In this document: in pieces, positions 1-64,000 of the stretch
How the letters are laid out: every line of letters starts with the position of its first letter
Numbering within the stretch: position 1 is the first letter of the stretch
From: Escherichia coli
GTDB lineage: Bacteria; Pseudomonadota; Gammaproteobacteria; Enterobacterales; Enterobacteriaceae
NCBI RefSeq assembly: GCF_003019035.1
Contig: NZ_CP027447.1
Length of the DNA: 64,000 nucleotides
Direction: 5' to 3' (one strand)
Program-made: the position numbers and the translations under genes
The notes under the pieces: generated by a model
What the model was told of the DNA's origin: nothing
What the model saw: the letters and a program-made list of their open reading frames with translations, nothing else
Database searches by the model: none

Positions 1-1100
1 AAGTGGTTGCGGCGGTGGAAGCGCAGTTGAAAAAGCTGTCGCACACCTGCTTCCAGGTGCTGGCTTACGAACCGTATCTGGAGCTGTGCGAGATTATGAA
101 TCAGAAGGTGCCGGGAGATTTCGCCAAAAAAACGCTGCTGGTAACGACCGGTTCTGAAGCGGTGGAGAACGCGGTGAAAATCGCCCGCGCCGCCACCAAA
201 CGCAGCGGGACCATCGCCTTTAGCGGTGCATATCACGGGCGTACGCACTACACGCTGGCGCTGACCGGCAAGGTAAATCCGTACTCTGCGGGTATGGGGC
301 TGATGCCAGGCCATGTTTATCGCGCGCTTTATCCTTGCCCGCTGCACGGCATCAGTGAAGATGACGCTATCGCCAGCATCCACCGGATCTTCAAAAATGA
401 CGCCGCGCCGGAAGATATCGCAGCCATCGTGATTGAGCCCGTTCAGGGCGAAGGCGGTTTCTACGCCGCGACGCCAGCCTTTATGCAGCGTTTACGCGCT
501 CTGTGTGACGAGCACGGGATCATGCTGATTGCCGATGAAGTGCAGAGCGGCGCGGGGCGTACCGGCACGCTGTTTGCGATGGAGCAGATGGGCGTTGCGC
601 CGGATCTTACCACCTTTGCGAAATCGATCGCGGGCGGCTTCCCGCTGGCGGGCGTCACCGGGCGCGCGGAAGTGATGGATGCCGTCGCTCCAGGCGGTCT
701 GGGCGGCACCTATGCCGGTAACCCGATTGCCTGCGTAGCGGCGCTGGAAGTGTTGAAGGTGTTCGAGCGGGAAAATCTGCTGCAGAAAGCCAACGTTCTG
801 GGGCAGAAGCTGAAAGACGGATTGCTGGCGATCGCCGAAAAACACCCGGAGATCGGCGACGTACGCGGGCTGGGGGCGATGATCGCCATCGAGCTGTTTG
901 AAGATAGCGATCCCAGCAAACCGGACGCAAAACTCACCGCCGAGATCGTGGCACGCGCCCGCGATAAGGGTCTGATTCTTCTCTCCTGCGGCCCGTATTA
1001 CAACGTGCTGCGCATCCTTGTACCGCTCACCATTGAAGACGCTCAGATCCGTCAGGGTCTGGAGATCATCAGCCAGTGTTTTGCTGAGGCGAAGCTGTAG
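1..1100 (+). CDS. gabT: 4-aminobutyrate aminotransferase, 5' partial (gene starts upstream of window)
   Basis: ORF track 3..1100; class-III PLP aminotransferase-like sequence; immediately upstream of gabP and csiR as in the gab operon. Confidence 0.9.
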   Translation, partial: VVAAVEAQLKKLSHTCFQVLAYEPYLELCEIMNQKVPGDFAKKTLLVTTGSEAVENAVKIARAATKRSGTIAFSGAYHGRTHYTLALTGKVNPYSAGMGLMPGHVYRALYPCPLHGISEDDAIASIHRIFKNDAAPEDIAAIVIEPVQGEGGFYAATPAFMQRLRALCDEHGIMLIADEVQSGAGRTGTLFAMEQMGVAPDLTTFAKSIAGGFPLAGVTGRAEVMDAVAPGGLGGTYAGNPIACVAALEVLKVFERENLLQKANVLGQKLKDGLLAIAEKHPEIGDVRGLGAMIAIELFEDSDPSKPDAKLTAEIVARARDKGLILLSCGPYYNVLRILVPLTIEDAQIRQGLEIISQCFAEAKL

Positions 1101-1109
1101 CACCGCACC

Positions 1110-1256
1110 ATGCCGGAGGCGACGCTTTGCGGCTTGTCCGGCCTACGAGAATCCAGGTCGGATAAGGCGTTTACGCCGCATCCGACAATCTGTACGTGAA
1201 CAGGAATAAATCTATGTCGGCCGGATAAGGCGGAGCCGCTCTCCGGCAAAAAGAAC
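1110..1256. repeat. REP/BIME cluster in gabT-gabP intergenic
   Basis: Several GCCGGATAAGGCG/CGCATCCG-type palindromic units visible in the sequence. Confidence 0.6.
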
Positions 1257-1336
1257 CAATAACAATTAAACGCGTGACCCGACGCGGGAAATGTCGGGGC
1301 GCTCTCCCAAGTGACACACTTTCGAGAGGATTCAGG

Positions 1337-2737
1337 ATGGGGCAATCATCGCAACCACATGAGTTAGGCGGCGGGCTGAAGTCACGCCACGTCACCATGT
1401 TGTCTATTGCCGGTGTTATCGGCGCAAGTCTGTTTGTCGGTTCCAGCGTCGCCATCGCCGAAGCGGGCCCGGCGGTATTACTGGCCTATCTGTTCGCCGG
1501 ATTACTGGTGGTTATGATTATGCGGATGTTGGCGGAAATGGCGGTTGCCACGCCCGATACCGGTTCGTTTTCCACCTATGCCGATAAAGCCATTGGCCGT
1601 TGGGCGGGCTATACCATCGGCTGGTTGTACTGGTGGTTTTGGGTACTGGTTATCCCACTGGAAGCCAACATCGCCGCCATGATCCTGCACTCGTGGGTTC
1701 CAGGCATTCCCATCTGGTTATTTTCCCTGGTCATTACCCTCGCCTTGACTGGCAGTAATTTATTAAGCGTTAAAAACTACGGCGAATTTGAGTTCTGGCT
1801 GGCGCTGTGCAAAGTCATCGCTATCCTGGCCTTTATTTTCCTTGGTGCAGTCGCAATTAGCGGTTTTTACCCTTATGCCGAAGTGAGCGGGATCTCAAGA
1901 TTGTGGGATAGCGGCGGCTTTATGCCCAACGGCTTCGGTGCGGTATTAAGCGCGATGTTGATCACCATGTTCTCGTTTATGGGCGCAGAAATTGTCACTA
2001 TTGCCGCCGCGGAATCTGACACGCCGGAAAAACATATTGTCCGCGCCACCAACTCGGTTATCTGGCGTATTTCTATCTTCTATTTGTGCTCTATTTTTGT
2101 CGTCGTGGCATTAATACCGTGGAATATGCCGGGGCTGAAAGCCGTTGGATCTTATCGCTCGGTTCTGGAGTTGCTCAATATTCCCCATGCGAAATTAATC
2201 ATGGACTGCGTGATATTACTTTCCGTAACCAGTTGCCTGAACTCGGCGCTGTATACCGCTTCCAGAATGCTCTACTCCTTAAGCCGTCGCGGTGATGCGC
2301 CCGCGGTAATGGGTAAAATCAACCGCAGTAAAACCCCGTATGTGGCGGTATTACTCTCCACCGGCGCGGCATTTTTAACGGTGGTGGTGAATTATTACGC
2401 GCCTGCGAAAGTGTTTAAATTTCTGATCGACAGCTCCGGTGCTATCGCCCTGCTGGTTTATTTAGTCATCGCCGTTTCACAATTGCGGATGCGCAAAATT
2501 CTGCGAGCAGAAGGAAGCGAAATTCGCCTGCGGATGTGGCTTTATCCGTGGCTCACCTGGCTGGTCATCGGCTTTATTACCTTTGTGTTGGTAGTGATGC
2601 TATTCCGCCCGGCGCAACAGTTAGAAGTGATCTCCACCGGCTTATTAGCGATAGGGATTATCTGTACCGTGCCAATTATGGCTCGCTGGAAAAAGCTGAT
2701 AATGTGGCAAAAAACACCCATTCATAATACGCGCTGA
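1337..2737 (+). CDS. gabP: GABA permease (APC family)
   Basis: ORF 1274..2737; start trimmed to ATG 1337 (MGQSSQPHE...), giving 466 aa; multi-TM amino acid permease. Confidence 0.9.
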   Translation: MGQSSQPHELGGGLKSRHVTMLSIAGVIGASLFVGSSVAIAEAGPAVLLAYLFAGLLVVMIMRMLAEMAVATPDTGSFSTYADKAIGRWAGYTIGWLYWWFWVLVIPLEANIAAMILHSWVPGIPIWLFSLVITLALTGSNLLSVKNYGEFEFWLALCKVIAILAFIFLGAVAISGFYPYAEVSGISRLWDSGGFMPNGFGAVLSAMLITMFSFMGAEIVTIAAAESDTPEKHIVRATNSVIWRISIFYLCSIFVVVALIPWNMPGLKAVGSYRSVLELLNIPHAKLIMDCVILLSVTSCLNSALYTASRMLYSLSRRGDAPAVMGKINRSKTPYVAVLLSTGAAFLTVVVNYYAPAKVFKFLIDSSGAIALLVYLVIAVSQLRMRKILRAEGSEIRLRMWLYPWLTWLVIGFITFVLVVMLFRPAQQLEVISTGLLAIGIICTVPIMARWKKLIMWQKTPIHNTR

Positions 2738-2757
2738 TAATGATCAGGAGTCACACC

Positions 2758-3420
2758 ATGACCATTACCTCTCTGGATGGCTATCGCTGGCTGAAGAACG
2801 ATATTATTCGCGGCAATTTTCAGCCGGATGAAAAATTACGGATGAGTTTGCTGACATCGCGTTATGCACTTGGCGTTGGGCCGTTGCGGGAAGCGCTTTC
2901 GCAACTGGTGGCAGAACGACTGGTCACGGTGGTGAATCAAAAAGGGTATCGGGTGGCGTCTATGTCAGAGCAAGAGCTGCTCGATATTTTCGATGCCCGC
3001 GCCAATATGGAAGCGATGTTGGTGAATCTGGCGATTGCCCGCGGTGGCGATGAATGGGAGGCAGACGTTCTTGCGAAGGCGCATCTGCTCAGTAAGCTGG
3101 AGGCCTGTGACGCCAGTGAGAAAATGCTTGATGAGTGGGATCTTCGTCATCAGGCGTTTCATACTGCAATTGTGGCGGGCTGTGGTTCTCACTATTTGCT
3201 GCAAATGCGTGAACGGTTGTTTGATCTGGCGGCGCGCTATCGATTTATCTGGCTGCGGCGAACAGTGCTTTCGGTGGAAATGCTGGAGGATAAACACGAT
3301 CAGCACCAGACCCTGACTGCGGCGGTACTGGCGCGAGATACCGCGCGCGCCAGTGAGTTAATGCGCCAGCATTTACTGACGCCAATTCCCATTATCCAGC
3401 AGGCGATGGCTGGCAATTAA
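2758..3420 (+). CDS. csiR: GntR-family transcriptional repressor CsiR
   Basis: ORF 2740..3420; start at ATG 2758 (MTITSLDGYRW...), 220 aa; position after gabP. Confidence 0.85.
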   Translation: MTITSLDGYRWLKNDIIRGNFQPDEKLRMSLLTSRYALGVGPLREALSQLVAERLVTVVNQKGYRVASMSEQELLDIFDARANMEAMLVNLAIARGGDEWEADVLAKAHLLSKLEACDASEKMLDEWDLRHQAFHTAIVAGCGSHYLLQMRERLFDLAARYRFIWLRRTVLSVEMLEDKHDQHQTLTAAVLARDTARASELMRQHLLTPIPIIQQAMAGN

Positions 3421-3870
3421 CTACTCTTCAGGAATACGCAACACTTGCCCCGGGTAAATTTTATCCGGGCTTTTTAGCATCGGTTTATTCGCTTCGAAGA
3501 TTTTATTGTACAGATTGGCGTTACCGTAGACCTGTTTGGAAATGGCACTCAGAGTGTCGCCAGACTTAACGGTATAAAACTGGCTGGCAGTGGCTGGTGT
3601 CGTCGTTTTCACCTGATCATCGACACTGGCAATACCGGAAATATTCCCCACCGCAACAAGGATTTTCTCCTTCGCCTCCTGACTCAGGCCGTCACCCGTG
3701 ACCGTCGCTTTGCCGTCGGCAATTTGAATATTCACTTTATCGGCATCAGGTATACCGGTTTTGTTCAGATGCTCCTGCACCTTCTTCGCCTGATCGTCTT
3801 TATCGTGCAGACCTGTAACCGCGTCCCAGAGTTTTTCTCCGGCATCTTTCACAAAATTGAACAGACCCAT
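3421..3870 (-). CDS. ygaU: BON/LysM domain protein
   Basis: ORF 3421..3897; start trimmed to [13 protein letters not shown] (149 aa); LysM-like C-terminus. Confidence 0.85.
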
Positions 3871-3953
3871 AGCTACCTCATTCGTTAACGGAAACACTCA
3901 GAAAGTGTAGCAGAGGAACGCGGCGCGTTAACGCCGCGGGGGTGAACACAGAT

Positions 3954-4112
3954 TTAATCGCGGGTTTGCACCCAAAACGCGTGAATCAAACCGGGGATAT
4001 ACCCAAGCAGTGTCAGCAGAATATTAATAATGAACGCCCAACCGAACCCTTTACCGAGCAGCACGCCGAGCGGCGGCAGAATGATGGTGATGACGATTCT
4101 CCAGAAACCCAT
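3954..4112 (-). CDS. yqaE: small UPF0057-family membrane protein (52 aa)
   Basis: Hand translation of minus strand: MGFWRIVITIILPPLGVLLGKGFGWAFIINILLTLLGYIPGLIHAFWVQTRD; below the 60-aa cutoff of the ORF track. Confidence 0.8.
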   Translation of the reverse strand: MGFWRIVITIILPPLGVLLGKGFGWAFIINILLTLLGYIPGLIHAFWVQTRD

Positions 4113-4294
4113 ATGTACTCCCTATAAGAAAATTACTCATTGTTTAAAAAGAGATTTTATCTCTTAAGCGTAGTAATTTTAGCGGAGCCTGCCAGTTTCA
4201 GCTTACGCTTTTACTCTCATTTACGCTGCTGAGGCTGGTATATGTTGCATTTTTAGTTTAGAGTTTGCTTAATTTAGAAAATACTTAAATAACT

Positions 4295-4594
4295 ATGACT
4301 GAACTCGCGCAATTACAGGCCAGTGCCGAACAGGCAGCGGCCTTATTGAAAGCAATGAGCCACCCTAAACGGTTGCTGATTCTGTGCATGCTTAGCGGTT
4401 CCCCCGGCACCAGCGCGGGAGAGCTGACTCGCATTACCGGACTGAGTGCCTCTGCGACATCACAGCATCTCGCTCGTATGCGGGACGAAGGGCTTATCGA
4501 CAGCCAACGGGATGCCCAACGCATTCTATATTCCATTAAAAATGAGGCGGTAAATGCCATTATCGCCACCCTGAAAAATGTCTATTGTCCGTAA
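4295..4594 (+). CDS. ygaV: ArsR-family transcriptional regulator
   Basis: 99-aa ORF with ArsR-like HTH; position before ygaP. Confidence 0.85.
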   Translation: MTELAQLQASAEQAAALLKAMSHPKRLLILCMLSGSPGTSAGELTRITGLSASATSQHLARMRDEGLIDSQRDAQRILYSIKNEAVNAIIATLKNVYCP

Positions 4595-4603
4595 GGAGTC
4601 ACT

Positions 4604-5128
4604 ATGGCTTTGACAACCATTTCGCCGCATGATGCACAAGAATTAATCGCACGCGGCGCAAAGTTAATCGATATTCGTGACGCTGATGAATATCTTCGTG
4701 AACATATTCCTGAAGCAGATCTGGCTCCATTATCCGTACTGGAACAGTCAGGTCTTCCGCCTAAATTACGTCGCGAGCAAATTATATTCCACTGCCAGGC
4801 AGGTAAACGCACCAGTAATAACGCCGATAAATTAGCAGCGATTGCCGCCCCCGCAGAAATCTTTTTACTCGAAGATGGGATTGATGGCTGGAAAAAAGCA
4901 GGATTACCAGTAGCGGTAAATAAATCTCAACCCTTGCCGTTAATGCGCCAGGTGCAGATCGCTGCGGGTGGTTTAATATTAATCGGCGTTATACTGGGTT
5001 ATACCGTAAATAGCGGTTTCTTCTTATTAAGCGGCTTTGTTGGTGCCGGGTTACTGTTTGCAGGAATTAGCGGTTTTTGTGGGATGGCAAGGTTGTTAGA
5101 TAAGATGCCGTGGAACCAACGAGCTTGA
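4604..5128 (+). CDS. ygaP: membrane-anchored rhodanese-domain protein
   Basis: 174-aa ORF; rhodanese-like N-terminus with CQAGKR active-site loop and hydrophobic C-terminal helices. Confidence 0.85.
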
Positions 5129-5174
5129 GAAGAGACGCCGGACGCGCCATAGCGGCGGCATCCGGCCTCAGTAA

Positions 5175-5579
5175 TTAGATCAGGAAATCGTCGAGAGATT
5201 TACCTTCTGCCAGCGCCTGAGCGATTGGCTTCGGTGTACGGCCCTGACCGGTCCAGGTTTTAGTTTCACCGTTAACATCGGTGAATTTATATTTCGCCGG
5301 ACGCGGCTGGCGTTTTTTACCAGCGCGTGGGGCAGCCGCAGAGTTATTACCCAATAACTCTTCCGGGTTAATTCCGTCAGCTTTCATCAGCTCCAGCCAG
5401 GTGCTAATTTTTTCCTGGCGCTCTGCCAGCTCACGCTGCTGCTGTTCTTCTTCTTCACGTCTTTCTTTAGTGACAACCCTGAATTTTTCGAGCATTTCTT
5501 CAAGAACGTCAATGGAGAATTCGCGAGCCATCGCACGGAGAGTGCGAATGTTATTTAAACTTTGTAACATTACGGACAT
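5175..5579 (-). CDS. stpA: H-NS paralog StpA
   Basis: 134 aa; H-NS family sequence ([21 protein letters not shown]... [10 protein letters not shown]). Confidence 0.95.
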
Positions 5580-6245
5580 AATAAAGAAAACCTTTTAACG
5601 CCAAAACAAAAAAGTATTTCGTCGCGTAGTGTAAGCGATCACTTATTATATTTCCACAAAATTTAATCTATTTACAGTCCTGCACGAGATTATTTCAGCT
5701 GTTATTTTCTGAAACTCTCAGAATAATTTCAAGATTATATATTAGCCATTTTGATGAGTAATTTCGGTTATTGGTGAACAGAGCGGCGCTCTCTGCTCGC
5801 TAATTCCGCAAGCCTGACAAAACCAAAGTGAATAAAAATGCAACTCAACAGAATAAAAGAAAACATCACTCACTGGTGCTTTCTGCTGTCAATGTACGTT
5901 ATCTGGCATAAAAAATGCTGAAAATGACCCGGTCACGACATACACCGAATTCTCTACGCTTATAGCGTTACCTCCCCCCAAACCTTCATGAGTGAAAATA
6001 AAGGTAAACACATATCCAATTGATTTAATTAAAAATAAATCATATCGGCATGTAAAAATCCACAATGTACAAAAAACGCGCCGTTACGGAATATTTTATC
6101 TACAAAAACAGATTAAATAAAAATTTTTCACTAATTGATTAGTCATAGCCAGCGATATACGCTATGCGAAAATGCAGATGGCAATGAGATCCACTGCTTT
6201 CACCTCCATTAACATCCCATTACGCTTTTATTAAGGAGCATTAGC
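5580..6245. promoter_or_regulatory. AT-rich divergent regulatory region between stpA and alaE
   Basis: About 660 bp of strongly AT-rich non-coding DNA between two divergent genes; curved, H-NS-type target composition. Confidence 0.4.
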
Positions 6246-6695
6246 ATGTTCTCACCGCAGTCACGCTTGCGTCATGCAGTTGCAGATACGTTCGCGATGG
6301 TTGTTTACTGTTCTGTCGTGAACATGTGTATTGAAGTTTTCCTCTCCGGAATGAGCTTCGAACAGTCTTTTTATTCCAGATTGGTAGCGATTCCGGTGAA
6401 CATCTTAATTGCATGGCCATACGGTATGTACCGCGATCTGTTTATGCGCGCAGCACGCAAAGTTAGCCCGTCGGGCTGGATAAAAAATCTGGCGGATATC
6501 ATGGCTTATGTGACGTTCCAGTCACCGGTGTATGTGGCGATCTTGTTAGTGGTGGGCGCAGACTGGCATCAGATTATGGCGGCAGTCAGTTCAAACATCG
6601 TTGTTTCGATGTTGATGGGGGCGGTTTATGGCTACTTCCTCGATTATTGCCGCCGACTGTTTAAAGTCAGCCGTTACCAGCAGGTAAAAGCCTGA
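6246..6695 (+). CDS. alaE: L-alanine exporter
   Basis: 149-aa membrane protein ORF; position between stpA and ygaC. Confidence 0.85.
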
Positions 6696-6731
6696 CCCTT
6701 CTTTTCGCGACTGGCATCGCCAGTCGCGTCT

Positions 6732-7076
6732 TTAACTGGCTTCGCCAAATAAACCATTCAAATAACGTTCAAGCGCAACACGCGAACTAAAGCCATGTGG
6801 GATACCGTAATGCTCATGACGTTCACCCGCTAAATAGAGCGGAAATTGCTGGTAATGATCGCAAGTTTTAATATCGGAAGCGGGTTCAGCCAGTGTTGAA
6901 CTACGTTCTTTTAATGTTGGATGAATCACCAGGGCGGTACGTCCCATTCGCGCTTCGCGATTAACATAGACATAATTTTCCCCACGGCGGTAACCATACG
7001 CTTTCTGGGTTACCACATCGACAGTAAAACCGACTTTTTCAAGTACGCGCGCCACCTCGTCTGGTCGTAAATACAT
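6732..7076 (-). CDS. ygaC: DUF2002-family protein
   Basis: 114-aa ORF in conserved position. Confidence 0.8.
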
Positions 7077-7227
7077 ATTTGATCCTCGTTATTATCAACC
7101 GCGGGCCTACCTTACCTGATTGCGCATTCACAACGCTTTCAGAAAAGTCCATAAAGCCGCGATGAACCTCAGTTAAGAAAATTATGGTCTACACTGAAAA
7201 TTACATCGAATTCTAATGGGGGATCAT

Positions 7228-7557
7228 ATGTTTAACCGACCGAACCGCAACGACGTTGATGATGGCGTGCAGGATATCCAGAATGATGTCAATCAATTAG
7301 CTGACAGTCTCGAATCTGTATTGAAGTCCTGGGGCAGCGACGCCAAAGGGGAAGCCGAAGCCGCTCGTAGTAAAGCGCAGGCTCTACTGAAAGAAACCAG
7401 GGCGCGGATGCATGGTCGTACTCGCGTCCAGCAAGCCGCGCGCGATGCCGTTGGCTGCGCGGATTCTTTTGTTCGTGAAAGACCCTGGTGTAGTGTGGGT
7501 ACAGCGGCAGCGGTGGGTATTTTTATCGGCGCACTGTTAAGCATGCGCAAATCGTAG
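7228..7557 (+). CDS. ygaM: ElaB/YgaM-family membrane-anchored protein (DUF883)
   Basis: ORF 7216..7557; start at MFNRPNRND (109 aa); C-terminal TM helix. Confidence 0.85.
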   Translation: MFNRPNRNDVDDGVQDIQNDVNQLADSLESVLKSWGSDAKGEAEAARSKAQALLKETRARMHGRTRVQQAARDAVGCADSFVRERPWCSVGTAAAVGIFIGALLSMRKS

Positions 7558-7587
7558 TGCAAAAATGATAATAAATACGCGTCTTTG

Positions 7588-7616
7588 ACCCCGAAGCCTG
7601 GCTTCGGGGTTTTTTA
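7588..7616. terminator. bidirectional intrinsic terminator between ygaM and the MocR-type gene
   Basis: ACCCCGAAGC-CTGG-CTTCGGGGT stem-loop followed by TTTTTT. Confidence 0.75.
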
Positions 7617-8948
7617 GCTTAAGGCTTTACGTAATTGTTGTGCTACCTGTCGCGCCATACCTTCGTTAACGATATTAGTAAACGAAAGCAGTAATCCACC
7701 TTCCCCACTTGAACGGATACGCCAGTCGCTAAGTGCCTGCACCGCAAGGCCTGCAGCATTGGCTTTACGCGCATGGGCAATATCATCGCCTATCATTCTG
7801 ATCACCATCTGGATACCACCTTTCTGCGGCACAACCTGAAATCCTTGCTGCGTCAACGCTTGCTCAATCCATTGCCGACGTTGAGCATAATGCTGACGCA
7901 TTTTCTTCAGATGCCGCCAGAAATGCCCCTCGCGAAGAAAGTCTGCCAGTGTGTTCTGCCATAGAACAGGTACCGCACATGGAGCCAGTGACGCCTGGTG
8001 GCGGAATTGTGCAATTTGCTTCACCGGCACCACCAGCCACGCACAGCGCAATGCAGGAAATAGCGCTTTGCTGAATGTTCCGGCATAAATTACCCGCTGC
8101 GGTGCGTCGAGACTTTTCAACGCCGGTAACGGCTTACCGTGATAGCGAAACTCACTGTCATAATCATCTTCAATAATCCATGCCTGACTACGATCTGCCC
8201 ATTCCAGTATCTGATGCCTGCGCGCTAAAGAGAGCGCCACACCCAGCGGACTTTGGTGTGCTGGTGTTATCAGGGCAAAACGCGCATCAGGATAATTTTG
8301 TATTCCGCTTGTGATATCCAGTCCATTGTCATCAACCGGCACAGGCAAAATTTCCACATCATGGCGAGTGACAATCGGGCGAATCAGTGGAAAGCCGGGA
8401 TCTTCTATCCACATCCCGTTTCCCGGTTTCGCCAGCGCGTGCAGAATTAAAGCTATTGAGGCCGCATAACCGTGAGTGATAAAGACCTGCTCTGGCTGAC
8501 AATCAATCCCACGTGAAACGCGTAAGTAATCAACTATTGCCTCGCGCAACGCCACCTCACCGCAAACATCGCCTAACGCCAAATCAAAGCGCGTCTGGGT
8601 ACGAAGGCGACGCCCCATCACCCGCGCCCACAGCTCTCGCGGAAAGAGATCGAGTGCGGGTAATCCCATTTGAAATGGCAACGGTTGCTGACTTTCACCG
8701 GCAAAAGCTACAACTTGTACAGTAGATTGTTGCGGATATATCCGCTCACTGACAAATGTGCCAGCCTGTCCCCGCCTGATCAGCCATCCTTGCGCCACCA
8801 GCTCAGCATACGCATTTTCGACAGTGGAACGAGACACCCCCAGCTCCTGCGACCAGGTACGACTTGAAGGCAGCCTTGCGCCGGGTTTCAGTTCCCCTTG
8901 CTCAATAGCCGTTTTTAACTGACGGGCGATATCCTGATAGCGCGGCAT
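7614..8948 (-). CDS. MocR/GabR-type regulator (GntR HTH fused to PLP aminotransferase-like domain)
   Basis: 444-aa ORF; N-terminal GntR-type HTH (MPRYQDIARQLKTAIEQGELKPGARLPSSRTWSQELGVSRSTVENAY), long aminotransferase-fold C-terminus. Confidence 0.75.
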   Translation of the reverse strand: MPRYQDIARQLKTAIEQGELKPGARLPSSRTWSQELGVSRSTVENAYAELVAQGWLIRRGQAGTFVSERIYPQQSTVQVVAFAGESQQPLPFQMGLPALDLFPRELWARVMGRRLRTQTRFDLALGDVCGEVALREAIVDYLRVSRGIDCQPEQVFITHGYAASIALILHALAKPGNGMWIEDPGFPLIRPIVTRHDVEILPVPVDDNGLDITSGIQNYPDARFALITPAHQSPLGVALSLARRHQILEWADRSQAWIIEDDYDSEFRYHGKPLPALKSLDAPQRVIYAGTFSKALFPALRCAWLVVPVKQIAQFRHQASLAPCAVPVLWQNTLADFLREGHFWRHLKKMRQHYAQRRQWIEQALTQQGFQVVPQKGGIQMVIRMIGDDIAHARKANAAGLAVQALSDWRIRSSGEGGLLLSFTNIVNEGMARQVAQQLRKALS

Positions 8949-9035
8949 ATGGTCTGCTTTTTTAGGTAATTTATGGCTCTCTTTAGCAGTCCATTATAGT
9001 GCTACATTGCGGGCGTTAATAAGAGGAGAAACTGT

Positions 9036-9467
9036 ATGACTACATTACGTCAGCCTTACTACGAACTTAGCCCGGCAGTGTATAACGCACTAGTGCAGGC
9101 CAAAACGGCACTGGAAAATAGCACGCTGGATACCACGTTGATGGAGTTAGTTTATTTGCGCGTCTCGCAAATCAACGGCTGCGCATTTTGTCTGGAGATG
9201 CACAGCAAAGCATTGCGCAAATCCGGCGTGCCACAGCACAAACTGGACGCCCTGGCAGGTTGGCGCGTAAGCCATCATTTTGATGAACGCGAGCGGGCGG
9301 CGCTGGCATGGGCGGAATCGGTAACCGAAATTGCCAGAACCCATGCGGAAGACGAGGTTTATCAGCCTTTGCTTGAGCATTTCAGCGCAGCAGAGATCAG
9401 CGACTTAACGTTTGCCATCGGGCTGATGAATTGTTTTAACCGTCTGGCCGTTTCCATGCGGATGTAA
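9036..9467 (+). CDS. carboxymuconolactone decarboxylase (AhpD-like) family protein
   Basis: 143-aa ORF with CAFCLEMH motif typical of the CMD/AhpD core; divergent from the MocR-type regulator. Confidence 0.65.
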   Translation: MTTLRQPYYELSPAVYNALVQAKTALENSTLDTTLMELVYLRVSQINGCAFCLEMHSKALRKSGVPQHKLDALAGWRVSHHFDERERAALAWAESVTEIARTHAEDEVYQPLLEHFSAAEISDLTFAIGLMNCFNRLAVSMRM

Positions 9468-9675
9468 CTTCTTGATGCCGGGTATTCGCCCGGCAAAAAA
9501 ACACAAAATCCCCTACCCCGTTGAGCCATTCATCGGTGGCGTAACCAATCTAAAATTCCCATATCTTGTGTGGTTGAATCTTTTTTCAACTACATCTAGT
9601 ATCTCTGTATCAACAGAGAGACAACCCGACGCGTATCATCGCGCCGTATCTTCATTTTAAACGGAAATACGAATC

Positions 9676-9921
9676 ATGCGCATTACTATTTACACTCGTA
9701 ACGATTGCGTTCAGTGCCACGCCACCAAACGGGCGATGGAAAACCGGGGCTTTGATTTTGAAATGATTAATGTCGATCGCGTTCCTGAAGCGGCAGAAAC
9801 GCTGCGTGCTCAGGGCTTTCGTCAGTTGCCGGTTGTGATTGCAGGCGATCTTAGCTGGTCTGGTTTCCGCCCGGACATGATCAATCGTCTGCATCCAGCG
9901 CCACACGCGGCCAGTGCATGA
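9676..9921 (+). CDS. nrdH: glutaredoxin-like protein NrdH
   Basis: 81 aa with CVQC redox motif; first gene of nrdHIEF. Confidence 0.95.
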
Positions 9922-10328
9922 GCCAGCTCGTCTACTTTTCCAGCAGCTCCGAAAATACGCAGCGTTTTATCGAACGTTTAGGGCTGCCCGCGGTGCGCAT
10001 CCCGCTCAATGAGCGGGAACGGATTCAGGTAGACGAGCCTTACATCCTGATCGTGCCCTCTTACGGCGGCGGCGGTACGGCTGGCGCGGTGCCACGACAG
10101 GTCATTCGCTTTTTAAACGACGAGCATAACCGGGCGTTGCTGCGCGGCGTTATTGCTTCGGGTAATCGCAACTTTGGTGAGGCATATGGCCGCGCCGGAG
10201 ATGTGATTGCCCGGAAATGCGGCGTGCCGTGGCTGTACCGCTTTGAACTCATGGGTACGCAAAGCGATATCGAAAACGTTCGTAAAGGAGTAACCGAATT
10301 TTGGCAACGACAACCGCAGAACGCCTGA
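9918..10328 (+). CDS. nrdI: flavodoxin-like protein NrdI
   Basis: 136 aa; 4-bp overlap with nrdH; operon position. Confidence 0.95.
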
Positions 10329-12445
10329 CGCAGGAAACGATGGATTATCACGCTCTGAATGCGATGCTTAACCTTTACGATAGCGCAGGTCGCATTCAGT
10401 TCGATAAAGATCGCCAGGCAGTAGACGCCTTTATGACAACGCATGTGCGTCCGAACAGTGTGGCCTTCAGTAGCCAGCAGCAGCGCCTGAACTGGCTGGT
10501 TAACGAAGGTTACTATGATGAAAGCGTCCTTAATCGCTACTCTCGCGATTTTGTCATTACGCTGTTTGCCCACGCGCACGCCAGCGGTTTTCGTTTCCAG
10601 ACATTCCTCGGAGCATGGAAGTTTTACACCAGCTATACGTTGAAGACATTCGACGGTAAGCGTTATCTGGAAGATTTTGCCGATCGCGTCACGATGGTGG
10701 CGCTGACGCTGGCACAAGGCGATGAAACACTGGCGACGCAGCTCACTGATGAGATGCTGTCAGGACGCTTTCAGCCAGCCACGCCAACATTCCTCAACTG
10801 CGGTAAGCAGCAGCGCGGCGAACTGGTTTCCTGTTTTCTGCTGCGTATTGAAGACAATATGGAGTCGATTGGCCGGGCAGTAAATTCCGCACTACAACTG
10901 TCGAAACGCGGCGGCGGCGTAGCATTTTTGCTGTCGAATCTGCGGGAAGCGGGCGCGCCAATTAAACGTATTGAAAATCAATCTTCTGGCGTGATTCCGG
11001 TGATGAAAATGCTGGAAGACGCATTTTCCTATGCCAACCAACTCGGCGCGCGTCAGGGGGCTGGGGCAGTCTATTTACATGCTCATCATCCCGATATTCT
11101 GCGTTTTCTCGATACAAAACGGGAAAATGCCGACGAAAAAATCCGCATTAAAACACTGTCGCTGGGCGTGGTGATCCCGGATATCACTTTCCATCTGGCG
11201 AAAGAGAATGCGCAGATGGCGCTGTTTTCGCCCTATGACGTTGAGCGGGTTTATGGCAAGCCGTTTGCCGATGTCGCCATCAGCGAACGCTATGACGAAC
11301 TGGTTGCCGATGAACGCATTCGCAAAAAATACCTCAACGCCCGTGATTTCTTCCAGCGACTGGCAGAGATCCAGTTTGAGTCTGGCTATCCGTACATCAT
11401 GTATGAAGACACGGTTAACCGTGCTAACCCTATCGCCGGGCGCATAAATATGAGCAATCTCTGCTCAGAAATTTTGCAGGTTAACAGCGCCTCAGAGTAT
11501 GACGAGAATCTCGACTATGCTCGTACAGGACATGATATTTCCTGCAATCTAGGGTCGTTGAATATTGCCCACACCATGGATTCCCCCGACTTTGCCCGCA
11601 CGGTAGAGACTGCCGTACGCGGTTTAACGGCGGTGTCAGATATGAGTCATATCCGCAGCGTGCCGTCCATCGAAGCCGGAAATGCCGCCTCACACGCCAT
11701 CGGTCTGGGGCAGATGAATTTACACGGTTATCTGGCGCGAGAAGGCATCGCTTATGGTTCGCCGGAAGCACTGGATTTCACCAATCTCTATTTCTATACC
11801 ATCACCTGGCACGCACTGCGTACCTCGATGTTGCTGGCGCGCGAACGCGGTGAAACCTTCGCCGGGTTCAAACAGTCACGCTATGCCAGTGGTGAATATT
11901 TCAGCCAATATCTGCAAAGTAACTGGCAGCCGAAAACGGCGAAAGTTGGCGAACTGTTTGCCCGTAGTGGTGTTACGTTACCTACCCGTGAGATGTGGGC
12001 GCAGCTGCGCGACGACGTGATGCGCTATGGCATATACAACCAGAATCTCCAGGCGGTGCCCCCAACCGGTTCTATCTCTTATATCAACCATGCCACGTCG
12101 AGTATTCATCCGATTGTGGCGAAAGTAGAGATACGCAAAGAGGGCAAAACAGGACGCGTTTACTACCCTGCCCCGTTTATGACTAACGAAAATCTGGCGC
12201 TGTATCAGGACGCTTACGAAATCGGCGCAGAAAAGATCATCGACACCTACGCGGAAGCGACTCGCCATGTCGATCAGGGGCTGTCGCTGACGCTGTTTTT
12301 CCCCGATACCGCCACCACTCGCGATATCAACAAAGCGCAGATTTACGCCTGGCGCAAGGGTATCAAAACGCTCTATTACATTCGCCTGCGTCAGATGGCG
12401 CTGGAAGGCACTGAAATTGAAGGCTGCGTCTCCTGTGCACTTTAA
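10301..12445 (+). CDS. nrdE: class Ib ribonucleotide reductase alpha subunit
   Basis: 714 aa; RNR large-subunit sequence. Confidence 0.95.
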
Positions 12446-13414
<969 letters not shown>

Positions 13415-13769
13415 GGGGGTTATTTTCAAAAATATCACTACCCGCGACAGGGAAATAATTCCCGCCAAATAGCTTTTTATCACGCAAATATTTTGTGGTG
13501 ATCTACACTGACACTCTGTTGCATTATTCGCCTGAAACCACAATATTCAGGCGTTTTTTCGCTATCTTTGATAAAAAATATCAACTTTTCTCGATTTGCT
13601 CTCAGCCCTTATATCATGGGAAATTCCGGCGATTTGCTCACATCAATATTCATGCCACATTTGCCATCAGGGGTTGCCTCAGATTCTCAGTATGTTAGGG
13701 TAGAAAAAAGTGACTATTTCCATTGGGTAATGTATCGACATAAACAAATAACAGGAATCTTTCTATTGC
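13415..13769 (+). promoter_or_regulatory. proU (proVWX) promoter/upstream regulatory region
   Basis: AT-rich 355-bp leader upstream of proV; the osmoregulated, H-NS-silenced proU control region is established knowledge; exact -35/-10 not assigned. Confidence 0.5.
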
Positions 13770-14972
13770 ATGGCAATTAAATTAGAAATTAAAAATCTTT
13801 ATAAAATATTTGGTGAGCATCCACAGCGAGCTTTCAAATATATCGAACAAGGACTTTCAAAAGAACAAATTCTGGAAAAAACTGGGCTATCGCTTGGCGT
13901 AAAAGACGCCAGTCTGGCCATTGAAGAAGGCGAGATATTTGTCATCATGGGATTATCCGGTTCGGGTAAATCCACAATGGTACGCCTTCTCAATCGCCTG
14001 ATTGAACCCACCCGCGGGCAAGTGCTGATTGATGGTGTGGATATTGCCAAAATATCCGACGCCGAACTCCGTGAGGTGCGCAGAAAAAAGATTGCGATGG
14101 TCTTCCAGTCCTTTGCCTTAATGCCGCATATGACCGTGCTGGACAATACTGCGTTCGGTATGGAACTGGCCGGAATTAATGCCGAAGAACGCCGGGAAAA
14201 AGCCCTTGATGCACTGCGTCAGGTCGGGCTGGAAAATTATGCCCACAGCTACCCGGATGAACTCTCTGGCGGGATGCGTCAACGTGTGGGATTAGCCCGC
14301 GCGTTAGCGATTAATCCGGATATATTATTAATGGACGAAGCCTTCTCGGCGCTCGATCCATTAATTCGCACTGAGATGCAGGATGAGCTGGTAAAATTAC
14401 AGGCGAAACATCAGCGCACCATTGTCTTTATTTCCCACGATCTCGATGAAGCTATGCGTATTGGTGACCGAATTGCCATTATGCAAAATGGTGAAGTGGT
14501 GCAGGTTGGTACACCGGATGAAATTCTTAATAATCCGGCGAATGATTATGTCCGTACCTTCTTCCGTGGCGTCGATATTAGCCAGGTGTTCAGTGCGAAA
14601 GATATTGCCCGTCGTACACCGAACGGCTTAATTCGTAAAACCCCCGGCTTCGGCCCGCGTTCGGCACTGAAATTATTGCAGGATGAAGATCGCGAATATG
14701 GCTACGTCATCGAACGCGGTAATAAGTTTGTCGGCGCTGTGTCTATCGATTCGCTTAAAGCCGCGTTAACGCAGCAGCAAGGTCTTGATGCGGCGCTGAT
14801 TGATGCGCCGTTAGCGGTCGATGCACAAACGCCTCTTAGCGAGTTGCTCTCTCATGTCGGACAGGCACCCTGTGCGGTGCCCGTGGTCGACGAGGACCAA
14901 CAGTATGTCGGCATCATTTCGAAAGGAATGCTGCTGCGCGCTTTAGATCGTGAGGGGGTAAATAATGGCTGA
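13770..14972 (+). CDS. proV: glycine betaine/proline ABC transporter ATPase
   Basis: 400 aa; Walker [13 protein letters not shown] signature LSGGMRQR, C-terminal CBS-like region. Confidence 0.95.
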
Positions 14973-16029
14973 TCAAAATAATCCGTGGGATACCACGCCA
15001 GCGGCGGACAGTGCCGCACAATCCGCAGACGCCTGGGGTACACCGGCTGCTGCACCGACTGACGGCGGTGGTGCTGACTGGCTGACCAGTACGCCTGCGC
15101 CAAACGTCGAGCATTTTAATATTCTCGATCCGTTCCATAAAACTCTGATCCCGCTCGACAGTTGGGTCACTGAAGGGATCGACTGGGTCGTTACCCATTT
15201 TCGTCCCGTCTTTCAGGGCGTGCGCGTTCCGGTTGATTACATCCTCAACGGTTTCCAGCAATTGCTGCTGGGTATGCCCGCGCCGGTGGCGATTATCGTT
15301 TTCGCTCTCATCGCCTGGCAGATTTCCGGGGTCGGAATGGGCGTGGCGACGCTGGTTTCGCTGATTGCCATCGGCGCAATCGGTGCCTGGTCGCAGGCAA
15401 TGGTTACTCTGGCGCTGGTGTTAACCGCCCTGCTGTTCTGTATCGTCATCGGTTTACCGTTGGGGATCTGGCTGGCGAGAAGTCCGCGAGCAGCGAAAAT
15501 TATTCGTCCACTGCTTGATGCCATGCAGACCACGCCCGCGTTTGTTTATCTGGTGCCAATCGTCATGCTGTTTGGTATCGGTAACGTGCCGGGCGTGGTG
15601 GTGACGATCATCTTTGCGCTGCCGCCGATTATCCGTCTGACGATTCTGGGAATTAACCAGGTTCCGGCGGATCTGATTGAAGCCTCGCGCTCATTCGGTG
15701 CCAGCCCGCGCCAGATGCTGTTCAAAGTTCAGTTACCGCTGGCGATGCCAACCATTATGGCGGGCGTTAACCAGACGCTGATGCTGGCCCTTTCTATGGT
15801 GGTCATCGCCTCGATGATTGCCGTCGGCGGGCTGGGTCAGATGGTACTTCGCGGTATCGGTCGTCTGGATATGGGGCTTGCCACCGTTGGCGGCGTCGGG
15901 ATTGTGATCCTCGCCATTATCCTCGATCGCCTGACGCAGGCCGTTGGGCGCGACTCACGCAGTCGCGGCAACCGTCGCTGGTACACCACTGGCCCTGTCG
16001 GTCTTCTGACCCGCCCATTCATTAAGTAA
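14965..16029 (+). CDS. proW: glycine betaine/proline ABC transporter permease
   Basis: 354 aa multi-TM permease; overlaps proV stop. Confidence 0.95.
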
Positions 16030-16086
16030 CTCTGCACTTGCCCGGTGACGCCGGGCATTATCACCCTGCCAAAAAAAGGAATAACA

Positions 16087-17079
16087 ATGCGACATAGCGT
16101 ACTTTTTGCGACAGCGTTTGCCACGCTTATCTCTACACAAACTTTTGCTGCCGACCTGCCGGGCAAAGGCATTACTGTTAATCCGGTTCAGAGCACCATC
16201 ACCGAAGAAACTTTCCAGACGCTGCTGGTCAGCCGCGCGCTGGAGAAATTAGGTTATACCGTCAATAAACCCAGCGAAGTGGATTACAACGTTGGGTACA
16301 CCTCGCTTGCTTCCGGCGATGCAACCTTCACCGCCGTGAACTGGACGCCGCTGCATGACAACATGTACGAAGCTGCCGGTGGCGATAAGAAATTTTATCG
16401 TGAAGGAGTATTTGTTAACGGCGCGGCACAGGGTTACCTGATCGATAAGAAAACCGCCGACCAGTATAAAATTACCAACATCGCGCAACTTAAAGATCCG
16501 AAGATCGCCAAACTGTTCGATACCAACGGCGACGGTAAAGCGGATTTAACCGGCTGTAACCCAGGCTGGGGCTGCGAAGGTGCGATCAACCACCAGCTTG
16601 CCGCGTATGGACTGACCAATACCGTGACGCATAATCAGGGGAACTACGCAGCGATGATGGCTGACACCATCAGTCGTTACAAAGAGGGTAAGCCGGTGTT
16701 TTACTACACCTGGACGCCGTACTGGGTGAGTAACGAACTGAAACCGGGGAAAGATGTGGTCTGGTTGCAGGTGCCGTTCTCCGCACTGCCGGGCGATAAA
16801 AATGCCGATACCAAACTGCCGAATGGCGCGAATTACGGCTTCCCGGTCAGTACCATGCATATCGTTGCCAACAAAGCCTGGGCCGAGAAAAATCCGGCGG
16901 CAGCGAAACTGTTTGCCATTATGCAGTTGCCAGTGGCAGATATTAACGCCCAGAACGCCATTATGCATGACGGCAAAGCCTCAGAAGGCGATATTCAGGG
17001 CCACGTTGATGGCTGGATCAAAGCCCACCAGCAGCAGTTCGATGGCTGGGTGAATGAAGCGCTGGCAGCGCAGAAGTAA
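16087..17079 (+). CDS. proX: glycine betaine-binding periplasmic protein
   Basis: ORF 16045..17079; start at ATG 16087 ([21 protein letters not shown] signal peptide), 330 aa. Confidence 0.9.
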
Positions 17080-17087
17080 TTTTTATT

Positions 17088-17168
17088 CGGGCGGATAAGG
17101 CGTTTTTGCCTCATCCGCCGCTCTGTACACAATGCCTGATGCGACGCTGGCGCGTCTTATCATACCTA
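17088..17168. repeat. REP/BIME element downstream of proX
   Basis: CGGGCGGATAAGGCG...CATCCGCC and GCCTGATGCGACGCTGGCGCGTCTTATCA palindromic units. Confidence 0.6.
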
Positions 17169-17270
17169 CAAACCACACCGCACATTTCAACAATCTATCT
17201 TTCATCCCATATTCATCAACATCCGCTATTATTGATTTCCAGCTTAATCATCACCTGATGAACAAAAATA

Positions 17271-18455
17271 ATGACTAAACCTAATCATGAGCTTAGCCCG
17301 GCGCTGATCGTGCTGATGTCTATCGCCACCGGTCTGGCGGTAGCCAGTAACTATTACGCCCAGCCATTGCTCGACACCATCGCGCGTAACTTTTCCCTTT
17401 CCGCCAGTTCGGCAGGCTTTATTGTTACCACCGCGCAGTTGGGCTATGCCGCAGGTCTGCTGTTTCTTGTTCCCCTCGGTGATATGTTTGAACGCCGCCG
17501 CCTGATTGTCTCGATGACCTTACTGGCGGCAGGCGGCATGTTAATCACTGCCAGCAGTCAGTCGCTGGCGATGATGATCCTCGGTACGGCATTAACCGGT
17601 TTATTCTCAGTCGTGGCACAAATTCTGGTTCCGCTGGCAGCGACGCTGGCTTCACCGGACAAACGCGGCAAAGTGGTCGGCACCATTATGAGCGGGCTGC
17701 TGTTGGGGATCTTGCTGGCACGGACCGTTGCCGGATTGCTGGCGAGTCTCGGTGGCTGGCGAACTGTCTTTTGGGTCGCTTCGGTATTAATGGCACTGAT
17801 GGCGCTGGCGTTATGGCGTGGTCTGCCACAAATGAAATCAGAAACCCACCTCAACTACCCACAGTTGCTAGGTTCTGTTTTCAGCATGTTTATCAGCGAT
17901 AAAATCCTGCGCACCCGCGCGTTGCTGGGCTGCCTGACCTTTGCCAACTTCAGCATTCTCTGGACCTCGATGGCCTTTTTGCTTGCCGCTCCACCTTTTA
18001 ACTACAGCGATGGCGTAATTGGTCTGTTCGGACTTGCAGGAGCTGCAGGGGCGTTAGGCGCTCGTCCGGCGGGCGGTTTTGCCGATAAGGGCAAATCACA
18101 CCTCACCACAACTTTCGGCCTGCTGCTGCTGTTACTTTCATGGCTGGCTATCTGGTTTGGACACACTTCTGTACTGGCGCTGGTTATCGGCATCCTGGTG
18201 CTGGATCTCACCGTGCAGGGCGTGCATATCACTAACCAGACGGTAATTTATCGAATTTACCCCGATGCGCGTAATCGCCTGACTGCAGGTTACATGACCA
18301 GCTACTTTATTGGCGGTGCTGCCGGTTCGCTAATTTCAGCCTCAGCCTGGCAACATGGCGGTTGGGCAGGCGTTTGTCTGGCTGGCGCGACGATTGCCCT
18401 GGTTAACTTACTGGTCTGGTGGCGAGGTTTTCATCGTCAGGAAGCCGCAATTTAA
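17271..18455 (+). CDS. ygaY: MFS transporter (intact here)
   Basis: 394-aa 12-TM-type ORF between proX and ygaZ. Confidence 0.75.
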   Translation: MTKPNHELSPALIVLMSIATGLAVASNYYAQPLLDTIARNFSLSASSAGFIVTTAQLGYAAGLLFLVPLGDMFERRRLIVSMTLLAAGGMLITASSQSLAMMILGTALTGLFSVVAQILVPLAATLASPDKRGKVVGTIMSGLLLGILLARTVAGLLASLGGWRTVFWVASVLMALMALALWRGLPQMKSETHLNYPQLLGSVFSMFISDKILRTRALLGCLTFANFSILWTSMAFLLAAPPFNYSDGVIGLFGLAGAAGALGARPAGGFADKGKSHLTTTFGLLLLLLSWLAIWFGHTSVLALVIGILVLDLTVQGVHITNQTVIYRIYPDARNRLTAGYMTSYFIGGAAGSLISASAWQHGGWAGVCLAGATIALVNLLVWWRGFHRQEAAI

Positions 18456-18578
18456 GCAATCAGCAACCGTTTTCGTGGCTTTACACTTATAAGGGTGTTA
18501 AGAAGCCCATCAGTCTGATAAGGTTAAGATATTCATTCAGTCTATTTATAATATTAACAATCGTTAAGCGTACACTCT

Positions 18579-19316
18579 ATGGAAAGCCCTACTCCACAGC
18601 CTGCTCCTGGTTCGGCGACCTTCATGGAAGGATGCAAAGACAGTTTACCGATTGTTATTAGTTATATTCCGGTGGCCTTTGCGTTCGGTCTGAATGCGAC
18701 CCGTCTGGGATTCTCTCCTCTCGAAAGCGTTTTTTTCTCCTGCATCATTTATGCAGGCGCGAGCCAGTTCGTCATTACCGCGATGCTGGCAGCCGGGAGT
18801 AGTTTGTGGGTTGCTGCACTGACCGTCATGGCAATGGATGTTCGCCATGTTTTGTATGGCCCGTCACTGCGTAGCCGTATTATTCAGCGTCTGCAAAAAT
18901 CGAAAACCGCCCTGTGGGCATTTGGCCTGACGGATGAGGTTTTTGCCGCCGCAACCGCAAAACTGGTACGCAATAATCGCCGCTGGAGCGAGAACTGGAT
19001 GATCGGCATTGCCTTCAGTTCATGGTCATCGTGGGTATTTGGTACGGTAATAGGGGCATTCTCCGGCAGCGGCTTGCTGCAAGGTTATCCCGCCGTTGAA
19101 GCAGCATTAGGTTTTATGCTTCCGGCACTCTTTATGAGTTTCCTGCTCGCCTCTTTCCAGCGCAAACAATCTCTTTGCGTTACCGCAGCGTTAGTTGGTG
19201 CCCTTGCAGGCGTAACGCTATTTTCTATTCCCGTCGCCATTCTGGCAGGCATTGTCTGTGGCTGCCTCACTGCGTTAATCCAGGCATTCTGGCAAGGAGC
19301 GCCCGATGAGCTATGA
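18579..19316 (+). CDS. ygaZ: AzlC-family branched-chain amino acid exporter subunit
   Basis: 245-aa membrane protein ORF. Confidence 0.85.
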
Positions 19317-19641
19317 GGTTTTGCTGCTTGGGTTACTGGTTGGCGCGGCGAATTATTGCTTCCGCTATTTGCCGCTGCGCCTGCGTGTGGGTAATGCCCG
19401 CCCAACCAAACGTGGCGCGATAGGCATATTGCTCGACACCATTGGCATCGCCTCGATATGCGCTCTGCTGGTTGTCTCTACCGCACCAGAAGTGATGCAC
19501 GATACACGCCGTTTCGTGCCCACGCTGGTCGGCTTCGCGGTACTGGGTGCCAGTTTCTATAAAACACGCAGCATTATCATCCCAACACTGCTTAGTGCGC
19601 TGGCCTATGGGCTCGCCTGGAAAGTGATGGCGATTATATAA
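19306..19641 (+). CDS. ygaH: AzlD-family exporter small subunit
   Basis: 111-aa membrane ORF overlapping the ygaZ stop. Confidence 0.85.
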
Positions 19642-19731
19642 CCCACAAGAATCATTTTTCTAAAACAATACATTTACTTTATTTGTCACTGTCGTTACTA
19701 TATCGGCTGAAATTAATGAGGTCATACCCAA

Positions 19732-20262
19732 ATGGATAGTTCGTTTACGCCCATTGAACAAATGCTAAAATTTCGCGCCAGCCGCCACGAAGATTTTCCT
19801 TATCAGGAGATCCTTCTGACTCGTCTTTGCATGCACATGCAAAGCAAGCTGCTGGAGAACCGCAATAAAATGCTGAAGGCTCAGGGGATTAACGAGACGT
19901 TGTTTATGGCGTTGATTACGCTGGAGTCTCAGGAAAACCACAGTATTCAGCCTTCTGAATTGAGTTGTGCTCTTGGATCATCCCGTACCAACGCGACGCG
20001 TATTGCCGATGAACTGGAAAAACGCGGTTGGATCGAACGTCGTGAAAGCGATAACGATCGCCGCTGCCTGCATCTGCAATTAACGGAAAAAGGTCACGAG
20101 TTTTTGCGCGAGGTTTTACCACCGCAGCATAACTGCCTGCATCAACTCTGGTCCGCGCTCAGCACAACAGAAAAAGATCAGCTCGAGCAAATCACCCGCA
20201 AATTGCTCTCCCGTCTCGACCAGATGGAACAAGACGGTGTGGTTCTCGAAGCGATGAGCTAA
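19732..20262 (+). CDS. mprA: MarR-family repressor of emrAB
   Basis: 176 aa with MarR-type wHTH; upstream of emrAB. Confidence 0.9.
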
Positions 20263-20388
20263 CGCGTCATCTCGCTCAAAAATCCAGATTTATAAAAGAA
20301 AAAATGACTGGCCAGCATCGCAACATGCTGGCCTTTTTGGCAAGCAGGTCGGCTCAGCCGATGAGTTAAGAAGATCGTGGAGAACAAT

Positions 20389-21561
20389 ATGAGCGCAAAT
20401 GCGGAGACTCAAACCCCGCAGCAACCGGTAAAGAAGAGCGGCAAACGTAAGCGTCTGCTCCTCCTTCTCACCTTGCTCTTTATAATTATTGCCGTAGCGA
20501 TAGGGATTTATTGGTTTTTAGTACTGCGTCATTTCGAAGAAACCGATGACGCATACGTGGCAGGGAATCAGATTCAAATTATGTCTCAGGTGTCTGGCAG
20601 CGTGACGAAAGTCTGGGCCGATAACACCGATTTTGTAAAAGAAGGCGACGTGCTGGTCACTCTCGACCCGACAGATGCTCGCCAGGCGTTTGAAAAAGCC
20701 AAAACTGCACTGGCTTCCAGCGTTCGCCAAACCCACCAGCTGATGATTAACAGCAAACAGTTGCAGGCGAATATTGAGGTGCAAAAAATCGCCCTCGCGA
20801 AAGCACAAAGCGACTACAACCGCCGTGTGCCGCTGGGCAATGCCAACCTGATTGGTCGCGAAGAGCTGCAACACGCCCGTGACGCCGTCACCAGTGCCCA
20901 GGCGCAACTGGACGTCGCTATTCAACAATACAATGCCAATCAGGCGATGATTCTGGGGACGAAACTGGAAGATCAGCCTGCCGTACAACAGGCTGCCACC
21001 GAAGTACGTAACGCCTGGCTGGCGCTGGAGCGTACCCGTATTGTCAGTCCGATGACCGGTTATGTCTCCCGCCGCGCGGTACAGCCTGGGGCGCAAATTA
21101 GCCCAACGACGCCGCTGATGGCGGTCGTTCCAGCCACCAATATGTGGGTGGATGCCAACTTTAAAGAGACGCAGATTGCCAATATGCGTATCGGTCAGCC
21201 GGTCACCATCACCACCGATATTTACGGCGATGATGTGAAATACACCGGAAAAGTGGTTGGTCTGGATATGGGCACAGGTAGCGCGTTCTCACTGCTTCCG
21301 GCGCAAAATGCGACCGGTAACTGGATCAAAGTCGTTCAGCGTCTGCCTGTGCGTATTGAACTGGACCAGAAACAGCTCGAGCAATACCCGCTGCGTATCG
21401 GTTTGTCCACGCTGGTGAGCGTCAATACCACTAACCGTGACGGTCAGGTACTGGCAAATAAAGTACGTTCCACACCGGTCGCGGTAAGCACCGCGCGTGA
21501 AATCAGCCTGGCACCTGTCAATAAACTGATCGACGATATCGTAAAAGCTAACGCTGGCTAA
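20389..21561 (+). CDS. emrA: multidrug efflux membrane fusion protein
   Basis: ORF 20377..21561; start at MSANAETQTPQQP (390 aa); HlyD-type adaptor. Confidence 0.9.
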   Translation: MSANAETQTPQQPVKKSGKRKRLLLLLTLLFIIIAVAIGIYWFLVLRHFEETDDAYVAGNQIQIMSQVSGSVTKVWADNTDFVKEGDVLVTLDPTDARQAFEKAKTALASSVRQTHQLMINSKQLQANIEVQKIALAKAQSDYNRRVPLGNANLIGREELQHARDAVTSAQAQLDVAIQQYNANQAMILGTKLEDQPAVQQAATEVRNAWLALERTRIVSPMTGYVSRRAVQPGAQISPTTPLMAVVPATNMWVDANFKETQIANMRIGQPVTITTDIYGDDVKYTGKVVGLDMGTGSAFSLLPAQNATGNWIKVVQRLPVRIELDQKQLEQYPLRIGLSTLVSVNTTNRDGQVLANKVRSTPVAVSTAREISLAPVNKLIDDIVKANAG

Positions 21562-21577
21562 TCCAGAGGTGCGTGTG

Positions 21578-23116
21578 ATGCAACAGCAAAAACCGCTGGA
21601 AGGCGCGCAACTGGTCATTATGACGATTGCGCTGTCACTGGCGACATTCATGCAGGTGCTGGACTCCACCATTGCTAACGTGGCGATCCCCACTATCGCC
21701 GGGAATCTGGGCTCATCGCTCAGCCAGGGAACGTGGGTAATCACTTCTTTCGGGGTGGCGAATGCCATCTCGATCCCGCTTACCGGCTGGCTGGCAAAGC
21801 GCGTCGGGGAAGTGAAACTGTTCCTCTGGTCCACCATCGCCTTTGCTATTGCGTCGTGGGCGTGTGGTGTCTCCAGCAGCCTGAATATGCTGATCTTCTT
21901 CCGCGTGATTCAGGGGATTGTCGCCGGGCCGTTAATTCCGCTTTCGCAAAGTCTATTGCTGAATAACTACCCGCCAGCCAAACGCTCGATCGCGCTGGCA
22001 TTGTGGTCGATGACGGTGATTGTCGCGCCAATTTGCGGCCCGATCCTCGGCGGGTATATCAGCGATAATTACCACTGGGGCTGGATATTCTTCATCAACG
22101 TACCAATTGGCGTGGCGGTGGTGTTGATGACCCTGCAAACCCTGCGCGGACGTGAAACCCGCACCGAACGGCGGCGGATTGATGCCGTGGGGCTGGCACT
22201 GCTGGTTATTGGTATCGGCAGCCTGCAGATTATGCTCGACCGCGGTAAAGAGCTGGACTGGTTCTCATCACAGGAAATTATCATCCTTACCGTGGTGGCA
22301 GTGGTGGCTATCTGCTTCCTGATTGTCTGGGAGCTGACCGACGATAACCCAATAGTCGATCTGTCGTTGTTTAAGTCGCGCAACTTCACCATCGGCTGTT
22401 TGTGTATCAGCCTCGCGTATATGCTCTACTTCGGCGCTATTGTTCTGCTGCCGCAGTTGTTGCAGGAGGTCTACGGTTACACGGCAACGTGGGCAGGTCT
22501 GGCCTCTGCGCCGGTAGGAATTATTCCGGTGATCCTGTCGCCGATTATCGGCCGCTTCGCGCATAAACTGGATATGCGGCGGCTGGTAACCTTCAGCTTT
22601 ATTATGTATGCCGTCTGCTTCTACTGGCGTGCCTATACCTTTGAACCGGGTATGGATTTTGGCGCGTCGGCCTGGCCGCAGTTTATCCAGGGTTTTGCGG
22701 TGGCCTGCTTCTTTATGCCGCTAACCACCATTACGCTGTCCGGTTTGCCACCGGAACGACTGGCGGCAGCATCGAGCCTCTCCAACTTTACGCGAACGCT
22801 GGCGGGGTCTATCGGCACATCGATAACCACGACTATGTGGACCAACCGCGAGTCGCTGCACCATGCGCAGTTGACTGAGTCGGTAAACCCGTTCAACCCG
22901 AATGCCCAGGCGATGTATAGTCAACTGGAAGGGCTTGGGATGACGCAACAGCAGGCATCAGGCTGGATTGCCCAGCAGATCACCAATCAGGGGCTGATTA
23001 TTTCTGCCAATGAGATCTTCTGGATGTCAGCCGGGATATTCCTCGTCCTGCTGGGGCTGGTGTGGTTTGCTAAACCGCCCTTTGGCGCAGGTGGCGGCGG
23101 AGGCGGTGCGCACTAA
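21578..23116 (+). CDS. emrB: multidrug efflux MFS transporter (14-TM)
   Basis: ORF 21569..23116; start at ATG 21578 (MQQQKPLEGAQ...), 512 aa. Confidence 0.9.
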   Translation: MQQQKPLEGAQLVIMTIALSLATFMQVLDSTIANVAIPTIAGNLGSSLSQGTWVITSFGVANAISIPLTGWLAKRVGEVKLFLWSTIAFAIASWACGVSSSLNMLIFFRVIQGIVAGPLIPLSQSLLLNNYPPAKRSIALALWSMTVIVAPICGPILGGYISDNYHWGWIFFINVPIGVAVVLMTLQTLRGRETRTERRRIDAVGLALLVIGIGSLQIMLDRGKELDWFSSQEIIILTVVAVVAICFLIVWELTDDNPIVDLSLFKSRNFTIGCLCISLAYMLYFGAIVLLPQLLQEVYGYTATWAGLASAPVGIIPVILSPIIGRFAHKLDMRRLVTFSFIMYAVCFYWRAYTFEPGMDFGASAWPQFIQGFAVACFFMPLTTITLSGLPPERLAAASSLSNFTRTLAGSIGTSITTTMWTNRESLHHAQLTESVNPFNPNAQAMYSQLEGLGMTQQQASGWIAQQITNQGLIISANEIFWMSAGIFLVLLGLVWFAKPPFGAGGGGGGAH

Positions 23117-23125
23117 GGTTGTCAA

Positions 23126-23150
23126 AGGGAGCTGCGGCTCCCTTTTTATT
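23126..23150 (+). terminator. intrinsic terminator after emrB
   Basis: AGGGAGC-TGCG-GCTCCCT stem-loop followed by TTTTT. Confidence 0.75.
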
Positions 23151-23373
23151 TGCTCATTCTGTAAACGGTTGTTTTATCCTCTCATTCGGTGTATCTTTTC
23201 GCCGCCCCAAACTCTTCCATTCACCATTAACCGGTTCTGAGCATTCGCTCAGGTTGTTAATTCTCTTTTTCCTTCGCCCTCGCTTTCGCGGGTGATACTC
23301 ACATTTTTCTTTTAACCCCATAACTCGCACCCTCGCGGGCGTACATTTATTACACACAAAATAATGGATTATT

Positions 23374-24081
23374 ATGAATACCCAACGGAAATACGGGAGA
23401 ACCTGGCATTATCCTTTCTCCCCTGGCACCACCAGCGATGACCGCATTAACGCCGATTACTGGCAGGATTTACAGGCCATCACGCAATTGGTGCACACAG
23501 AAAAACTCGACGGCGAAAATAACTGCCTTAACCGCTACGGCGTGTTTGCCCGCTCCCATGCCGCGCCTACGCAGTCGGCATGGACCTATAAAATTCGCCA
23601 ACGCTGGCAACTGCTGAAAAACGATCTCGGCGACCTGGAGTTGTTTGGTGAAAATCTTTATGCCGTCCATTCGATTGAATATCGCGCCATGGAGCAGGAT
23701 TTTTATCTGTTTGCCGTTCGCTGCCAGGATATGTGGCTGAGCTGGGAAGAGGTGCAGTTTTACGCCGCTCTGTTTGATTTCCCCTGCGTTCCCGAAATCT
23801 CCGGCCCGCAGCCGGGGAATGATGAAAAAAGCTGGCAACGTGATTTTTTGGCGCTGACCAATGCGCGCGGCGCGTTCGATCCCTGGGATACGCAAACTGG
23901 GCAACCCTGTACGCTGGAAGGCATTGTCAGCCGGAATCGTGACGCGTTTTCCGTCGCTGACTTTTCGCATAACGTCTTCAAGTATGTGCGCAAAAATCAT
24001 GTCAAAACCACCGTGCACTGGAAACGACACTGGCAACGGGCGCGGATGGCCCATGAGTTCGCTTATGGAGAACAGTCATGA
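23374..24081 (+). CDS. ATP-dependent RNA ligase-like nucleotidyltransferase (235 aa)
   Basis: Covalent nucleotidyltransferase motifs visible: motif I KLDGEN (Lys at about nt 23503), motif III-like ELFGENLYA, motif IV-like LEGIVSR, motif V-like FKYVRKNH. Confidence 0.55.
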
Positions 24082-25190
24082 TTTGGCAGCTTACCGACGA
24101 CAAACGCTGGTCGACGCTACGCCAGCGTTTCAGTTGGGTTGAGGAGATGCATCACACGCCACAAGACCCGGAGCATCATGGTGAAGGTGACGTCGGCGTG
24201 CATACCGAAATGGTGCTTAACGCCCTCGTTACTCAGCCAGAATTCCAGCAACTCCCCGCTCAACAGCAGGAAGTTTTATGGGCGGCGGCGTTATTGCATG
24301 ATGTTGAAAAGCGCAGCACTACCGTGCAGGAAAACGGACGTATTCAGTCGCCTGGCCATGCTCGTCGGGGCGAACTGACGGCCCGACAAATTTTATGGCG
24401 CGATATCCCAACGCCGTTCGTGCTACGCGAGCAAATTGTTGCGCTGGTGCGTCTGCATGGGCTACCGCTATGGTTACTGGAACGTCCGGAACCGGAGCGT
24501 TTGCTGCTTACAGCTGCAATGCGCATCGACACGCGTTTGCTCGCTTTGCTTGCTCGTGCCGATCTGCTTGGTCGCCAAAGCCCGGATCAGCAATCAATGC
24601 TGGAACGCATAGATCTGTTCGAGCTGTTTTGCCATGAGCAACAATGCTGGGGAAAAGCGCGCCCGTTCGTGTCTGATTCCGCACGCTGGCACTACCTGAC
24701 TCATGAGCAAAGTTCTACTGATTTTGTTCCCTGGGGGGCTGAACCTTTTGAGGTTATTTTGCTGTGTGGCTTACCGGGTATGGGCAAAGATCGCTATATC
24801 AGTGAACAGTGCCAGGGAATTGACGTTATCAGCCTTGATGATATGCGGCGGCGAATCAATGCTAGCCCGGATGACAAAACCGCTACCGGGCGTATTGTGC
24901 AACAGGCAAAAGAAGAGGCGCGCGTTTTTTTACGCCAGAAAAAGCCGTTCATCTGGAATGCAACGAACATTACCCGCCAGCTGCGTAGCCAGCTCATCAA
25001 TCTGTTTACGGCTTACGGCGCACGAGTAAAAATCGTTTATCTGGAAGTGCCATGGGCGCAATGGAAGCAGCAAAATGCCAGACGCAAGTATGCAGTTCCT
25101 GAAGCGGTCGTGATGCGGATGGCCTCAAGGCTGGAAGTTCCTCAACCTGATGAAGCACATAGCGTGGAGTATCGGGTGATTGAAAGGTAA
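24078..25190 (+). CDS. HD-domain phosphohydrolase fused to P-loop kinase (370 aa)
   Basis: N-terminal HD motifs ([17 protein letters not shown]); C-terminal Walker A-like GLPGMGKD; start overlaps upstream stop (ATGA), implying translational coupling with the ligase-like gene. Confidence 0.55.
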
Positions 25191-25229
25191 AAAAACCGGG
25201 CGGTGGTGTCACCTGCCCGGCTTCTTTTG
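25189..25229. terminator. bidirectional intrinsic terminator between the accessory cassette and luxS
   Basis: A-tract, CCGGGC...GCCCGG stem-loop, then CTTCTTTTG. Confidence 0.7.
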
Positions 25230-25238
25230 TTCCACTGA

Positions 25239-25754
25239 CTAAATGTGCAGTTCCTGCAACTTCTCTTTCGGCAGCGCCAGTTCTTCGTTGCTGTTGATGC
25301 GCACGTCACGTTCCAGAATGTTACGCGCAATATCCTGCGCTTCCTGCAACGAGTGCATCTGGTAAGTGCCACACTGGTAGACGTTCAGTTCCGGGATCTG
25401 ATTCTGATCCTGCACTTTCAGCACGTCTTCCATTGCCGCTTTCCAGGCATCAGCGACACGCTGCTCATCTGGCGTACCAATCAGACTCATATAAAAACCG
25501 GTGCGGCAGCCCATTGGCGAGATATCGATAATCTCTACGCCATTACCGTTAAGATGGTTACGCATAAAACCAGCAAACAGGTGCTCCAGGGTATGGATCC
25601 CTCTTTCTGGCATCACTTCTTTGTTCGGCACGCAGAAGCGCAGATCGAACACGGTGATTGCGTCGCCATGCGGGGTGTTCATTGTTTTCGCCACCCGAAC
25701 TGCAGGCGCTTCCATCCGGGTATGATCGACTGTGAAGCTATCTAACAACGGCAT
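25239..25754 (-). CDS. luxS: S-ribosylhomocysteine lyase (AI-2 synthase)
   Basis: 171 aa; LuxS sequence with HTLEH metal-binding motif. Confidence 0.95.
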
Positions 25755-25822
25755 TTAGCCACCTCCGGTAATTTTTTTAAAAATTTTCTGAACTCTTTCT
25801 TCCCAGGCGAGTCTGAGTATAT

Positions 25823-25895
25823 GAAAGACGCGCATTTGTTATCATCATCCCTGAATTCAGAGATGAAATTTTGGCCACTCACGAGTGGCCTTTTT
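25823..25895 (+). ncRNA. micA: Hfq-dependent small RNA MicA (SraD)
   Basis: Sequence GAAAGACGCGCATTTGTTATCATCATCCCTGAATTCAGAGATGAAATTTTGGCCACTCACGAGTGGCCTTTTT matches MicA as I recall it; terminator hairpin plus U-tract; luxS-gshA intergenic position. Confidence 0.85.
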
Positions 25896-25903
25896 CTTTT
25901 CTG

Positions 25904-27487
<1,584 letters not shown>

Positions 27488-27532
27488 TTAATTAGCATAA
27501 CTGTAATGGTGACCATATGTGCAGGCCTACAA

Positions 27533-27961
27533 TTAGTGCCACCACATCATGCCCTGAACGGTCGCTGCTGCAACTGCAACATAGCGTAACGCTTTACCAA
27601 GGCACAAAAAAAAGATTACCGGCCCCCAGGAGATGCGCATCCATCCCGCTAAGAGACACAGTAAATCGCCAACCACGGGCATCCAGCTTAATAATAGCGT
27701 GACTGCACCATAGCGTTTCAGCCAGCCGGTAGCTTTCTCTTGCCAGCGCGATGTTTTACGCAATGGAAAGAAACGCCCAAGGATAACGTTAGTTAACCCT
27801 CCAAGGCTATTACCCATTGTTGCTGTTAAAACTAAAACCCAGGGATGACTGATCCCGGAAAGCAACATTGCCACCAGCACGACTTCGGAGTTGCCGGGTA
27901 ATAGTGTAGCGCTGAGAAAACTACTGGCAAACAACGAGAAAAGCGATAACGCTTCACTCAC
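27533..27961 (-). CDS. yqaA: DedA/SNARE-associated family inner membrane protein
   Basis: 142-aa membrane ORF in conserved position. Confidence 0.85.
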   Translation of the reverse strand: MSEALSLFSLFASSFLSATLLPGNSEVVLVAMLLSGISHPWVLVLTATMGNSLGGLTNVILGRFFPLRKTSRWQEKATGWLKRYGAVTLLLSWMPVVGDLLCLLAGWMRISWGPVIFFLCLGKALRYVAVAAATVQGMMWWH

Positions 27962-28524
27962 AGCAAGCGAACATCCACAGCGTCCATGCCTGCTGCACGG
28001 GCCGCCTGAATACCGAAATCGGCATCTTCAAAGACCACACACTGCGTCGGTTGCACGCCCATACGCTGCGCGCACAACAAAAATGTGTCTGGCGCGGGTT
28101 TATGGTGTTTGACGTGATCGGCAGCAACGACGGCGTCAAAATAACGGCGTAATCCCAGGTGTGCCAGCAATGCCTCAGCGATGGCGCTTTCACTCCCCGT
28201 TCCTACAGCCATTGGGCGACGACCATGCCAGCTTTTCACCACTTCAACAAGAGGAAGCGGCTCGACACTATCCAGCAGCATACTTCTTACTGCTTCTGTT
28301 TTTTCACGCGCTAACGCATGCGGGTCGAGATCGGCCTGATTCAGCTCAATAATCGCCTGAGCAATACGCCAGGTGGGCGAGCCATTAAGCGCAATCATCG
28401 CCTGAACATCGTACTGAAGACCGTAGTGCCCTAATACTTCGCGCCACGCTTTACGGTGCGTAGGCTCCGTATCCAGGATTGTGCCATCCATATCAAAAAT
28501 TAAACCTGCATAACGCTCGTACAT
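27958..28524 (-). CDS. yqaB: HAD-superfamily sugar phosphatase
   Basis: 188 aa; HAD motif I DMDGT near N-terminus; 4-bp overlap with yqaA. Confidence 0.85.
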   Translation of the reverse strand: MYERYAGLIFDMDGTILDTEPTHRKAWREVLGHYGLQYDVQAMIALNGSPTWRIAQAIIELNQADLDPHALAREKTEAVRSMLLDSVEPLPLVEVVKSWHGRRPMAVGTGSESAIAEALLAHLGLRRYFDAVVAADHVKHHKPAPDTFLLCAQRMGVQPTQCVVFEDADFGIQAARAAGMDAVDVRLL

Positions 28525-28663
28525 GGTCTTCTCGCAAGTCGAAAAATATGACGCTACTTTAGCGTAATTGCTTGATTTTGTCGCTGACGGCGAAGGAGAA
28601 GAAAATTCAGGAAATGGATAAAGTAGTTATTTAGAAATGAGATATTTTTGAAGGAAATTTTTT

Positions 28664-28689
28664 GGAGAAGATGGTGCATCCGGGAGGAT
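28664..28689 (-). repeat. tRNA-Arg 3'-end fragment (26-bp direct repeat of argQ 3' end plus flank)
   Basis: GGAGAAGATGGTGCATCCGGGAGGAT occurs identically at 28664-28689 and at 28775-28800 (the true argQ 3' end); the first copy then diverges. Confidence 0.6.
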
Positions 28690-28782
28690 GACTCACTGGC
28701 GTTCGCCCTTCGGGCCGTTGCTGGCGTGCGGTTAATATCGCTACCTCTTCGATACTTTCATTGCTGAAGGTTACGGAGAAGA

Positions 28783-28859
28783 TGGTGCATCCGGGAGGAT
28801 TCGAACCTCCGACCGCTCGGTTCGTAGCCGAGTACTCTATCCAGCTGAGCTACGGATGC
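28783..28859 (-). tRNA. argQ: tRNA-Arg (anticodon ACG)
   Basis: Reverse complement reads GCATCCGTAGCTCAGCTGGATAGAGTACTCGGCTACGAACCGAGCGGTCGGAGGTTCGAATCCTCCCGGATGCACCA. Confidence 0.95.
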
Positions 28860-28921
28860 ATCGGGAAATTTATTTTACTGCTGATATTGATACCGCTACT
28901 AAAGCCATATCAAGTAAGAGA

Positions 28922-28998
28922 TGGTGCATCCGGGAGGATTCGAACCTCCGACCGCTCGGTTCGTAGCCGAGTACTCTATCCAGCTGAGCTACGGATGC
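28922..28998 (-). tRNA. argZ: tRNA-Arg (ACG), identical copy
   Basis: Identical 77-nt sequence; symbol assigned by position in the array. Confidence 0.9.
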
Positions 28999-29060
28999 AT
29001 CGGGAAATTTATTTTACTGCTGATATTTATACCGCTACTAAAGCCATATCAAGTAAGAGA

Positions 29061-29137
29061 TGGTGCATCCGGGAGGATTCGAACCTCCGACCGCTCGGTT
29101 CGTAGCCGAGTACTCTATCCAGCTGAGCTACGGATGC
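29061..29137 (-). tRNA. argY: tRNA-Arg (ACG), identical copy
   Basis: Identical 77-nt sequence; symbol assigned by position. Confidence 0.9.
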
Positions 29138-29201
29138 ATCGGGAAACTTACTTTACTGCAGATTTTTTGATACCGCCACTAAAGCCGTATCAAGTAAGAG
29201 A

Positions 29202-29278
29202 TGGTGCATCCGGGAGGATTCGAACCTCCGACCGCTCGGTTCGTAGCCGAGTACTCTATCCAGCTGAGCTACGGATGC
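29202..29278 (-). tRNA. argV: tRNA-Arg (ACG), identical copy
   Basis: Identical 77-nt sequence; symbol assigned by position. Confidence 0.9.
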
Positions 29279-29281
29279 AAA

Positions 29282-29374
29282 TGGCGGTGAGGCGGGGATT
29301 CGAACCCCGGATGCAGCTTTTGACCGCATACTCCCTTAGCAGGGGAGCGCCTTCAGCCTCTCGGCCACCTCACC
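29282..29374 (-). tRNA. serV: tRNA-Ser (anticodon GCU), long variable arm
   Basis: Reverse complement reads GGTGAGGTGGCCGAGAGGCTGAAGGCGCTCCCCTGCTAAGGGAGTATGCGGTCAAAAGCTGCATCCGGGGTTCGAATCCCCGCCTCACCGCCA. Confidence 0.95.
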
Positions 29375-29689
29375 ACACGCCTCTTACGAGTGCTTCGAAG
29401 AACTTGTTTATCGCTCATCGTCGCTGCGTGGCGCACATATTACTTTCTGAGACTTATAAGTCAAACAATTTTTCCCACACTTTTATCGTTTGCACACTTC
29501 ACGCTCAATTAGTCTGTAAAAACGTCAAAAAGAGTGTTTTATCAACAGAAAAACGGAGGTCTGACAGATAGCAGTAATGCAAAAAAATGGAGACTTAAGT
29601 TGAATGAACGGGAATAAAGCGAAAAGACAATGGAGTGAAAGAGAAATTTTGAGGGTGCGTCTCACCGATAAAGATGAGACGCGGAAAGA

Positions 29690-29875
29690 TTAGTAACTGG
29701 ACTGCTGGGATTTTTCAGCCTGGATACGCTGGTAGATCTCTTCACGGTGAACAGAAACTTCCTTCGGGGCATTTACGCCAATACGTACCTGGTTGCCCTT
29801 TACCCCTAAAACTGTCACGGTGACCTCATCCCCAATCATGAGGGTCTCACCAACTCGACGAGTCAGAATCAGCAT
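29690..29875 (-). CDS. csrA: carbon storage regulator (RNA-binding global regulator)
   Basis: 61 aa, [61 protein letters not shown]. Confidence 0.97.
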
Positions 29876-30109
29876 TCTTTGCTCCTTGAAAGATTAAAAG
29901 AGTCGGGTCTCTCTGTATCCCGGCATTATCCATCATATAACGCCAAAAAGTAAGCAATGACAAACACATTACATCTAAGCAGTCATGGCATTACATTCTG
30001 TTAAACCTAAGTTTAGCCGATATACACAACTTCAACCTGACTTTATCGTTGTCGATAGCGTTAATGCGAATGCCGTGAAGCGAGTCCACGGCATTGCCTG
30101 ACGCTTATA

Positions 30110-32740
30110 TTATTGCAATTTCGCGCTGACCCAGCCTTTCACACTGGCTAACGCTGCAGGTAAGGCCGCAGCATCCGTACCACCGGCTTGCGCCATGTCA
30201 GGACGTCCACCACCCTTGCCGCCCACCTGCTGAGCGACCATACCAATCAGCTCCCCTGCTTTCACACGATCTGTGACGTCCTTAGATACGCCTGCAATCA
30301 GAGAAACCTTACCTTCGACTACCGTTGCCAGCACGATAATTGTCGACCCCAGCTGATTTTTTAAATCGTCAACCATGGTACGCAACATTTTCGGCTCAAC
30401 ACCGCTAAGCTCGCTAACCAACAGCTTAACACCATTAACATCAATTGCCTTACTGGAAAGATTTGCGCTCTCCTGTGCGGCAGCTTGTTCTTTAAGCTGT
30501 TGTAACTCTTTTTCCAGCTGACGCGTACGTTCCAGTACTGAACGCACTTTATCAGCCAGATTATTGCTATCGCCTTTCAGCAGATGCGCGACTTCGCTTA
30601 AGCGATCACTGTCTGCATGAACGGTGGCGATAGCGCCTTCTCCGGTTACCGCTTCGATACGACGAACGCCTGCAGCAGTACCCGATTCAGAGATGATGCG
30701 GAACAGACCAATATCACCAGTGCGACTGGCGTGAGTACCGCCACACAGCTCGGTGGAGAAATCGCCCATGCTCAGCACGCGTACGCGCTCATCATACTTC
30801 TCGCCGAACAGCGCCATCGCACCTTTCGCTTTCGCCGCTTCGAGATCCATGATGTTGGTTTCAATCGGCAAGTTACGGCGAATCTGTGCGTTCACCAGGT
30901 CTTCGACCGCACGAATCTCTTCCGGTTTCATCGCTTCATTGTGTGAGAAGTCGAAGCGCAGCACTTTGTCGTTAACCAGTGAACCTTTCTGCGATACATG
31001 AGTACCCAGAACCTGGCGCAACGCCGCGTGCATCAGGTGCGTTGCGGAGTGATTCAGACGAATACGGGCGCGACGAGCCTCATCAACATCAGCCTGCACA
31101 GCGTCGCCCACTTTCAGAGAACCCGTAGCAAGTTTACCGATGTGACCAATCGCCTGGCCGTATTTCTGAGTATCTTCCACCGCAAAGGAGAAGTTAGCGC
31201 CTTTCAGTTCGCCTTTATCACCAACCTGACCGCCGGATTCCGCATAGAATGGCGTTTGATCCAGCACGACCACAGCTTCCTGGCCTGCATTGACGGCATC
31301 AACCGCTTTACCATCAACAAACAGCGCGGTCACTTTGCCGTTCAGTTCCAGATGGTCATAGCCTTTAAATTCAGATGCACTGTCAACACGGATCATTGCG
31401 TTGTAATCGGCACCAAAGCCGCTGGCTTCGCGCGCACGACGACGCTGCTCTTCCATTGCTGCTTCAAATCCAGCTTCGTCAACTTTGATGTTGCGCTCAC
31501 GACAAACATCAGCCGTCAGGTCAACCGGGAAGCCATAGGTGTCGTACAGACGGAAAGCAGTTTCACCATCCAGCGTATCACCAGAAAGTTTTGCCAGCTC
31601 TTCATCCAGCAACGCCAGACCGCGCTCCAGAGTACGAGCAAACTGCTCTTCTTCAGTCTTCAGCACCTGCTCAACCTGCGCCTGCTGGCGTTTCAGGTCT
31701 TCACCCGCAGAGCCCATAACGTCGATCAGCGGACCAACCAGTTTGTAGAAAAAGGTTTCTTTCGCGCCGAGCATATTACCGTGACGCACTGCGCGACGAA
31801 TGATACGACGCAGTACATAACCACGGTTTTCGTTGGACGGCATTACGCCATCCGCGATCAGGAACGCACAAGAACGAATGTGGTCAGCGATTACGCGCAG
31901 CGATTTATTGCTCAGATCGGTTGCGCCAGTGACTTTCGCTACCGCCTGGATCAGCGTGCGGAACAAGTCGATGTCATAGTTAGAGTTAACGTGTTGCAGC
32001 ACCGCAGCAATACGCTCCAGACCCATACCGGTATCTACAGACGGCTTCGGCAGCGGTTCCATCGTGCCATCGGCCTGGCGGTTGAACTGCATGAAGACGA
32101 TGTTCCAGATCTCAATGTAGCGATCGCCGTCTTCTTCCGGACTTCCCGGAGGGCCACCCCAAATGTGGTCGCCGTGATCGTAGAAGATTTCGGTGCACGG
32201 GCCGCACGGACCAGTGTCACCCATCTGCCAGAAGTTGTCAGATGCGTATGGCGCACCTTTGTTATCGCCGATGCGAATAATACGTTCGCGCGGGATCCCT
32301 ACTTCTTTTTCCCAGATTTCGTAGGCTTCGTCGTCGCTTTCATAGACGGTAACCCACAGACGCTCTTTCGGCAGGGCAAACCATTTTTCACTGGTCAGCA
32401 GTTCCCATGCAAACTGAATGGCATCGTGTTTGAAATAGTCGCCGAAGCTGAAGTTGCCCAGCATTTCGAAGAAGGTATGGTGACGCGCGGTGTAACCGAC
32501 GTTTTCCAGGTCGTTGTGTTTACCACCCGCACGCACGCAGCGTTGGGAAGTGGTAGCGCGGGAATAATTACGCTTGTCGAGCCCAAGGAACACATCCTTG
32601 AACTGGTTCATCCCGGCGTTGGTAAACAACAAAGTTGGGTCGTTATGGGGTACCAGGGAGCTGCTGGCAACTACCTGATGTCCCTTACTATGGAAAAAGT
32701 CGAGAAACGCCTGACGGATCTCAGCGGTGCTCTTGCTCAT
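30110..32740 (-). CDS. alaS: alanine--tRNA ligase
   Basis: 876-aa ORF; class II aaRS with C-terminal editing/DHHA1 region. Confidence 0.97.
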
Positions 32741-32868
32741 AATTATCCTGAAATCAAGCTAACGAAATATCGCTACCAGCCGTTGCGTGTCGTTAACCGC
32801 CCGGCTGGTAACTGAAAAGTGGGAATAAGATAAGTTTTCTTGACTGGGAAGTAAAATCCCGTATGCGT

Positions 32869-33369
32869 TCAGTCGGCAAAATTTCGCCAAATATCCTGGA
32901 TATCTTCCATCAGATAGCCACGATAGAGCAGAAAACGCTGGATCTTAACTTTTTCTGAAAAGGCAGTTGGCAAAGGTTCGCCATATTTTCGCGTCGCCTG
33001 ATCGCGCGCCAGTTCGCACCAGTCGATGTCACATTCACGCATCGCTTTTTCTGTCGCTTCGCGGGAAATACCTTTCTGATTCAGTTCCTGACGAATACGC
33101 GCAGGTCCATAACCTTTGCGACTACGACTGGCAATAAAGCGCGCCACAAATCGGCTGTCATCGAGATAGCCATGTTCATGGCACCAGGCGATAACCCGCT
33201 CGTAATCTTCTGCCGTAGCATCAATCTCTTCCGGGCCATTTTTGCCCATAATCGGTGCCGCGAGTTTACGCCGCAGTTCTTGCTCACTGTGATCGCGCAC
33301 CGCCAGAATGCGTACCGCACGATCCAACAGGCGAGCATATGCCGGGCGACGGGATGTTGATTCTGTCAT
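32869..33369 (-). CDS. recX: RecA regulator RecX
   Basis: 166 aa immediately downstream of recA. Confidence 0.95.
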
Positions 33370-33387
33370 GGCATATCCTTACAACTT

Positions 33388-33417
33388 AAAAAAGCAAAAG
33401 GGCCGCAGATGCGACCC
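33388..33417 (-). terminator. partial intrinsic terminator between recA and recX
   Basis: Minus-strand hairpin GGGTCGCATCTGCGGCCC followed by TTTTGCTTTTTT. Confidence 0.6.
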
Positions 33418-33437
33418 TTGTGTATCAAACAAGACGA

Positions 33438-34578
<1,141 letters not shown>

Positions 34579-35076
34579 TCAAGTGTTTTGTAGAAATTGT
34601 TGCCACAAGGTCTGCAATGCATACGCAGTAGCCTGACGACGCACCGCATCACGGTCACCGCTGAAGCATTCCCGCCGGGTAATGCCTTCACCACGGGCAG
34701 TGGCAAAAGCAAACCAGACGGTGCCGACAGGCTTCTCTTCACTGCCGCCATCCGGCCCGGCGATACCACTAATAGACACAGCATAATCAGCACGAGCCGC
34801 TTTCAGTGCGCCTATCGCCATTTCCACCACGACAGGCTCGCTCACCGCGCCATGCTGCGCCAGCGTCTCTTCACGTACGCCGATCATTTGCGCTTTGGCT
34901 TCGTTACTGTAGGTGACAAATCCGCGTTCAAACCAGGCGGAGCTACCGGCAATATCGGTAATCACTTTCGCTACCCAACCACCGGTACAAGACTCAGCAG
35001 TTGTTACGGTTGCGCCACGGACTTTCAGCGCCTGCCCAACCTGTTCGCTTAACTGCATCAGTTCACTGTCAGTCAT
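34579..35076 (-). CDS. pncC: CinA-like NMN amidohydrolase
   Basis: ORF 34579..35079; start at MTDSELMQLSEQ (165 aa). Confidence 0.9.
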   Translation of the reverse strand: MTDSELMQLSEQVGQALKVRGATVTTAESCTGGWVAKVITDIAGSSAWFERGFVTYSNEAKAQMIGVREETLAQHGAVSEPVVVEMAIGALKAARADYAVSISGIAGPDGGSEEKPVGTVWFAFATARGEGITRRECFSGDRDAVRRQATAYALQTLWQQFLQNT

Positions 35077-35220
35077 CACAACCTCTGTCAGTCATAAATT
35101 TATGCCGGACAAGATAGCACTTTCGTCAGGAAGATGGTGTTGGCGTTGCAATTTTACGAGGAGGATTCAGAAAAAAGCTGATTAGCCAGAGGGAAGCTCA
35201 CGCCCCCCTCTTGCAAATAG

Positions 35221-36306
35221 TTACTGCACGCGCGCCAGCGCCACGGCTTGTCCTAACTGCCAGACCGCCATTGCGTAATGGGTGCTGTGGTTATAACGGG
35301 TAATGGTGTAGAAGTTCGGCAGACCGTACCAGTACTGGTAACCTGTTCCAACATCCAGACGCAGCAGGCTGGCTTGTTGATGGTTGCCCAGCGGCTGCTG
35401 TGGCGTTAAACCTGCCGCGGCAAGTTGTGAAATGCTGTACTTGGTTTTGAAGCCATTTGGCAAGCCTGGAGCCTGACCGTTTGCCATCACCGCAACCTGA
35501 TCACCTTTCACCCAGCCGTGCGCTTTGAAATAGTTCGCCACACTACCAATGGCATCAACCGGATCCCACAGGTTGATATGCCCGTCGCCGCTGAAATCTA
35601 CCGCATATTGTTTGTAAGACGACGGCATAAACTGTCCGTAGCCCATCGCCCCGGCAAAGGAACCTTTCAGATTGAGCGGATCGTCCTGCTCATCGCGCGC
35701 CATCAGCAGGAAAGTTTCCAGCTCGCCAGAGAAATACTCCGCGCGGCGTGGGTAGTTAAATGACAGCGTTGCCAGCGCATCGAGGATACGGGTTTTCCCC
35801 ATCACGCGCCCCCAACGGGTTTCAACGCCGATAATCCCGACGATAATTTCCGGCGGTACGCCATACACCTGCCACGCGCGATTCAACGCATCTTCATACT
35901 GATTCCAGAAAACCACACCATTCTGCACGTTGTCCGGCGTAATAAATTTTTTGCGATAACGCAGCCATGCGCCGTTCGGACCTGATGGCGGTTTCACCGA
36001 TGTGGTTGGTGCCTGGTTATCCATCAGCCGCAGTACCGAATCCAGACGTTTCGCCTGAGAGAGAATTTCCTGCAACTGCTGACGATCGAAACCGTGTTTG
36101 TTCACCATTTTGTCGATGAACTGCTGGGCATTCGGGTTATTGGCGAAGTCACCGCCCATCTGCATCACATTGTGCTGCGGCTCAAGCAGGAAGCCGCCAG
36201 ACGGCGTTCCGGTGGTCGTTTCAGTCTCAGTAGGTTTTGGCTTGCTGCTACAGGCGGCAAGCAACACAAAAAGGGGAAGCAATGTTACATAACGACGCTT
36301 GAACAT
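35221..36306 (-). CDS. mltB: membrane-bound lytic murein transglycosylase B
   Basis: ORF 35221..36411; start at MFKRRYVTLLPLFVLLAACSS (lipoprotein signal), 361 aa. Confidence 0.9.
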   Translation of the reverse strand: MFKRRYVTLLPLFVLLAACSSKPKPTETETTTGTPSGGFLLEPQHNVMQMGGDFANNPNAQQFIDKMVNKHGFDRQQLQEILSQAKRLDSVLRLMDNQAPTTSVKPPSGPNGAWLRYRKKFITPDNVQNGVVFWNQYEDALNRAWQVYGVPPEIIVGIIGVETRWGRVMGKTRILDALATLSFNYPRRAEYFSGELETFLLMARDEQDDPLNLKGSFAGAMGYGQFMPSSYKQYAVDFSGDGHINLWDPVDAIGSVANYFKAHGWVKGDQVAVMANGQAPGLPNGFKTKYSISQLAAAGLTPQQPLGNHQQASLLRLDVGTGYQYWYGLPNFYTITRYNHSTHYAMAVWQLGQAVALARVQ

Positions 36307-36544
36307 GAGGGGTCCATTTAACAGATTCAACCAGGGGCAAGTATGGTAAAGCATCCCGCCCCGCACAAGGAAGCGGTAGTCACTGCCCGATACGGACTTT
36401 ACATAACTCAACTCATTCTCCTCACTACCTTCTTTATATAAACTTTCAAAATAAAATATTTATCTTTCATTTTGCGATCAAAATAACACTTTTAAATCTT
36501 TCAATCTGATTAGATTAGATTGCCGTTTGGTAATAAAACAATAA

Positions 36545-38082
<1,538 letters not shown>

Positions 38083-38092
38083 AGGCTGAAAC

Positions 38093-39247
<1,155 letters not shown>

Positions 39248-39292
39248 TTAACAGCGGAGATCCGTTAAGGATCTCCGCGAGACTAATAGAAT

Positions 39293-39322
39293 GCCTGATG
39301 CGCTACGCTTATCAGGCCTACA
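39293..39322. repeat. REP element downstream of srlD
   Basis: GCCTGATGCGCTACGCTTATCAGGCCTACA; preceded by a GCGGAGATCC-GTTAA-GGATCTCCGC hairpin at 39255-39279. Confidence 0.6.
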
Positions 39323-39352
39323 GGACTTCCGCCACTACATTAAGGAGAAGTT

Positions 39353-39712
39353 ATGGTATCCGCACTCATCACCGTCGCCGTTATCGCCTGGTGTGCGCAA
39401 CTGGCCTTAGGCGGCTGGCAAATTTCTCGTTTTAACCGTGCCTTCGACACACTATGCCAGCAAGGGCGGGTTGGCGTGGGCCGTTCCAGCGGGCGCTTTA
39501 AACCGCGGGTCGTGGTCGCCATCGCCCTGGACGATCAGCAGCGCATCGTCGACACCTTGTTTATGAAAGGACTGACCGTCTTCGCCCGACCGCAAAAAAT
39601 TCCCGCAATTACCGGTATGCATGCGGGTGATTTACAGCCCGATGTGATCTTTCCCCATGATCCACTATCACAGAATGCTCTATCATTGGCGCTTAAACTG
39701 AAACGTGGATAA
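39353..39712 (+). CDS. gutM: glucitol operon activator
   Basis: 119-aa ORF in conserved position. Confidence 0.88.
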   Translation: MVSALITVAVIAWCAQLALGGWQISRFNRAFDTLCQQGRVGVGRSSGRFKPRVVVAIALDDQQRIVDTLFMKGLTVFARPQKIPAITGMHAGDLQPDVIFPHDPLSQNALSLALKLKRG

Positions 39713-39778
39713 TTTCGTTGTGAATGTTACTTGCTTGCGAAGTTATCATTTTGAAACCTAAATCAGGTAATCACGCCC

Positions 39779-40552
39779 ATGAAACCTCGTCAGCGTCAGG
39801 CCGCCATTCTGGAGTATCTGCAAAAGCAGGGTAAATGCTCGGTTGAAGAATTGGCGCAATACTTTGACACCACAGGCACAACCATTCGCAAAGATCTGGT
39901 CATTCTGGAACATGCCGGAACCGTCATTCGTACTTATGGCGGAGTGGTGTTGAATAAAGAGGAATCCGATCCGCCTATCGATCATAAAACACTCATCAAC
40001 ACCCACAAGAAAGAGCTGATTGCAGAAGCTGCCGTTAGTTTTATCCATGATGGCGATTCGATCATTCTTGATGCTGGCAGTACCGTTTTGCAGATGGTTC
40101 CCCTGCTCTCGCGCTTTAATAACATCACAGTGATGACCAACAGCCTGCATATCGTCAATGCGCTATCCGAACTGGATAACGAACAAACTATCCTGATGCC
40201 AGGCGGAACATTTCGTAAAAAATCGGCCTCATTTCACGGGCAACTGGCAGAGAATGCCTTCGAGCATTTCACCTTCGATAAATTGTTTATGGGCACCGAC
40301 GGCATCGATCTCAATGCGGGCGTAACCACCTTCAACGAGGTCTATACCGTCAGTAAGGCGATGTGTAATGCCGCGCGCGAAGTGATTTTGATGGCTGACT
40401 CATCGAAGTTTGGTCGTAAAAGCCCCAACGTGGTTTGTAGTCTTGAAAGCGTCGATAAGCTAATTACCGACGCAGGTATCGATCCAGCGTTTCGTCAGGC
40501 GCTGGAAGAAAAAGGGATCGACGTGATCATAACCGGAGAGAGCAATGAGTGA
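39779..40552 (+). CDS. srlR: DeoR-family glucitol operon repressor
   Basis: 257 aa; DeoR-type HTH N-terminus. Confidence 0.9.
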
Positions 40553-41510
40553 AGCACTACTGAACGCGGGACGTCAGACGTTAATGCTGGAGTTGCAGGA
40601 AGCAAGCCATTTACCGGAACGTCTGGGCGATGATTTTGTTCGCGCCGCCAATATCATCCTGCACTGCGAAGGCAAAGTGGTGGTTTCGGGAATTGGCAAA
40701 TCGGGCCACATTGGTAAGAAAATCGCCGCAACGCTTGCCAGCACTGGCACACCGGCTTTTTTTGTCCATCCGGCAGAAGCACTGCACGGCGATCTGGGGA
40801 TGATTGAAAGCCGCGATGTGATGCTGTTTATCTCTTACTCCGGTGGCGCGAAGGAACTGGATCTCATTATTCCGCGTCTGGAAGACAAATCTATCGCGCT
40901 GCTGGCAATGACCGGAAAACCGACGTCACCGCTGGGCCTGGCGGCGAAAGCGGTGCTGGATATCTCCGTAGAACGCGAAGCCTGCCCGATGCATCTTGCG
41001 CCGACCTCCAGCACCGTGAATACCCTGATGATGGGCGACGCGTTGGCGATGGCAGTCATGCAGGCGCGTGGTTTTAATGAAGAAGATTTTGCCCGCTCCC
41101 ACCCAGCCGGGGCACTGGGCGCTCGCTTGCTGAATAAAGTGCATCATCTGATGCGCCGTGATGACGCTATTCCGCAGGTAGCGTTAACCGCCAGCGTGAT
41201 GGATGCGATGCTGGAACTCAGCCGCACCGGTCTGGGGCTGGTGGCAGTATGTGACGCTCAGCAACAGGTACAAGGCGTCTTTACCGACGGTGATTTACGT
41301 CGCTGGCTGGTTGGCGGCGGCGCACTCACCACGCCAGTCAATGAAGCGATGACGGTCGGCGGCACCACGTTGCAATCGCAAAGCCGTGCCATCGACGCCA
41401 AAGAAATCCTGATGAAACGCAAAATCACCGCCGCACCGGTAGTGGATGAAAACGGCAAACTCACCGGCGCAATTAACCTGCAGGATTTCTATCAGGCCGG
41501 GATTATTTAA
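40545..41510 (+). CDS. gutQ: D-arabinose 5-phosphate isomerase (SIS plus CBS domains)
   Basis: 321 aa; overlaps srlR stop. Confidence 0.9.
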
Positions 41511-43021
41511 TCCTTCAGCCCCAGACGTTTCGCCAACCGATGCAAGTTGGCGACGTCGGTTTCCAGCATCCGTGCGCTGGCAGCCCAGTTGTGATGATTT
41601 TGTGCCAGTGCCTGACGAATGGTTTCACGCTGGAACGCTTCTGTCGCTTCACGCAGGTTTTGCTTAACGATAGGCACCGCCGCCGCTTCTGGCGGCGGCA
41701 ACGTCACCTCAGGAAAAGCAAAATGTTGCGCTTCAAGAATCACTTCATCGCCGCTGCGAGTGGCTCTCGCCAGCACTACCGCCCGATGAATAGCATGTTC
41801 CAGTTCACGAACGTTCCCCGGAAAATTGTAGTGTTGCAGTAAATTTCGCGCTCCGGCACTTAATACCACGCGGGAGAGCCCCAACCGCAGGCGGCACTGT
41901 TCGCAGAAATACCCCGCCAGCAGAATGACATCATCGCCCCGCTCACGCAGCGGCGGCACTGAAAGTGGAAACACGCTCAGGCGGTGGAACAAGTCAGCGC
42001 GAAATCGCCCTGCCAGTACCTCTTCGCGTAAGTCACGGTTAGTCGCCGCCAGCACGCGCACATCGACCCGCAAACTGCGGTCATCGCCAACGCGCTGAAT
42101 ATCGCCATACTGCAACACCCGCAGCAGCTTGGCCTGCAATGCCAACGACAACTCGCCGATCTCATCCAGAAACAGCGTGCCGTTATCCGCCATTTCAAAC
42201 TTCCCGCTGCGGTTACTGATAGCGCCAGTAAACGCCCCTTTCACGTGCCCGAACAACTCACTTTCCGCCACACTTTCCGGCAGTGCGGCACAGTTGAGAT
42301 AGACCAGCGGATTCACCGCCCTTGGCGAGGCTTCATGAATCGCTTTCGCCACCAGCTCCTTACCGGTTCCCGTCTCACCGCTGATTAAGACGTTGAGATC
42401 GGACGCCGCCACAATCTCAATCTCTTTTTTCAATTGCGTCATGCCTGGCGACAGACCGATCATCTGCGTCTGTTTCACCGCTTCAAACGGCGCGGCATCG
42501 CCCGGCAGCATATTCTGGCTTTCCAGTTGCTCAATCAGCAACGCATTGCTTAACGCTCCCGCCGCCAGCGCGGCAATCAGGCGTAACTCTTCGTCGCTGA
42601 AAACATCGAACTGATCGGGCTGCATCCCGTCGAGCGTCAATGCGCCGATCAGGTTTTGCCCGGCAAACAATGGCAGACCAACGCAGGCGTGAACCTTCAG
42701 ACTCTCCTGCCCGGGAATCAAACCGTCATAGGGATCGGGCAATTCGCTGTCTGCGGGAAAGCGCACCACGTCCCCGGCGCGGGCAATCGCTTCCAGCCGT
42801 GGATGCCCTTCCAGCGCAAAGCGTCTACCGAGTACATCCTTCGCCAGCCCGTCGATGGCAAGCGGAATAAACTGCCGCGAGTCATAACGTAGCAACGCAG
42901 AGGCATCACACTCCAGCACCTGACGCAGCGTGGTGATCAGGCGCTGAAAACGATCCTGATGACCAATCCCACGCTGCAATTCGATGGCGATATTCGCCAG
43001 CACATCAACGGAAAAACTCAT
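41507..43021 (-). CDS. norR: sigma-54-dependent NO-responsive activator
   Basis: 504 aa; GAF-like N-terminus, AAA+ core with GETGTGKE Walker A and GAFTGA motif, C-terminal HTH. Confidence 0.95.
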
Positions 43022-43033
43022 CTTTGCCTCACT

Positions 43034-43089
43034 GTCAATTTGACTATAGATATTGTCATATCGACCATTTTATTGATAGTCATTTTGAC
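43034..43089. promoter_or_regulatory. three NorR binding sites (GT-N7-AC)
   Basis: GTCAATTTGAC (43034-43044), GTCATATCGAC (43055-43065), GTCATTTTGAC (43079-43089) in the norR-norV intergenic. Confidence 0.85.
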
Positions 43090-43143
43090 TACTCATTAAT
43101 GAGCACAATTTTATTTATAGAGTAAAAACAATCAGATAAAAAA

Positions 43144-43159
43144 CTGGCACGCAATCTGC
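43144..43159 (+). promoter_or_regulatory. sigma-54 (-24/-12) promoter of norVW
   Basis: TGGCACGCAATCTGCA fits the GG-N10-GC sigma-54 consensus, about 50 bp upstream of norV. Confidence 0.85.
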
Positions 43160-43207
43160 AATTAGCAAGACATCTTTTTAGAACACGCTGAATAAATTGA
43201 GGTTGCT

Positions 43208-44647
43208 ATGTCTATTGTGGTGAAAAATAACATTCATTGGGTTGGTCAACGTGACTGGGAAGTGCGTGATTTTCACGGTACAGAATATAAAACGCTGCGC
43301 GGCAGCAGCTACAACAGCTACCTCATCCGTGAAGAAAAAAACGTGCTGATCGACACCGTCGACCATAAATTCAGCCGCGAATTTGTGCAGAACCTGCGTA
43401 ATGAAATCGATCTGGCGGATATCGATTACATCGTGATTAACCATGCAGAAGAGGACCACGCCGGGGCGCTGACCGAACTGATGGCGCAAATTCCCGATAC
43501 GCCGATCTACTGTACAGCCAACGCTATCGACTCGATAAATGGTCATCACCATCATCCGGAGTGGAATTTTAATGTGGTGAAAACTGGCGACACGCTGGAT
43601 ATCGGCAACGGCAAACAGCTCATTTTTGTCGAAACGCCAATGCTGCACTGGCCGGACAGCATGATGACTTACCTGACAGGCGACGTGGTGCTGTTCAGTA
43701 ACGATGCTTTCGGTCAGCACTACTGCGACGAGCATCTGTTCAACGATGAAGTGGATCAGACGGAGCTTTTCGAGCAGTGCCAGCGTTACTACGCCAATAT
43801 CCTGACGCCGTTCAGCCGCCTGGTAACGCCGAAAATTACCGAGATCCTGGGCTTTAACTTGCCAGTCGATATGATAGCGACCTCTCACGGCGTGGTATGG
43901 CGCGATAACCCGACGCAAATTGTCGAGCTGTACCTGAAATGGGCGGCGGATTATCAGGAAGACAGAATCACCATTTTCTACGACACCATGTCGAATAACA
44001 CCCGCATGATGGCTGACGCTATCGCCCAGGGGATTGCGGAAACCGACCCACGCGTGGCAGTGAAAATTTTCAACGTCGCCCGAAGCGATAAAAACGAAAT
44101 CCTGACCAATGTCTTCCGCTCAAAAGGCGTGCTGGTCGGCACCTCTACGATGAATAATGTGATGATGCCGAAAATCGCCGGGCTGGTGGAGGAGATGACC
44201 GGATTACGCTTCCGTAACAAACGCGCCAGTGCTTTCGGCTCTCACGGCTGGAGCGGCGGTGCGGTGGATCGTCTTTCCACGCGCCTGCAGGATGCGGGTT
44301 TCGAAATGTCGCTTAGCCTGAAAGCCAAATGGCGACCAGACCAGGACGCTCTGGAGTTATGTCGTGAACACGGTCGCGAAATCGCCCGTCAGTGGGCGCT
44401 CGCGCCGCTGCCACAGAGCACGGTGAATACGGTGGTTGAAGAAGAAACCTCTGCCGCCACGACGGCTGACCTCGGCCCACGGATGCAGTGCAGCGTCTGC
44501 CAGTGGATTTACGATCCGGCAAAAGGCGAGCCAATGCAGGACGTTGCGCCAGGAACGCCGTGGAGTGAAGTCCCGGATAACTTCCTGTGCCCGGAATGCT
44601 CTCTCGGCAAAGACGTCTTTGACGAACTGGCATCGGAGGCAAAATGA
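43208..44647 (+). CDS. norV: anaerobic NO reductase flavorubredoxin
   Basis: 479 aa; metallo-beta-lactamase/flavodoxin fold with C-terminal rubredoxin CxxC...CPxC. Confidence 0.95.
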
Positions 44648-45777
44648 GCAACGGCATTGTGATCATTGGTTCGGGCTTCGCCGCCCGCCAACTGGTGAAA
44701 AATATTCGCAAACAGGACGCCTGTATTCCATTAACCCTGATTGCCGTCGACAGCATGGATGAGTACAACAAACCGGATCTCAGCCATGTTATCAGTCAGG
44801 GGCAACGTGCCGACGACCTTACCCGCCAGACGGCGGGTGAATTTGCCGGGCAGTTTAATCTGCACCTGTTTCCGCACACCTGGGTGACGGATATCGATGC
44901 CGAAGCCCATGTGGTGAAAAGCCAGAATAATCAGTGGCGATACGACAAGCTGGTGCTGGCAACTGGTGCCAGCGCCTTTGTCCCGCCTGTGCCCGGGCGT
45001 GAGTTAATGCTGACGTTAAATAGTCAGCAAGAGTATCGCGCCTGTGAAACGCAACTGCGGGATGCCCGACGCGTGTTGATTGTTGGCGGTGGCTTGATTG
45101 GTAGCGAGCTGGCGATGGATTTTTGTCGGGCAGGCAAAGCGGTCACGCTGATCGACAACGCTGCCAGTATTCTGGCGTCGTTAATGCCACCGGAAGTAAG
45201 CAGCCGCTTGCAGCATCGGTTGACGGAGATGGGCGTTCATCTGCTGTTAAAATCTCAGTTGCAGGGGCTGGAAAAAACGGATTCTGGCATTCTGGCAACG
45301 CTGGACCGCCAGCGTTGCATCGAAGTGGATGCGGTAATTGCCGCCACCGGGCTGCGCCCGGAAACCGCCCTGGCACGACGCGCCGGGCTGACGATTAATC
45401 GCGGCGTTTGCGTCGATAGTTATCTGCAAACCAGTAATGCCGATATTTATGCGCTGGGCGATTGCGCGGAAATTAACGGTCAGGTATTGCCGTTCCTCCA
45501 GCCGATTCAACTTAGCGCGATGGTGCTGGCAAAAAATCTTCTCGGCAATAACACGCCGCTGAAACTCCCGGCGATGCTGGTGAAAATCAAAACGCCAGAA
45601 TTACCGCTGCATCTGGCTGGCGAAACCCAGCGTCAGGATTTACGCTGGCAAATTAATACCGAACGCCAGGGAATGGTTGCGCGCGGTGTTGACGATGGTG
45701 ACCAGCTTCGCGCCTTTGTGGTCAGTGAGGATCGGATGAAAGAGGCGTTTGGATTGTTGAAAACGTTGTCGATGTAG
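44644..45777 (+). CDS. norW: flavorubredoxin reductase (NADH-dependent)
   Basis: 377 aa; FAD/NAD-binding GxGxxG motifs; overlaps norV stop. Confidence 0.95.
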
Positions 45778-45855
45778 GCATGGTTTTCTCCCTCGCCCAA
45801 AGGGCGAGGGGACTGTCCGCGCTACTTTTAACGCTTAGTTACGCCACATCCGCCA

Positions 45856-48096
45856 CTATGCAGCATGCAGGATGCGCGCCGCAGCAATAACCCCCTGCCC
45901 CAGAGACAAGCCGCCATCACCCGCCGGTAAACTCTGCGGAAAGAGTAATGTGAAATCAGCGAGATAATGCGCCAGGCGTGTACGCAGCAATCGGTTATGA
46001 ATAACCCCACCGCTAAATACCAGCGTAGTGATACCGCGCATCGTGGCCTGCTCACGCATCAACGCGGCAAAACCCTGCGCCAGCGCATCATGAAACGCCC
46101 ACGCGCGTTGATTAACCGGTGCCTGCCAGTTCAGCCACTGCTGCCAGAAAGTGGCGAGATCCAGTTGATTGTCCACCAGCGGTATCGTCACCGGATGCGT
46201 CACTCCGTCGCATGAGGCTGCGAGCGCCTCCAGAGCACAAGCCGCTTCACCTTCATAACTTAACGTGGCTGGCGCACAGCCCAGTGCCGCCGCCACAGCA
46301 TCGAACAAACGCCCACACGACGACGCCAGCGGCGCGTTAATTCCACGCTCAATGGCCCGCGCCAGCACGCTCCAGTTTTGCTGTTGCACACTTGCCGTTT
46401 CAGGGTAATTCTGCCACTCCGGCACAAAGCGCAGGCACTGCGCCAGCAGGTTACGCCACGGCTGCTTCGCCGCAAAATCGCCACCCGGAAGCGCCACCGC
46501 AGGCAAGCCGCCCAGATGCTGGCATTCGCGATAGTTCACCCGCAGACACTCGCCGCCCCACAAAGCGCCATTCTCCCCCATACCGATACCGTCGAGCGTC
46601 AACGCAATGACATCACCGCCATCCAGTGGCCAGTGATGTTCTGCCAGACACGCCGCCGCGTGGGCATGATGATGCAGCACCGTTTGCGTCGGCAGATTCA
46701 TTTCGCGCGCCCACTGGCTGGAGACATAGCCCGGATGCGCGTCATGCACAACGTATTGCGGAGTGAAATCGTAGATGTTTTGCATCAGGCGTAACGCTTC
46801 GCGCCACTGCATCTGGATGCCATCGTCACTTAAATCGCCCAGATGCTGACTCAACACCGCTTGTTCACCGCGCACCAGGCAGAAGGTGTTTTTCAGATCC
46901 GCGCCGAGACACAGCACAGGCGGAACATTTTTAAAGCCCGGAGGCAAAGCCAGCGCATCCGGCACATACCCCCGCGAACGGCGCAGCATTTCGCCGCTTT
47001 CGCGCACCACCGAATCATCCATCCGCTGCACGATGTCGCGGTTATGTATCAAGAATCCGTCGGCAATCCCCTGCAAATCCGCCAGCGCCTGTTCGTTGCT
47101 GATAGCTGGTGGTTTACCGCTCAGGTTGCCGGAGGTCATCACCAGCGGGCATTGCAGTTCCTGTAACAGCAAATGCTGGAGCGGGTTCGCAGGCAACATC
47201 ACCCCAACTTCGTTAAGGCCAGGGGCGATATCATCACAAAGCTCAGGTATGTATTTTTTATCCACCAGCACAATCGGCGCAGCGGGCGTGGTAAGCAACT
47301 GGCGCGCAGCGTCTGGTAAACTTTCTGCCACTGGCAACATGACTGCCAGCGGTTTCGCCGGGCGATATTTGCGCTCCCGCAGTGTTGCCACCGCGTTACT
47401 GTTACGCGCATCGCAGGCGAGATGAAATCCGCCAATCCCTTTGATGGCGACAATGTTGCCCATTTTTAACTGTGCGATAGCTGCCTGTAATGCCGCCTCT
47501 TGTTCTGCATGTTCACCATGACTTACCCATTCAAGATGTGGGCCACACTCCGGGCAGGCCACCGGCTGGGCGTGGAAGCGACGATCGAGCGGGTCGCGGT
47601 ACTCTTTATCGCAGGCCGGACATAGCGGAAACGCCTCCATCACGGTAAACGGGCGGTCGTAAGGCATCGCGCGAATAATAGTGAAACGTGGGCCGCAGTG
47701 AGTACAGTTGATAAACGGATAACGATAACGCCGCTCGCCTGGGGTATTCATTTCAGCAAGACAGGCAGGACAAGTGGCGGCATCGGGAACAATTTGCGTA
47801 TTCATGACGCCGCCTGCGCTCTGGCGGATAGTGAACTCAGTGGGCAGTTGTGACCAGATAAACGGCTCACGCTCGACGCTATCAATACGCGCCAGCGGCG
47901 GGCAGTGCTGATGCAACTGCACAAGAAACGTTTCCGGGGCTTCCAGCAGCCGGACTTCTACGCCATCGCCGTCATTACAGACATCGCCGTGAAGATTTAA
48001 TTGCTGTGCCAACTGCCAGACAAACGGACGAAAACCGACGCCCTGCACTTTGCCACGAATACGCAGTTGGACACCGCAAGATGTGTTTTTTGCCAT
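45856..48096 (-). CDS. hypF: carbamoyltransferase HypF (hydrogenase maturation)
   Basis: ORF 45856..48168; start at [28 protein letters not shown] (acylphosphatase domain), then Zn-finger CxxC pairs and YrdC/Kae1-like domains. Confidence 0.92.
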
Positions 48097-48248
48097 TGAG
48101 TTATTCCCGCCATCATGAATTGCGTAACCCGCCCTGCCGGACACGACAGCGTCGTATCCGGCAATCACAGGTCGGCGATACCGCCCGCTCCGTATTCTAC
48201 GAATATTTCCGGGAATTCCTTTGATGCCAGAACAGTTCAGTAAGATTT

Positions 48249-48776
48249 TTAGAACATCAGCGCCGTACGGCGACGTTTTTCTGCGCTCAGTTGTTCAAGT
48301 TTATTACGATCGACACAAATCAGCGCATGGGTCGGGCAAGCCGCCATACACGCCGGGCCGTCTTCACGATGGTTACAGAGGTCGCATTTATTAGCTTCGG
48401 CTTTGTCAGCGCGTACGTTAAGCCCTGCGCCGCTGTTGCGAATCACCGGACGTACCACCACTTCCATCGCGCCATACGGGCAAGCCACAACGCAGGTTTT
48501 GCAACCAATGCAACGTTCCTGCATCACATGAACAAACCCTTTATCACGGCTGATAGCACCATTCGGGCAGACGTTAGCGCACGGTGCATCTTCACACTGA
48601 CGGCAGACTGTTGCCGTGGAAATGTTCACACCTTTAATGACATGGATTCGCGGTAAAAAAGTTTCCGGGGTCAGCGATGCACAGTCCTGATTCTCCTGAT
48701 GAGAAACCACGCACGCCACTTCACAGGTACGGCAACCAATACATTTACTCGCGTCAGCAATGATGAAACGGTTCAT
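48249..48776 (-). CDS. hydN: 4Fe-4S ferredoxin-type electron transport protein
   Basis: ORF 48249..48791; start at [22 protein letters not shown]; multiple CxxCxxCxxxCP clusters. Confidence 0.9.
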
Positions 48777-48924
48777 CAAATTCTCCAGCAATGACAGTTA
48801 ATGCGCCGATACATTCACAAATCATGCCAGTTTTTAATTTACTGTTATTTAAAGAAATTAAATTCTGTAATGCAGGAAAAACGATGTCATCGACACTAGT
48901 GACGATGACATGTGTTGACAATGT

Positions 48925-49935
48925 TTATTGCGAAAGAGCAATGAGGGAGCCGCGGCGGATCAGTTTTCCGCTGAAGGTTTTCGGCGGTGAGAAATCCCCA
49001 CCATCGAGCATAAAAATCAGCCGTCCAATAATTTCCTGAATCATCTCAGTCACCGGAATTTTTACGCTGGAGAGCGCCGGAACGGTGTAGGGGGCAATAG
49101 CGATATCATCGAATCCGATAACTGACACCTGCTCTGGCACCGCTACGCCGCGCTCGTGCAACGCTTTCATCGCACCTATCGCCATATCGTCGTTACTGGC
49201 AACTAACGCGCTAAATTTAGCCCCACGTTCGAGCAACGTTTCTACCCCTTCGGCCCCGCTGGCGGGCGTCCATTTACCGTTAGCGATAAGTTTTTCATTG
49301 AGCGCAATACCATGCTGCGCCAGCGCGTCTTTATACCCGGCAAGACGTTCAACGCTGGTGGGGGAATCCATCGAGCCGGTAAGGAAAGCAATCTCCTGAT
49401 GTCCGGCGTTTATCAACTCTGCCACGGCGTTAAAGCTGGTCTGTTTATGATCGCACCAGACGCTATGGCTGGTGTTTTTGCGCAGGCGGCGATTAAGCAC
49501 CATTATCGGCTGACTGTGTGCGTCAATGATGTCATCAATCTCATCCACGCTTAAAAAACGCGGGTAAATCATAATGGCGTCGCAGCGCAAATCCAGCAGA
49601 TACTGAATCGCCTGGCGCTCTTCTTCGGCGCTGTGTTTACCATCTGCCAATAGCAACTGTCGCCCTTTCTCTTCCGCCATTCGCGCGGCATGAAACAGTA
49701 GTTCACTAAAATAAATGCCGTGGTAAAGCGTGTTGGTCACTACCAGCCCCAGCGTCTGAGTACTCTTCGCCGACAGATTGCGCGCCAGCAAGTTTGGGCG
49801 GTAACCGCTCTCTTCTACCGCCTGAAACACGCGATCTTTAGTCTCCTGGCTGACGTAGCCATTACCTGAAAGCACGCGGGAAACGGTCGCTTTTGAAACC
49901 CCGGCGCGCTTCGCCACTTCCAGCATCGTCGTCAT
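48925..49935 (-). CDS. ascG: LacI/GalR-family repressor of asc operon
   Basis: ORF 48925..50001; start at MTTMLEVAKRAGVSKATVSRVL (336 aa). Confidence 0.88.
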   Translation of the reverse strand: MTTMLEVAKRAGVSKATVSRVLSGNGYVSQETKDRVFQAVEESGYRPNLLARNLSAKSTQTLGLVVTNTLYHGIYFSELLFHAARMAEEKGRQLLLADGKHSAEEERQAIQYLLDLRCDAIMIYPRFLSVDEIDDIIDAHSQPIMVLNRRLRKNTSHSVWCDHKQTSFNAVAELINAGHQEIAFLTGSMDSPTSVERLAGYKDALAQHGIALNEKLIANGKWTPASGAEGVETLLERGAKFSALVASNDDMAIGAMKALHERGVAVPEQVSVIGFDDIAIAPYTVPALSSVKIPVTEMIQEIIGRLIFMLDGGDFSPPKTFSGKLIRRGSLIALSQ

Positions 49936-50193
49936 CATTTTCATCCCTTTACACGCAATCAACGCAGTGTACTGCACCGTTTGCCGATTGTCCTTGCGCA
50001 ATCGGCGGGAAAAATATTCAGGTGACCGGTTTCACAAATATAAAAAATGAACAATTAACTCTCTTGCTTATTTAGTGACAACTATTCATGATTTTGTGAA
50101 ACCGGTTTCCTAATTCCGTTTCAGCATCGGCATTTTCCGTCACGTCGACTGATAACAACTACATCTACCCTACTGATAACAGGATAAAATCCG

Positions 50194-53084
<2,891 letters not shown>

Positions 53085-53091
53085 GTAACCG

Positions 53092-53157
53092 TGCCGGATG
53101 CGGCGTGAACGCCTTATCCGGCCTACAAGGCCCGATAAGCGTTGCGCATCGGGCAAT
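53092..53157. repeat. REP pair (BIME) downstream of ascB
   Basis: GCCGGATGCGGCGTGAACGCCTTATCCGGCCTACA followed by an inverted partner GGCCCGATAAGCGTTGCGCATCGGGCA. Confidence 0.75.
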
Positions 53158-53170
53158 CTGGCGTTTGGCA

Positions 53171-53422
53171 TCAGAGCTGGTTCACCCCATCAAGAACATC
53201 CCCCTTTATCAAGCAACGCTGCGTCAGCGCCAGATCTTCCGATTGCGGGTCGCGCCCGGCGATGGGTTTGAGGACGAGTTTACGGTTGGGGGTATAAGTA
53301 AAACGCGTGAGCGCGGGATAGCTTAACTTGCCAAACCAGCCGTGAACACGCTGCCATTTGGCGTCTTTTACCTGATACAGACTGGTTATCCAGTAACCGG
53401 AATCAAACTGCATATCCAGCAA
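53171..53422 (-). pseudogene. orphan ORF fragment, possibly the 3' remnant of a gene truncated by the adjacent insertion
   Basis: 83-aa ORF with no convincing ribosome-binding site; an in-frame stop lies just upstream of its first ATG; sits between the ascB REP and the prophage-like region. Confidence 0.3.
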
Positions 53423-53636
53423 TTGCGTGTGGCCATTCCTTGATCAGACATGAGATAAATGAAGGGGGATCCGTGAGATAAATAACGAATTGGAGTGGGT
53501 TAACATGGGTTCTGGTGAACAGAACTGAAATTCTTTTTCGTTATACGATAGATAAGTCGGACATTGAAATCATCCTTTCTGGCAACTTAGAATCGAGTTT
53601 GCTGAAACATGACTCGTAACAAAAAGGATGATTCCA

Positions 53637-53798
53637 ATGACTACTCAAAACAATAAGCATGATAGCCTGGATTACTCAGAAAAGCCCAAAAGCAAGCACA
53701 TCGTGACGTTCGAGCGCGATTCCGGTAGAAAAGGAGAATCGTCTTCCTCTGCCAATAAAAACACTATACCGGCAGCTCCTGCTCCGGGGAAAAAATAA
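53637..53798 (+). CDS. hypothetical small hydrophilic protein (53 aa)
   Basis: Hand-translated MTTQNNKHDSLDYSEKPKSKHIVTFERDSGRKGESSSSANKNTIPAAPAPGKK; AAGGA about 10 nt upstream of the ATG; below the ORF-track cutoff. Confidence 0.25.
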   Translation: MTTQNNKHDSLDYSEKPKSKHIVTFERDSGRKGESSSSANKNTIPAAPAPGKK

Positions 53799-53801
53799 AC
53801 A

Positions 53802-54434
53802 TCATTCATCGTTCGTTGCACGAACGCGCCTGATCTCCACTCTGGCAATCTGATCTGCTGGAATATAGGTTGCCAGAGCTCCCCAGTACTTATCAACCAC
53901 GCCTTTATACTCTTCCCATTCGTTACTGCCTGAAGGGCTGCTGTGTGTGACGTAAAGAACCATATCGCCTTTATTCCCCAGGGTAAACGGACCGTTAGGC
54001 CACTCTTCAAAGTTCCCTGGCAGTCGTGACATCATACCGGAACCATCGCGAAGAATCACTCTGACCTCGGTGACGCTGAAGTCTGTTTGATCAAACATTG
54101 CCTGCCATGCTGAGCTGGTATCGTCAGACCATGAAATATCATTATTCCACAGTAATCTGTACATCCATTTGCGACCGTACCTGCGCCACCACGCACCACA
54201 TGTAACAGCACACAGAAGTGCTGGTGGTGTTGCCAGCCAGGCATTCAGACCTGCCCACATAACAGCCTGGTAAGCCATCATTGCTGTCAGGCCAAAAATT
54301 AGCGAAGAAAAAGTCACCTCAATGGGTTTGTGCTGATCCTTCAGCCCCACATTCGCAATAAAATACCCAATATAGCCACTGGTCAGAGTCACCAGTGTTG
54401 CCCATGGCAAATTTAACAACGAAACGTCAAACAT
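53802..54434 (-). CDS. prophage-encoded membrane protein, unknown function (3 predicted TM helices plus about 120-aa soluble domain)
   Basis: ORF 53802..54512; start trimmed to ATG 54434 (MFDVSLLNLPW...), which has an AGGGAG Shine-Dalgarno 6 nt upstream; lies just past the post-mor terminator. Confidence 0.6.
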   Translation of the reverse strand: MFDVSLLNLPWATLVTLTSGYIGYFIANVGLKDQHKPIEVTFSSLIFGLTAMMAYQAVMWAGLNAWLATPPALLCAVTCGAWWRRYGRKWMYRLLWNNDISWSDDTSSAWQAMFDQTDFSVTEVRVILRDGSGMMSRLPGNFEEWPNGPFTLGNKGDMVLYVTHSSPSGSNEWEEYKGVVDKYWGALATYIPADQIARVEIRRVRATNDE

Positions 54435-54471
54435 ATTTTCTCCCTGCATCCTGAATACTACAGAGAGAGCA

Positions 54472-54508
54472 TAAAAAAAGCACGGTAAGGGGTCTACCGT
54501 GCTTTTAT
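54472..54508 (-). terminator. intrinsic terminator after mor (end of the early operon)
   Basis: Minus strand reads GCACGGTA-GACCCCT-TACCGTGC followed by TTTTTTT; A-tract on the other side makes it potentially bidirectional. Confidence 0.8.
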
Positions 54509-54548
54509 ACAATAAGGAGATTTTTGAAAGGACTTTAACAAGCAGGAA

Positions 54549-54947
54549 TTATCTGGATTTGTTAACGTCTCTCGTCTCTTCTGGCAGATCTTCATCAAAC
54601 AACCTGCCCTGCATCCGATCCAGTTCTTCTTTTCTGACCCGCTTAACCACGCTGTAGACCCACTGAAGCGAAACACCAAACTTGCGGGCCAGTTCATGGT
54701 GGTTGCGTCCGTTAAACTCCCGGAAGATTTCCCGGTCGCGCTGACTGACCTTCCATACCATGCCCATCGGGAAATAAACGTTTTGCCCGCCCCAGACCTG
54801 CATCATGCGGTTCGCGACGGCCTGACCAATCTGGTCGGCAATTGCGGGCTCAATATCAATAATCTCGCGAACGGTCTCAGAGGTATGCTGTGCCAGTTCC
54901 ACCAGGAGTTCCGGCCCTTTACTTCGAAACTGATTCAGGTCGCTCAT
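54549..54947 (-). CDS. mor: Mor-family middle-operon transcription activator
   Basis: 132-aa ORF; C-terminal HTH (HHELARKFGVSLQWVYSVV) and position after GemA as in Mu; family assigned from memory. Confidence 0.75.
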   Translation of the reverse strand: MSDLNQFRSKGPELLVELAQHTSETVREIIDIEPAIADQIGQAVANRMMQVWGGQNVYFPMGMVWKVSQRDREIFREFNGRNHHELARKFGVSLQWVYSVVKRVRKEELDRMQGRLFDEDLPEETRDVNKSR

Positions 54948-55371
54948 GTTTTACTCCCGCAGCTCTGCGCTGCCACTTCTTCAGTTTCTCAATAACACTG
55001 CTTGCCTGTTCTGTATTGAGCCAGCGCAGGGCGCTGATGCCCGTTTCCCGCTTGATCCACCGCGCTAATGCATTTTCTGAACGGTCACGAACAATGCCGG
55101 CAGCAGCCATTTCAAGCCATAGCGCACGGATTTTCCTGGACTGCGGATGGTTATCCAGCGGTAAACCGGAGCTGGCTTTTCCGGCAGGCTTAACGCGAAA
55201 GCCTTTCCTTTTCATGGATTCCAGCACGCAGTTTAGTTGTGTGGTATCCATTCCTTTGGTTGAGGCTTTACCGGTCAGCCCCTGTAACATCTGGCGGTAG
55301 GTGTCTTCATCCATACCCAGTTCATTACGGGCAATATGAATGAGCTGGATAAGACGTTGTTTAGTCATCAT
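54919..55371 (-). CDS. gemA: GemA (Mu gp16)-like protein
   Basis: ORF 54919..55410; likely start at MMTKQRLIQLIHIARNELGMDEDTYRQ; resembles the Mu GemA/DUF1018 family by recall; overlaps mor start. Confidence 0.65.
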   Translation of the reverse strand: MMTKQRLIQLIHIARNELGMDEDTYRQMLQGLTGKASTKGMDTTQLNCVLESMKRKGFRVKPAGKASSGLPLDNHPQSRKIRALWLEMAAAGIVRDRSENALARWIKRETGISALRWLNTEQASSVIEKLKKWQRRAAGVKHERPESVSK

Positions 55372-55576
55372 CGTTGCTCCTTTTACCTGCGCCACCGATA
55401 TAATCGACATATAAAGGAAGCGCCACAGGCCAGCACAGGAACATCACCGACCAGCTAATCCAGTAGCCGGCACCACTGTAACGTGAATAAAACCCTGAAC
55501 GGCGGTGCAGTTCAGCAGTACACCAACCGACAAAACAATACCAGAACAGGGCACATACAACAGATTCAGCCGTCAT
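55361..55576 (-). CDS. hypothetical small membrane protein
   Basis: ORF 55361..55732; plausible start at internal MTAESVVCALFWYCFVGW; two hydrophobic segments; start uncertain. Confidence 0.35.
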   Translation of the reverse strand: MTAESVVCALFWYCFVGWCTAELHRRSGFYSRYSGAGYWISWSVMFLCWPVALPLYVDYIGGAGKRSNDDD

Positions 55577-55796
55577 TCTGAATATCCCCCCAACTGATAT
55601 GAATATTACGGGCAGCAATGACAGGGTCGTTATCCCACCATGCACCTGACATGTATTTTTCAACCTGTTCGCGTCCGGCAATAACACCAATTGTGATCCC
55701 CGGCCTGACGTTCTTAAAAAAGGCGCGGGCAAAAAGGTATCTGGCAGATATTCGGCAGGCTTTTAATTTCCGGCTGTTACCTGATAGCGTAATCAT
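55566..55796 (-). CDS. hypothetical protein (76 aa), translationally coupled to the upstream gene
   Basis: ATG overlaps the stop of the upstream 227-aa gene (ATGA arrangement). Confidence 0.4.
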   Translation of the reverse strand: MITLSGNSRKLKACRISARYLFARAFFKNVRPGITIGVIAGREQVEKYMSGAWWDNDPVIAARNIHISWGDIQNDG

Positions 55797-56476
55797 CTGG
55801 CCTCCAGTTTCTGTTGTTCCTGCCCACTGACCGGGCGGTGCAGTCTGACGTTCTGCCCTTCACGAAACCCCGCATAGCGCGAGGCGTCACCATTGCGGCT
55901 TCTTCCCGGTTTACGCGCCCTGGTGGTTTGCGTTTGCGGGTATTTATGTTCCAGCCACTGCTGCATCAGTTCACGTTCGTCATCAGTCAGGGCGAAGGAC
56001 TGTATTTCACTGATAACGGCCAGCACCCAGCCTTCAGCAAACTGGTCTCCACGGCTGGTGCGGGTGGCGGTTTTTATTCTTTTGTTCTGTGTGCTGATAT
56101 ACTGCTGACGCGCCTTTTTCAGCTGGCGGGCCAGCACTTCCCAAGTGTACGCAGCCAGTGCGGCCCGTTCCCGGTTGCCGTAGAATCCCACACCCGGATA
56201 TGTGCCGGGGTGAATGATGGAGTTAACACCAAATGCCTCGCGGATGATGTTCATCAGGCCCAACATATAGCGCGGTGGACGGAGGCTGCCTGTCGGCCAG
56301 TAGTGGCTGATGGTTTCATCAATATCACTCATGGCAATGTCGGAATGTGTGATGCCGTGAACATCCATCAGTTTACGGGCACGGCGCAGTGCCAGAGCGG
56401 CCTCGTGCGGGTTGCCGGATGCAGCCAGCGCCAGCAGTTTTTTCAGTTTCTCAATGTGTTTATCCAGGTCTGTCAT
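55793..56476 (-). CDS. conserved phage protein (DUF2786-like N-terminus)
   Basis: 227-aa ORF; N-terminus KLKKLLALAASGNPHEAALALRRARKLM resembles the DUF2786 signature as I recall it; 4-bp overlap with the upstream gene. Confidence 0.5.
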   Translation of the reverse strand: MTDLDKHIEKLKKLLALAASGNPHEAALALRRARKLMDVHGITHSDIAMSDIDETISHYWPTGSLRPPRYMLGLMNIIREAFGVNSIIHPGTYPGVGFYGNRERAALAAYTWEVLARQLKKARQQYISTQNKRIKTATRTSRGDQFAEGWVLAVISEIQSFALTDDERELMQQWLEHKYPQTQTTRARKPGRSRNGDASRYAGFREGQNVRLHRPVSGQEQQKLEAR

Positions 56477-56778
56477 TGTTCGGTATCTCCGGTGTACATG
56501 ACGCCCAGCCGTGCGGCAAGGCGTTCCAGTTTTTTCTGTTTGTGGAAGTCAATCAGCCGGCCCATCCCCTGAAGACGCAACTGCTCTGTCATGATTTCCA
56601 CGTCTGCCAGCTCTGCCGCGAGGTCACTTTCGCTGCCCTGTCCGTTCAGGTTGCGGGCAGCACTGGCCGCCAGTTCGGCGGCCTCTTCTGTCAGTTTCAG
56701 GGCCTGTGCATCCGGCCCGAAACGCTGCAGAGCCAGACGATAGAGGGCAGTGCGTGTGAGTATGGTGTTCCGTGTCAT
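56473..56778 (-). CDS. hypothetical phage protein (101 aa)
   Basis: ORF in the tightly packed early operon, same strand. Confidence 0.45.
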   Translation of the reverse strand: MTRNTILTRTALYRLALQRFGPDAQALKLTEEAAELAASAARNLNGQGSESDLAAELADVEIMTEQLRLQGMGRLIDFHKQKKLERLAARLGVMYTGDTEQ

Positions 56779-56787
56779 GCCGCGCCC

Positions 56788-57060
56788 TCAGTGCTTCCGG
56801 TCGACGGTGATGTGCAGGCCGCCTTCTGCAGTGGTTTCCATCCGGTACGGCACCTCATGCTCTGCCGTGTGGGTGAGTGTGTTCACCAGTACCTGCAGGG
56901 CAGCCTCCTTTCCGTTGGTCGTCACAATGGCCTGAGCGGCCATGCTGATTAGCGCTGTCAGGACGTGCTTCACATCGGTGAGGTCGCGGCATTCACACTC
57001 GTTGACATAGTGTTCAACAAGGGTTCGGGTGCGCTGTCGTGCTTCCTGTGGGGTAATCAT
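56788..57060 (-). CDS. hypothetical phage protein (90 aa)
   Basis: ORF in the early operon; 4-bp overlap with the upstream zinc-ribbon ORF. Confidence 0.45.
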   Translation of the reverse strand: MITPQEARQRTRTLVEHYVNECECRDLTDVKHVLTALISMAAQAIVTTNGKEAALQVLVNTLTHTAEHEVPYRMETTAEGGLHITVDRKH

Positions 57061-57251
57061 TGCGAGTCCTCCCTGTCAGGGCGGGAGAATTCCATGACGG
57101 GCACGTCCGCTGAAAAATGTTGGCTGCAGTACGGACAGACCAGGGTGACGCGCACTGCAGGTACGTGGTACTTACCGGACATCACGGCGATGGCGCTGTG
57201 AAAACGCAGGGCTGTTATATCCCTCTCGCACTGAATACATTTAAATATCAT
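57057..57251 (-). CDS. small zinc-ribbon protein (64 aa)
   Basis: Two Cys pairs, CIQC and CPYC, about 40 residues apart. Confidence 0.45.
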   Translation of the reverse strand: MIFKCIQCERDITALRFHSAIAVMSGKYHVPAVRVTLVCPYCSQHFSADVPVMEFSRPDREDSQ

Positions 57252-57348
57252 GATTTAATTCTCCTCTGTTTCCGGCGTGCAGAAGCCCACGGCGCTGACG
57301 CCGGAATAAAAAAGAAAATGTTTTTATTAAATAATTAACGTGGTGTGT

Positions 57349-57879
57349 TTACTGCACATCCTGCTCAAAAGGAATTATTGAAAAATCCTCAATATCACTT
57401 TTTATGGTAATACCGGGAATATTTTTCACGGCCTCTTTTTCATTCAGAATGGCATCTTTATTTATTTCCTCTTTTACACGAATAAAGCGCTCAAGCCCCA
57501 GACGTCTCAGTAGTTCAATAACATTATCCGCTCCACGGATACTGACTGATGGCGGACGGTTTCGCCACTGCACCTCGCCGGTGGTGAGGTTAGCGAACTT
57601 CACCTTCCCGTTGCCGGTCAGTTCATCACGGTGTGCCTCACACCATGTCTGAATACCGGACTGCAGTTCGGCCATGCGTTTTTTCAGGCTCTCGGTGAGC
57701 GGGGCATAACGTGCGGTGATATCGCCAATGGCGTCATTCATTTCTGTTTCAGCCCTGACCAGTTCACGTTGTGCGTCACCGAGCAGTCTGATTCCCTCAA
57801 TGACCTCTTCGCGTGTCCCCGGTACCCAGAGTGCCGCTGCGGACTTGATACGTTTTGCCCCTTTTGTACTTTTTGCCAT
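57349..57879 (-). CDS. gam: Gam-like host-nuclease inhibitor (Mu Gam family, DNA-end binding)
   Basis: 176 aa; strong similarity to Mu Gam as I recall it (...KRIKSAAA...ETEMNDAI...WCEA.RDELT..GKVK.ANL.TG.V.WR.RPPSVSIRG...RLGL.RFIR.K.EINK.AIL...GITVKS.IEDFSIIPFEQ). Confidence 0.8.
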   Translation of the reverse strand: MAKSTKGAKRIKSAAALWVPGTREEVIEGIRLLGDAQRELVRAETEMNDAIGDITARYAPLTESLKKRMAELQSGIQTWCEAHRDELTGNGKVKFANLTTGEVQWRNRPPSVSIRGADNVIELLRRLGLERFIRVKEEINKDAILNEKEAVKNIPGITIKSDIEDFSIIPFEQDVQ

Positions 57880-57906
57880 ATCTTATGATTTCTCCGGTTG
57901 TGCTGA

Positions 57907-58176
57907 TTACCACAAAGATTCCGGCCACACGACGCGACAGCCGTGCAGTTCGAAAACGCCCTGACGGAAATATCCCCTGTGGTCATGTCCGGTATACAGA
58001 TAACAGGCCTTTCCCTGCTCAAGCATGCGCATGCAATGCGCACTTCGGGAAACGCGGATGACAGGTTTGTTACCCCTGATGGTGATGCTTTGTACATCCG
58101 TGTTCGTCGCCTTAAGCGCCATAATGGCTGACTGCACTTTGCTGATTTGCTGGTTGATACCTGTGGTGGATTTCAT
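57907..58176 (-). CDS. hypothetical phage protein (89 aa)
   Basis: ORF between the partner ATPase gene and gam. Confidence 0.45.
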   Translation of the reverse strand: MKSTTGINQQISKVQSAIMALKATNTDVQSITIRGNKPVIRVSRSAHCMRMLEQGKACYLYTGHDHRGYFRQGVFELHGCRVVWPESLW

Positions 58177-58178
58177 TA

Positions 58179-59372
58179 TTAAACCCCTTTGACAACGTCA
58201 GCGTTGACCTGTGGAACCCCGATTTCAGCGGCCAGATTCATGGCGGCTATCACCAGGTTACTGACGGCCAGCGGATACAACAGGCTGACCATATTTTTAC
58301 GATGACTTCCCGGATTGCTCAGGCGGGCACGTATGGCATCCACTGCACTGGCGTCCATAATGTCCGTCAGTTGTTTACCTGCCCGTTGCAGTTTGAACGT
58401 CAGAAACTCTTCAAGGTTATTGTCCAGAGGCAGAAGTTCGACCACCTCACAGCGCTGAACGACTTCACGGACTTCCATATTGCGTTCAGACAGTTTTGTC
58501 GCCAGTTCCGGCTGGCCAATCAGCACGATGGACAGCAGTTTTTTGAAACCGGACTCCAGCTCAAAAAAGCGTTTGAGGTGTTTCAGTGTCGGAATGGGCA
58601 GACTGTGGGCCTCCTCAATCACCAGAACGTGGCTGAACCCCGCCTGGCTGCTGTCTTTCAGGACGCGATGCAACTGGCGAAAGCGGGCGTCCTGACTGCG
58701 TCTGATGCTTTCCAGTGGTGCGATGGTACTGATAATGGCTTCGGCAATAGCTGCTGCCTTCAGGGTTTTCCCTTTCACATCGTTGTCTTCCATAGCGATG
58801 ATGTATGGCTCGATAACAATTACCGGCGCATTCTCGCGGTTGATACGTTCAGTCAGGTCGCGGCGCAGCGTGGATTTACCCGCACCGGACTCACCGATGA
58901 CGGCCATAAACCCACCATGACGGGCTGTCTGGTACAACGCCTCACGCACGTAGCGAATGTCCGGGGTGGTGAACACATCATCAGAACCCTGCATGGCTTC
59001 GTCGGCGAACGGGTCACGGAAAAGACCAAACGCTTTTTTGGTTGCTGGAAATAACACCTGTTTTTTGAGTAACATATTCTCTTCCTCACTGAGGCTCGTT
59101 TTATCTGTGGTACCCGCTGTACGGGGCGTGGCCGCGCCCTGTACAGCATCAAAACTCTTCGCTGTATCAATCCCCTGACTTTCCAGCCAGGACGCAAGAC
59201 GCCGGCGCACTTCTCCGGGGCTGGTGCGGGGCCACGCGTTATGATTCACAATCTGGGCCAGCGTGGCCTCAGAAACATCGACAGCTCTCGCCACCACCGC
59301 CTGTGGAATACGGGCCTCTTTCAGTTGCTGCTTCAGTACCAGCATGTTTCCCTCCTCAGTTGCCGTTAACAA
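58179..59372 (-). CDS. transposition ATPase (MuB/TniB-like AAA+ target-DNA activator)
   Basis: 397 aa; Walker A GESGAGKST; immediately downstream of and overlapping the transposase gene. Confidence 0.75.
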   Translation of the reverse strand: MLTATEEGNMLVLKQQLKEARIPQAVVARAVDVSEATLAQIVNHNAWPRTSPGEVRRRLASWLESQGIDTAKSFDAVQGAATPRTAGTTDKTSLSEEENMLLKKQVLFPATKKAFGLFRDPFADEAMQGSDDVFTTPDIRYVREALYQTARHGGFMAVIGESGAGKSTLRRDLTERINRENAPVIVIEPYIIAMEDNDVKGKTLKAAAIAEAIISTIAPLESIRRSQDARFRQLHRVLKDSSQAGFSHVLVIEEAHSLPIPTLKHLKRFFELESGFKKLLSIVLIGQPELATKLSERNMEVREVVQRCEVVELLPLDNNLEEFLTFKLQRAGKQLTDIMDASAVDAIRARLSNPGSHRKNMVSLLYPLAVSNLVIAAMNLAAEIGVPQVNADVVKGV

Positions 59373-61125
59373 TGCTGATAACGCTGCTGCGGGCCGGCGT
59401 GGTCAGCGTGGCCATGACTTCATCCAGTGCGGCTTCCGGTACGCCGTCCGGGTACTGTGCCGTTAACTGGCGGTAATGTTCCGGCGTCCAGGTAAGGCCG
59501 TCGGCGCTGAACTTATCGCGCAGGGCTTTCGCGGCCTCCACATGAGTCATGGGACGTTGTTCAGTGCGCGGTCTGCGTACATCAGAGGCCTGACCGCGCT
59601 TCGGTATACAGGCCGGAAGTGTGGCGTCATCAATATGTTTATACGGGTCAAGCCGCCCGCCGAACGGCAGCGCCTTCGCCTTGCGTGCGGCAGCTGCATC
59701 TGCGGCGTTGTCTGTACCGGTGACCAGCGCTTCGGTTTCTTTTGCCGCCGTCTGTGCCGGTGTTTCCGGCAGGGCTTTGTAACTTTCGCCAAATACCGCC
59801 GCGCCTTCAGCAAAGCCAAACTCGTTCTTTCTGACCTCTTCGACCAGGAAGAACGTCTCGTGGCCGTCCTCACCGGTCAGAACCACCTGTGCCACATCGC
59901 TGCGCCATGGGTTACGGGTAATCATCAGTTTTTCACCAACCAGTACGCCCGGTACCGTTGATACGTCAAATTCAGTGCCCCGGAACGAGACACGAAGTTT
60001 TGGCGTGACTTTGCGGAGTTCTGGTGTCGTCACAGCCAGTTCACGGCATACCTCAACGGAAGGCGCTTTTTTCAGCTGCTCAGCAGTAATCTTCAGCCAG
60101 ATATCCGTGCGGGTTTTACCGTGGCGGCTGTGAACAGCTGTTGCGTTAAAGTGGCTACGCCATTTCGCGGCCAGCGCGTTGAGTTCTTCCAGACTGTGAA
60201 CCGGCCGGAACTTCAGACCCGGCTCCAGCTTGCGTTCGATAATGTCACGCGCCTTTTCCACCTGTCCGGTGGCGCGGGCGTTATGCGGCTTGTGCGCTAT
60301 CAGGTCGATGCCCAGTGAGCGGCACATGTTTTTCGTCATACCCGCGGTGTTTGCCGAGCCGGGGTCGAGATAGAGTATTTTCGGCACGCCGTGCAGCACG
60401 TCTGCGCCGCCACGCTCCTGCATGGCGTTGATAAGCACAGAACACAGGTTCTCACCGGATTCCGCACCCGTCACATACTCAACGTAAATCCAGCCGCTGG
60501 CATGGTCGGTAATCTCGTAACTCCACACGCGGTCACTGGCGATACGGGCAAGGTTAGCGGGCTTGTTCTTGTAGAACTTCGCGCTGTCCATCACCTGCAG
60601 CCCTTTGTGTCCATTGCTCAGGTAGTAAAGCGTGCAGAGAGAGGCATCAATCTGCCAGACATGATTGGGATGCAGACTGGCCACTTCGGTATGCGGCGCA
60701 GGGGCATCCAGTTGTTCCGGGTGCAGGCCATAGTTACGCAGGGCACGGCTGATAGCATCTTCGGACAACGGGAAAAACTCACCGGTGGTTTCATCTGTTC
60801 TGCCTGCGGAGATAAAGCCGTTAGCCCGCAGGGTTTCCACTGCATCTGCGATGGAATAGAGACGCTTACCGTTCTTGCGGGTGGCCTCACGTAGTGTGGC
60901 AGATATCAGCGCGGCTTCGTCGCGGGTCAGGGCGCTGCGCCCGGCATCGGCGCGTTTTTTGCGTTTATCAGTCACAGAGACCTCCTTCAGCCTGCGCAGC
61001 AGAGTGGCGCGGGACATGCCAAGTTCAGCACAGGCGGCGTCATATATTGCACCACGTTTACCATGCCCCGCGTCACGTGCCGCGCGGGCGACATAAACCA
61101 GTCGTTCAGTCAGGGCAGCATTCAT
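59356..61125 (-). CDS. DDE transposase (Mu A-like, rve/integrase-core type)
   Basis: 589 aa; N-terminal HTH region, central DDE-type core (HVWQIDASL..., LYLDPGSANTAG..., distal E), C-terminal extension; paired with the AAA+ ATPase gene. Confidence 0.8.
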   Translation of the reverse strand: MNAALTERLVYVARAARDAGHGKRGAIYDAACAELGMSRATLLRRLKEVSVTDKRKKRADAGRSALTRDEAALISATLREATRKNGKRLYSIADAVETLRANGFISAGRTDETTGEFFPLSEDAISRALRNYGLHPEQLDAPAPHTEVASLHPNHVWQIDASLCTLYYLSNGHKGLQVMDSAKFYKNKPANLARIASDRVWSYEITDHASGWIYVEYVTGAESGENLCSVLINAMQERGGADVLHGVPKILYLDPGSANTAGMTKNMCRSLGIDLIAHKPHNARATGQVEKARDIIERKLEPGLKFRPVHSLEELNALAAKWRSHFNATAVHSRHGKTRTDIWLKITAEQLKKAPSVEVCRELAVTTPELRKVTPKLRVSFRGTEFDVSTVPGVLVGEKLMITRNPWRSDVAQVVLTGEDGHETFFLVEEVRKNEFGFAEGAAVFGESYKALPETPAQTAAKETEALVTGTDNAADAAAARKAKALPFGGRLDPYKHIDDATLPACIPKRGQASDVRRPRTEQRPMTHVEAAKALRDKFSADGLTWTPEHYRQLTAQYPDGVPEAALDEVMATLTTPARSSVISIVNGN

Positions 61126-61128
61126 TGG

Positions 61129-62043
61129 TTATGCCTCCAGCCCGTTAATCTGTGGCGTCGGCTCAGTCAGCCATGAAGGCGCGACATCGCCTGTTGGCTC
61201 GTCCGGCAGGTCAAATGTGGAGCGCAGGCTACGCGCTGTGCTTTCCAGTTGACAGACCAGGCCTGCCATGAAGTCTCTGGGGGTATCAATCATGTTTTCA
61301 GCACAATATGCGCACAGCGTCTCAAAAGCGCTGGACAGTCGAACGGCGATAGCAGATTCCGCCTCAACCGCTAATGCTGTCACTTCCGCCCGCAGCTTCT
61401 TAACCTCTTCATCAGGCTCAGGCGGCTGAATACGGGATTTCTTCTCCAGTTTTGTGGAAAGCGAGTCGATTTTTTCGTTTTTGTCGGCCAGCACGCGCTG
61501 TTGTGCTGCGTTGGTTTCGCGGGCTTCGCGCAGGGCCTGACGCAATTCACGTACTGACATGCGATCAACGTCGTCAAGCGTCAGGCCGGCAACTGTGCCG
61601 CCGTCGGCCAATTCATCAAGTTCTTCATTATCCAGAACCATCAGGTCGTACAGTTTGGCTTTCCCCAAAACGCTCAACGTTGAGCGTTTTGTTGGCTCAT
61701 CACCTTCTCCCAAAAACTTCATACTGGCTTGCATCATGCGGCGAGCAACTTGTGGTGCAAGTCCGAGTTCATTTTCTAAAATGTTTGTAAAATCACCGTG
61801 TGGCTCATTTTCTTTTAAGATGATCAGCCGTTTACCCGCTTCCAGCATAGATTCAGCACTCTGCGCCATATAAAAACGTGCTTCGTGAACAATGCGATCA
61901 CGTTCATAAGGCAGTCCATCACCAAACTGCTGCATAATTTCCATGCGATGCTGTGTCATAGCGTTCAAATTGACATTGATGTTATCTGACAGCGGAACCT
62001 CAACATTCAGTTCAGTGTTAACGGGTGATTTGGTGCGTCCCAT
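61129..62043 (-). CDS. hypothetical phage protein (304 aa), predicted coiled-coil-rich
   Basis: ORF immediately upstream of the transposase gene; charged heptad-like central region. Confidence 0.45.
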   Translation of the reverse strand: MGRTKSPVNTELNVEVPLSDNINVNLNAMTQHRMEIMQQFGDGLPYERDRIVHEARFYMAQSAESMLEAGKRLIILKENEPHGDFTNILENELGLAPQVARRMMQASMKFLGEGDEPTKRSTLSVLGKAKLYDLMVLDNEELDELADGGTVAGLTLDDVDRMSVRELRQALREARETNAAQQRVLADKNEKIDSLSTKLEKKSRIQPPEPDEEVKKLRAEVTALAVEAESAIAVRLSSAFETLCAYCAENMIDTPRDFMAGLVCQLESTARSLRSTFDLPDEPTGDVAPSWLTEPTPQINGLEA

Positions 62044-62053
62044 TGATTACTCC

Positions 62054-62362
62054 TTACAAACGACTACCTGAAATAACTCGTTGGTTGATTTCGTTAATAC
62101 GATCCTGTGCACGCGCCATCTCGTGACTGTGAGCCATGGCGATCTGTAGTAACTGGATTCCCGGTGCGAAACGTCCGTTCTCTAATTTCATGGCCAGTCC
62201 CTCTTCAATAAGGGTATTAAGTGCTCGATTGATATTCGCCGGGGACTCCCCCAGGGCTGATGCCAGTTCACCGTTAGAAACACCGTTCAGAGCATGACCG
62301 CGTAGAGCTTTGAGTACACGTAGGATGCGGCTCCCGGAACTGGAAATATTTACTTTACTCAT
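62054..62362 (-). CDS. small winged-HTH protein (IclR-like DNA-binding domain only)
   Basis: ORF 62054..62425; likely start at MSKVNISSSGSRILRVLKALRGH...; start uncertain. Confidence 0.45.
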   Translation of the reverse strand: MSKVNISSSGSRILRVLKALRGHALNGVSNGELASALGESPANINRALNTLIEEGLAMKLENGRFAPGIQLLQIAMAHSHEMARAQDRINEINQRVISGSRL

Positions 62363-62414
62363 GTCACATTTCCATTTTTGCAATATGTGATAACCTGTTG
62401 CATATGTGGAAAAT

Positions 62415-62603
62415 TTATGCCGCATTTGACGTGGGTTTTAATCCCAGTTTTACGGCAATTTCATGGGCTTTGCCGTAACGAGCTTTGGTCTGTCCATTGA
62501 GAACACGATAGACCTCATTGCGGCTGTAGCCGTGTTCTTCGGCCCAGCGGGTAAACGTGATACCACGCTGACGGAAGAGATTTTTAACTTGTTCGGAAGT
62601 CAT
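62415..62603 (-). CDS. ner: Ner-like DNA-binding protein (Mu Ner/Nlp family)
   Basis: 62 aa; aligns with the Ner/Nlp HTH pattern (G.t..rWaee.G.s...vyrvL.G....kG..IA..LG.kP); first gene of the early operon, divergent from the repressor. Confidence 0.65.
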   Translation of the reverse strand: MTSEQVKNLFRQRGITFTRWAEEHGYSRNEVYRVLNGQTKARYGKAHEIAVKLGLKPTSNAA

Positions 62604-62640
62604 TGTTGTCTCCTTTGTTGATGCAATGATGTTTGTTTTA

Positions 62641-62695
62641 TATGTGATAGATTATGTGAACTATTGTTCTCATTGTCAATGAGGTTTATGTGAAT
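62641..62695. promoter_or_regulatory. candidate operator repeats in the repressor/ner divergent intergenic
   Basis: TATGTGA occurs three times (62641, 62653, 62687), the last two as TTATGTGAA; the third contains the repressor GTG start. Confidence 0.35.
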
Positions 62696-63115
62696 TTTGA
62701 TTCTCTTTGCGCGTCGCGGTTCAAAGCTGAGCGTTCGCGGTTATCACTCAAGCAGGCTGAAGTAGCAGCCCTTTGTGGCGTTTCAAGAGAAATGTGGGGG
62801 AAATATGAACGAGGGGTTGCTGTTCCCGGAGGTGAGTTACTTGCAGCCTTTGCAAGAATTGGGGCCAATGTACAGTTCATTCTTACCGGGGAGTCATCAG
62901 GTATAACTTTATCACGTGATGAAATGGAGTTACTGCAGCACTACCGGCAAGCACCGTTACAGGTCAAAGGTTCAGTTTTGTCGGCTTTGACTACTGGCTC
63001 CTCCAGAGAACGGGCGGAACAGGTTATTCATGGAGATGTTCTGGGGAATGTTATCAAAGGTAACGTAACCATAGGAACAGGTGGAATAATGAACAAAAAT
63101 ACCAAGAGAAGATGA
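62690..63115 (+). CDS. XRE-family (Cro/C1-type HTH) phage repressor candidate
   Basis: 141 aa, GTG start; N-terminal HTH (LSLKQAEVAALCGVSREMWGKYERG); divergent from the ner-transposase operon. Confidence 0.7.
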   Translation: MNFDSLCASRFKAERSRLSLKQAEVAALCGVSREMWGKYERGVAVPGGELLAAFARIGANVQFILTGESSGITLSRDEMELLQHYRQAPLQVKGSVLSALTTGSSRERAEQVIHGDVLGNVIKGNVTIGTGGIMNKNTKRR

Positions 63116-64000
63116 GTAAAGAGAAGCAAACAGTTAACGGGGATGTGGGTAACGTTGTCAGCGGTGATGTTACCATTCATAACTATTCTGCTGACATACT
63201 TCCTTCTGCCCAGCAACCAATTTCGTTGCTGCAAAAACGCGATTTACACAGATTGATGGATGAATTGGTTGATCTGGGGGAAAGTAAGCGCGAGCTATGG
63301 ATGACGATCCACACGAAACTTAATACCAAAACAGTTAATGAAATGACTGCGGCTGATTATCATGGTGCGGTTGAGATCCTTCAGAGATATGCACAACAGA
63401 TCCAGAATATGAAGGACTGTAATCTTCTGGTCAGCAAAATAATGGCGCTTACTGACCCTGGGTATCGTCTTGACCGTGACAGATACTGTCTGAAGCATTT
63501 CGGTACAACCCATCTTAAAGGCCTGGACAAAGAGCAGTTGCAGGCTGTGTTTGGTTATTTTGATGATCTGCTGAATATTCGTGATGAGAGTAAAACTCTA
63601 TCACCTCCATCGGAAAGCGGTGCAAAATCAGTCGCAACTGTACCAACCAGAAGCCGGAAGCCTCATGTAGTAGTGTTGGGGGGAGCGTTAGTTCTTGTAG
63701 CAATATTTTTCGTGGGAATGATTGTGTTCGCTGGTAAATGGGGAAATGCTAAAGCAGTAGCTTCTACTGAAACCAGCGTTTTTAACATTAAAACCAACGA
63801 CAAAATAATAGAAGATTCCATCCCCGCACTGCGCAGCATGTTTCCAGGATTAAATAAGTACTCAGATGATTTCCATTCGGTTTCAAGCTACAAGCAAAAA
63901 ACGGGCTGGCATACCCTTAAATTTACTGTATCAGCAAAGGCATCCGTCCCCGAAAATTATAGTGTTAAGGGCAAGGTTTGTTACATTAACATAAACCCTG
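63112..64000 (+). CDS. hypothetical single-pass membrane protein, 3' partial (runs off window end)
   Basis: Hand-translated open frame from ATG 63112 with no stop before 64000 (absent from ORF track because incomplete); ATG overlaps repressor stop (ATGA); TM helix VVVLGGALVLVAIFFVGMIVFAG. Confidence 0.6.
   Translation, partial: MSKEKQTVNGDVGNVVSGDVTIHNYSADILPSAQQPISLLQKRDLHRLMDELVDLGESKRELWMTIHTKLNTKTVNEMTAADYHGAVEILQRYAQQIQNMKDCNLLVSKIMALTDPGYRLDRDRYCLKHFGTTHLKGLDKEQLQAVFGYFDDLLNIRDESKTLSPPSESGAKSVATVPTRSRKPHVVVLGGALVLVAIFFVGMIVFAGKWGNAKAVASTETSVFNIKTNDKIIEDSIPALRSMFPGLNKYSDDFHSVSSYKQKTGWHTLKFTVSAKASVPENYSVKGKVCYININP

What the first reader, a model, noticed from the sequence alone, without database searches (positions are those of the whole stretch)
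7614..9467. MocR-type regulator and AhpD/CMD-like gene pair between ygaM and nrdH
As I recall the K-12 order, ygaM is followed directly by nrdHIEF. Here a divergent pair (a GntR-HTH/aminotransferase-fold regulator and a CMD-family protein with CAFCLEMH) lies between them, flanked by a bidirectional terminator. This is a typical small accessory regulatory module and may be strain-variable.
Basis: partly seen in the sequence, partly recalled or inferred. Interest (0 to 1): 0.35.

Follow-up and report, generated by a model that had tools for sequence, protein, structure and literature searches.

The report
Ancestral MocR regulator and AhpD-like gene pair
The two genes between ygaM and nrdH are real: an already catalogued regulator/antioxidant-type gene pair that is ancestral in enterobacteria, was lost by one old deletion in the K-12-type majority of E. 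coli, and is kept by about a quarter of strains, so the finding is correct but ordinary.

Summary
Window 7614-8948 (-) encodes a 444-aa MocR-type regulator: a GntR wHTH plus an aminotransferase fold, with the PLP lysine K294. Window 9036-9467 (+) encodes a 143-aa AhpD-like CMD-family protein with the motif C49-A-F-C52-L-E-M-H56. It matches P. aeruginosa PA0269 closely (phmmer E 3e-31), a solved structure with weak Cys-dependent peroxidase activity.

K-12 goes straight from ygaM to nrdH. Of 5426 complete E. coli genomes, 1387 (25.6%) carry the pair. It is always single-copy, chromosomal and at this locus. About 111 of them have a 581-bp deletion that removes the regulator's N-terminus.

The pair is not an inserted islet. 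The order nrdH-CMD<->MocR-ygaM occurs in E. albertii, Kluyvera, Cedecea, Pluralibacter, Shimwellia and Rahnella, and in Citrobacter without ygaM. All three sampled deletion alleles share one junction. GC content is normal, and there are no flanking repeats, mobility genes or genuine plasmid copies.

The 87-bp intergenic region holds a conserved 45-bp operator with two direct boxes and one inverted box, overlapping both -10 elements. Suvorova & Rodionov (2016) already list the Salmonella orthologue STM2803 with a predicted COG2128 regulon. No experimental study was found.

PGAP's newer name "PdxR" is not supported by gene context. Novelty: already known. Interest is low.

The parts
7587..7611 (+). 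ygaM intrinsic terminator hairpin followed by U6. This is the left edge of the 1.85-kb presence/absence segment, and the MocR stop codon (7614-7616) lies in its T-tract.
   Evidence: dG -21.7 kcal/mol, z -3.6; junction alignments
7614..8948 (-). MocR-subfamily GntR transcription factor gene, 444 aa. The wHTH is aa 4-66 (nt 8751-8939). The aminotransferase-like domain is roughly aa 100-436 (nt 7641-8651).
   Evidence: The best solved relatives are B. clausii PdxR (7PQ9, E 3e-62) and B. subtilis GabR (4N0B, E 2e-54). dN/dS is about 0.10.
8067..8069 (-). Codon for Lys294, in the motif GTFSK. It aligns with the same FSK lysine in PdxR and GabR, which I take from memory to be the PLP Schiff-base lysine (GabR K312).
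   Evidence: alignment; invariant in 76 of 76 homologues; codon read
8949..8957 (+). Operator box 1, ATGGTCTGC. It abuts the MocR start codon.
   Evidence: phylogenetic footprint of 24 enterobacterial intergenic regions; motif scan
8973..8981 (+). Operator box 2, ATGGCTCTC. It is a direct repeat of box 1, 24 bp start to start, and overlaps the -35 region of the predicted CMD promoter.
8986..8994 (+). Operator box 3, GCAGTCCAT. It is an inverted copy of box 1. The span from box 1 to box 3 is 45 bp in nearly all loci.
8993..9000 (.). Overlapping divergent -10 elements: TATAGT (8995-9000, + strand, CMD gene) and TATAAT (8998 to 8993, - strand, MocR gene). These are predicted, not mapped.
   Evidence: sequence; TATAGT/GTGCTAC is conserved; the consensus scan did not call them because both -35 hexamers are weak
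9023..9028 (+). Shine-Dalgarno sequence GAGGAG, 7 nt before the CMD start codon.
   Evidence: conserved
9036..9467 (+). AhpD-like CMD-family (COG2128) protein gene, 143 aa. The active-site motif C49-A-F-C52-L-E-M-H56 is encoded at 9180-9203, and Glu37 is also present.
   Evidence: PA0269 2IJC/2O4D E 3e-31; Atu0492 2GMY. C49, C52 and H56 are invariant in 61 of 61 linked homologues. dN/dS is 0.03-0.07.
9476..9495 (+). GC-rich hairpin after the CMD stop codon, followed by A7 with no U-tract. It marks the right edge of the variable segment and is also missing from K-12-type alleles.
   Evidence: dG -15.3 kcal/mol

Best explanation
This is an ancestral enterobacterial two-gene divergon, orthologous to Salmonella STM2803/STM2804. 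It is not an inserted element.

The minus-strand gene encodes a MocR-type regulator: a GntR winged-helix DNA-binding domain fused to a PLP-binding aminotransferase-like sensor domain. The plus-strand gene encodes a small AhpD-like thiol protein with a CxxC...H motif, of the PA0269 type. That type has weak cysteine-dependent hydroperoxide-reducing activity.

Inferred mechanism: a head-to-tail regulator dimer binds the 45-bp tripartite operator (direct boxes 1 and 2, inverted box 3) in the 87-bp intergenic region. The operator overlaps both divergent promoters. By analogy with PdxR, GabR and TauR, the regulator most likely represses its own gene and activates the AhpD-like gene. The CMD promoter has a weak -35 overlapped by box 2, which fits activation. 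The switch would be a change in the PLP site, either PLP occupancy or an aldimine-forming amine ligand.

In distant relatives the same regulator and operator control operons that add an FMN-dependent NAD(P)H reductase (AcpD/Flavodoxin_2) and a GNAT acetyltransferase. This points to redox or electrophile detoxification rather than vitamin B6 synthesis.

The E. coli polymorphism arose from a single old deletion of about 1.85 kb, running from the ygaM terminator T-tract to just past the CMD stop codon. That deletion is now carried by about 74% of complete genomes, including K-12.

Shown here: gene identities, conserved residues, operator conservation, synteny, population frequencies and purifying selection. 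Inferred: DNA binding by this protein, the sign of regulation, the effector and the enzyme's substrate.
For: - **Domains and motifs:**
- **Catalogued orthologous group:** the 'Spro_3719 - Enterobacteriales' group, including STM2803, has a predicted COG2128 regulon. Pseudomonas Pf-5 PFL_2191 has COG2128 + AcpD + GNAT (PMC5320631 supplement).
- **Independent confirmation of the partners:** the GNAT / Flavodoxin_2 / CMD operon is seen in Pseudomonas-type loci.
- **Synteny:** the order nrdI-nrdH-CMD<->MocR-ygaM-ygaC-alaE occurs in about 20 enterobacterial genomes and in Rahnella.
- **Operator:** the footprint is. The motif lies within 260 bp upstream of MocR in 31 of 79 loci, against 2 matches elsewhere in 1.42 Mb, and it occurs once in the 64-kb window.
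- **Population frequencies:**
- **Single deletion junction:** shared by K-12, an O103 strain and EH01.
- **Selection:** dN/dS is 0.03-0.10.
- **No sign of mobility:** normal GC; no flanking repeats; no genuine plasmid or phage copies.
- **PA0269 biochemistry:** PMC3141380.
Against: - No experiment on this pair was found. The regulon assignment rests on comparative genomics only.
- The promoters are predicted and were not called by the consensus scan.
- The operator regex was derived from the same loci it was counted on, so the enrichment figure is optimistic.
- Tyr50 of the PA0269 proton relay is Phe here (49 F against 12 Y among homologues). PA0269's peroxidase rate is very low, so hydroperoxide may not be the true substrate.
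- About 74% of E. coli lack the pair and about 111 genomes have a dead regulator, so it is dispensable.
- The roughly 40 bp next to the right junction (9522-9560) is strongly diverged between the two haplotypes. A simple recent deletion does not explain this.
Confidence: 0.78

Rival explanations
1. A horizontally acquired accessory islet was inserted between ygaM and nrdH in some E. coli lineages.
For: It is absent from K-12 and about 74% of complete E. coli genomes. The MocR alleles of B2-type and O157-type strains are unusually divergent (88.8% nt, dS 0.43, against about 0.09 for the neighbouring genes). That divergence could reflect import of DNA.
Against: The position and orientation are the same in E. 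albertii, Citrobacter, Kluyvera, Cedecea, Pseudocitrobacter, Pluralibacter, Shimwellia, Pseudescherichia, Enterobacter spp. and Rahnella. There are no flanking direct repeats, integrase, transposase or tRNA. GC is 0.50-0.53, like the flanks. No plasmid copies occur among 20,395 E. coli records. The PLSDB and phage hits are mislabelled chromosomes or short fragments. All absence alleles examined share one junction.
Confidence: 0.04
2. The regulator is a genuine PdxR, as newer RefSeq/PGAP annotation names it. On this reading it controls vitamin B6 (PLP) biosynthesis or salvage, and the CMD gene is incidental.
For: NCBIfam NF052282 (PdxR 'equivalog') scores 407 bits against a cutoff of 320. The best solved relative is B. 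clausii PdxR. [quoted passage not shown] PLP itself may well be the ligand.
Against: No pdx gene lies next to it. In enterobacteria the neighbours are CMD, nrdH, ygaM and ygaC. From general knowledge, E. coli makes PLP by the PdxA/PdxJ route and has no pdxST. Suvorova & Rodionov place the orthologues (STM2803, CKO_04020, Spro_3719) in a separate group whose predicted regulon is COG2128, not among their PdxR, PdxW or PdxQ groups. Linkage to CMD is kept over large phylogenetic distance. The operator occurs only once in the 64-kb window.
Confidence: 0.1
3. The pair is a decaying, functionless relic on its way to loss in E. coli.
For: It has been lost from most E. coli. About 111 genomes carry a 581-bp deletion removing the regulator's start and HTH. 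A Salmonella study used STM2804 as a neutral insertion site of 'no known function' (PMC3723669).
Against: Both genes are intact in 1276 genomes. dN/dS is 0.10 for MocR and 0.03-0.07 for CMD, even between deeply diverged alleles. The catalytic and PLP residues are invariant. The operator is 99% conserved between the B2-type and O157-type alleles.
Confidence: 0.06
4. The small gene encodes a true gamma-carboxymuconolactone decarboxylase of aromatic (protocatechuate) catabolism, as the family name suggests.
For: A Pfam CMD (PF02627) match.
Against: It carries the AhpD-type CxxCxxxH motif and matches TIGR00778 'AhpD core'. Its close structural relatives are PA0269-type AhpD-like proteins. No pca genes lie nearby.
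Confidence: 0.02

Closest known systems
MocR-TF orthologous group 'Spro_3719 - Enterobacteriales' (Salmonella LT2 STM2803, C. koseri CKO_04020, Serratia Spro_3719, Klebsiella KPN_03002) in Suvorova & Rodionov 2016, Microb Genom 2:e000047
   Same: The regulator shares 74-78% protein identity with Citrobacter and Salmonella proteins. It has the same divergent COG2128 target and the same chromosomal locus.
   Different: E. coli was not listed there, because K-12 lacks the pair. The published regulon is an in-silico prediction only, and no function is assigned.
PdxR of Bacillus clausii (PDB 7PQ9, 7ZLA and others) and the PdxR regulators of Corynebacterium, Listeria and Streptococcus
   Same: wHTH plus aminotransferase-fold architecture, a conserved PLP lysine, and a divergently transcribed target. 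[quoted passage not shown]
   Different: The relationship is distant (phmmer E 3e-62). The target is an AhpD-like gene, not pdxST or pdxK. The effector is untested. The NCBIfam 'PdxR equivalog' call is probably over-inclusive.
GabR of Bacillus subtilis (PDB 4N0B)
   Same: MocR architecture. The FSK lysine aligns with K294 here (GabR K312, from memory). GabR is an auto-repressor and activator of a divergent gene.
   Different: Different target (gabTD), different effector (GABA-PLP aldimine) and different box sequence.
PA0269 of Pseudomonas aeruginosa (PDB 2IJC/2O4D/7XW1; Clarke et al. 2011, BMC Struct Biol 11:27) and Atu0492 (2GMY)
   Same: A full-length match (E 3e-31), similar size (143 against 145 aa), and the Glu / Cys-x-x-Cys / His relay. 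PA0269's neighbour PA0268 is also a MocR-TF with a predicted COG2128 regulon.
   Different: Relay residue Tyr50 is Phe51 here. PA0268 belongs to a different MocR orthologous group. Only weak H2O2 reduction was shown, and only for PA0269.
Mycobacterium tuberculosis AhpD
   Same: CxxC...H catalytic motif and the same Pfam family.
   Different: According to the PA0269 paper's abstract, overall identity is only about 9% and the catalytic helices sit in a different part of the chain. There is no adjacent ahpC here, so an AhpC-reductase role is not supported by context.

Membership tests
MocR subfamily of GntR transcription factors | N-terminal GntR-type winged helix-turn-helix domain | tested here: met
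   PF00392, aa 4-66, E 1.4e-17
MocR subfamily of GntR transcription factors | C-terminal fold-type I aminotransferase-like domain with the PLP Schiff-base lysine | tested here: met
   PF00155, aa 126-386. K294 in GTFSK aligns with the FSK lysine of PdxR and GabR and is invariant in 76 of 76 homologues.
MocR subfamily of GntR transcription factors | Repeat-type operator (direct and/or inverted boxes) in the region shared with a divergent target gene | tested here: met
   Conserved boxes at 8949-8957, 8973-8981 and 8986-8994
MocR subfamily of GntR transcription factors | Binds PLP, and DNA binding responds to the ligand | not testable with these tools
   Needs purified protein (spectra, EMSA)
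PdxR (pyridoxine biosynthesis regulator; NCBIfam NF052282) | Sequence score above the curated cutoff | tested here: met
   407 bits against a cutoff of 320
PdxR (pyridoxine biosynthesis regulator; NCBIfam NF052282) | Controls an adjacent PLP synthesis or salvage gene (pdxST, pdxK, pdxO, pdxH) | tested here: not met
   The divergent gene is CMD/AhpD-like, and the other neighbours are nrdH, ygaM and ygaC. The published regulog lists COG2128 only.
AhpD-like / CMD family (PF02627, COG2128), PA0269 type | CMD-family fold | tested here: met
   PF02627 E 3.5e-21; TIGR00778 AhpD core 54.9 bits against a cutoff of 27.8; full-length match to PA0269
AhpD-like / CMD family (PF02627, COG2128), PA0269 type | Cys-x-x-Cys-x-x-x-His catalytic motif with the Glu relay residue | tested here: met
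   E37, C49, C52 and H56 are present. The two Cys and the His are invariant in 61 of 61 homologues. Tyr50 of PA0269 is Phe here.
AhpD-like / CMD family (PF02627, COG2128), PA0269 type | Cysteine-dependent hydroperoxide reduction | not testable with these tools
   Shown only for PA0269 (FOX assay, PMC3141380)
AhpC/AhpD alkylhydroperoxidase system (mycobacterial type) | Partner peroxiredoxin ahpC encoded alongside | tested here: not met
   No AhpC-like gene was seen among the neighbours identified in the enterobacterial loci. Neighbouring ORFs were not all scanned against Pfam.
Genomic islet / mobile accessory element | Flanking direct repeats, integrase or transposase, tRNA target, atypical composition, or copies on plasmids or phages | tested here: not met
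   single chromosomal copy in all 1387 carrier genomes

The most novel reading that the evidence does not exclude
This widespread, never-studied MocR group may use its PLP site as a chemical sensor for a PLP-reactive or redox-active toxin, such as an arylamine, hydroxylamine, hydrazine, quinone-imine or oxidant. It would then switch on a thiol/flavin detoxification set: an AhpD-like CxxC protein, with or without an AcpD-type NAD(P)H reductase and a GNAT. Retention in ExPEC-type and O157-type E. coli but loss in K-12-type strains could then give a lineage-specific stress-resistance trait. Because the CMD gene has no canonical terminator, its transcription might also feed into the downstream nrdHIEF operon.
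Probability: 0.2. Interest if true: 0.45.

Novelty: already known. Interest (0 to 1): 0.17.

Why it matters
The stakes are modest.

1. It is a clean example of K-12 under-representing the species. A gene pair ancestral to Enterobacteriaceae is missing from the reference strain through one old deletion, so its presence in another E. coli strain looks like an insertion.

2. It flags a probable over-annotation. RefSeq now names this regulator "PdxR, pyridoxine biosynthesis transcription factor", although its conserved target is an AhpD-like gene.

3. The regulon is experimentally untouched, despite a sharply defined 45-bp operator. A natural regulator-null lineage of about 111 genomes makes it an easy target for anyone studying MocR-type sensors.

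4. The deletion allele also changes about 60 bp just upstream of the nrdHIEF promoter. This could matter for strain differences in nrdHIEF regulation.

Tried and rejected
- **Literature.** Searches for MocR + carboxymuconolactone decarboxylase, MocR + AhpD, and 7XW1 returned nothing. STM2803/STM2804 gave only a paper using STM2804 as a neutral insertion site. O157 locus-tag searches showed that ECs3533 is ygaM. They also found a 'z3974' protein retained on a salicylidene-acylhydrazide affinity matrix but negative in Far-Western blots. I could not verify that z3974 is this CMD gene, so I do not use it as evidence.
- **Flanking repeats.** The repeat finder returned only short, low-identity chance pairs.
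- **Promoter scan.** The consensus scan did not call the divergent promoters, because both -35 hexamers are weak. My promoter assignment rests on conservation instead.
- **Genome-collection scan.** Salmonella/Citrobacter-type synteny was checked through and the 2016 supplement instead.
- **Plasmid and phage hits.** They are 4.9-Mb 'plasmids' (mislabelled chromosomes) and 1.5-2 kb unannotated 'phage' fragments, so they are not evidence of mobility.
- **O157-specific stretch.** The 114 bp after ygaM was tested as a possible repeat element or sRNA. It is single-copy, confined to the 365 O157-type genomes, and has no Rfam match.
- **Inversion at the right junction.** A K-12 16-mer matches the reverse strand of the 9477-9494 hairpin. 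The hairpin is palindromic, and the multiple alignment is explained more simply by its deletion.
Full report
**1. Observation**

- ORF 7614-8948 on the minus strand is 444 aa. It matches Pfam GntR (aa 4-66, E 1.4e-17) and Aminotran_1_2 (aa 126-386, E 5e-26).
- ORF 9036-9467 on the plus strand is 143 aa. It matches Pfam CMD (E 3.5e-21). CAFCLEMH is encoded at 9180-9203.
- The neighbours are stpA, alaE, ygaC and ygaM on the left, and nrdH, nrdI, nrdE and nrdF on the right.
- K-12 MG1655 has ygaM followed by nrdH across 247 bp.

The one inaccurate detail is the "bidirectional terminator". The strong hairpin at 7587-7611 (dG -21.7 kcal/mol) has a U-tract only on the plus strand, so it terminates ygaM. 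The MocR stop codon sits inside that T-tract. The hairpin after the CMD gene (9476-9495, dG -15.3) is followed by A7, so it is canonical in neither direction.

**2. Distribution in E. coli**

The 1.85-kb segment is present in 1387 of 5426 complete genomes (25.6%). It is always a single chromosomal copy and never on a plasmid. Every sampled copy lies at this locus.

Two sequence classes exist:
- A window-type allele, at least 99% identical, in 1007 genomes. These include ATCC 25922, PMV-1 and an APEC O2:K1:H5 strain, which I know as phylogroup B2. A further 15 genomes fall at 95-99%.
- An O157:H7/O145:H28-type allele, about 92% identical, in 365 genomes. This allele also carries a private, single-copy 114-bp stretch between the ygaM stop codon and the terminator.

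About 111 genomes have less than 80% coverage. In all four rows sampled, and in strain WP3-W18-CRE-03, they carry an internal deletion. In WP3-W18-CRE-03 (L003) it removes window 8365-8945. This takes out the start codon, the HTH and about 195 N-terminal codons of the regulator, and leaves the operator and the CMD gene intact.

**3. Polarity: loss, not gain**

A scan of one genome per species returned 79 loci. tblastn with the window's proteins gave the following:
- The order nrdI-nrdH-CMD<->MocR-ygaM-ygaC-alaE(-stpA) appears in E. albertii, Kluyvera, Pseudocitrobacter, Cedecea, Pseudescherichia, Shimwellia, Pluralibacter, several Enterobacter-labelled genomes and a divergent Escherichia genome.
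- Citrobacter has the same order without ygaM.
- Rahnella (Yersiniaceae) also has it, with MocR only 47% identical.
- A Salmonella/Citrobacter-type contig shows the same order.
- The 2016 regulon catalogue lists Salmonella LT2 STM2803.

The absence allele of K-12, an O103 strain and strain EH01 has one and the same junction. It runs from the ygaM terminator T-tract to the sequence just past the CMD stop codon, and the 9477-9494 hairpin is also missing. The rows sampled all span 827-828 bp.

No other sign of mobility was found:
- GC is 0.50-0.53, like the flanks.
- No flanking repeats, mobility genes or adjacent tRNA were found.
- The PLSDB and phage hits are mislabelled chromosomes or short unannotated fragments.

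The pair is therefore ancestral, and the K-12 state is a single old deletion that has spread.

**4. Selection and allele history**

Where the genes are retained, they are under purifying selection. dN/dS is about 0.10 for MocR and 0.03-0.07 for CMD.

One oddity remains. Between the window-type and O157-type alleles, the flanks and CMD differ by dS of about 0.09. MocR differs by dS 0.43 (88.8% nt). The divergence peaks at the 3' end of MocR and in the linker, while the operator is 99% identical. This indicates old allelic lineages or an imported segment with a breakpoint near the operator. I did not resolve which.

**5. The proteins**

*Regulator.* The best solved relatives are B. clausii PdxR (7PQ9/7ZLA and others, E 3e-62) and B. 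subtilis GabR (4N0B). K294 in GTFSK aligns with the FSK lysine of both, which I recall as the PLP Schiff-base lysine (GabR K312). Together with the DDYDSE motif, it is invariant in 76 homologues.

*Small protein.* It matches P. aeruginosa PA0269 (2IJC/2O4D/7XW1) and Atu0492 over its full length (E about 1e-30 to 1e-31). PA0269 is described as an AhpD-like protein with a Glu36 / Cys48 / Tyr50 / Cys51 / His55 relay. It has weak, NEM-sensitive H2O2-reducing activity (PMC3141380). The window protein has E37, C49, F51, C52 and H56. Both Cys, the His, R42, Q45 and N47 are invariant in 61 MocR-linked homologues. Position 51 is F in 49 of them and Y in 12.

**6. Operator and promoters**

I aligned 24 enterobacterial MocR-CMD intergenic regions. 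Against otherwise diverged sequence, a block is conserved: ATGGTCTGC (8949-8957), a T-rich spacer, ATGGCTCTC (8973-8981), four bases, then GCAGTCCAT (8986-8994). It is followed directly by TATAGTGCTAC.
- Boxes 1 and 2 are direct repeats, 24 bp start to start.
- Box 3 is the inverted copy of box 1.

A strict pattern for the three boxes gave these counts:
- It occurs within 260 bp upstream of MocR in 31 of 79 loci, nearly always spanning 45 bp. These include Pseudomonas, Vibrio, Hafnia, Budvicia, Cupriavidus and Sphingomonas.
- Only 2 matches occur elsewhere in 1.42 Mb.
- It occurs once in the 64-kb window.
- The pattern was derived from these same loci, so the contrast is somewhat inflated.

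TATAGT (8995-9000) is a plausible -10 for the CMD gene, with a weak -35 overlapped by box 2. On the other strand, TATAAT (8998 to 8993) is a plausible -10 for MocR, whose leader would then contain boxes 2 and 1. These promoters are predictions.

**7. Regulon context and what is already known**

Outside enterobacteria, MocR homologues of 40-49% identity remain linked to a CMD homologue in most loci. In Pseudomonas the divergent operon is GNAT, then a Flavodoxin_2 (AcpD-like NAD(P)H reductase), then CMD. In Vibrio the first gene is the Flavodoxin_2 reductase.

This matches Suvorova & Rodionov 2016. Their supplement lists the orthologous group 'Spro_3719 - Enterobacteriales' (STM2803, CKO_04020, KPN_03002, Spro_3719, ECA2654) with regulon COG2128. 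It lists PFL_2191 with COG2128 + AcpD + PF00583. COG2128 appears in 53 MocR regulons.

The pair is thus already catalogued computationally and annotated in RefSeq. I found no experimental study of it.

**8. Mechanism (inferred)**

By analogy with GabR, PdxR and TauR (summarised in PMC5320631), a head-to-tail dimer would bind the tripartite operator. It would repress its own promoter and activate the weak-(-35) CMD promoter when the PLP site changes state. I put about 0.55 on "activator of CMD plus auto-repressor". The partner genes suggest thiol- and flavin-based detoxification of an oxidant or electrophile. The effector and substrate are unknown.

**9. Annotation caveat**

NCBIfam's PdxR "equivalog" passes its cutoff (407 against 320 bits), and newer RefSeq records name the gene pdxR. 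No pdx gene is adjacent in any enterobacterial locus. The published regulog is COG2128 only. From general knowledge, E. coli uses the PdxA/PdxJ route. Membership in the MocR subfamily is met, but functional membership in PdxR is not supported.

**10. Verdict**

It is an already known, annotated, strain-variable gene pair of ordinary kind. Interest is low. The residual value lies in an uncharacterised but well-defined MocR regulon and a probable misnaming in current annotation.

Noticed in passing
window 9522-9560 (compare L001 2053-2092): About 40 bp just upstream of the nrdH promoter region is only about 55-60% alike between module-carrying alleles (window, O157, E. albertii) and deletion alleles (K-12, O103). 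From 9561 onward the sequence is identical. I recognise the identical part, from memory, as the NrdR-box region. Strain EH01 has an intermediate version. This could alter upstream regulation of nrdHIEF, and a simple deletion does not explain it.
   Followed up: partly
window 7614-8948 against L002 2108-3442: MocR alleles of window-type and O157-type E. coli differ by dS 0.43 (88.8% nt). CMD, nrdI and alaE differ by dS 0.02-0.10. Divergence peaks at the gene's 3' end (80-84%) and in the linker region, while the operator is 99% identical. This suggests ancient allelic lineages or an imported segment.
   Followed up: partly
L002 1962-2075 (O157:H7, between the ygaM stop codon and the terminator): A 114-bp stretch replaces 27 bp of the window and K-12 sequence. 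It is single-copy, found in exactly the 365 genomes with the O157-type allele (including O145:H28), and has no Rfam match.
   Followed up: yes
L003 2015-2770 (equivalent to loss of window 8365-8945): About 111 E. coli genomes, for example WP3-W18-CRE-03, EC12, FEA3, FAH and KE41, carry a 581-bp deletion. It removes the regulator's start codon, HTH and linker but keeps the operator and an intact CMD gene. This is a natural regulator-null lineage.
   Followed up: partly
window 7614-8948; RefSeq rows: Newer PGAP annotation names this gene 'pdxR, MocR-like pyridoxine biosynthesis transcription factor' (NF052282, 407 bits against a cutoff of 320). Its conserved divergent target is an AhpD-like gene and no pdx gene is nearby, so this is probably an over-inclusive equivalog model.
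   Followed up: partly
L006, L007, L008, L086 (Citrobacter-type loci): ygaM is missing in these genomes. The MocR gene is followed directly by ygaC, so ygaM itself varies among genera at this locus.
   Followed up: no
L066 1767-1812 (Rhizobium tubonense): A second full match to the tripartite operator pattern lies about 2.2 kb from the MocR homologue. It may mark an additional regulon member in that species.
   Followed up: no
(H71, H72, H74; H81, H82): PLSDB records of 4.9-5.4 Mb labelled as plasmids are evidently chromosomes. Two 1.5-2.2 kb unannotated 'phage' records (OR845538, OR851745) consist largely of a MocR/CMD-like segment at 73-76% identity, and are probably bacterial DNA.
   Followed up: no
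window 7216-7557: the ORF listing starts ygaM at the first ATG (7216, 113 aa). RefSeq annotates 330 nt (109 aa), which corresponds to a start at 7228. The NCBIfam PRK10132 match also begins at residue 5.
   Followed up: no
window 17089-17166, 25823-25894, 28783-29374: The rest of the window looks like ordinary E. coli. There is an naRNA4/REP-type hit after the ORF at 16045-17079, which I take to be proX. MicA sRNA lies between two ORFs I take to be luxS and gshA. There is an array of four tRNA-Arg(ACG) genes plus tRNA-Ser(GCT).
   Followed up: no

What the first reader, a model, noticed from the sequence alone, without database searches (positions are those of the whole stretch)
17271..18455. 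ygaY is an intact MFS transporter here
The ORF is uninterrupted (394 aa). My recollection is that the K-12 reference annotates ygaY as a pseudogene, so this window would preserve the ancestral functional allele.
Basis: partly seen in the sequence, partly recalled or inferred. Interest (0 to 1): 0.2.

Follow-up and report, generated by a model that had tools for sequence, protein, structure and literature searches.

The report
Intact ygaY transporter gene; K-12 broken
This window carries an uninterrupted copy of ygaY, a membrane transporter gene of unknown substrate; that is the normal state in E. coli and its relatives, and it is the laboratory strain K-12 that is unusual, having lost 7 bases by slippage at a tiny tandem repeat.

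Summary
Window 17271..18455 (+) is an uninterrupted 394-codon ORF between proX and ygaZ, and it encodes an MFS transporter (Pfam MFS_1, E = 1e-40). The only indel between the two is a 7-bp deletion in K-12. The window reads GGCGGCA GGCGGCA at 17525-17538, inside transmembrane helix 3, and K-12 keeps one copy, which gives a stop after codon 88. That deletion occurs in 353 of 5426 complete E. coli genomes, and all 60 sampled are K-12 laboratory derivatives. About 5057 genomes have the in-frame state. Intact syntenic orthologues exist in E. fergusonii, E. albertii and Citrobacter, and dN/dS is 0.04-0.05, so the intact frame is ancestral and under purifying selection. Two caveats apply. Being intact is ordinary and already annotated in RefSeq. 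The window's own allele is a rare variant (73 of 5436 records at 99% identity or more) with four private conservative substitutions, so it is not literally the ancestral sequence. The substrate is unknown (TC 2.A.1.36, YnfM family). Verdict: already known, low interest.

The parts
17271..18455 (+). ygaY coding sequence, intact, 394 aa plus stop. It encodes an MFS transporter of the YnfM family (TC 2.A.1.36).
   Evidence: ORF. Pfam MFS_1 1e-40. 95.5% nt identity to K-12 ygaY with a single 7-bp indel. Synteny. Full-length 26% identity to K-12 YnfM, E = 2e-20.
17525..17538 (+). Perfect 7-bp tandem duplication GGCGGCA GGCGGCA within codons 85-90 (L-A-A-G-G-M, transmembrane helix 3). K-12 has lost one unit here, and strain S115 has an independent 19-bp deletion at the same place.
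   Evidence: It is the only occurrence in the window. The perfect repeat is present in 1655 of 5426 genomes. The outgroups and F247 read GGCAGCGGGCGGT, an imperfect version encoding the same amino acids.
17478..17501 (+). Codons 70-77, G-D-M-F-E-R-R-R: the MFS 'motif A'-like signature in the cytoplasmic loop between TM2 and TM3.
   Evidence: Regular-expression match. It is conserved in all orthologues aligned.
17089..17166 (+). REP-type palindromic element (Rfam naRNA4/CssrE-like) in the 191-nt proX-ygaY spacer, just after the proX stop codon.
   Evidence: Rfam RF02564 scores 61.6 bits against a gathering score of 59.5. It explains the median of 6 places per genome. Its length varies between strains: about 100 nt more in F247 and about 107 alignment gaps against E. 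albertii.
18524..18552 (+). Sigma-70 promoter of the downstream ygaZH unit (TTAAGA-17-TATAAT). It marks the 3' boundary of the ygaY transcription unit.
   Evidence: 10 of 12 consensus match. The same hexamers are listed as an experimentally detected constitutive promoter between ygaY and ygaZ in PMC3946193.

Best explanation
Window 17271..18455 is the ordinary wild-type, intact allele of ygaY. The gene encodes an inner-membrane secondary transporter of the major facilitator superfamily (YnfM family, TC 2.A.1.36). It most likely works by alternating access and exchanges protons for a small organic solute, probably as an exporter. The substrate is unknown. The K-12 pseudogene arose from such an allele by loss of one unit of a perfect 7-bp tandem repeat (GGCGGCA x2) in the codons for transmembrane helix 3, most likely through replication slippage. 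This shifts the frame and gives a stop after codon 88. Shown here: the intact frame, the MFS family assignment, the nature and position of the K-12 lesion, its restriction to the K-12 lineage, the intact syntenic orthologues in outgroups, and purifying selection. Inferred: slippage as the mechanism, expression of the gene in this strain, the direction of transport and the substrate class.
For: Intact ORF. Pfam MFS_1 at 140 bits. The best full-length NCBIfam and PDB similarities are to 12-TM efflux-type MFS proteins such as SotB, Bcr/CflA and Cmx, all far below their curated cut-offs. Motif A-like GDMFERRR. End-to-end alignment to YnfM, E = 2e-20, and TCDB placement at 2.A.1.36.3 quoted in PMC5417439. 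A single 7-bp indel against K-12, located exactly at a perfect tandem 7-mer. The K-12 junction occurs in 353 of 5426 genomes, and all 60 sampled are K-12 derivatives. About 5057 genomes have the in-frame state. Syntenic intact orthologues in E. fergusonii, E. albertii and Citrobacter. dN/dS is 0.03-0.05 in all inter-allele comparisons, and there are zero non-synonymous differences between K-12 and the S115 and F247 alleles, which indicates recent inactivation. The literature treats K-12 ygaY as a pseudogene or cryptic gene and uses it as a neutral control or integration site.
Against: There is no direct evidence of expression or transport. The simple scan finds no sigma-70-like promoter in the proX-ygaY spacer. 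I see no obvious Shine-Dalgarno sequence upstream of the ATG when reading. In K-12 the locus has been reported to bind H-NS (PMC10656529), so the gene could be poorly expressed under laboratory conditions. The antiporter 'motif C' (G-x3-G-P-x2-G-G) is absent, so the exporter direction is not secure. The crude hydropathy scan resolves 10 clear segments, not 12.
Confidence: 0.88

Rival explanations
1. The ORF is intact but effectively silent (cryptic) in this strain. It would be repressed by H-NS/StpA or lack its own promoter, so being intact has no phenotypic consequence.
For: No promoter-like site in the 191-nt upstream spacer. A REP element and the proVWX terminator region lie directly upstream. 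H-NS and StpA effects at ygaY in K-12 are reported in PMC10656529.
Against: dN/dS of 0.04-0.05 from E. coli to Citrobacter (dS up to about 1.1-1.5) requires long-term selection on the protein. The frame is kept in about 93% of 5426 genomes. ygaY transcripts are detectable in K-12 and rise after osmotic shock.
Confidence: 0.1
2. The intact frame here is secondary: the lineage regained it by reversion or by recombination with an intact donor, and the pseudogene state is older.
For: The region is clearly a recombination mosaic. The window's ygaY 5' 400 nt is about 1% diverged from K-12, the 3' part is 5-8% diverged, and ygaZ to mprA are nearly identical.
Against: The deletion is confined to K-12 derivatives. 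1204 genomes carry the K-12 haplotype with both repeat units. All outgroups are intact. The window's strain is about 3% diverged from K-12 across the whole region.
Confidence: 0.01
3. The K-12 'pseudogene' is a sequencing or annotation artefact, and K-12 is really intact.
For: None found.
Against: 353 independently assembled complete genomes of K-12 derivatives share the identical junction. Both RefSeq PGAP and the curated MG1655 record mark it as frameshifted or a pseudogene.
Confidence: 0.005

Closest known systems
E. coli K-12 ygaY (b2681, UniProt P76628; TC 2.A.1.36.3)
   Same: It is the same locus between proX and ygaZ. Nucleotide identity is 95.5%, and there are 6 amino-acid differences outside the lesion.
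   Different: K-12 lacks one GGCGGCA unit and is a pseudogene, while the window is intact. The window has private residues T54, S159, V305 and I394, plus L278 and Y330.
RefSeq WP_096987068.1 'MFS transporter' of E. coli SCU-301 (NZ_CP051751.1)
   Same: 100% identical over window 17100-18600, and the window matches this genome with 3 mismatches in 39 kb.
   Different: SCU-301 carries an IS621 between gutM and srlD that the window lacks, so the window comes from a close relative and not from that record.
E. coli YnfM (b1596), type member of the YnfM / acriflavin-sensitivity MFS family (TC 2.A.1.36)
   Same: End-to-end alignment at 26% identity, E = 2e-20, with a similar length and the same motif A position.
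   Different: It is only a distant paralogue at a different locus, with a different N-terminal extension. No functional inference can be transferred with confidence.
SotB sugar efflux transporter (PDB 6kki) and Bcr/CflA or Cmx-type 12-TM MFS exporters
   Same: Weak full-length sequence similarity: PDB 6kki E = 1.4e-5 over residues 13-383, and NCBIfam PRK03545 E = 6.7e-17.
   Different: All scores are far below the family cut-offs (61.5 bits against 401, for example), so YgaY is not a member of these families. The antiporter motif C is absent.

Membership tests
Major facilitator superfamily (Pfam PF07690 MFS_1) | Profile match above the curated gathering score | tested here: met
   140.2 bits against a cut-off of 33.4, E = 1e-40, two stretches
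Major facilitator superfamily (Pfam PF07690 MFS_1) | Motif A (G-x-x-x-D-[RK]-x-G-[RK]-[RK]-like) in the TM2-TM3 loop | tested here: met
   G70-D-M-F-E-R-R-R77. A second-half echo, G-G-F-A-D-K-G-K at 268-275, is visible in the translation.
Major facilitator superfamily (Pfam PF07690 MFS_1) | Twelve transmembrane helices arranged as two six-helix halves | tested here: inconclusive
   A crude Kyte-Doolittle scan resolves about 10 clear hydrophobic segments with a central loop at about 187-216. Gly/Ala-rich stretches at about 245-265 and 338-360 would be TM8 and TM11 by alignment to YnfM and SotB. No dedicated topology predictor or structure model was run.
YnfM / acriflavin-sensitivity family (TC 2.A.1.36) | Significant full-length similarity to YnfM, and TCDB assignment of the orthologue | tested here: met
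   BLASTP against K-12 YnfM gives 26% identity over 409 columns, E = 2e-20. P76628 is listed as 2.A.1.36.3 in PMC5417439.
YnfM / acriflavin-sensitivity family (TC 2.A.1.36) | Transport phenotype, such as acriflavine sensitivity or metabolite export | not testable with these tools
   Function is listed as 'Unknown' for YgaY in PMC5417439. No paper among the 31 holding 'ygaY' appeared to report a substrate (from titles, abstract starts and six papers read by term search). Six of the 31 were not listed, and most were not read in full.
DHA1-type drug:H+ antiporters | Antiporter motif C (G-x3-G-P-x2-G-G) in TM5 | tested here: not met
   No match to the pattern. NCBIfam Bcr/CflA, EmrD and Cmx hits are far below their cut-offs. 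YgaY is therefore not filed as DHA1.
ygaY orthologous group (locus between proX and ygaZ) | Conserved position and high identity to annotated ygaY | tested here: met
   The order proW-proX-ygaY-ygaZ-ygaH-mprA is found in the window, K-12, SCU-301, E. fergusonii, E. albertii and Citrobacter. 5413 of 5426 genomes match at least 80% of the query.
Known anti-phage defence proteins (PADLOC) | Any profile match | tested here: not met
   0 families for YgaY

The most novel reading that the evidence does not exclude
The perfect GGCGGCA x2 repeat was created by synonymous changes and is carried by about 31% of E. coli genomes plus the K-12 progenitor. It may be a recurrent mutational hotspot that switches ygaY off. 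Two independent deletions map to it: 7 bp in K-12 and 19 bp in the urinary isolate S115. Loss of ygaY might then be selectively favoured in some settings, such as laboratory culture or the urinary tract, and not merely tolerated.
Probability: 0.07. Interest if true: 0.25.

Novelty: already known. Interest (0 to 1): 0.08.

Why it matters
It matters little for biology at large. The K-12 pseudogene status is in the reference annotation, and intact copies are annotated as 'MFS transporter' in thousands of RefSeq genomes. There are three practical points. (1) K-12 work says nothing about ygaY function, because the gene is used there as a neutral control or integration site, so any role must be studied in wild strains or in a repaired K-12. 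(2) The lesion is a clean 7-bp marker private to the K-12 lineage. (3) A gene under strong purifying selection from Citrobacter to E. coli still has no known substrate.

Tried and rejected
(1) I asked whether the window's allele is exotic. Only 73 of 5436 records are at least 99% identical, and dS against other E. coli alleles is 0.15-0.17, compared with 0.04-0.09 among them. The whole region is about 3% diverged from K-12, and the pattern is an ordinary recombination mosaic. I rejected import from another species as a needed explanation. The allele is still closer to E. coli alleles (dS 0.15-0.17) than to E. fergusonii (0.30) or E. albertii (0.50).

(2) I tested whether the 3-4-fold lower third-position divergence in ygaY nt 1-399 reflects a DNA-level constraint, for example the H-NS bridge site reported in PMC10656529. 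Against E. fergusonii the low-divergence block extends back through all of proVWX, and there is no effect against Citrobacter. A recombination breakpoint inside ygaY explains the pattern better.

(3) NCBIfam and the PDB sequence search gave no family-level or substrate-level assignment. PADLOC gave nothing.

(4) The literature search found no functional study of YgaY.

(5) I did not run structure prediction, a genome-contig scan or a metagenome scan. None of them could change the verdict, and the shared resources were not justified.

Full report
OBSERVATION. The ORF listing finds an ATG-initiated ORF at window 17271..18455 on the + strand, 394 aa with no internal stop. The flanking ORFs are proW, proX, ygaZ, ygaH and mprA. 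This is the same order as around ygaY in K-12 MG1655. The protein matches Pfam MFS_1 at 140.2 bits against a gathering score of 33.4, E = 1e-40.

COMPARISON WITH K-12. NC_000913.3 annotates ygaY (b2681, 2808316-2809493, 1178 bp) as a pseudogene. RefSeq marks the same gene in a K-12 derivative as 'frameshifted'. The pairwise alignment shows 53 substitutions and one indel. K-12 lacks 7 bases that correspond to ORF nt 255-261. The window reads ACT GGCGGCA GGCGGCA TGTT, a perfect 7-bp tandem duplication at window 17525-17538, and K-12 has a single GGCGGCA. As a result the K-12 frame stops after codon 88 and contains 14 stops in total. A deletion of exactly one unit of a perfect tandem repeat is the classic signature of replication slippage. 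That mechanism is an inference.

POPULATION SURVEY. An 89-nt K-12 probe across the junction matches at 99% identity or more in 354 records. It matches with a 7-nt gap (96-nt span) in about 5057 records. The reciprocal 96-nt window probe gives the mirror image, with 353 records in the gapped class. A 36-nt probe that can only seed on the deleted junction finds 353 of 5426 genomes. All 60 sampled rows are recognisable K-12 laboratory strains, including MG1655, BW25113, C600, J53, JM109, TG1, MC4100, S17-1, RP437, EPI300 and O16:H48. The lesion is therefore private to the K-12 lineage, and the intact state is the rule. In the spread sample, only the K-12-like rows have a frame-disrupting length. 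1204 genomes are identical to the K-12 probe apart from the extra 7-nt unit (92.7% identity), so the progenitor haplotype with both units is common. One non-K-12 genome, the urine isolate S115, has an independent 19-bp deletion covering the same repeat and is flagged as frameshifted.

ANCESTRAL STATE. The protein search returns full-length 394-aa proteins from E. fergusonii (97% identity), E. marmotae (97%), E. albertii (95%), Shigella and Citrobacter (93%). Contigs encoding three of them show the same neighbourhood, nrdF-proVWX-ygaY-ygaZ(AzlC)-ygaH(AzlD)-mprA(MarR)-emrA-emrB, so they are orthologues. All encode T-L-L-A-A-G-G-M-L at the lesion site. Their DNA, and that of some E. coli such as F247, reads GGCAGCGGGCGGT or similar. 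The perfect repeat was therefore created by synonymous changes within E. coli. It is present in 1655 of 5426 genomes.

SELECTION. Nei-Gojobori dN/dS is 0.03-0.05 for every comparison, from within E. coli out to Citrobacter, with dS up to about 1.1-1.5. This indicates strong purifying selection on the protein. K-12 has zero non-synonymous differences from the S115 and F247 alleles, so its inactivation is recent.

THE WINDOW'S OWN ALLELE. Only 73 of 5436 records are at least 99% identical over 17100-18600. The only 100% match listed is E. coli SCU-301, from a rectal swab of a healthy student. The window matches that genome with 3 mismatches in 39 kb but lacks its IS621. The window is about 97% identical to K-12 across the region. 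Within ygaY, the first 400 nt are about 1% diverged and the rest 5-8%, while ygaZ to mprA are nearly identical. This is a recombination mosaic. The allele has six amino-acid differences from the common E. coli protein. T54, S159, V305 and I394 are private to it among the sequences compared. L278 is shared with Citrobacter and E. albertii, and Y330 with E. fergusonii. The window therefore preserves the ancestral reading frame, but its sequence is a derived, rare variant.

WHAT IT IS AND HOW IT LIKELY WORKS. YgaY is an MFS protein. It has the motif A-like G70-D-M-F-E-R-R-R77 in the TM2-TM3 loop. It aligns end to end with E. coli YnfM at 26% identity, E = 2e-20. The orthologue P76628 is listed as TC 2.A.1.36.3 in the YnfM family, function 'Unknown', in PMC5417439. 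The nearest solved structure by sequence is the sugar efflux transporter SotB (6kki, E = 1.4e-5 over residues 13-383). The NCBIfam similarities are to efflux-type 12-TM MFS families but fall far below their cut-offs. The antiporter motif C is absent. I therefore propose a proton-coupled secondary transporter working by alternating access, probably an exporter of a small organic solute. The superfamily-level mechanism follows from established knowledge of MFS proteins. The direction and substrate are inferences with roughly even odds. The K-12 deletion falls in TM3, so its 88-aa product cannot form a transporter.

REGULATORY CONTEXT. The 191-nt proX-ygaY spacer contains a REP-type element that scores just above threshold for Rfam naRNA4 (17089-17166). 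It has no consensus sigma-70 site. The ygaY-ygaZ spacer carries TTAAGA-17-TATAAT (18524-18552). PMC3946193 lists the same hexamers as a constitutive promoter for ygaZH. [quoted passage not shown] Whether ygaY is well expressed in wild strains was not testable here.

LITERATURE. The papers that mention ygaY and were checked use the K-12 pseudogene as a neutral control (10.1101/072470) or as a chromosomal integration site (PMC12134211, and the engineering papers), or discuss its 'crypticity'. No study of its function was found.

VERDICT. The K-12 pseudogene is the exception and is already annotated as such. The only added details are the exact lesion (loss of one unit of a perfect 7-bp tandem repeat created by synonymous changes), its restriction to K-12 derivatives, one independent 19-bp deletion at the same site, and the rarity of the window's allele. 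Novelty: already known. Interest: about 0.08.

Noticed in passing
window 23118-25233 (ORFs 23374-24081 + and 24078-25190 +): A two-gene insert between emrB and luxS that K-12 lacks. It consists of a 235-aa RNA_ligase-family protein (Pfam 1e-27) overlapping by 4 nt a 370-aa protein with a C-terminal AAA_33 kinase-like domain (1e-31) and an N-terminal region with an HD-like motif. There is no PADLOC match. It looks like an RNA repair or modification cassette of unknown role.
   Followed up: partly
window 7616-9560: A segment between ygaM and nrdH that is absent from K-12. In the near-identical SCU-301 genome it is annotated as a PLP-dependent aminotransferase-family protein and a divergently oriented carboxymuconolactone decarboxylase-family protein.
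   Followed up: no
window 17089-17166 (+): A REP-type element in the proX-ygaY spacer scores just above the Rfam gathering score for naRNA4/CssrE (61.6 against 59.5 bits). The spacer length varies between strains: about 100 nt longer in F247 and different in E. albertii.
   Followed up: partly
window 28786-29374 (-): An array of tRNA-Ser plus four tRNA-Arg genes with even spacing of about 139 nt. In K-12 the same array has start-to-start spacings of 275, 139 and 275 nt, so K-12 has about 136 nt extra in two spacers.
   Followed up: no
window 39318/39319: SCU-301, otherwise 99.99% identical, carries a 1277-bp IS621 insertion between gutM and srlD at this point. The window does not, so the window comes from a close relative and not from that record.
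   Followed up: partly
window 17271-19641 compared with L004 (E. fergusonii-type contig): The divergence is a sharp mosaic. proVWX and mprA-emrAB differ by only 1-5% from the E. fergusonii-type contig, but the ygaY 3' end, ygaZ and ygaH differ by 15-19%. This implies inter-species recombination with a breakpoint inside ygaY. It also explains the lower synonymous divergence of the first 400 nt of ygaY.
   Followed up: partly
L007 3297-4462 (E. coli S115, NZ_CP158441.1): An independent 19-bp deletion (alignment columns 252-270) removes the whole GGCGGCAGGCGGCA repeat plus flanking bases in a urine isolate. It is flanked by a 2-nt TT microhomology.
   Followed up: partly

Follow-up and report, generated by a model that had tools for sequence, protein, structure and literature searches.

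A two-gene cassette between emrB and luxS

The stretch of Escherichia coli chromosome analysed here (64 kb, hereafter the window) carries two overlapping genes, ORF1 and ORF2, between emrB and luxS. The elements of the locus, in window positions, are the following.

23124..23150, + strand: terminator hairpin of emrB, AAAGGGAGC-TGCG-GCTCCCTTT followed by a T run, at the left edge of the extra segment
23151..25206, no strand: extra segment of 2056 bp absent from K-12 and O157:H7, its boundaries read against locus L003
23374..24081, + strand: ORF1, ligase-like gene, 235 aa
24078..24081, + strand: ATGA stop/start overlap, TGA of ORF1 over ATG of ORF2
24078..25190, + strand: ORF2, HD-Pnk gene, 370 aa
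25196..25229, + strand: terminator hairpin 3' of ORF2, CCGGGCGG-TGGTGTCA-CCTGCCCGG followed by the T run CTTCTTTT

The ATGA overlap suggests that the translation of the two genes is coupled. The pair is missing from K-12 MG1655, where emrB ends at 2814154 and luxS occupies 2814218-2814733, leaving a gap of 63 bp, and from O157:H7 strain TR01, whose empty site measures 64 bp. Both flanking hairpins are followed by T runs, the emrB stem lying at 23124-23145 (dG -15.7 kcal/mol, z -3.5) and that of ORF2 at about 25196-25222 (dG -19, z -2.8). The first-pass annotation had described two overlapping genes bracketed by terminators, at a place where K-12 has luxS directly after emrB, and this description holds in full. 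The hairpin behind ORF2 also faces the 3' end of luxS.

The emrB hairpin is present in the empty site of TR01 as well, together with the 3' half alone of the ORF2 terminator. This leftover half is the scar of a deletion, so that TR01 has more probably lost the pair than escaped a recent insertion. Comparison with the O157:H7 empty site gave no target-site duplication at the edges of the 2056-bp segment, no integrase or insertion sequence was found at the pair, and the GC content of the segment (52.3%) equals that of its flanks (52.0%). No regulator or damage sensor gene lies beside the pair, the 64-kb window contains neither rtcB nor prfH, and our literature search found no paper naming emrB, luxS and an RNA ligase together.

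The leader upstream of ORF1

23151..23373, + strand: non-coding leader/promoter region of 223 nt, with blocks conserved across genera
23236..23253, + strand: palindrome/hairpin TCTGAGC-N4-GCTCAGG followed by a T-rich stretch (dG -10.9, z -3.3)

The leader blocks are conserved in Escherichia, Citrobacter, Klebsiella, Kosakonia, Enterobacter sp. and Superficieibacter, and they contain a possible -35/-10 pair, TTGTTT ... TATCTT. The leader as a whole has a fold z-score of -2.65, and an Rfam scan returned sub-threshold chance matches and no family. No LexA box was detected in it by a scan that recovered the perfect recA box at 34561-34576 as positive control. The stem of the palindrome is invariant across loci while its loop varies, so that the hairpin has no covariation support; its role may be that of an attenuator or of an operator. 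A search of every collected locus, and another with an nhmmer profile, showed the motif only in Enterobacteriaceae at the emrB-luxS site, and we therefore rejected it as a cassette-wide element. A 67-aa antisense ORF (23154-23357) was also dismissed, as it lies inside the leader and its frame is broken by indels between genera.

ORF1, a minimal ligase-like nucleotidyltransferase

23503..23520, + strand: ligase motif I, KLDGEN, with K44 as the predicted AMP-attachment site

Judged by its sequence, ORF1 is an ATP-dependent ligase-like covalent nucleotidyltransferase of the DR_B0100/LigB type. It matches Pfam RNA_ligase (PF09414, E 1.6e-27) over model positions 2-171 of 171, and motifs I, III, IIIa, IV and V occur in order, including all those quoted in the first-pass annotation (KLDGEN, residues 44-49; ELFGENLYA, 89-97; LEGIVSR, 181-187; FKYVRKNH, 202-209). 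The K, D, G and N of KxDGxN are invariant; across 60 sequences the invariant residues are K44, D46, G47, N49, E93, F113, E182, G183, K203 and R206, joined by family-specific ones before motif I (Y7, H12, G18, D22, D23) and after motif V (H209, H215, W216). ORF1 aligns over its full length with DR_B0100 of Deinococcus (35% identity, E 2e-26), K44 falling on K40, the residue replaced in the K40A mutant of that protein according to its primer sequence (PMC1997131).

The AlphaFold2 model of ORF1 (pLDDT 90.2) has the predicted nucleotidyltransferase fold. All but one of the 33 Foldseek matches in the PDB at E <= 1e-3 are RNA ligases, the exception being 3qwu. The entry 3qwu was deposited as a putative DNA ligase. 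In the ranking, Rnl5, Rnl2, the fungal Trl1 ligase domain and Rnl3 stand above DNA ligases (E 6e-7 vs >= 2.6e-3), the best match to the nucleotidyltransferase domain being Naegleria NgrRnl (E 6e-7, TM about 0.49). Family, motifs and modelled fold together support ORF1 as a ligase-type enzyme, and structure prediction, which had been proposed as a check, agrees in placing RNA ligases nearest. Self-adenylylation would be expected from the characterised homologues, and strand joining is predicted.

ORF1 consists of the nucleotidyltransferase domain with short conserved N- and C-terminal segments, and it has none of the extra domains that are specific to the subfamilies Rnl1 to Rnl5 (C-terminal in Rnl1-4, N-terminal and OB-like in Rnl5). 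In the absence of an extra nucleic-acid-binding domain, its substrate selectivity is not readable from sequence. When PDB sequences were searched with ORF1, the sole matches were spurious, low-complexity ones to hemocyanin repeats of molluscs, and a profile search of the same sequences gave nothing; the ORF1 clade thus has no solved relative detectable by sequence. A comparative genomics study places HNH-fusable ligases of this kind loosely under the 'Rnl2 family' (PMC7824862).

ORF2, an HD-Pnk protein

24078..24710, + strand: N-terminal HD phosphoesterase domain of ORF2, about residues 1-210
24750..25190, + strand: C-terminal P-loop polynucleotide 5'-kinase domain of ORF2, residues 225-370

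The proposed fusion of an HD phosphohydrolase to a P-loop kinase was confirmed by domain searches, conserved residues and fold matches alike. The HD domain is of the CCA-adding-enzyme type, its nearest relative being the body/HD region of tRNA nucleotidyltransferase. It has the H...HD...D metal-binding residues by which HD-Pnk proteins are recognised, and its conserved positions are H34, H42, H74-D75, K78, H94, H127, D162 and R166; the 10-residue motif noticed earlier spans residues 33-42 and LLHDVEK residues 72-78. The kinase domain matches Pfam AAA_33 (E 2.6e-31) and conserves the Walker A motif (G231-K237, within GLPGMGKD at 231-238), D254, R257, R303, N333 and R336. The counterparts of D254 and R257 in CthPnkp are the Asp and Arg of its SDFCR segment, and the nearest relatives of the domain are CthPnkp, T4 Pnk, PSTK and Pnkp1, with mammalian PNKP also among the top fold matches. 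Over residues 5-369 of 370, ORF2 is 28% identical to DR_B0098 of Deinococcus (BLASTP, E 2e-31), H74-D75 aligning with H81-D82. By analogy with its homologues, ORF2 would have 5'-kinase and 2',3'-phosphoesterase activities.

Distribution, selection and gene neighbourhoods

The pair occurs in 998 of 5426 complete E. coli genomes (18%), among them ST131 and Nissle 1917, and at the same emrB-luxS site in E. albertii, Citrobacter, Klebsiella and Kosakonia, its synteny being kept in at least six genera of Enterobacteriaceae. Both genes are under purifying selection, with dN/dS of 0.03-0.17 and a dS equal to that of the flanking core genes. Taken with the Pfam scores of the two proteins, these ratios show that the observation is not due to chance: the cassette is real, and it is probably functional.

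Strain variability, and the presence of homologues on plasmids and in jumbo phages, would also fit a pair that no longer has a function and is decaying, left behind by a mobile element or prophage. We find this hardly credible. Both frames are intact and constrained, and their synonymous divergence is that of core genes; the synteny across genera, the GC content, the absence at the locus of integrase, insertion sequence and target duplication, and the scar in TR01 all speak against it.

Related loci were collected from an 11-sequence alignment, the ligase gene of two of them being established by tblastn. The ligase gene lies directly upstream of the HD-Pnk gene in all 80 related genomes, from Enterobacterales and Bacteroidota, as a rule overlapping it or standing no more than about 20 nt away, and the pair is found again in a 462-kb phage. 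Such strict co-occurrence supports a two-gene unit. Identity between the E. coli proteins and their counterparts in Emticicia and other Cytophagales/Bacteroidota is 53-63%; we take these organisms to be relatives of Runella, and Emticicia to be a member of its family. To judge from these comparisons, the E. coli pair is a member of the ligase/HD-Pnk cassette of Runella and Deinococcus and not a new kind. The first-pass annotation, which implied novelty in an HD domain standing 'in place of the usual phosphatase', was mistaken on this point: publications on HD-Pnk and its partner ligase go back to 2007-2018.

In 18 of the 80 loci, the strand that carries the pair also has a gene for an RtcB-family ligase no more than about 2.3 kb away, and in about 16 of these rtcB is followed directly by the pair, with or without prfH (identified by TIGR03072, E about 1e-93). 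The genera represented are Serratia, Bacteroides, Phocaeicola, Parabacteroides and Dysgonomonas. In an unbiased clustering of neighbours, rtcB and prfH were the only recurrent functional neighbours across phyla; the others reflect lineage-specific housekeeping synteny, such as dnaB-alr-tyrB and uvrA in Xenorhabdus and emrRAB and luxS in Enterobacteriaceae. On Pseudomonas plasmids the pair stands beside recX and umuDC. Tpt1 is linked to the pair neither in the 80-locus census nor in the two Emticicia loci and other Cytophagales loci, where the neighbours are ribosomal protein genes and similar. Neither protein matched the defence-system models of PADLOC-DB 2.0.

A proposed healing-and-sealing unit

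We propose, with a probability of roughly 0.6, that the two enzymes work as a unit which first heals broken polynucleotide ends and then seals them, tRNA or rRNA being its favoured substrate. ORF1 and ORF2 would be made from one transcript by coupled translation. The HD domain of ORF2 would take 2',3'-cyclic, 3'- or 2'-phosphates off the 3' end of the break, and its P-loop domain would phosphorylate the 5'-OH end. ORF1, charged with AMP from ATP on K44, would transfer the AMP to the new 5'-phosphate and then join this end to the 3'-OH. The breaks could come from metal-independent RNases: colicins, contact-dependent or type VI effector RNases, toxin-antitoxin nucleases or anticodon nucleases. 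This proposal starts from the gene anatomy, the families, the catalytic residues, the selection, the co-occurrence and the linkage to rtcB/prfH, with folds taken from models; strand sealing, the RNA nature of the physiological substrate and the origin of the damage are inferred. ORF1 did not fall into a non-ligase family, ORF2 does not lack HD or kinase residues, and the pair did not prove to be a core gene pair of unrelated function.

The three activities of RNA repair that had been ascribed to the pair fare unequally. The parts list stands, and the two healing activities are known from homologues: as described in PMC6097658, the HD-Pnk of Runella slithyformis (Munir & Shuman 2017, J Bacteriol 199:e00739-16) has 2',3'-phosphoesterase and 5'-kinase activities. 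Sealing is less secure. The Runella ligase and DR_B0100 both form enzyme-AMP, but neither by itself sealed standard 3'-OH/5'-PO4 DNA or RNA, and DR_B0100 alone showed no DNA ligase activity (PMC1997131). That the studied orthologues did not join standard substrates on their own speaks against sealing by ORF1.

These results could mean that ORF1 is not a general strand joiner. It would then need a special end, for instance the 2'-phosphate that fungal and plant tRNA ligases require, or one kind of target, for example a break in the ribosome or in one particular tRNA; or it would only mark a 5'-phosphate with AMP, with HD-Pnk preparing the ends. The reduction of ORF1 to a nucleotidyltransferase domain, its family-specific invariants outside the classic motifs and the lack of any solved structure for its clade in the profile search of PDB sequences are consistent with this, as is the gene for a Tpt1 2'-phosphotransferase that PMC6097658 describes in the Runella cluster. 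However, Tpt1 is unlinked in the Emticicia loci and throughout the census, and the Runella HD-Pnk, described as a 2',3'-phosphoesterase, would strip a 2'-phosphate and not leave one. Moreover, ORF1 conserves the motifs for all three ligation steps. We regard this explanation as quite improbable.

On the nature of the substrate, which had been taken to be RNA, the evidence is divided. The linkage to rtcB and prfH in Serratia and Bacteroidales places the pair there in a ribosome/RNA-repair module and thereby favours RNA, whereas the Deinococcus operon points to DNA: DR_B0100-DR_B0098 is induced by radiation, and the HD-Pnk mutant is reported to be sensitive to ionising radiation. If that phenotype reflects the true function, the pair would repair DNA breaks with 'dirty' ends, HD-Pnk making 3'-phosphate/5'-OH termini ligatable and the ligase sealing the nick, as mammalian PNKP and a DNA ligase do. 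The healing enzymes do act on DNA ends, since DR_B0098 phosphorylates a DNA 25-mer (PMC1997131); one study reports DNA ligation by DR_B0100 only when both DR_B0098 and PprA are present; and the company of recX and umuDC on Pseudomonas plasmids and the fold match of the ORF2 kinase to mammalian PNKP go in the same direction. Nevertheless, the Pfam family and nearest folds of ORF1 are those of RNA ligases, with DNA ligases ranked lower, and the HD domain of ORF2 resembles an enzyme that processes tRNA ends. The only neighbours that recur across phyla belong to RNA and ribosome repair, no LexA box was detected in the leader of the E. coli pair, and DR_B0100 alone showed no ligation of DNA. On balance, a primary role in DNA repair seems rather unlikely to us.

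Returning to the repair of tRNA or rRNA, we tentatively raise a further possibility, which we hold to be somewhat doubtful: the pair may be the ATP-dependent second arm of a network repairing ribotoxin damage, beside RtcB2-PrfH, with a minimal ligase that works in a specific context. This context would be the anticodon loop of a tRNA, or rRNA in a rescued ribosomal subunit. Such specialisation would explain why the orthologues fail on generic substrates.

Implications

To our knowledge, textbooks present E. coli as devoid of a 5'-polynucleotide kinase. Some strains nevertheless appear, from their gene content, to encode such a kinase together with an ATP-dependent ligase, a point of importance both for RNA-end biology and for extracts prepared from these strains. 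The E. coli copy is the easiest genetic system in which to settle whether the cassette acts on RNA or DNA: its carriers, ST131 and Nissle 1917 among them, are clinically or commercially important, and K-12, which lacks the pair, provides ready backgrounds for gain- and loss-of-function experiments. The operons combining rtcB, prfH, ligase and HD-Pnk lead to a concrete hypothesis, namely protection from colicin-type RNases. Should the pair belong to a ribotoxin-repair network, the textbook statement would hold for some lineages only, and tolerance to colicin, CDI or T6SS RNases would vary between strains with the presence of the pair; the tolerance might instead concern RNA cleavage inflicted on the cell by its own defence systems.

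Comparison with known systems

The closest characterised relative in architecture is the Runella pair. Its HD-Pnk likewise has an N-terminal HD 2',3'-phosphoesterase and a C-terminal 5'-OH kinase, and the ligase ORF lies immediately upstream, overlapping the start of HD-Pnk (PMC6097658). The Runella locus differs from ours in having Tpt1 and methyltransferase-HIT genes upstream; none of these lies near the E. coli pair or in the Emticicia loci.

The Deinococcus operon DR_B0100 (LigB/DdrP)-DR_B0099-DR_B0098 encodes full-length homologues of both proteins, again with the ligase gene first. However, a PARG-type macrodomain gene, DR_B0099, stands in its middle and has no counterpart in E. coli, and the operon is carried on a megaplasmid, induced by radiation and associated with DNA-damage phenotypes, whereas the E. 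coli pair is chromosomal and has no SOS box.

From T4 Pnkp and Clostridium thermocellum Pnkp the pair differs in its phosphatase module, which in ORF2 is an HD domain; the T4 phosphatase is a DxDxT acyl-phosphatase and that of Cth a binuclear metallophosphoesterase, neither of which is found in ORF2. The order of modules is also different, as ORF2 has phosphatase then kinase, while in T4-type Pnkp the kinase is N-terminal and the phosphatase C-terminal. Unlike the bacterial Pnkp-Hen1 system, the pair has no Hen1 methyltransferase.

Among ligases, Rnl1, Rnl2 and Rnl4 have C-terminal domains, whereas ORF1 is a bare nucleotidyltransferase domain of 235 aa. Rnl5, represented by DraRnl (DR_B0094) and NgrRnl, provides the top structural match of ORF1, although its defining N-terminal OB-like domain is missing from ORF1 and DraRnl has no detectable sequence similarity to it.

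Finally, RtcB2-PrfH has been demonstrated experimentally to repair 16S rRNA cut by colicin E3 (PMC9304027, PMC9223846). It shares one apparent operon with the ligase/HD-Pnk pair in Serratia and Bacteroidales, and both systems would mend RNA breaks with 2',3'>P and 5'-OH ends. They differ in chemistry: RtcB joins a 3'-P or 2',3'>P directly to a 5'-OH with GTP, whereas the E. coli cassette would convert the ends first and then use ATP.

Locus organization and residence at the emrB-luxS site

ORF1 (ligase-like) and ORF2 (HD-Pnk) lie on the same strand and meet in an ATGA (24078-24081) that combines the stop codon TGA of ORF1 with the start codon ATG of ORF2; emrR, emrA and emrB precede them on the same strand, and luxS and gshA follow on the opposite strand. 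All the peptide motifs quoted in the first-pass annotation were found where it had placed them. It had also proposed that terminators bracket the pair, and indeed each side holds a hairpin with a T run behind it and a stability above that of shuffled controls.

Features of the locus and of the recA control site (window coordinates)
23124-23145, terminator-like hairpin, then T run, upstream side of the pair
23236-23253, conserved palindrome/hairpin TCTGAGC-N4-GCTCAGG, then a T-rich stretch
23374-24081, same strand as ORF2, ORF1, 235 aa
24078-25190, same strand as ORF1, ORF2, 370 aa
about 25196-25222, terminator-like hairpin, then T run, downstream side of the pair
34561-34576, perfect LexA box CTGTATGCTCATACAG, about 50 nt upstream of recA (33438-34514, minus strand)

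The absence of the pair from K-12, stated in the first-pass annotation, is borne out by MG1655, where 63 bp separate emrB and luxS. In the O157:H7 strain TR01 the distance is 64 bp, and the junctions read against this empty site delimit an extra segment of 2056 bp (23151-25206) with no target-site duplication. The pair occupies the site in 998 of 5426 complete E. coli genomes, and carriers include O25:H4 and Nissle 1917; PGAP labels the ligase 'RNA ligase family protein' and the HD-Pnk 'ATP-binding protein' or 'AAA family ATPase'. Beyond E. coli, the pair is found at the same site in E. albertii, Citrobacter amalonaticus, Klebsiella spallanzanii, Kosakonia, Phytobacter, Enterobacter sp. and Superficieibacter.

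At least three states can be distinguished at this site in E. coli: the pair, a contiguous K-12-type spacer of 63 bp (4313 further complete genomes) and a rare TR01-type scar, with about 110 genomes that fit no state cleanly. The terminator of the K-12-type spacer, AGCCAGTTCATTTGAACTGGCT, is unrelated to that of the window, and TR01 retains the window-type emrB terminator together with only the 3' half of the ORF2 terminator hairpin (regions compared: window 23117-23150 and 25207-25238; L003, the TR01 empty site, 1517-1582; comparison locus L093, 4155-4219). This half-hairpin is a deletion scar.

Selection on both genes is evident from dN/dS (0.03-0.07 for the ligase, 0.11-0.17 for HD-Pnk). 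Relative to E. albertii, dS is 0.27-0.38 for the pair and 0.25-0.42 for the core genes on either side, and the segment has a GC content of 52.3%, compared with 52.0% in the flanks. These low dN/dS values, the flank-like dS and GC and the TR01 scar argue for long residence rather than recent insertion, and we infer that Enterobacteriaceae have long carried the pair at this site and that most E. coli lineages have lost it.

The allele in the window (23100-25260) is rare, with two genomes at least 99% identical and most carriers at about 96%. Its gshA (25904-27460) is 97.7-98.6% identical to that of most E. coli, and emrA, emrB and the ligase gene show synonymous divergence of up to 0.2-0.37 from those of another E. 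coli carrier. Such rarity and divergence suggest old alleles or recombination in the region.

A conserved leader upstream of the ligase gene

The 223-nt leader (23151-23373), which separates the emrB terminator from the start of the ligase gene, has blocks of sequence conserved in at least six Enterobacteriaceae genera, and is absent from cassette copies outside the emrB-luxS site. It may serve as an attenuator, an operator or a promoter. Besides the palindrome at 23236-23253 it holds two GC-rich hairpins; since the hairpin stems are invariant, they offer no covariation evidence for RNA structure over a protein operator. Conserved TTGTTT and TATCTT blocks might form its promoter. The leader matches no Rfam family, and no LexA box was detected in it by a scan that did recover its positive control, the known recA SOS operator at 34561-34576.

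Catalytic residues and folds of the two proteins

The first protein is, as had been proposed, a ligase-type nucleotidyltransferase. Its residues 38-205 cover the whole Pfam RNA_ligase model (PF09414, E 1.6e-27); NCBIfam and PADLOC have no model matching it. In alignments of 19 and 60 homologues, with identities down to 29%, motif I (KxDGxN; K44, D46, G47, N49), R60-S61, E93 (motif III), F113 (motif IIIa), E182-G183-V185 (motif IV) and K203, V205 and R206 (motif V) are invariant, as are family-specific residues before motif I (Y7, H12, G18, D22, D23) and after motif V (H209, H215, W216). From the 60-sequence alignment AlphaFold2 gave a confident model (pLDDT 90.2, pTM 0.88), whose top PDB fold match is Naegleria Rnl5 (E 6e-7). 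The other best matches are T4 Rnl2, a fungal tRNA-ligase adenylyltransferase domain, archaeal Rnl3, a trypanosome editing ligase and Aquifex 3qwu, an entry labelled as a putative DNA ligase; no characterised DNA ligase appears before E 2.6e-3. As TM-scores are about 0.5, and sequence and profile searches of PDB sequences found no relative, ORF1 belongs to a clade without a solved structure. It is essentially a bare nucleotidyltransferase domain.

The second protein had been read as an HD domain fused to a P-loop kinase, and this reading holds for both halves. Across 73 homologues H34, H42, H74-D75, K78, H94, H127, D162 and R166 are near-invariant in the HD half, and G231, P233, G236, K237, D254, R257, R303, N333 and R336 in the kinase half. 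The structure model is very confident (pLDDT 97.1, pTM 0.94). The HD-Pnk family is large, with 553 clusters at 50% identity (E <= 1e-30).

Gene neighbourhoods and linkage to RNA-repair genes

Recovery of loci with HD-Pnk gave 80 species-level genomes from Enterobacterales and Bacteroidota; in every one the ligase gene lies directly upstream on the same strand, usually with an overlap. Unbiased clustering of neighbours in these genomes returned only two families that recur across unrelated lineages: an RtcB-family ligase (18 of 80 loci) and the peptide chain release factor H, PrfH (10-12 loci; TIGR03072, E ~1e-93). About 16 of the 18 RtcB loci are tight same-strand arrays, rtcB-prfH-ligase-HD-Pnk or rtcB-ligase-HD-Pnk, in Serratia, Bacteroides, Phocaeicola, Parabacteroides and Dysgonomonas; in the other two, both Flammeovirgaceae, rtcB is about 2.2 kb away.

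Comparison loci with apparent rtcB operons
L007/L008 2520-6116; L021-L023; L034, L035, L041, L043-L045, L056, L069, L072, L074, L079, L087

RtcB2-PrfH has been shown experimentally to act in ribosome rescue and in repair of colicin E3-damaged 16S rRNA (PMC9304027, PMC9223846). The apparent operons link the cassette to this rescue and repair module, a linkage that offers a concrete and testable hypothesis; the accessible RtcB2-PrfH literature makes no mention of ligase/HD-Pnk neighbours.

The gene order is reversed, HD-Pnk then ligase, in a more distant clade (L012; proteins P0252 and P0320); Pseudomonas and Bacillus plasmids carry this reversed order. The Pseudomonas ligase has an HNH-endonuclease-like N-terminal extension, and its pair (plasmid of Pseudomonas sp. 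FeN3W, L012, 3379-5675) has recX, a Fic gene and umuDC as neighbours; HNH fusions are also seen in some HD-Pnk homologues (e.g. P0252, N-terminal, Pfam HNH E 6e-7). An intact pair in the usual order is found in the uncultured 462-kb phage LR756500.1 (L094, 5584-7787), with a ligase of 364 aa carrying an N-terminal extension and an HD-Pnk of 368 aa, while Caulobacter, Agrobacterium and Sinorhizobium jumbo phages have the ligase without HD-Pnk. A comparative review regards ligase/kinase/phosphoesterase sets in jumbo phages as counter-measures to host attack on tRNA (PMC7824862).

Proposed pathway and comparison with known cassettes

A heal-then-seal pathway is the best-supported reading of the pair. 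The HD domain would take off 2',3'-cyclic, 3'- or 2'-phosphates, the P-loop domain would phosphorylate the 5'-OH, and the ligase, through K44-AMP, would join the 3'-OH to the 5'-PO4. The present analysis establishes family membership, catalytic residues, folds, selection and the coupling of the two genes. Healing and adenylylation of the ligase are expected by analogy with characterised homologues; strand sealing and the nature of the substrate we can only infer. RNA is favoured on three grounds: the ligase has RNA ligases as its family and fold neighbours, the HD domain is like that of an enzyme acting on tRNA ends, and the cassette is linked to rtcB and prfH. Putative reversal of anticodon-nuclease damage to tRNA by the pair, the role suggested in the first-pass annotation, is plausible.

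DNA repair is a serious rival, owing to the Deinococcus data and to the action of the healing enzymes on DNA as well (PMC1997131). By tblastn of plasmids, homologues of both proteins were located on D. radiodurans megaplasmid MP1. The full-length alignment of ORF1 with DR_B0100 (35% identity, E 2e-26) places K44 on K40, the target of the K40A mutant of Blasius et al. (primer sequences, PMC1997131), and that of ORF2 with DR_B0098 (28%, E 2e-31) places H74-D75 opposite its HD motif H81-D82 (PMC1997131). DR_B0098 has 5'-polynucleotide kinase activity, and DR_B0100 self-adenylylates but on its own did not ligate DNA (PMC1997131). In a later study, ligation by DR_B0100 needed DR_B0098 and PprA. The operon is radiation-induced, and the HD-Pnk mutant is reported to be radiation-sensitive. 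Between the two Deinococcus genes lies DR_B0099 (MP1 locus L001, 6873-7730), a PARG-type hydrolase that strips ADP-ribose from RNA and DNA 5'-phosphate ends (2025 paper); none of the 80 Enterobacterales and Bacteroidota loci has a PARG-type gene beside the pair. DraRnl, the Rnl5 ligase encoded nearby in Deinococcus, shows no sequence relationship to ORF1.

Runella slithyformis has the same anatomy as the window pair. Munir et al. (PMC6097658) attribute two end-healing functions to its HD-Pnk, a 2',3'-phosphoesterase in the N-terminal HD domain and a 5'-OH kinase at the C-terminus; the ORF directly upstream, which overlaps the HD-Pnk start, is ligase-like, and its product formed enzyme-AMP but left the tested substrates unligated. 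A third possibility, that the minimal ligase depends on a particular end, setting or partner, would account for the negative ligation results with both orthologues. Identity of the E. coli proteins to Bacteroidota homologues, including those of Emticicia, is 52-58% for HD-Pnk and 58-65% for the ligase.

In conclusion, the first-pass annotation was right about the finding and about its parts, but the design is not new. The value of the pair lies in its use as a tractable model, in E. coli, for work on the physiological substrate of the cassette, and in the rtcB-prfH linkage; it is a further member of the cassette type already known from Deinococcus and Runella.

Follow-up and report, generated by a model that had tools for sequence, protein, structure and literature searches.

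The 64,000-nucleotide stretch of Escherichia coli DNA analysed here (hereafter the window) was scanned over its whole length with ARAGORN and found to contain five tRNA genes, all on the minus strand: a single tRNA-Ser(GCT) gene and, downstream of it, four tRNA-Arg(ACG) genes, whose names were taken from the K-12 order serV-argV-argY-argZ-argQ (Table 1). Each Arg gene scored 67.1 bits against the Rfam tRNA family (RF00005; gathering score 29), had its anticodon (acg) placed by ARAGORN at gene position 35 and was identical in 77/77 nt to K-12 argV, argY, argZ and argQ, encoded CCA included (…GCACCA). The original prediction of four identical 77-nt tRNA-Arg(ACG) copies was found to be exact in sequence and coordinates, both by ARAGORN and by sequence comparison. 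Left out of it were the minus-strand orientation, the tRNA-Ser(GCT) gene and a partial fifth tRNA copy that forms part of a tRNA-linked repeat (TLR). serV lies upstream in the same operon, at a distance of 3 nt from argV, and its counterpart is annotated as tRNA-Ser in both SCU-301 and K-12.

Table 1. Features of the locus in transcription order (positions in the window).
Feature	Position	Strand	Description	Evidence
Promoter-like site	29437..29464	-	TTGACT, 16-nt spacer, TAATAT, then G+C-rich discriminator GTGCGCCACGC	consensus scan
serV	29282..29374	-	tRNA-Ser(GCT), 93 nt, first gene of the operon	ARAGORN; Rfam tRNA, 56.8 bits
argV	29202..29278	-	tRNA-Arg(ACG), copy 1	ARAGORN, Rfam
Spacer 1	29138..29201	-	64 nt, argV trailer and argY leader, position-specific type (…ATCAAAAAATCTGCAGTAAAGTAAG…)	
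argY	29061..29137	-	tRNA-Arg(ACG), copy 2	ARAGORN, Rfam
Spacer 2	28999..29060	-	62 nt, distal type (…ATAAATATCAGCAGTAAAATAAAT…)	
argZ	28922..28998	-	tRNA-Arg(ACG), copy 3	ARAGORN, Rfam
Spacer 3	28860..28921	-	62 nt, distal type	
argQ	28783..28859	-	tRNA-Arg(ACG), copy 4, last gene of the operon	ARAGORN, Rfam
TLR	28672..28782	-	degenerate tRNA-linked repeat (RtT family), 111 nt, starting directly after the CCA of argQ	
Terminator-like hairpin	28551..28565	-	ACGCTAAAGTAGCGT, then T-rich tail	pattern scan

A 1.5-kb query around the array matched 5425 of 5426 complete E. coli genomes, the best being SCU-301 (99.9%), with which the window is colinear over 40 kb at an identity of at least 99.99%. 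In the RefSeq annotation of SCU-301, and likewise in K-12, the order of genes on one strand is alaS, csrA, tRNA-Ser, four tRNA-Arg, yqaB, yqaA, gshA and luxS, so that the succession csrA, tRNA-Ser(GCT), tandem tRNA-Arg(ACG) and yqaB characteristic of serV-argVYZQ is present. K-12 MG1655 has the same flanking genes, strand, tRNA-Ser, four Arg sequences and 3-nt Ser-Arg junction. Gene identity, synteny and the anatomy of the repeats were read directly from the sequence, as were the variation within the population and across genera and the conservation of TLR structure reported below. We regard the locus as the chromosomal E. coli serV-argVYZQ operon, with the function and evolution proposed here as a whole, at a probability of about 0.95.

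The genes and spacers form one tandem array (28780-29279; Tandem Repeats Finder period 139, 3.6 copies, 97% matches, score 933), whose repetition is far above chance. Spacers 2 and 3 are equal at 61/62 positions, and spacer 1 equals spacer 2 or 3 at 56/64 positions. The ~139-bp periodicity and the near-identical spacers noted earlier for this DNA were thus both recovered.

The degenerate tRNA-linked repeat downstream of argQ

The last 18 nt of the tRNA-Arg gene recur as ATCCTCCCGGATGCACCA at positions 28672-28689 (18/18 match), a 3'-end fragment that occurs nowhere else in the window except within the four genes themselves, and with 8 nt of trailer this copy makes up a 26-nt direct repeat (28664-28689 versus 28775-28800). 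[quoted passage not shown] The element in the window resembles TLR/RtT in lying directly 3' of a tRNA gene, in the same orientation, and in ending in 18 nt of that tRNA's 3' end. By alignment with 127 TLR copies from ~25 genera it was classed as a deleted TLR orthologue.

K-12 has three intact TLRs of 133-135 nt, after argV, argZ and argQ, whereas the window has the terminal one only, with an internal deletion of 22 nt relative to intact copies. Because intact TLRs follow argV and argZ (and argQ), the spacers of K-12 measure 198, 62 and 198 nt in transcription order, compared with 64, 62 and 62 nt in the window, and the interval between the same flank anchors amounts to 1011 and 719 bp, respectively. 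The deletion junction was found in 95 of 5426 E. coli genomes, LF82 among them, and therefore represents a lineage allele.

When the window was scanned against Rfam (gathering score and E<=1), nothing was reported for the segment downstream of argQ. The intact Arg TLRs of K-12 reached 43.8, 31.0 and 22.8 bits against RF00391 (E = 4.7e-7, 7e-4 and 0.07; gathering score 45), from which the homology of the intact copies to RtT is clear, although formal Rfam membership is not reached. The link to RtT emerged only on scanning these intact K-12 copies. The RtT core AACGuyGC…GCraCGGCCCGAAGGGCGAG…CGAGUAAUCC is present in intact Arg TLRs, which differ from the RtT of the tyrT operon (RF00391) in ending in the 3' end of tRNA-Arg rather than tRNA-Tyr; the copy in the window has lost 22 nt of the conserved core and goes undetected by RF00391. 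To the same repeat class as the Arg TLRs belong RrA, RrB and RrF, the TLRs that follow 5S rRNA in rrnA, rrnB and rrnD; these are transcribed in the stable-RNA precursor, have a structure conserved across Enterobacterales and bind Hfq and CsrA in vitro, and discrete processed TLR RNA has been shown only for these rRNA-operon members (PMC8144298). For the 19 TLRs of tRNA operons, the same source gives a predicted CsrA binding of <0.01 and no known function (PMC8144298).

Age of the array and variation between strains

Species-representative genomes were scanned for the Ser-Arg junction, yielding 120 loci in Enterobacteriaceae and Erwiniaceae, of which 75, from ~30 genera, were complete arrays. 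These contained one (5 arrays), two (7), three (13), four (47) or five (3) Arg genes, with the reservation that many arrays from outside E. coli stem from draft assemblies in which 139-bp repeats may be collapsed, so that arrays recorded with one or two copies may in fact contain more. Outside E. coli, 204 of the 212 Arg copies that were unconstrained by the search pattern, spread over more than 25 genera, are the same 77-mer as in the window. The identity of the tRNA copies can therefore be ascribed to purifying selection and carries no information on the age of their duplication, which removes the basis on which recency had originally been read from it.

The spacers were analysed by comparing, for every gene after the first, the 55 nt of leader that precede it and recording the best match within the same genome and in another genus. 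For the leader before gene 2, the median best identity was 0.75 in the same genome and 0.91 in another genus, the other genus winning in 46/58 cases; for the leaders before genes 3 and beyond, it was 0.93 in the same genome and 0.84 in another genus, the same genome winning in 56/79 cases. Escherichia, Salmonella and Citrobacter all have the type of spacer 1 at position 1. This makes the first unit an old positional orthologue across genera, and the later units are homogenised within lineages, in support of concerted evolution of the distal units, with the qualification that this nearest-neighbour test distinguishes homogenisation from orthology and does not tell gene conversion from repeated loss and re-duplication.

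Within E. coli, the csrA-side and yqaB-side flanks were adjacent in 5409 of 5425 genomes when the two unique flanks only were used as query. For a census of array length, 59 genomes were sampled evenly down the ranking, and one representative was decoded for each of the 11 length classes, some of which could hide other structures. The K-12 type, with an interval of ~1011 bp between the flanks, was found in 28 of the 59 genomes, followed by intervals of ~742 bp (8 genomes), ~1145 bp (6), ~782 bp (5), 872-878 bp (4), 881-883 bp (2) and 603 bp (2), and intervals of 462, 609, 719 (the type of the window) and 845 bp were seen in one genome each. The arrays decoded, from 13 genomes, contained 2, 3, 4 or 5 Arg genes and 0-4 TLRs. 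Two Arg genes are present in AVS0543, three in EcPF40, four in most strains and five in UPEC957C, so that the comparison of copy number among strains that had been suggested as a check on the repeat reveals polymorphism (2-5 copies) among complete E. coli genomes. TLR occupancy ranges from none in AR_0013 to all four positions in S1-ESP-03-A, with partial remnants in some strains. At junctions without a TLR, the CCA of the tRNA runs directly into the trailer that normally lies 3' of the CCA of the TLR; in AR_0013, HS and KGu016, the TLRs are absent exactly between the direct repeats, which is the product that would be expected of recombination between the two 18-26-nt repeats. In the two-copy strain (AVS0543), the sole remaining spacer is of the distal type, as would be expected if an unequal crossover had occurred between the first and a later Arg gene. 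For GPEC1054, whose flanks are not adjacent, a genomic island was considered as the cause of the separation and discarded, an insertion of ISVsa5 (IS4 family) between yqaB and the last Arg gene being found instead.

Two alternative accounts of the repeats can be weighed against these data. The array could have arisen by recent tandem duplication in the strain or its lineage, its copies being identical for lack of time to diverge. Such an origin would be compatible with the single difference among 62 positions between spacers 2 and 3 and with the variation of copy number within E. coli, owing to which single units can be young; it is nevertheless very improbable, given that four copies are the commonest state over ~30 genera, that the same 77-mer makes up nearly all copies of other species, that spacer 1 differs from the distal spacers and is shared in type and position by three genera, and that the length classes decoded as four-copy account for 54 of the 59 sampled E. 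coli genomes, K-12 included. For the complete array, a recent origin is refuted by the very test that the original prediction had specified. Of the two options in the original prediction, concerted evolution or recent duplication, the former is upheld for the distal units (56/79), and the latter is at odds with the predominance of four-copy arrays (47/75) and the orthology of the gene-2 leader. The second account concerns plus-strand open reading frames (ORFs) of 114 and 216 aa, which cross the array antisense to the tRNA genes and could encode genuine repeat proteins. They remain open for 114-216 codons and possess start codons; however, five strongly conserved tRNA genes lie on the strand opposite them, the repeats within their peptides track the 139-bp period of the DNA, a Pfam search with both matched no family, both are absent from the RefSeq annotation of K-12 and of SCU-301 (near-identical to the window), and changes in array length between strains, through copy number or gain and loss of TLRs, would shift their frame and length. 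The chance that they are genuine is negligible, and their earlier dismissal as translation artefacts agrees with all of these observations.

Conserved structure of the Arg TLRs

At least one TLR was present in 57 of the 75 complete arrays from the cross-genus survey and none in the other 18; in the 47 four-copy arrays, TLRs follow genes 1, 2, 3 and 4 in 16, 20, 30 and 36 cases, respectively. An alignment of 128 distinct Arg TLR copies, comprising the 127 copies from ~25 genera and that of the window, was generated with MAFFT and is strongly conserved over its 3' two-thirds. Hairpin regions H2-H5, named by hand from the alignment, are enclosed by a long helix, in which GCACC·A·GGGAGGAU pairs with the tRNA-derived AUCCUCCC·GG·A·UGC, leaving ACCA as a free 3' end. 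The helices were tested in the well-aligned 3' two-thirds, and a 5' hairpin (H1) was seen in single-sequence folds. Over the 128 copies, 95.6% of cells were paired, compared with 30-48% for slid partners. Changes on both sides occurred at 12 pairs (7.0 ± 1.5 in shuffles) and compensatory cells numbered 128 (14-28 with slid partners, 44.5 ± 5 in shuffles), where the shuffles ignore relatedness and the slid-partner controls, which keep it, point in the same direction. Double-sided changes cluster in H2, H3 and H5. The 3' strand of the long helix is held constant by its identity with the tRNA, and nearly all changes in the opposite (5') strand are compatible with wobble pairing. RNAalifold recovered only 12 pairs from the alignment of the 128 TLRs, since this alignment puts the variable 5' half out of register with the structure.

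In the copy of the window, both the long helix and H3 are without their 5' strands, and the conserved structure is missing; this copy folds no better than shuffled sequences (z = -1.29), as opposed to z = -5.41 and -4.77 for K-12 copies. An H5 variant (…GTGAGTC…) was considered as a marker of terminal versus internal TLRs and rejected, as both internal (13) and terminal (8) copies carry it.

The partial fifth tRNA copy could alternatively be an attL/attR scar, left in the 3' end of the last tRNA-Arg gene by a phage or island that has since decayed. A 26-nt direct repeat that includes a tRNA 3' end and flanks a segment of 85 nt is indeed what tRNA-targeting integrases leave behind. Against this origin, the 85-nt segment aligns over its length with the ~133-nt module that follows Arg genes in ~25 genera, and this module has a covarying secondary structure, is matched by Rfam RtT in its intact K-12 form (best E = 4.7e-7) and is also located between tRNA genes inside the operon, not solely at its end. 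Moreover, the segment agrees with the published definition of TLRs (PMC8144298), the locus has no integrase or foreign gene, the 85 nt between the repeats hold no ORF of interest, and no intact integrase-bearing element was seen between the two repeats, the one disrupted locus examined having an IS4-family insertion. A scar of this kind is thus very improbable, and the segment is better explained as a degenerate TLR. [quoted passage not shown] The lineage of this strain has retained the terminal TLR alone, in damaged form.

The long helix with its ACCA tail may resemble the minihelix formed by the acceptor and T arms of tRNA. A tentative extension of this likeness, which we consider possible but rather unlikely, holds that Arg TLRs are functional structured RNAs rather than inert remnants, processed from the precursor as a minihelix with a free ACCA end. 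Covariation and conservation over ~25 genera leave room for it, while the frequent complete loss of TLRs (in AR_0013, and in 18 of the 75 arrays) speaks against a needed function; in addition, a strain lacking all 22 TLRs has been reported as constructed (PMC8144298). TLR loss and the TLR-free strain argue that any function is dispensable. If Arg TLRs were functional, their RNA could compete for enzymes of the 3' and 5' ends of tRNAs (such as RNase P, RNase E or the CCA-adding enzyme) or be acted on by them, and might also serve as a decoy for factors directed at these ends; selection would underlie the patchy occurrence of TLRs among strains; and the lineage of the window would be a natural knock-out, without internal TLRs and with a terminal copy devoid of the 5' strand of the minihelix. 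Two further proposals were dismissed. A role of the TLR as a CsrA sponge, suggested by GGA motifs and the proximity of csrA, is contradicted by the published prediction of a binding probability of <0.01 for all TLRs of tRNA operons (PMC8144298), and excision of the TLR as circular DNA is contradicted by a mobilome preprint from 2024, which attributes the rttR signal to RNA/DNA heteroduplex artefacts and finds no circular junctions.

Proposed working and significance of the operon

Promoter and terminator use, the route of processing and the role of recombination in changing the array are inferred here. The candidate sigma-70-like site has 9/12 consensus matches and lies ~60 nt upstream of serV; the scan reported two sites in the region, versus 1.9 expected by chance, and none within the array, and it is from its position that this site draws its real support. 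The candidate terminator hairpin is situated 27 nt upstream of the start codon of yqaB (one site, versus 1.0 expected by chance). Both are candidates at expected positions, in a sequence that the scans found no richer in such sites than its shuffled counterpart. Transcription from a single promoter upstream of serV would yield one precursor containing tRNA-Ser(GCU), four copies of tRNA-Arg(ACG) and the trailing TLR. RNase E-type cuts would then be made within the A/U-rich spacers, the 5' ends of the tRNAs generated by RNase P and their 3' ends trimmed by exonucleases up to the encoded CCA, steps that rest on established knowledge of tRNA maturation in E. coli. The tandem tRNA genes of glyVXY, metZWV, leuQPV and tyrTV are likewise identical, are transcribed as one RNA and provide dosage for abundant codons; they differ from argVYZQ in their tRNAs and spacers.

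In the mature tRNA, A34 would be converted to inosine by TadA, after which tRNA-Arg2, the principal arginine tRNA, would read CGU, CGC and CGA. For the identical K-12 tRNA, both this editing and charging with arginine are known, and the codons CGU, CGA and CGC rely on tRNA-Arg2 after editing by TadA (PMC13170351). The same study describes serV-argVYZQ as an operon with four tRNA-Arg2 genes in tandem, reports that deletion of argYZQ lowers tRNA-Arg2 16.1-fold and phenocopies a growth defect in rich medium, and finds a 2.4-fold increase in tRNA-Arg2 upon duplication of serV-argVYZQ (PMC13170351). Elsewhere, the four ACG genes have been termed redundant (bioRxiv 10.1101/2021.07.14.452415). We propose that the four copies provide gene dosage for fast growth. 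The array is old, at the level of the family, and its tRNA copies are held identical by purifying selection; unequal homologous recombination or gene conversion between the repeats of 77-139 bp would homogenise the distal units and, by the same process, let copy number drift between 2 and 5.

The operon, its four identical genes and their dosage role are already known, and the same holds for the TLR class, including its hallmark and the fact that it has no known function. In the searchable literature, no report was found of the mosaic of copy numbers and occupied TLR positions seen here between strains, of a test of positional orthology versus homogenisation for the argVYZQ spacers or of covariation in the Arg TLR fold, some of which may be described by Rudd 1999 or older papers on tRNA operons. 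The mosaic, the spacer test and the TLR covariation refine what is already known.

A recent duplication should not be inferred from the identity of tandem tRNA genes, since the signal sits in the spacers. The locus represents a compact natural case of variation in copy number (2-5) and TLR content (0-4) within an essential stable-RNA operon. TLR/RtT, a repeat without known function since 1978, shows covarying helices over ~25 genera, and the natural TLR deletion alleles could serve to test whether it has a function.

Variant arrays in other genomes

The tRNA-Arg arrays of Trabulsiella odontotermitis (loci L065 and L129) have very short spacers of 31 nt, and both of the internal tRNA-Arg copies differ at two positions each from the canonical 77-nt tRNA-Arg(ACG) sequence. 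They represent a rare example of copies diverging in sequence inside one array. The array of Citrobacter sp. FP75 comprises five tRNA-Arg genes, the last spacer measuring 36 nt. Directly 3' of the fifth gene, the heptamer CCAAACT is repeated eight times in tandem (…CAAACTCCCAAACTCCCAAACTCC…), and this repeat stands where the tRNA-linked repeat (TLR) would be after the last tRNA gene. A typical enterobacterial array of one tRNA-Ser and four tRNA-Arg genes with four TLRs was found in a record labelled Chryseobacterium sp. 18061 (locus L108, CACSKA010000005.1). It closely resembles the array of Citrobacter sp. 18056 (locus L090), which comes from the same project, and the Chryseobacterium assembly is probably mislabelled or contaminated.

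Insertion sequences

The near-identical E. coli strain SCU-301, otherwise at least 99.99% identical to the window, carries a 1277-bp copy of the IS110-family element IS621 between srlD and gutM; the strain of the window lacks this copy and has the empty site. In E. coli GPEC1054, one of the 16 genomes with non-adjacent operon flanks, the array comprises three tRNA-Arg genes, and the gene for an IS4-like ISVsa5 transposase has inserted between yqaB and the last of them.

Other elements of the window

Positions of the features discussed
Feature	Sequence	Position	Strand	Match
Two-gene insert between emrB and luxS	window	23374-25190	+	
MicA small RNA	window	25823-25894	+	Rfam RF00078, 83.9 bits
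naRNA4	window	17089-17166	+	Rfam RF02564, 61.6 bits (gathering score 59.5); borderline
Empty IS621 site	window	39318/39319		
ISVsa5 transposase gene	GPEC1054 (locus L134)	6459-7667		

MicA lies at its usual location between luxS and gshA and is ordinary; naRNA4 is a nucleoid-associated RNA element of the REP type. The insert between emrB and luxS is present in SCU-301 and absent from GPEC1054, where emrB is directly followed by luxS. A PADLOC search with the two genes gave no matches. One of their products belongs to the RNA ligase family (PF09414 at E = 1.2e-27), and the other resembles P-loop kinases (AAA_33 at E = 1.4e-31). The insert looks like an RNA-repair cassette composed of a ligase and a kinase.

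What the first reader, a model, noticed from the sequence alone, without database searches (positions are those of the whole stretch)
53171..53500. Possible element end next to an orphan ORF fragment
Between the ascB REP and the prophage genes lies an 83-aa minus-strand ORF with no ribosome-binding site, consistent with the 3' remnant of a gene interrupted by transposition. Just beyond it are imperfect direct repeats ATGAGATAAATGAAGG (about 53448-53463) and CGTGAGATAAATAACG (about 53473-53488) that could be terminal transposase-binding sites.
Basis: inference. Interest (0 to 1): 0.45.

Follow-up and report, generated by a model that had tools for sequence, protein, structure and literature searches.

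The report
Left end of BcepMu-like transposable prophage

Summary
Both parts of the finding hold. The 83-aa minus-strand ORF (53171-53422) is the tail of a 270-nt 3' remnant (53171-53440) of a 251-aa hypothetical gene. That gene lies intact between ascB and hycI in 1,462 of 5,426 complete E. coli genomes, and the remnant is 270/270 identical to strain TCM3e1. Chromosomal homology stops at 53440. A transposable prophage starts at T53441 (5'-TGATCAGAC...).

They share a 10-nt core, TGAGATAAAT, with a 23-nt period. On their own they are not statistically remarkable. Their significance comes from context:
- They sit 11 and 34 nt from the mapped terminus.
- G[AC]GATAAAT recurs, inverted, at the same offsets at the right end of five sibling prophages. 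Each sibling is at a different locus and flanked by a perfect 6-bp duplication.
- The same layout occurs at the ends of phages BcepMu, phiE255 and B3, where 23-bp terminal repeats are published as putative transposase sites.

The transposase is 68% identical to BcepMu's.

Not shown: this copy's own right end, which lies beyond the window, and any actual protein binding.

Verdict: interpretation supported, feature already known, low interest.

The parts
53171..53440 (-). 3' remnant (89 codons plus stop) of a 251-aa chromosomal hypothetical gene disrupted by the prophage.
   Evidence: 270/270 nt identical to the 3' end of the intact gene in TCM3e1, L001 4272-4541. The intact gene is full length and single copy in 1,462 of 5,426 complete E. 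coli genomes. No Pfam or NCBIfam match.
53435..53440 (.). Predicted left copy of the 6-bp target-site duplication (ATTCCT).
   Evidence: The empty site reads GTGGCC[ATTCCT]TTGTAAATCC. Five of five sibling prophages have perfect 6-bp duplications abutting the same termini. The second copy of this insertion lies beyond the window, so it is inferred, not seen.
53441..53463 (+). Prophage left terminus (5'-TG) and outer 23-nt terminal repeat unit, with core TGAGATAAAT at 53451-53460. Predicted transposase-binding site.
   Evidence: The junction is mapped by the empty site and by the same end at other loci. The motif is at positions 12-20 of both ends in E. coli siblings, BcepMu, phiE255 and B3. The 23-bp terminal repeats are described in PMC2920897.
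53464..53486 (+). Inner 23-nt terminal repeat unit, with core TGAGATAAAT at 53474-53483. Predicted second transposase-binding site.
   Evidence: Exact 10-nt core, 23 nt from the first. It is conserved at positions 35-43 of both ends across the family. It is retained in the 85%-identical DEF2 variant, while the sequence just inside it diverges.
53441..64000 (-). Left arm of the BcepMu-like prophage, which continues beyond the window. The early operon is read towards the left end. It comprises DUF3102 61129-62043, transposase 59356-61125, AAA+ transposition ATPase 58179-59372, Gam 57349-57879, a pyrophosphohydrolase-family gene 56473-56778, DUF2786 55793-56476, GemA 54919-55410, Mor 54549-54947 and an unknown membrane-like ORF 53802-54512. 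A 56-aa ORF at 53628-53798 lies on the + strand, and the putative repressor at 62690-63115 is also on the + strand.
   Evidence: Pfam hits: rve, AAA_22, DUF3102, Mor, GemA. The stretch 53441-62656 is collinear at 95.5% with complete 38.1-38.3-kb prophages in G749 and S14. The transposase is 68% identical to BcepMu gp09, 69% to phiE255 gp40 and 56% to B3 TnpA. BcepMu has the same gene order.

Best explanation
Window 53441 is the left end of a roughly 38-kb transposable prophage of the BcepMu/B3 type (Bcepmuvirus-like, with a Tn552-related DDE transposase). The phage transposed into a 251-aa hypothetical gene between ascB and hycI.

Shown:
- The junction position.
- The disrupted gene and its intact allele.
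- The 5'-TG terminus.
- Two 23-nt directly repeated units starting at the terminus, mirrored at the right end of sibling copies.
- 6-bp target duplications in those siblings.
- Many unrelated insertion sites.

Inferred mechanism: the rve-family transposase TnpA (59356-61125) binds the two adjacent 23-nt units at each end and pairs the ends in a transpososome. It nicks at the terminal ...CA-3' and joins the 3' ends to target DNA with a 6-bp stagger. The target is presented by the AAA+ ATPase (58179-59372). Repair or replication then yields the 6-bp duplication (ATTCCT predicted here) and leaves the promoterless 3' part of the target gene beside the left end. The 83-aa ORF is therefore a dead fragment, and its TTG start is fortuitous.
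For: - Homology to E. coli chromosomes ends at 53441 at the latest, and the same phage end occurs elsewhere from 53441 on.
- The intact 251-aa allele is in TCM3e1 and is full length in 1,462 genomes. The remnant is 270/270 identical.
- The full-length left end is in 117 genomes at many loci, including rhaS, gabP, yfaV, rstB, tdh, xylR, fimbrial and flagellin genes.
- Five of five siblings with both ends read have TGATCAG...GCGCATCA flanked by perfect 6-bp duplications: CATTCC, GATATT, GCTTGC, GGGATG, GTTGCG.
- G[AC]GATAAAT is at positions 12-20 and 35-43 of both ends.
- The same layout is found in BcepMu, phiE255 and B3.
- The cores are conserved in a diverged variant.
- Pfam finds rve, AAA_22, Mor and GemA, and the transposase is 68% identical to BcepMu's. 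BcepMu shows the same inverted left arm with Mor next to the end.
- Literature: 23-bp imperfect direct repeats at both ends of phiE255 and BcepMu are proposed as the transposase target (PMC2920897). A 6-bp duplication and TG...CA ends are the footprint of B3/Tn552-family transposases (PMC8705779).
Against: - No binding or transposition assay exists for this element, and the papers read here present the BcepMu/phiE255 sites only as putative. The sites are assigned by position and conservation only.
- The right end and second duplication of this particular copy lie outside the window. The same insertion is not in 5,426 complete E. coli genomes or in IMG/VR, so ATTCCT is a prediction.
- The repeat by itself is not statistically unusual in 64 kb.
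- The first base is ambiguous by 1 nt from the alignments alone (T53441 could be target or element). It is assigned to the element because all siblings start with TG directly after a 6-bp duplication.
Confidence: 0.92

Rival explanations
1. The two repeats are mainly something other than transposase sites. Candidates are the left-end pac (headful packaging) signal, or operator or host-factor sites controlling read-out at the end. In that case the transposase would recognise other terminal bases.
For: [quoted passage not shown] In Mu, by my own recollection and not checked here, pac overlaps the left-end transposase sites, so a dual role is plausible. Two GATC sites (53442-53445, 53468-53471) lie in the left-end units but not in the right-end units.
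Against: The motif occurs at both ends, inverted, at identical distances from the cleavage point, and in four phage lineages. That is the geometry expected for a transposase. A pac site is needed at one end only.
Confidence: 0.05
2. The repeat is a chance similarity with no function, and the 83-aa ORF is an independent small gene.
For: Exact 10-mer repeats within 30 nt occur at 4 loci in the window, and shuffles give up to 7. The motif count of 2 compares with 1.43 expected.
Against: Conservation of both cores at fixed offsets at both ends across E. coli variants, BcepMu, phiE255 and B3. The ORF is 100% identical to the tail of a 251-aa gene present intact in 1,462 genomes, and it has no spaced RBS.
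Confidence: 0.02
3. The element is a site-specifically integrated prophage or island (integrase/att), or an ordinary IS or transposon end, rather than a transposable phage.
For: A 'recombinase family protein' gene sits next to the right end of the sibling prophages. NCBIfam gives weak sub-threshold IS481/IS21 transposase similarity for the rve protein.
Against: There are many unrelated insertion loci, each with a different 6-bp duplication. That recombinase gene (573-582 nt) sits beside oppositely oriented tail-fibre and tail-fibre-assembly genes, where a tail-fibre invertase would be expected (my inference). Siblings carry full head, tail and lysis modules in 38 kb. IS-family scores are far below the cut-offs (67 versus 224 bits).
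Confidence: 0.01

Closest known systems
Burkholderia phages BcepMu and phiE255 (genus Bcepmuvirus)
   Same: - The transposase is 68-69% identical.
- The layout is the same: the early operon reads towards the left end, with Mor and GemA next to it, followed by lysis, head and P2-like tail modules.
- The ends are TG...CA.
- Each end has two 23-nt direct repeat units, with G[AC]GATAWWT at positions 12-20 and 35-43.
- The repeats are published as putative transposase sites (PMC2920897).
   Different: - The host is E. coli.
- The repeat core is GATAAAT rather than mostly GATATTT, and the terminus is TGAT rather than TGAA.
- The cargo differs at both extremities: a 56-aa ORF and a roughly 210-236-aa ORF at the left, and an invertible tail-fibre segment with a recombinase gene at the right.
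- Nucleotide similarity is limited to about 69% in the transposition genes.
Pseudomonas phage B3 (Beetrevirus) and the Tn552-related transposase group of transposable phages
   Same: - The transposase is 56% identical.
- The ends are TG...CA.
- The target duplication is 6 bp (PMC8705779; seen here in five siblings).
- Related terminal repeat units are present.
- Mor lies next to the left end.
   Different: B3 belongs to a different genus (Beetrevirus) and its virion genes were not compared here. Its repeat cores are more diverged (GAGAAATA, GCGAAATT). Tn552 itself is a small staphylococcal transposon, not a phage. From memory, not verified here, its transposase binds two 23-bp direct repeats at each end.
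Coliphage Mu (Muvirus)
   Same: It is also a transposable temperate phage with TG...CA ends, multiple end-binding sites for the transposase, an ATPase partner, Mor, GemA and Gam, and near-random insertion that disrupts host genes.
   Different: - Mu makes a 5-bp duplication (PMC8705779), whereas this element makes 6 bp.
- The early region is in the opposite orientation relative to the left end.
- The transposase here hits only Pfam rve, and Mu was not among the records listed by the tblastn of the phage collection.
- The end-site sequence does not match the Mu consensus as I recall it; this was not tested.
Escherichia phage PhiKM (PQ738613) and E. coli prophages in G749, S14, AREA_487, 98194 and IAL7250
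   Same: They are 95-100% identical over the shared DNA, with identical left-end repeats.
   Different: - The insertion site differs. The ascB-hycI insertion of this window is not present in any of 5,426 complete genomes.
- The immunity region beyond 62656 differs from G749 and S14.
- The match to the PhiKM record does not cover the first 1.1 kb of the left arm.

Membership tests
BcepMu/B3-type transposable phages (Tn552-related transposase) | DDE (rve) transposase homologous to BcepMu gp09 and B3 TnpA | tested here: met
   Pfam rve at 35.6 bits, above the 32.6 cut-off. tblastn gives 68% identity to BcepMu, 69% to phiE255 and 56% to B3 over at least 98% of the length.
BcepMu/B3-type transposable phages (Tn552-related transposase) | Adjacent AAA+ transposition ATPase (TnpB, ExeA-like) | tested here: met
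   Pfam AAA_22, E = 3.9e-20. Siblings annotate it as an ExeA family protein. The matching stretch is about 69% identical in nucleotides to BcepMu gp08.
BcepMu/B3-type transposable phages (Tn552-related transposase) | 5'-TG...CA-3' termini | tested here: met
   The window's left end starts with TG at 53441-53442. Five siblings end in ...CA. The right end of this copy lies outside the window.
BcepMu/B3-type transposable phages (Tn552-related transposase) | 6-bp target-site duplication | tested here: met
   Perfect 6-bp duplications in five of five sibling prophages. For the window copy only the left copy (ATTCCT, 53435-53440) is visible. The literature criterion is in PMC8705779.
BcepMu/B3-type transposable phages (Tn552-related transposase) | 23-bp imperfect direct repeats at both ends, inverted between ends | tested here: met
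   The period is 23 nt. The same offsets are seen at right ends and in BcepMu, phiE255 and B3. Described in PMC2920897.
BcepMu/B3-type transposable phages (Tn552-related transposase) | Early operon inverted relative to Mu, with Mor and GemA adjacent to the left end | tested here: met
   Mor is at 54549-54947 and GemA at 54919-55410, both on the minus strand and 1.1-2 kb from the end. BcepMu genes 1 and 2 are arranged the same way.
BcepMu/B3-type transposable phages (Tn552-related transposase) | Insertion at many unrelated sites (transposition, not site-specific integration) | tested here: met
   117 genomes hold the full-length end, and the listed records show many different disrupted genes.
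BcepMu/B3-type transposable phages (Tn552-related transposase) | Transposase physically binds the terminal repeats, and the phage replicates by transposition and packages host flanks | not testable with these tools
   Needs footprinting, in vitro transposition, or sequencing of virion DNA ends.
Mu proper (Muvirus, MuA-type) | 5-bp target duplication | tested here: not met
   6 bp in five of five siblings.
Mu proper (Muvirus, MuA-type) | MuA-type transposase with Mu-specific DNA-binding and C-terminal domains | tested here: not met
   Only rve was detected by Pfam. No Mu record appears among the records listed by the tblastn of the phage collection.
Integrase-mediated prophage or genomic island | Conserved att site and an integrase at one end | tested here: not met
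   The insertion sites and 6-bp flanks differ in every case. The only recombinase gene in the siblings is a 573-582-nt one beside the invertible tail-fibre genes.

The most novel reading that the evidence does not exclude
The two ends are functionally asymmetric through Dam methylation. The left-end units carry GATC sites (53442-53445 in the terminal TGATCA, and 53468-53471 between the cores; the second is kept in the diverged DEF2 variant). The right-end units carry none, and the sibling prophages encode a DNA adenine methylase. Methylation state could therefore gate transposase binding or packaging at the left end only, as Dam does for IS10 and IS50 ends (the IS10/IS50 comparison is from my own knowledge, not checked here).
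Probability: 0.07. Interest if true: 0.4.

Novelty: already known. Interest (0 to 1): 0.12.

Why it matters
Scientifically it matters little. It is a textbook-style junction of a known family of transposable phages, and near-identical copies are already present in over a hundred public E. coli genomes and in a deposited phage record.

The practical value is in annotation:
- It fixes the prophage boundary to the base (T53441).
- It shows that the 83-aa ORF should be annotated as a pseudogene fragment of the ascB-hycI hypothetical gene, not as a gene.
- It gives a compact signature for delimiting BcepMu-like prophages in Enterobacteria, whose ends carried no feature in any record examined here. 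The signature is TGAT, then N7-8, G[AC]GATAAAT, N14, G[AC]GATAAAT, plus a 6-bp duplication.

Tried and rejected
- Motif count in the window: GMGATAAAT occurs twice against 1.43 expected, so the count alone is not significant.
- Genome-wide style test of 10-mer direct repeats within 30 nt: 4 loci against 1.4 in shuffles, so the repeat alone is unremarkable.
- Search for further copies of the motif deeper in the ends, like the third sites at Mu's ends: only 2-mismatch matches with no shared position between the ends, so two sites per end.
- Search for the same insertion to read its own right end: none in 5,426 complete E. coli genomes, and no exact junction in IMG/VR. One representative per species makes a hit unlikely, and sibling copies already answer the question.
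- Function of the disrupted 251-aa gene and of the two end-proximal phage ORFs: no Pfam or NCBIfam family.
- Whether the 145-bp ColV-plasmid match is a mini-element: it is a solo left-end fragment lacking the terminal 9 nt, with no second end or other phage DNA nearby.
- Terminator and promoter scan around the junction: nothing beyond chance.
- Tn552 '23-bp repeats': not found in the searchable library, so it is left as recollection only.

Full report
**What is in the sequence**

The window is E. coli DNA. ascF lies at 50194-51651 and ascB at 51648-53084, followed by a REP-like palindromic stretch. The 83-aa minus-strand ORF lies at 53171-53422 and starts with TTG. ATGAGATAAATGAAGG is at 53450-53465 and CGTGAGATAAATAACG is at 53472-53487. 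They share an exact 10-nt core, TGAGATAAAT, at 53451-53460 and 53474-53483, 23 nt apart.

Taken alone the repeat is not statistically notable. Exact 10-mers repeated within 30 nt occur at 4 loci in the window, against 1.4 on average in shuffles. The degenerate core GMGATAAAT occurs twice in 64 kb against 1.43 expected, although both copies are here.

**Locating the junction**

Megablast of 52900-53900 against 5,426 complete E. coli genomes splits the query cleanly. Bases up to 53441 match the ascB-hycI region of many strains, at 100% in TCM3e1. Bases from about 53434 onward match a different locus in strain G749. No genome holds both halves together.

TCM3e1 carries an intact 756-nt hypothetical gene (251 aa, minus strand) between ascB and hycI. 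The window is 270/270 identical to its last 270 nt. The three-way alignment gives:
- Empty site: GTGGCCATTCCT-TTGTAAATCC
- Window: GTGGCCATTCCT-TGATCAGACATGAGATAAATG...

The 83-aa ORF is therefore the tail of an 89-codon 3' remnant (53171-53440). On the minus strand the frame is closed by a stop codon inside the phage's terminal TGATCA. The intact gene is full length and single copy in 1,462 of 5,426 genomes. It has no Pfam or NCBIfam family.

**What was inserted**

From 53441 to 62656 the window is collinear, at 95.5% identity, with prophages of 38.1-38.3 kb in G749 and S14. The genes in the window, all read towards the junction, are:
- a DUF3102 protein
- an rve-family transposase (59356-61125)
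- an AAA_22 ATPase
- Gam
- a pyrophosphohydrolase-family protein
- a DUF2786 protein
- GemA
- Mor
- an unknown ORF

These assignments rest and on the sibling annotations. The siblings continue with lysis, head and P2-like tail modules, and an invertible tail-fibre segment with a recombinase gene at the far end.

The transposase is 68% identical to BcepMu gp09, 69% to phiE255 gp40 and 56% to B3 TnpA. BcepMu has the same inverted left arm, with Mor as gene 1. The closest deposited phage is Escherichia phage PhiKM at 95%.

**Testing the repeats as end sites**

The full-length left end occurs in 117 genomes, next to many different disrupted genes. I read both ends of five sibling prophages. Each is bounded by 5'-TGATCAG...GCGCATCA-3' and flanked by a perfect 6-bp direct duplication:

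| Strain | Target | Duplication |
|---|---|---|
| G749 | gabP | CATTCC |
| IAL7250 | rhaS | GATATT |
| S14 | DUF4153 gene | GCTTGC |
| AREA_487 | fimbrial gene | GGGATG |
| 98194 | yfaV | GTTGCG |

This places the first phage base of the window at T53441. It also predicts ATTCCT (53435-53440) as this insertion's duplication.

Read inward from the terminus, the right ends carry GCGATAAAT or GAGATAAAT at positions 12-20 and 35-43. These are exactly the offsets of the two left-end cores. BcepMu, phiE255 and B3 show the same architecture at both ends. It consists of TG at positions 1-2 and G[AC]GA(T/A)A(A/T)(A/T)T at 12-20 and about 35-43. A diverged E. coli variant (DEF2, 85% identity) keeps both TGAGATAAAT cores while the sequence immediately inside them changes.

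**Literature**

[quoted passage not shown] A later paper states that B3 makes a 6-bp duplication. It describes 6-bp repeats as the footprint of B3/Tn552-family transposases, and says TG...CA ends are conserved in Mu-like and B3-like phages (PMC8705779). The KS10 paper repeats the TG...CA criterion for BcepMu relatives (PMC2628397).

**Mechanism**

Shown:
- the junction
- the disrupted gene
- the termini
- the mirrored 23-nt units
- the 6-bp duplications
- the many insertion sites

Inferred from family knowledge: TnpA binds two units per end and synapses the ends. It cleaves at the terminal CA-3' and transfers the strands into a target held by the ATPase, with a 6-bp stagger. Binding itself is untested for this phage.

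**Rivals**

- A pac or regulatory role for the repeats is possible as an additional function. It does not explain their mirrored presence at both ends.
- Chance is excluded by cross-lineage conservation.
- Site-specific integration is excluded by the varied sites and duplications.

**Limits**

- The right end of this copy lies beyond the window.
- The same insertion is absent from the complete-genome set and from IMG/VR.

**Verdict**

The feature is the ordinary left junction of an already known kind of transposable prophage. Interest is low, and the value is in precise annotation.

Noticed in passing
window 53450-53594; L011 (NZ_CP059908 plasmid p1) 3001-3144; L012: A 145-bp piece of this phage's left end (positions 10-154, 89% identical, both repeat cores intact but the terminal 9 nt missing) is present, unannotated, in about 140 records. 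Most are about 190-kb plasmids from poultry, and some are chromosomes. In the two copies read it sits between a LysR-family gene and an IS3 remnant. No other phage DNA and no second end lie nearby, so it looks like a fossil solo end.
   Followed up: partly
window 53442-53445 and 53468-53471: Two GATC (Dam) sites lie inside the left-end repeat units, and there is none in the first 50 nt of the right ends. The inner one is kept in the diverged DEF2 variant. Sibling prophages encode a DNA adenine methylase (L004 10143-10907). This may be an end asymmetry, or it may mean nothing.
   Followed up: no
window 53562-53581 / 53620-53639: A 20-nt inverted repeat (90% complementary, 38-nt loop) has a 3' arm covering the Shine-Dalgarno and start of the 56-aa plus-strand ORF (53628-53798). 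A sigma-70-like site (53564-53593, 10/12 matches) overlaps the 5' arm. This may be translational control of a small end-proximal cargo gene.
   Followed up: no
window 62657-64000: Collinearity with the G749 and S14 prophages stops at 62656. The region holding the putative repressor (141-aa HTH ORF, 62690-63115, plus strand) differs, which suggests a different immunity type on an otherwise 95%-identical early arm.
   Followed up: no
L002 (NZ_AP027159) 4299-5026; ascB-hycI interval in other strains: The ascB-hycI interval is variable. Some strains carry a higB toxin gene and an adjacent helix-turn-helix (HigA-like) gene between ascB and the 251-aa gene. K-12-type strains lack most of the 251-aa gene, with homology to the window ending near 53202.
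   Followed up: no
L005 (NZ_CM130729, strain IAL7250) 35112-36686: The sibling prophage whose left end is 100% identical to the window has an internal deletion that truncates the transposase and removes the regulatory and lysis region. Its two ends and the 6-bp duplication (GATATT) in rhaS are intact, so it is a stranded defective copy.
   Followed up: partly
window 50148-50157 / 50172-50181: An exact 10-nt direct repeat, ACTGATAACA, 24 nt apart, lies just upstream of ascF. This may be regulatory sites of the asc operon. It was not examined.
   Followed up: no
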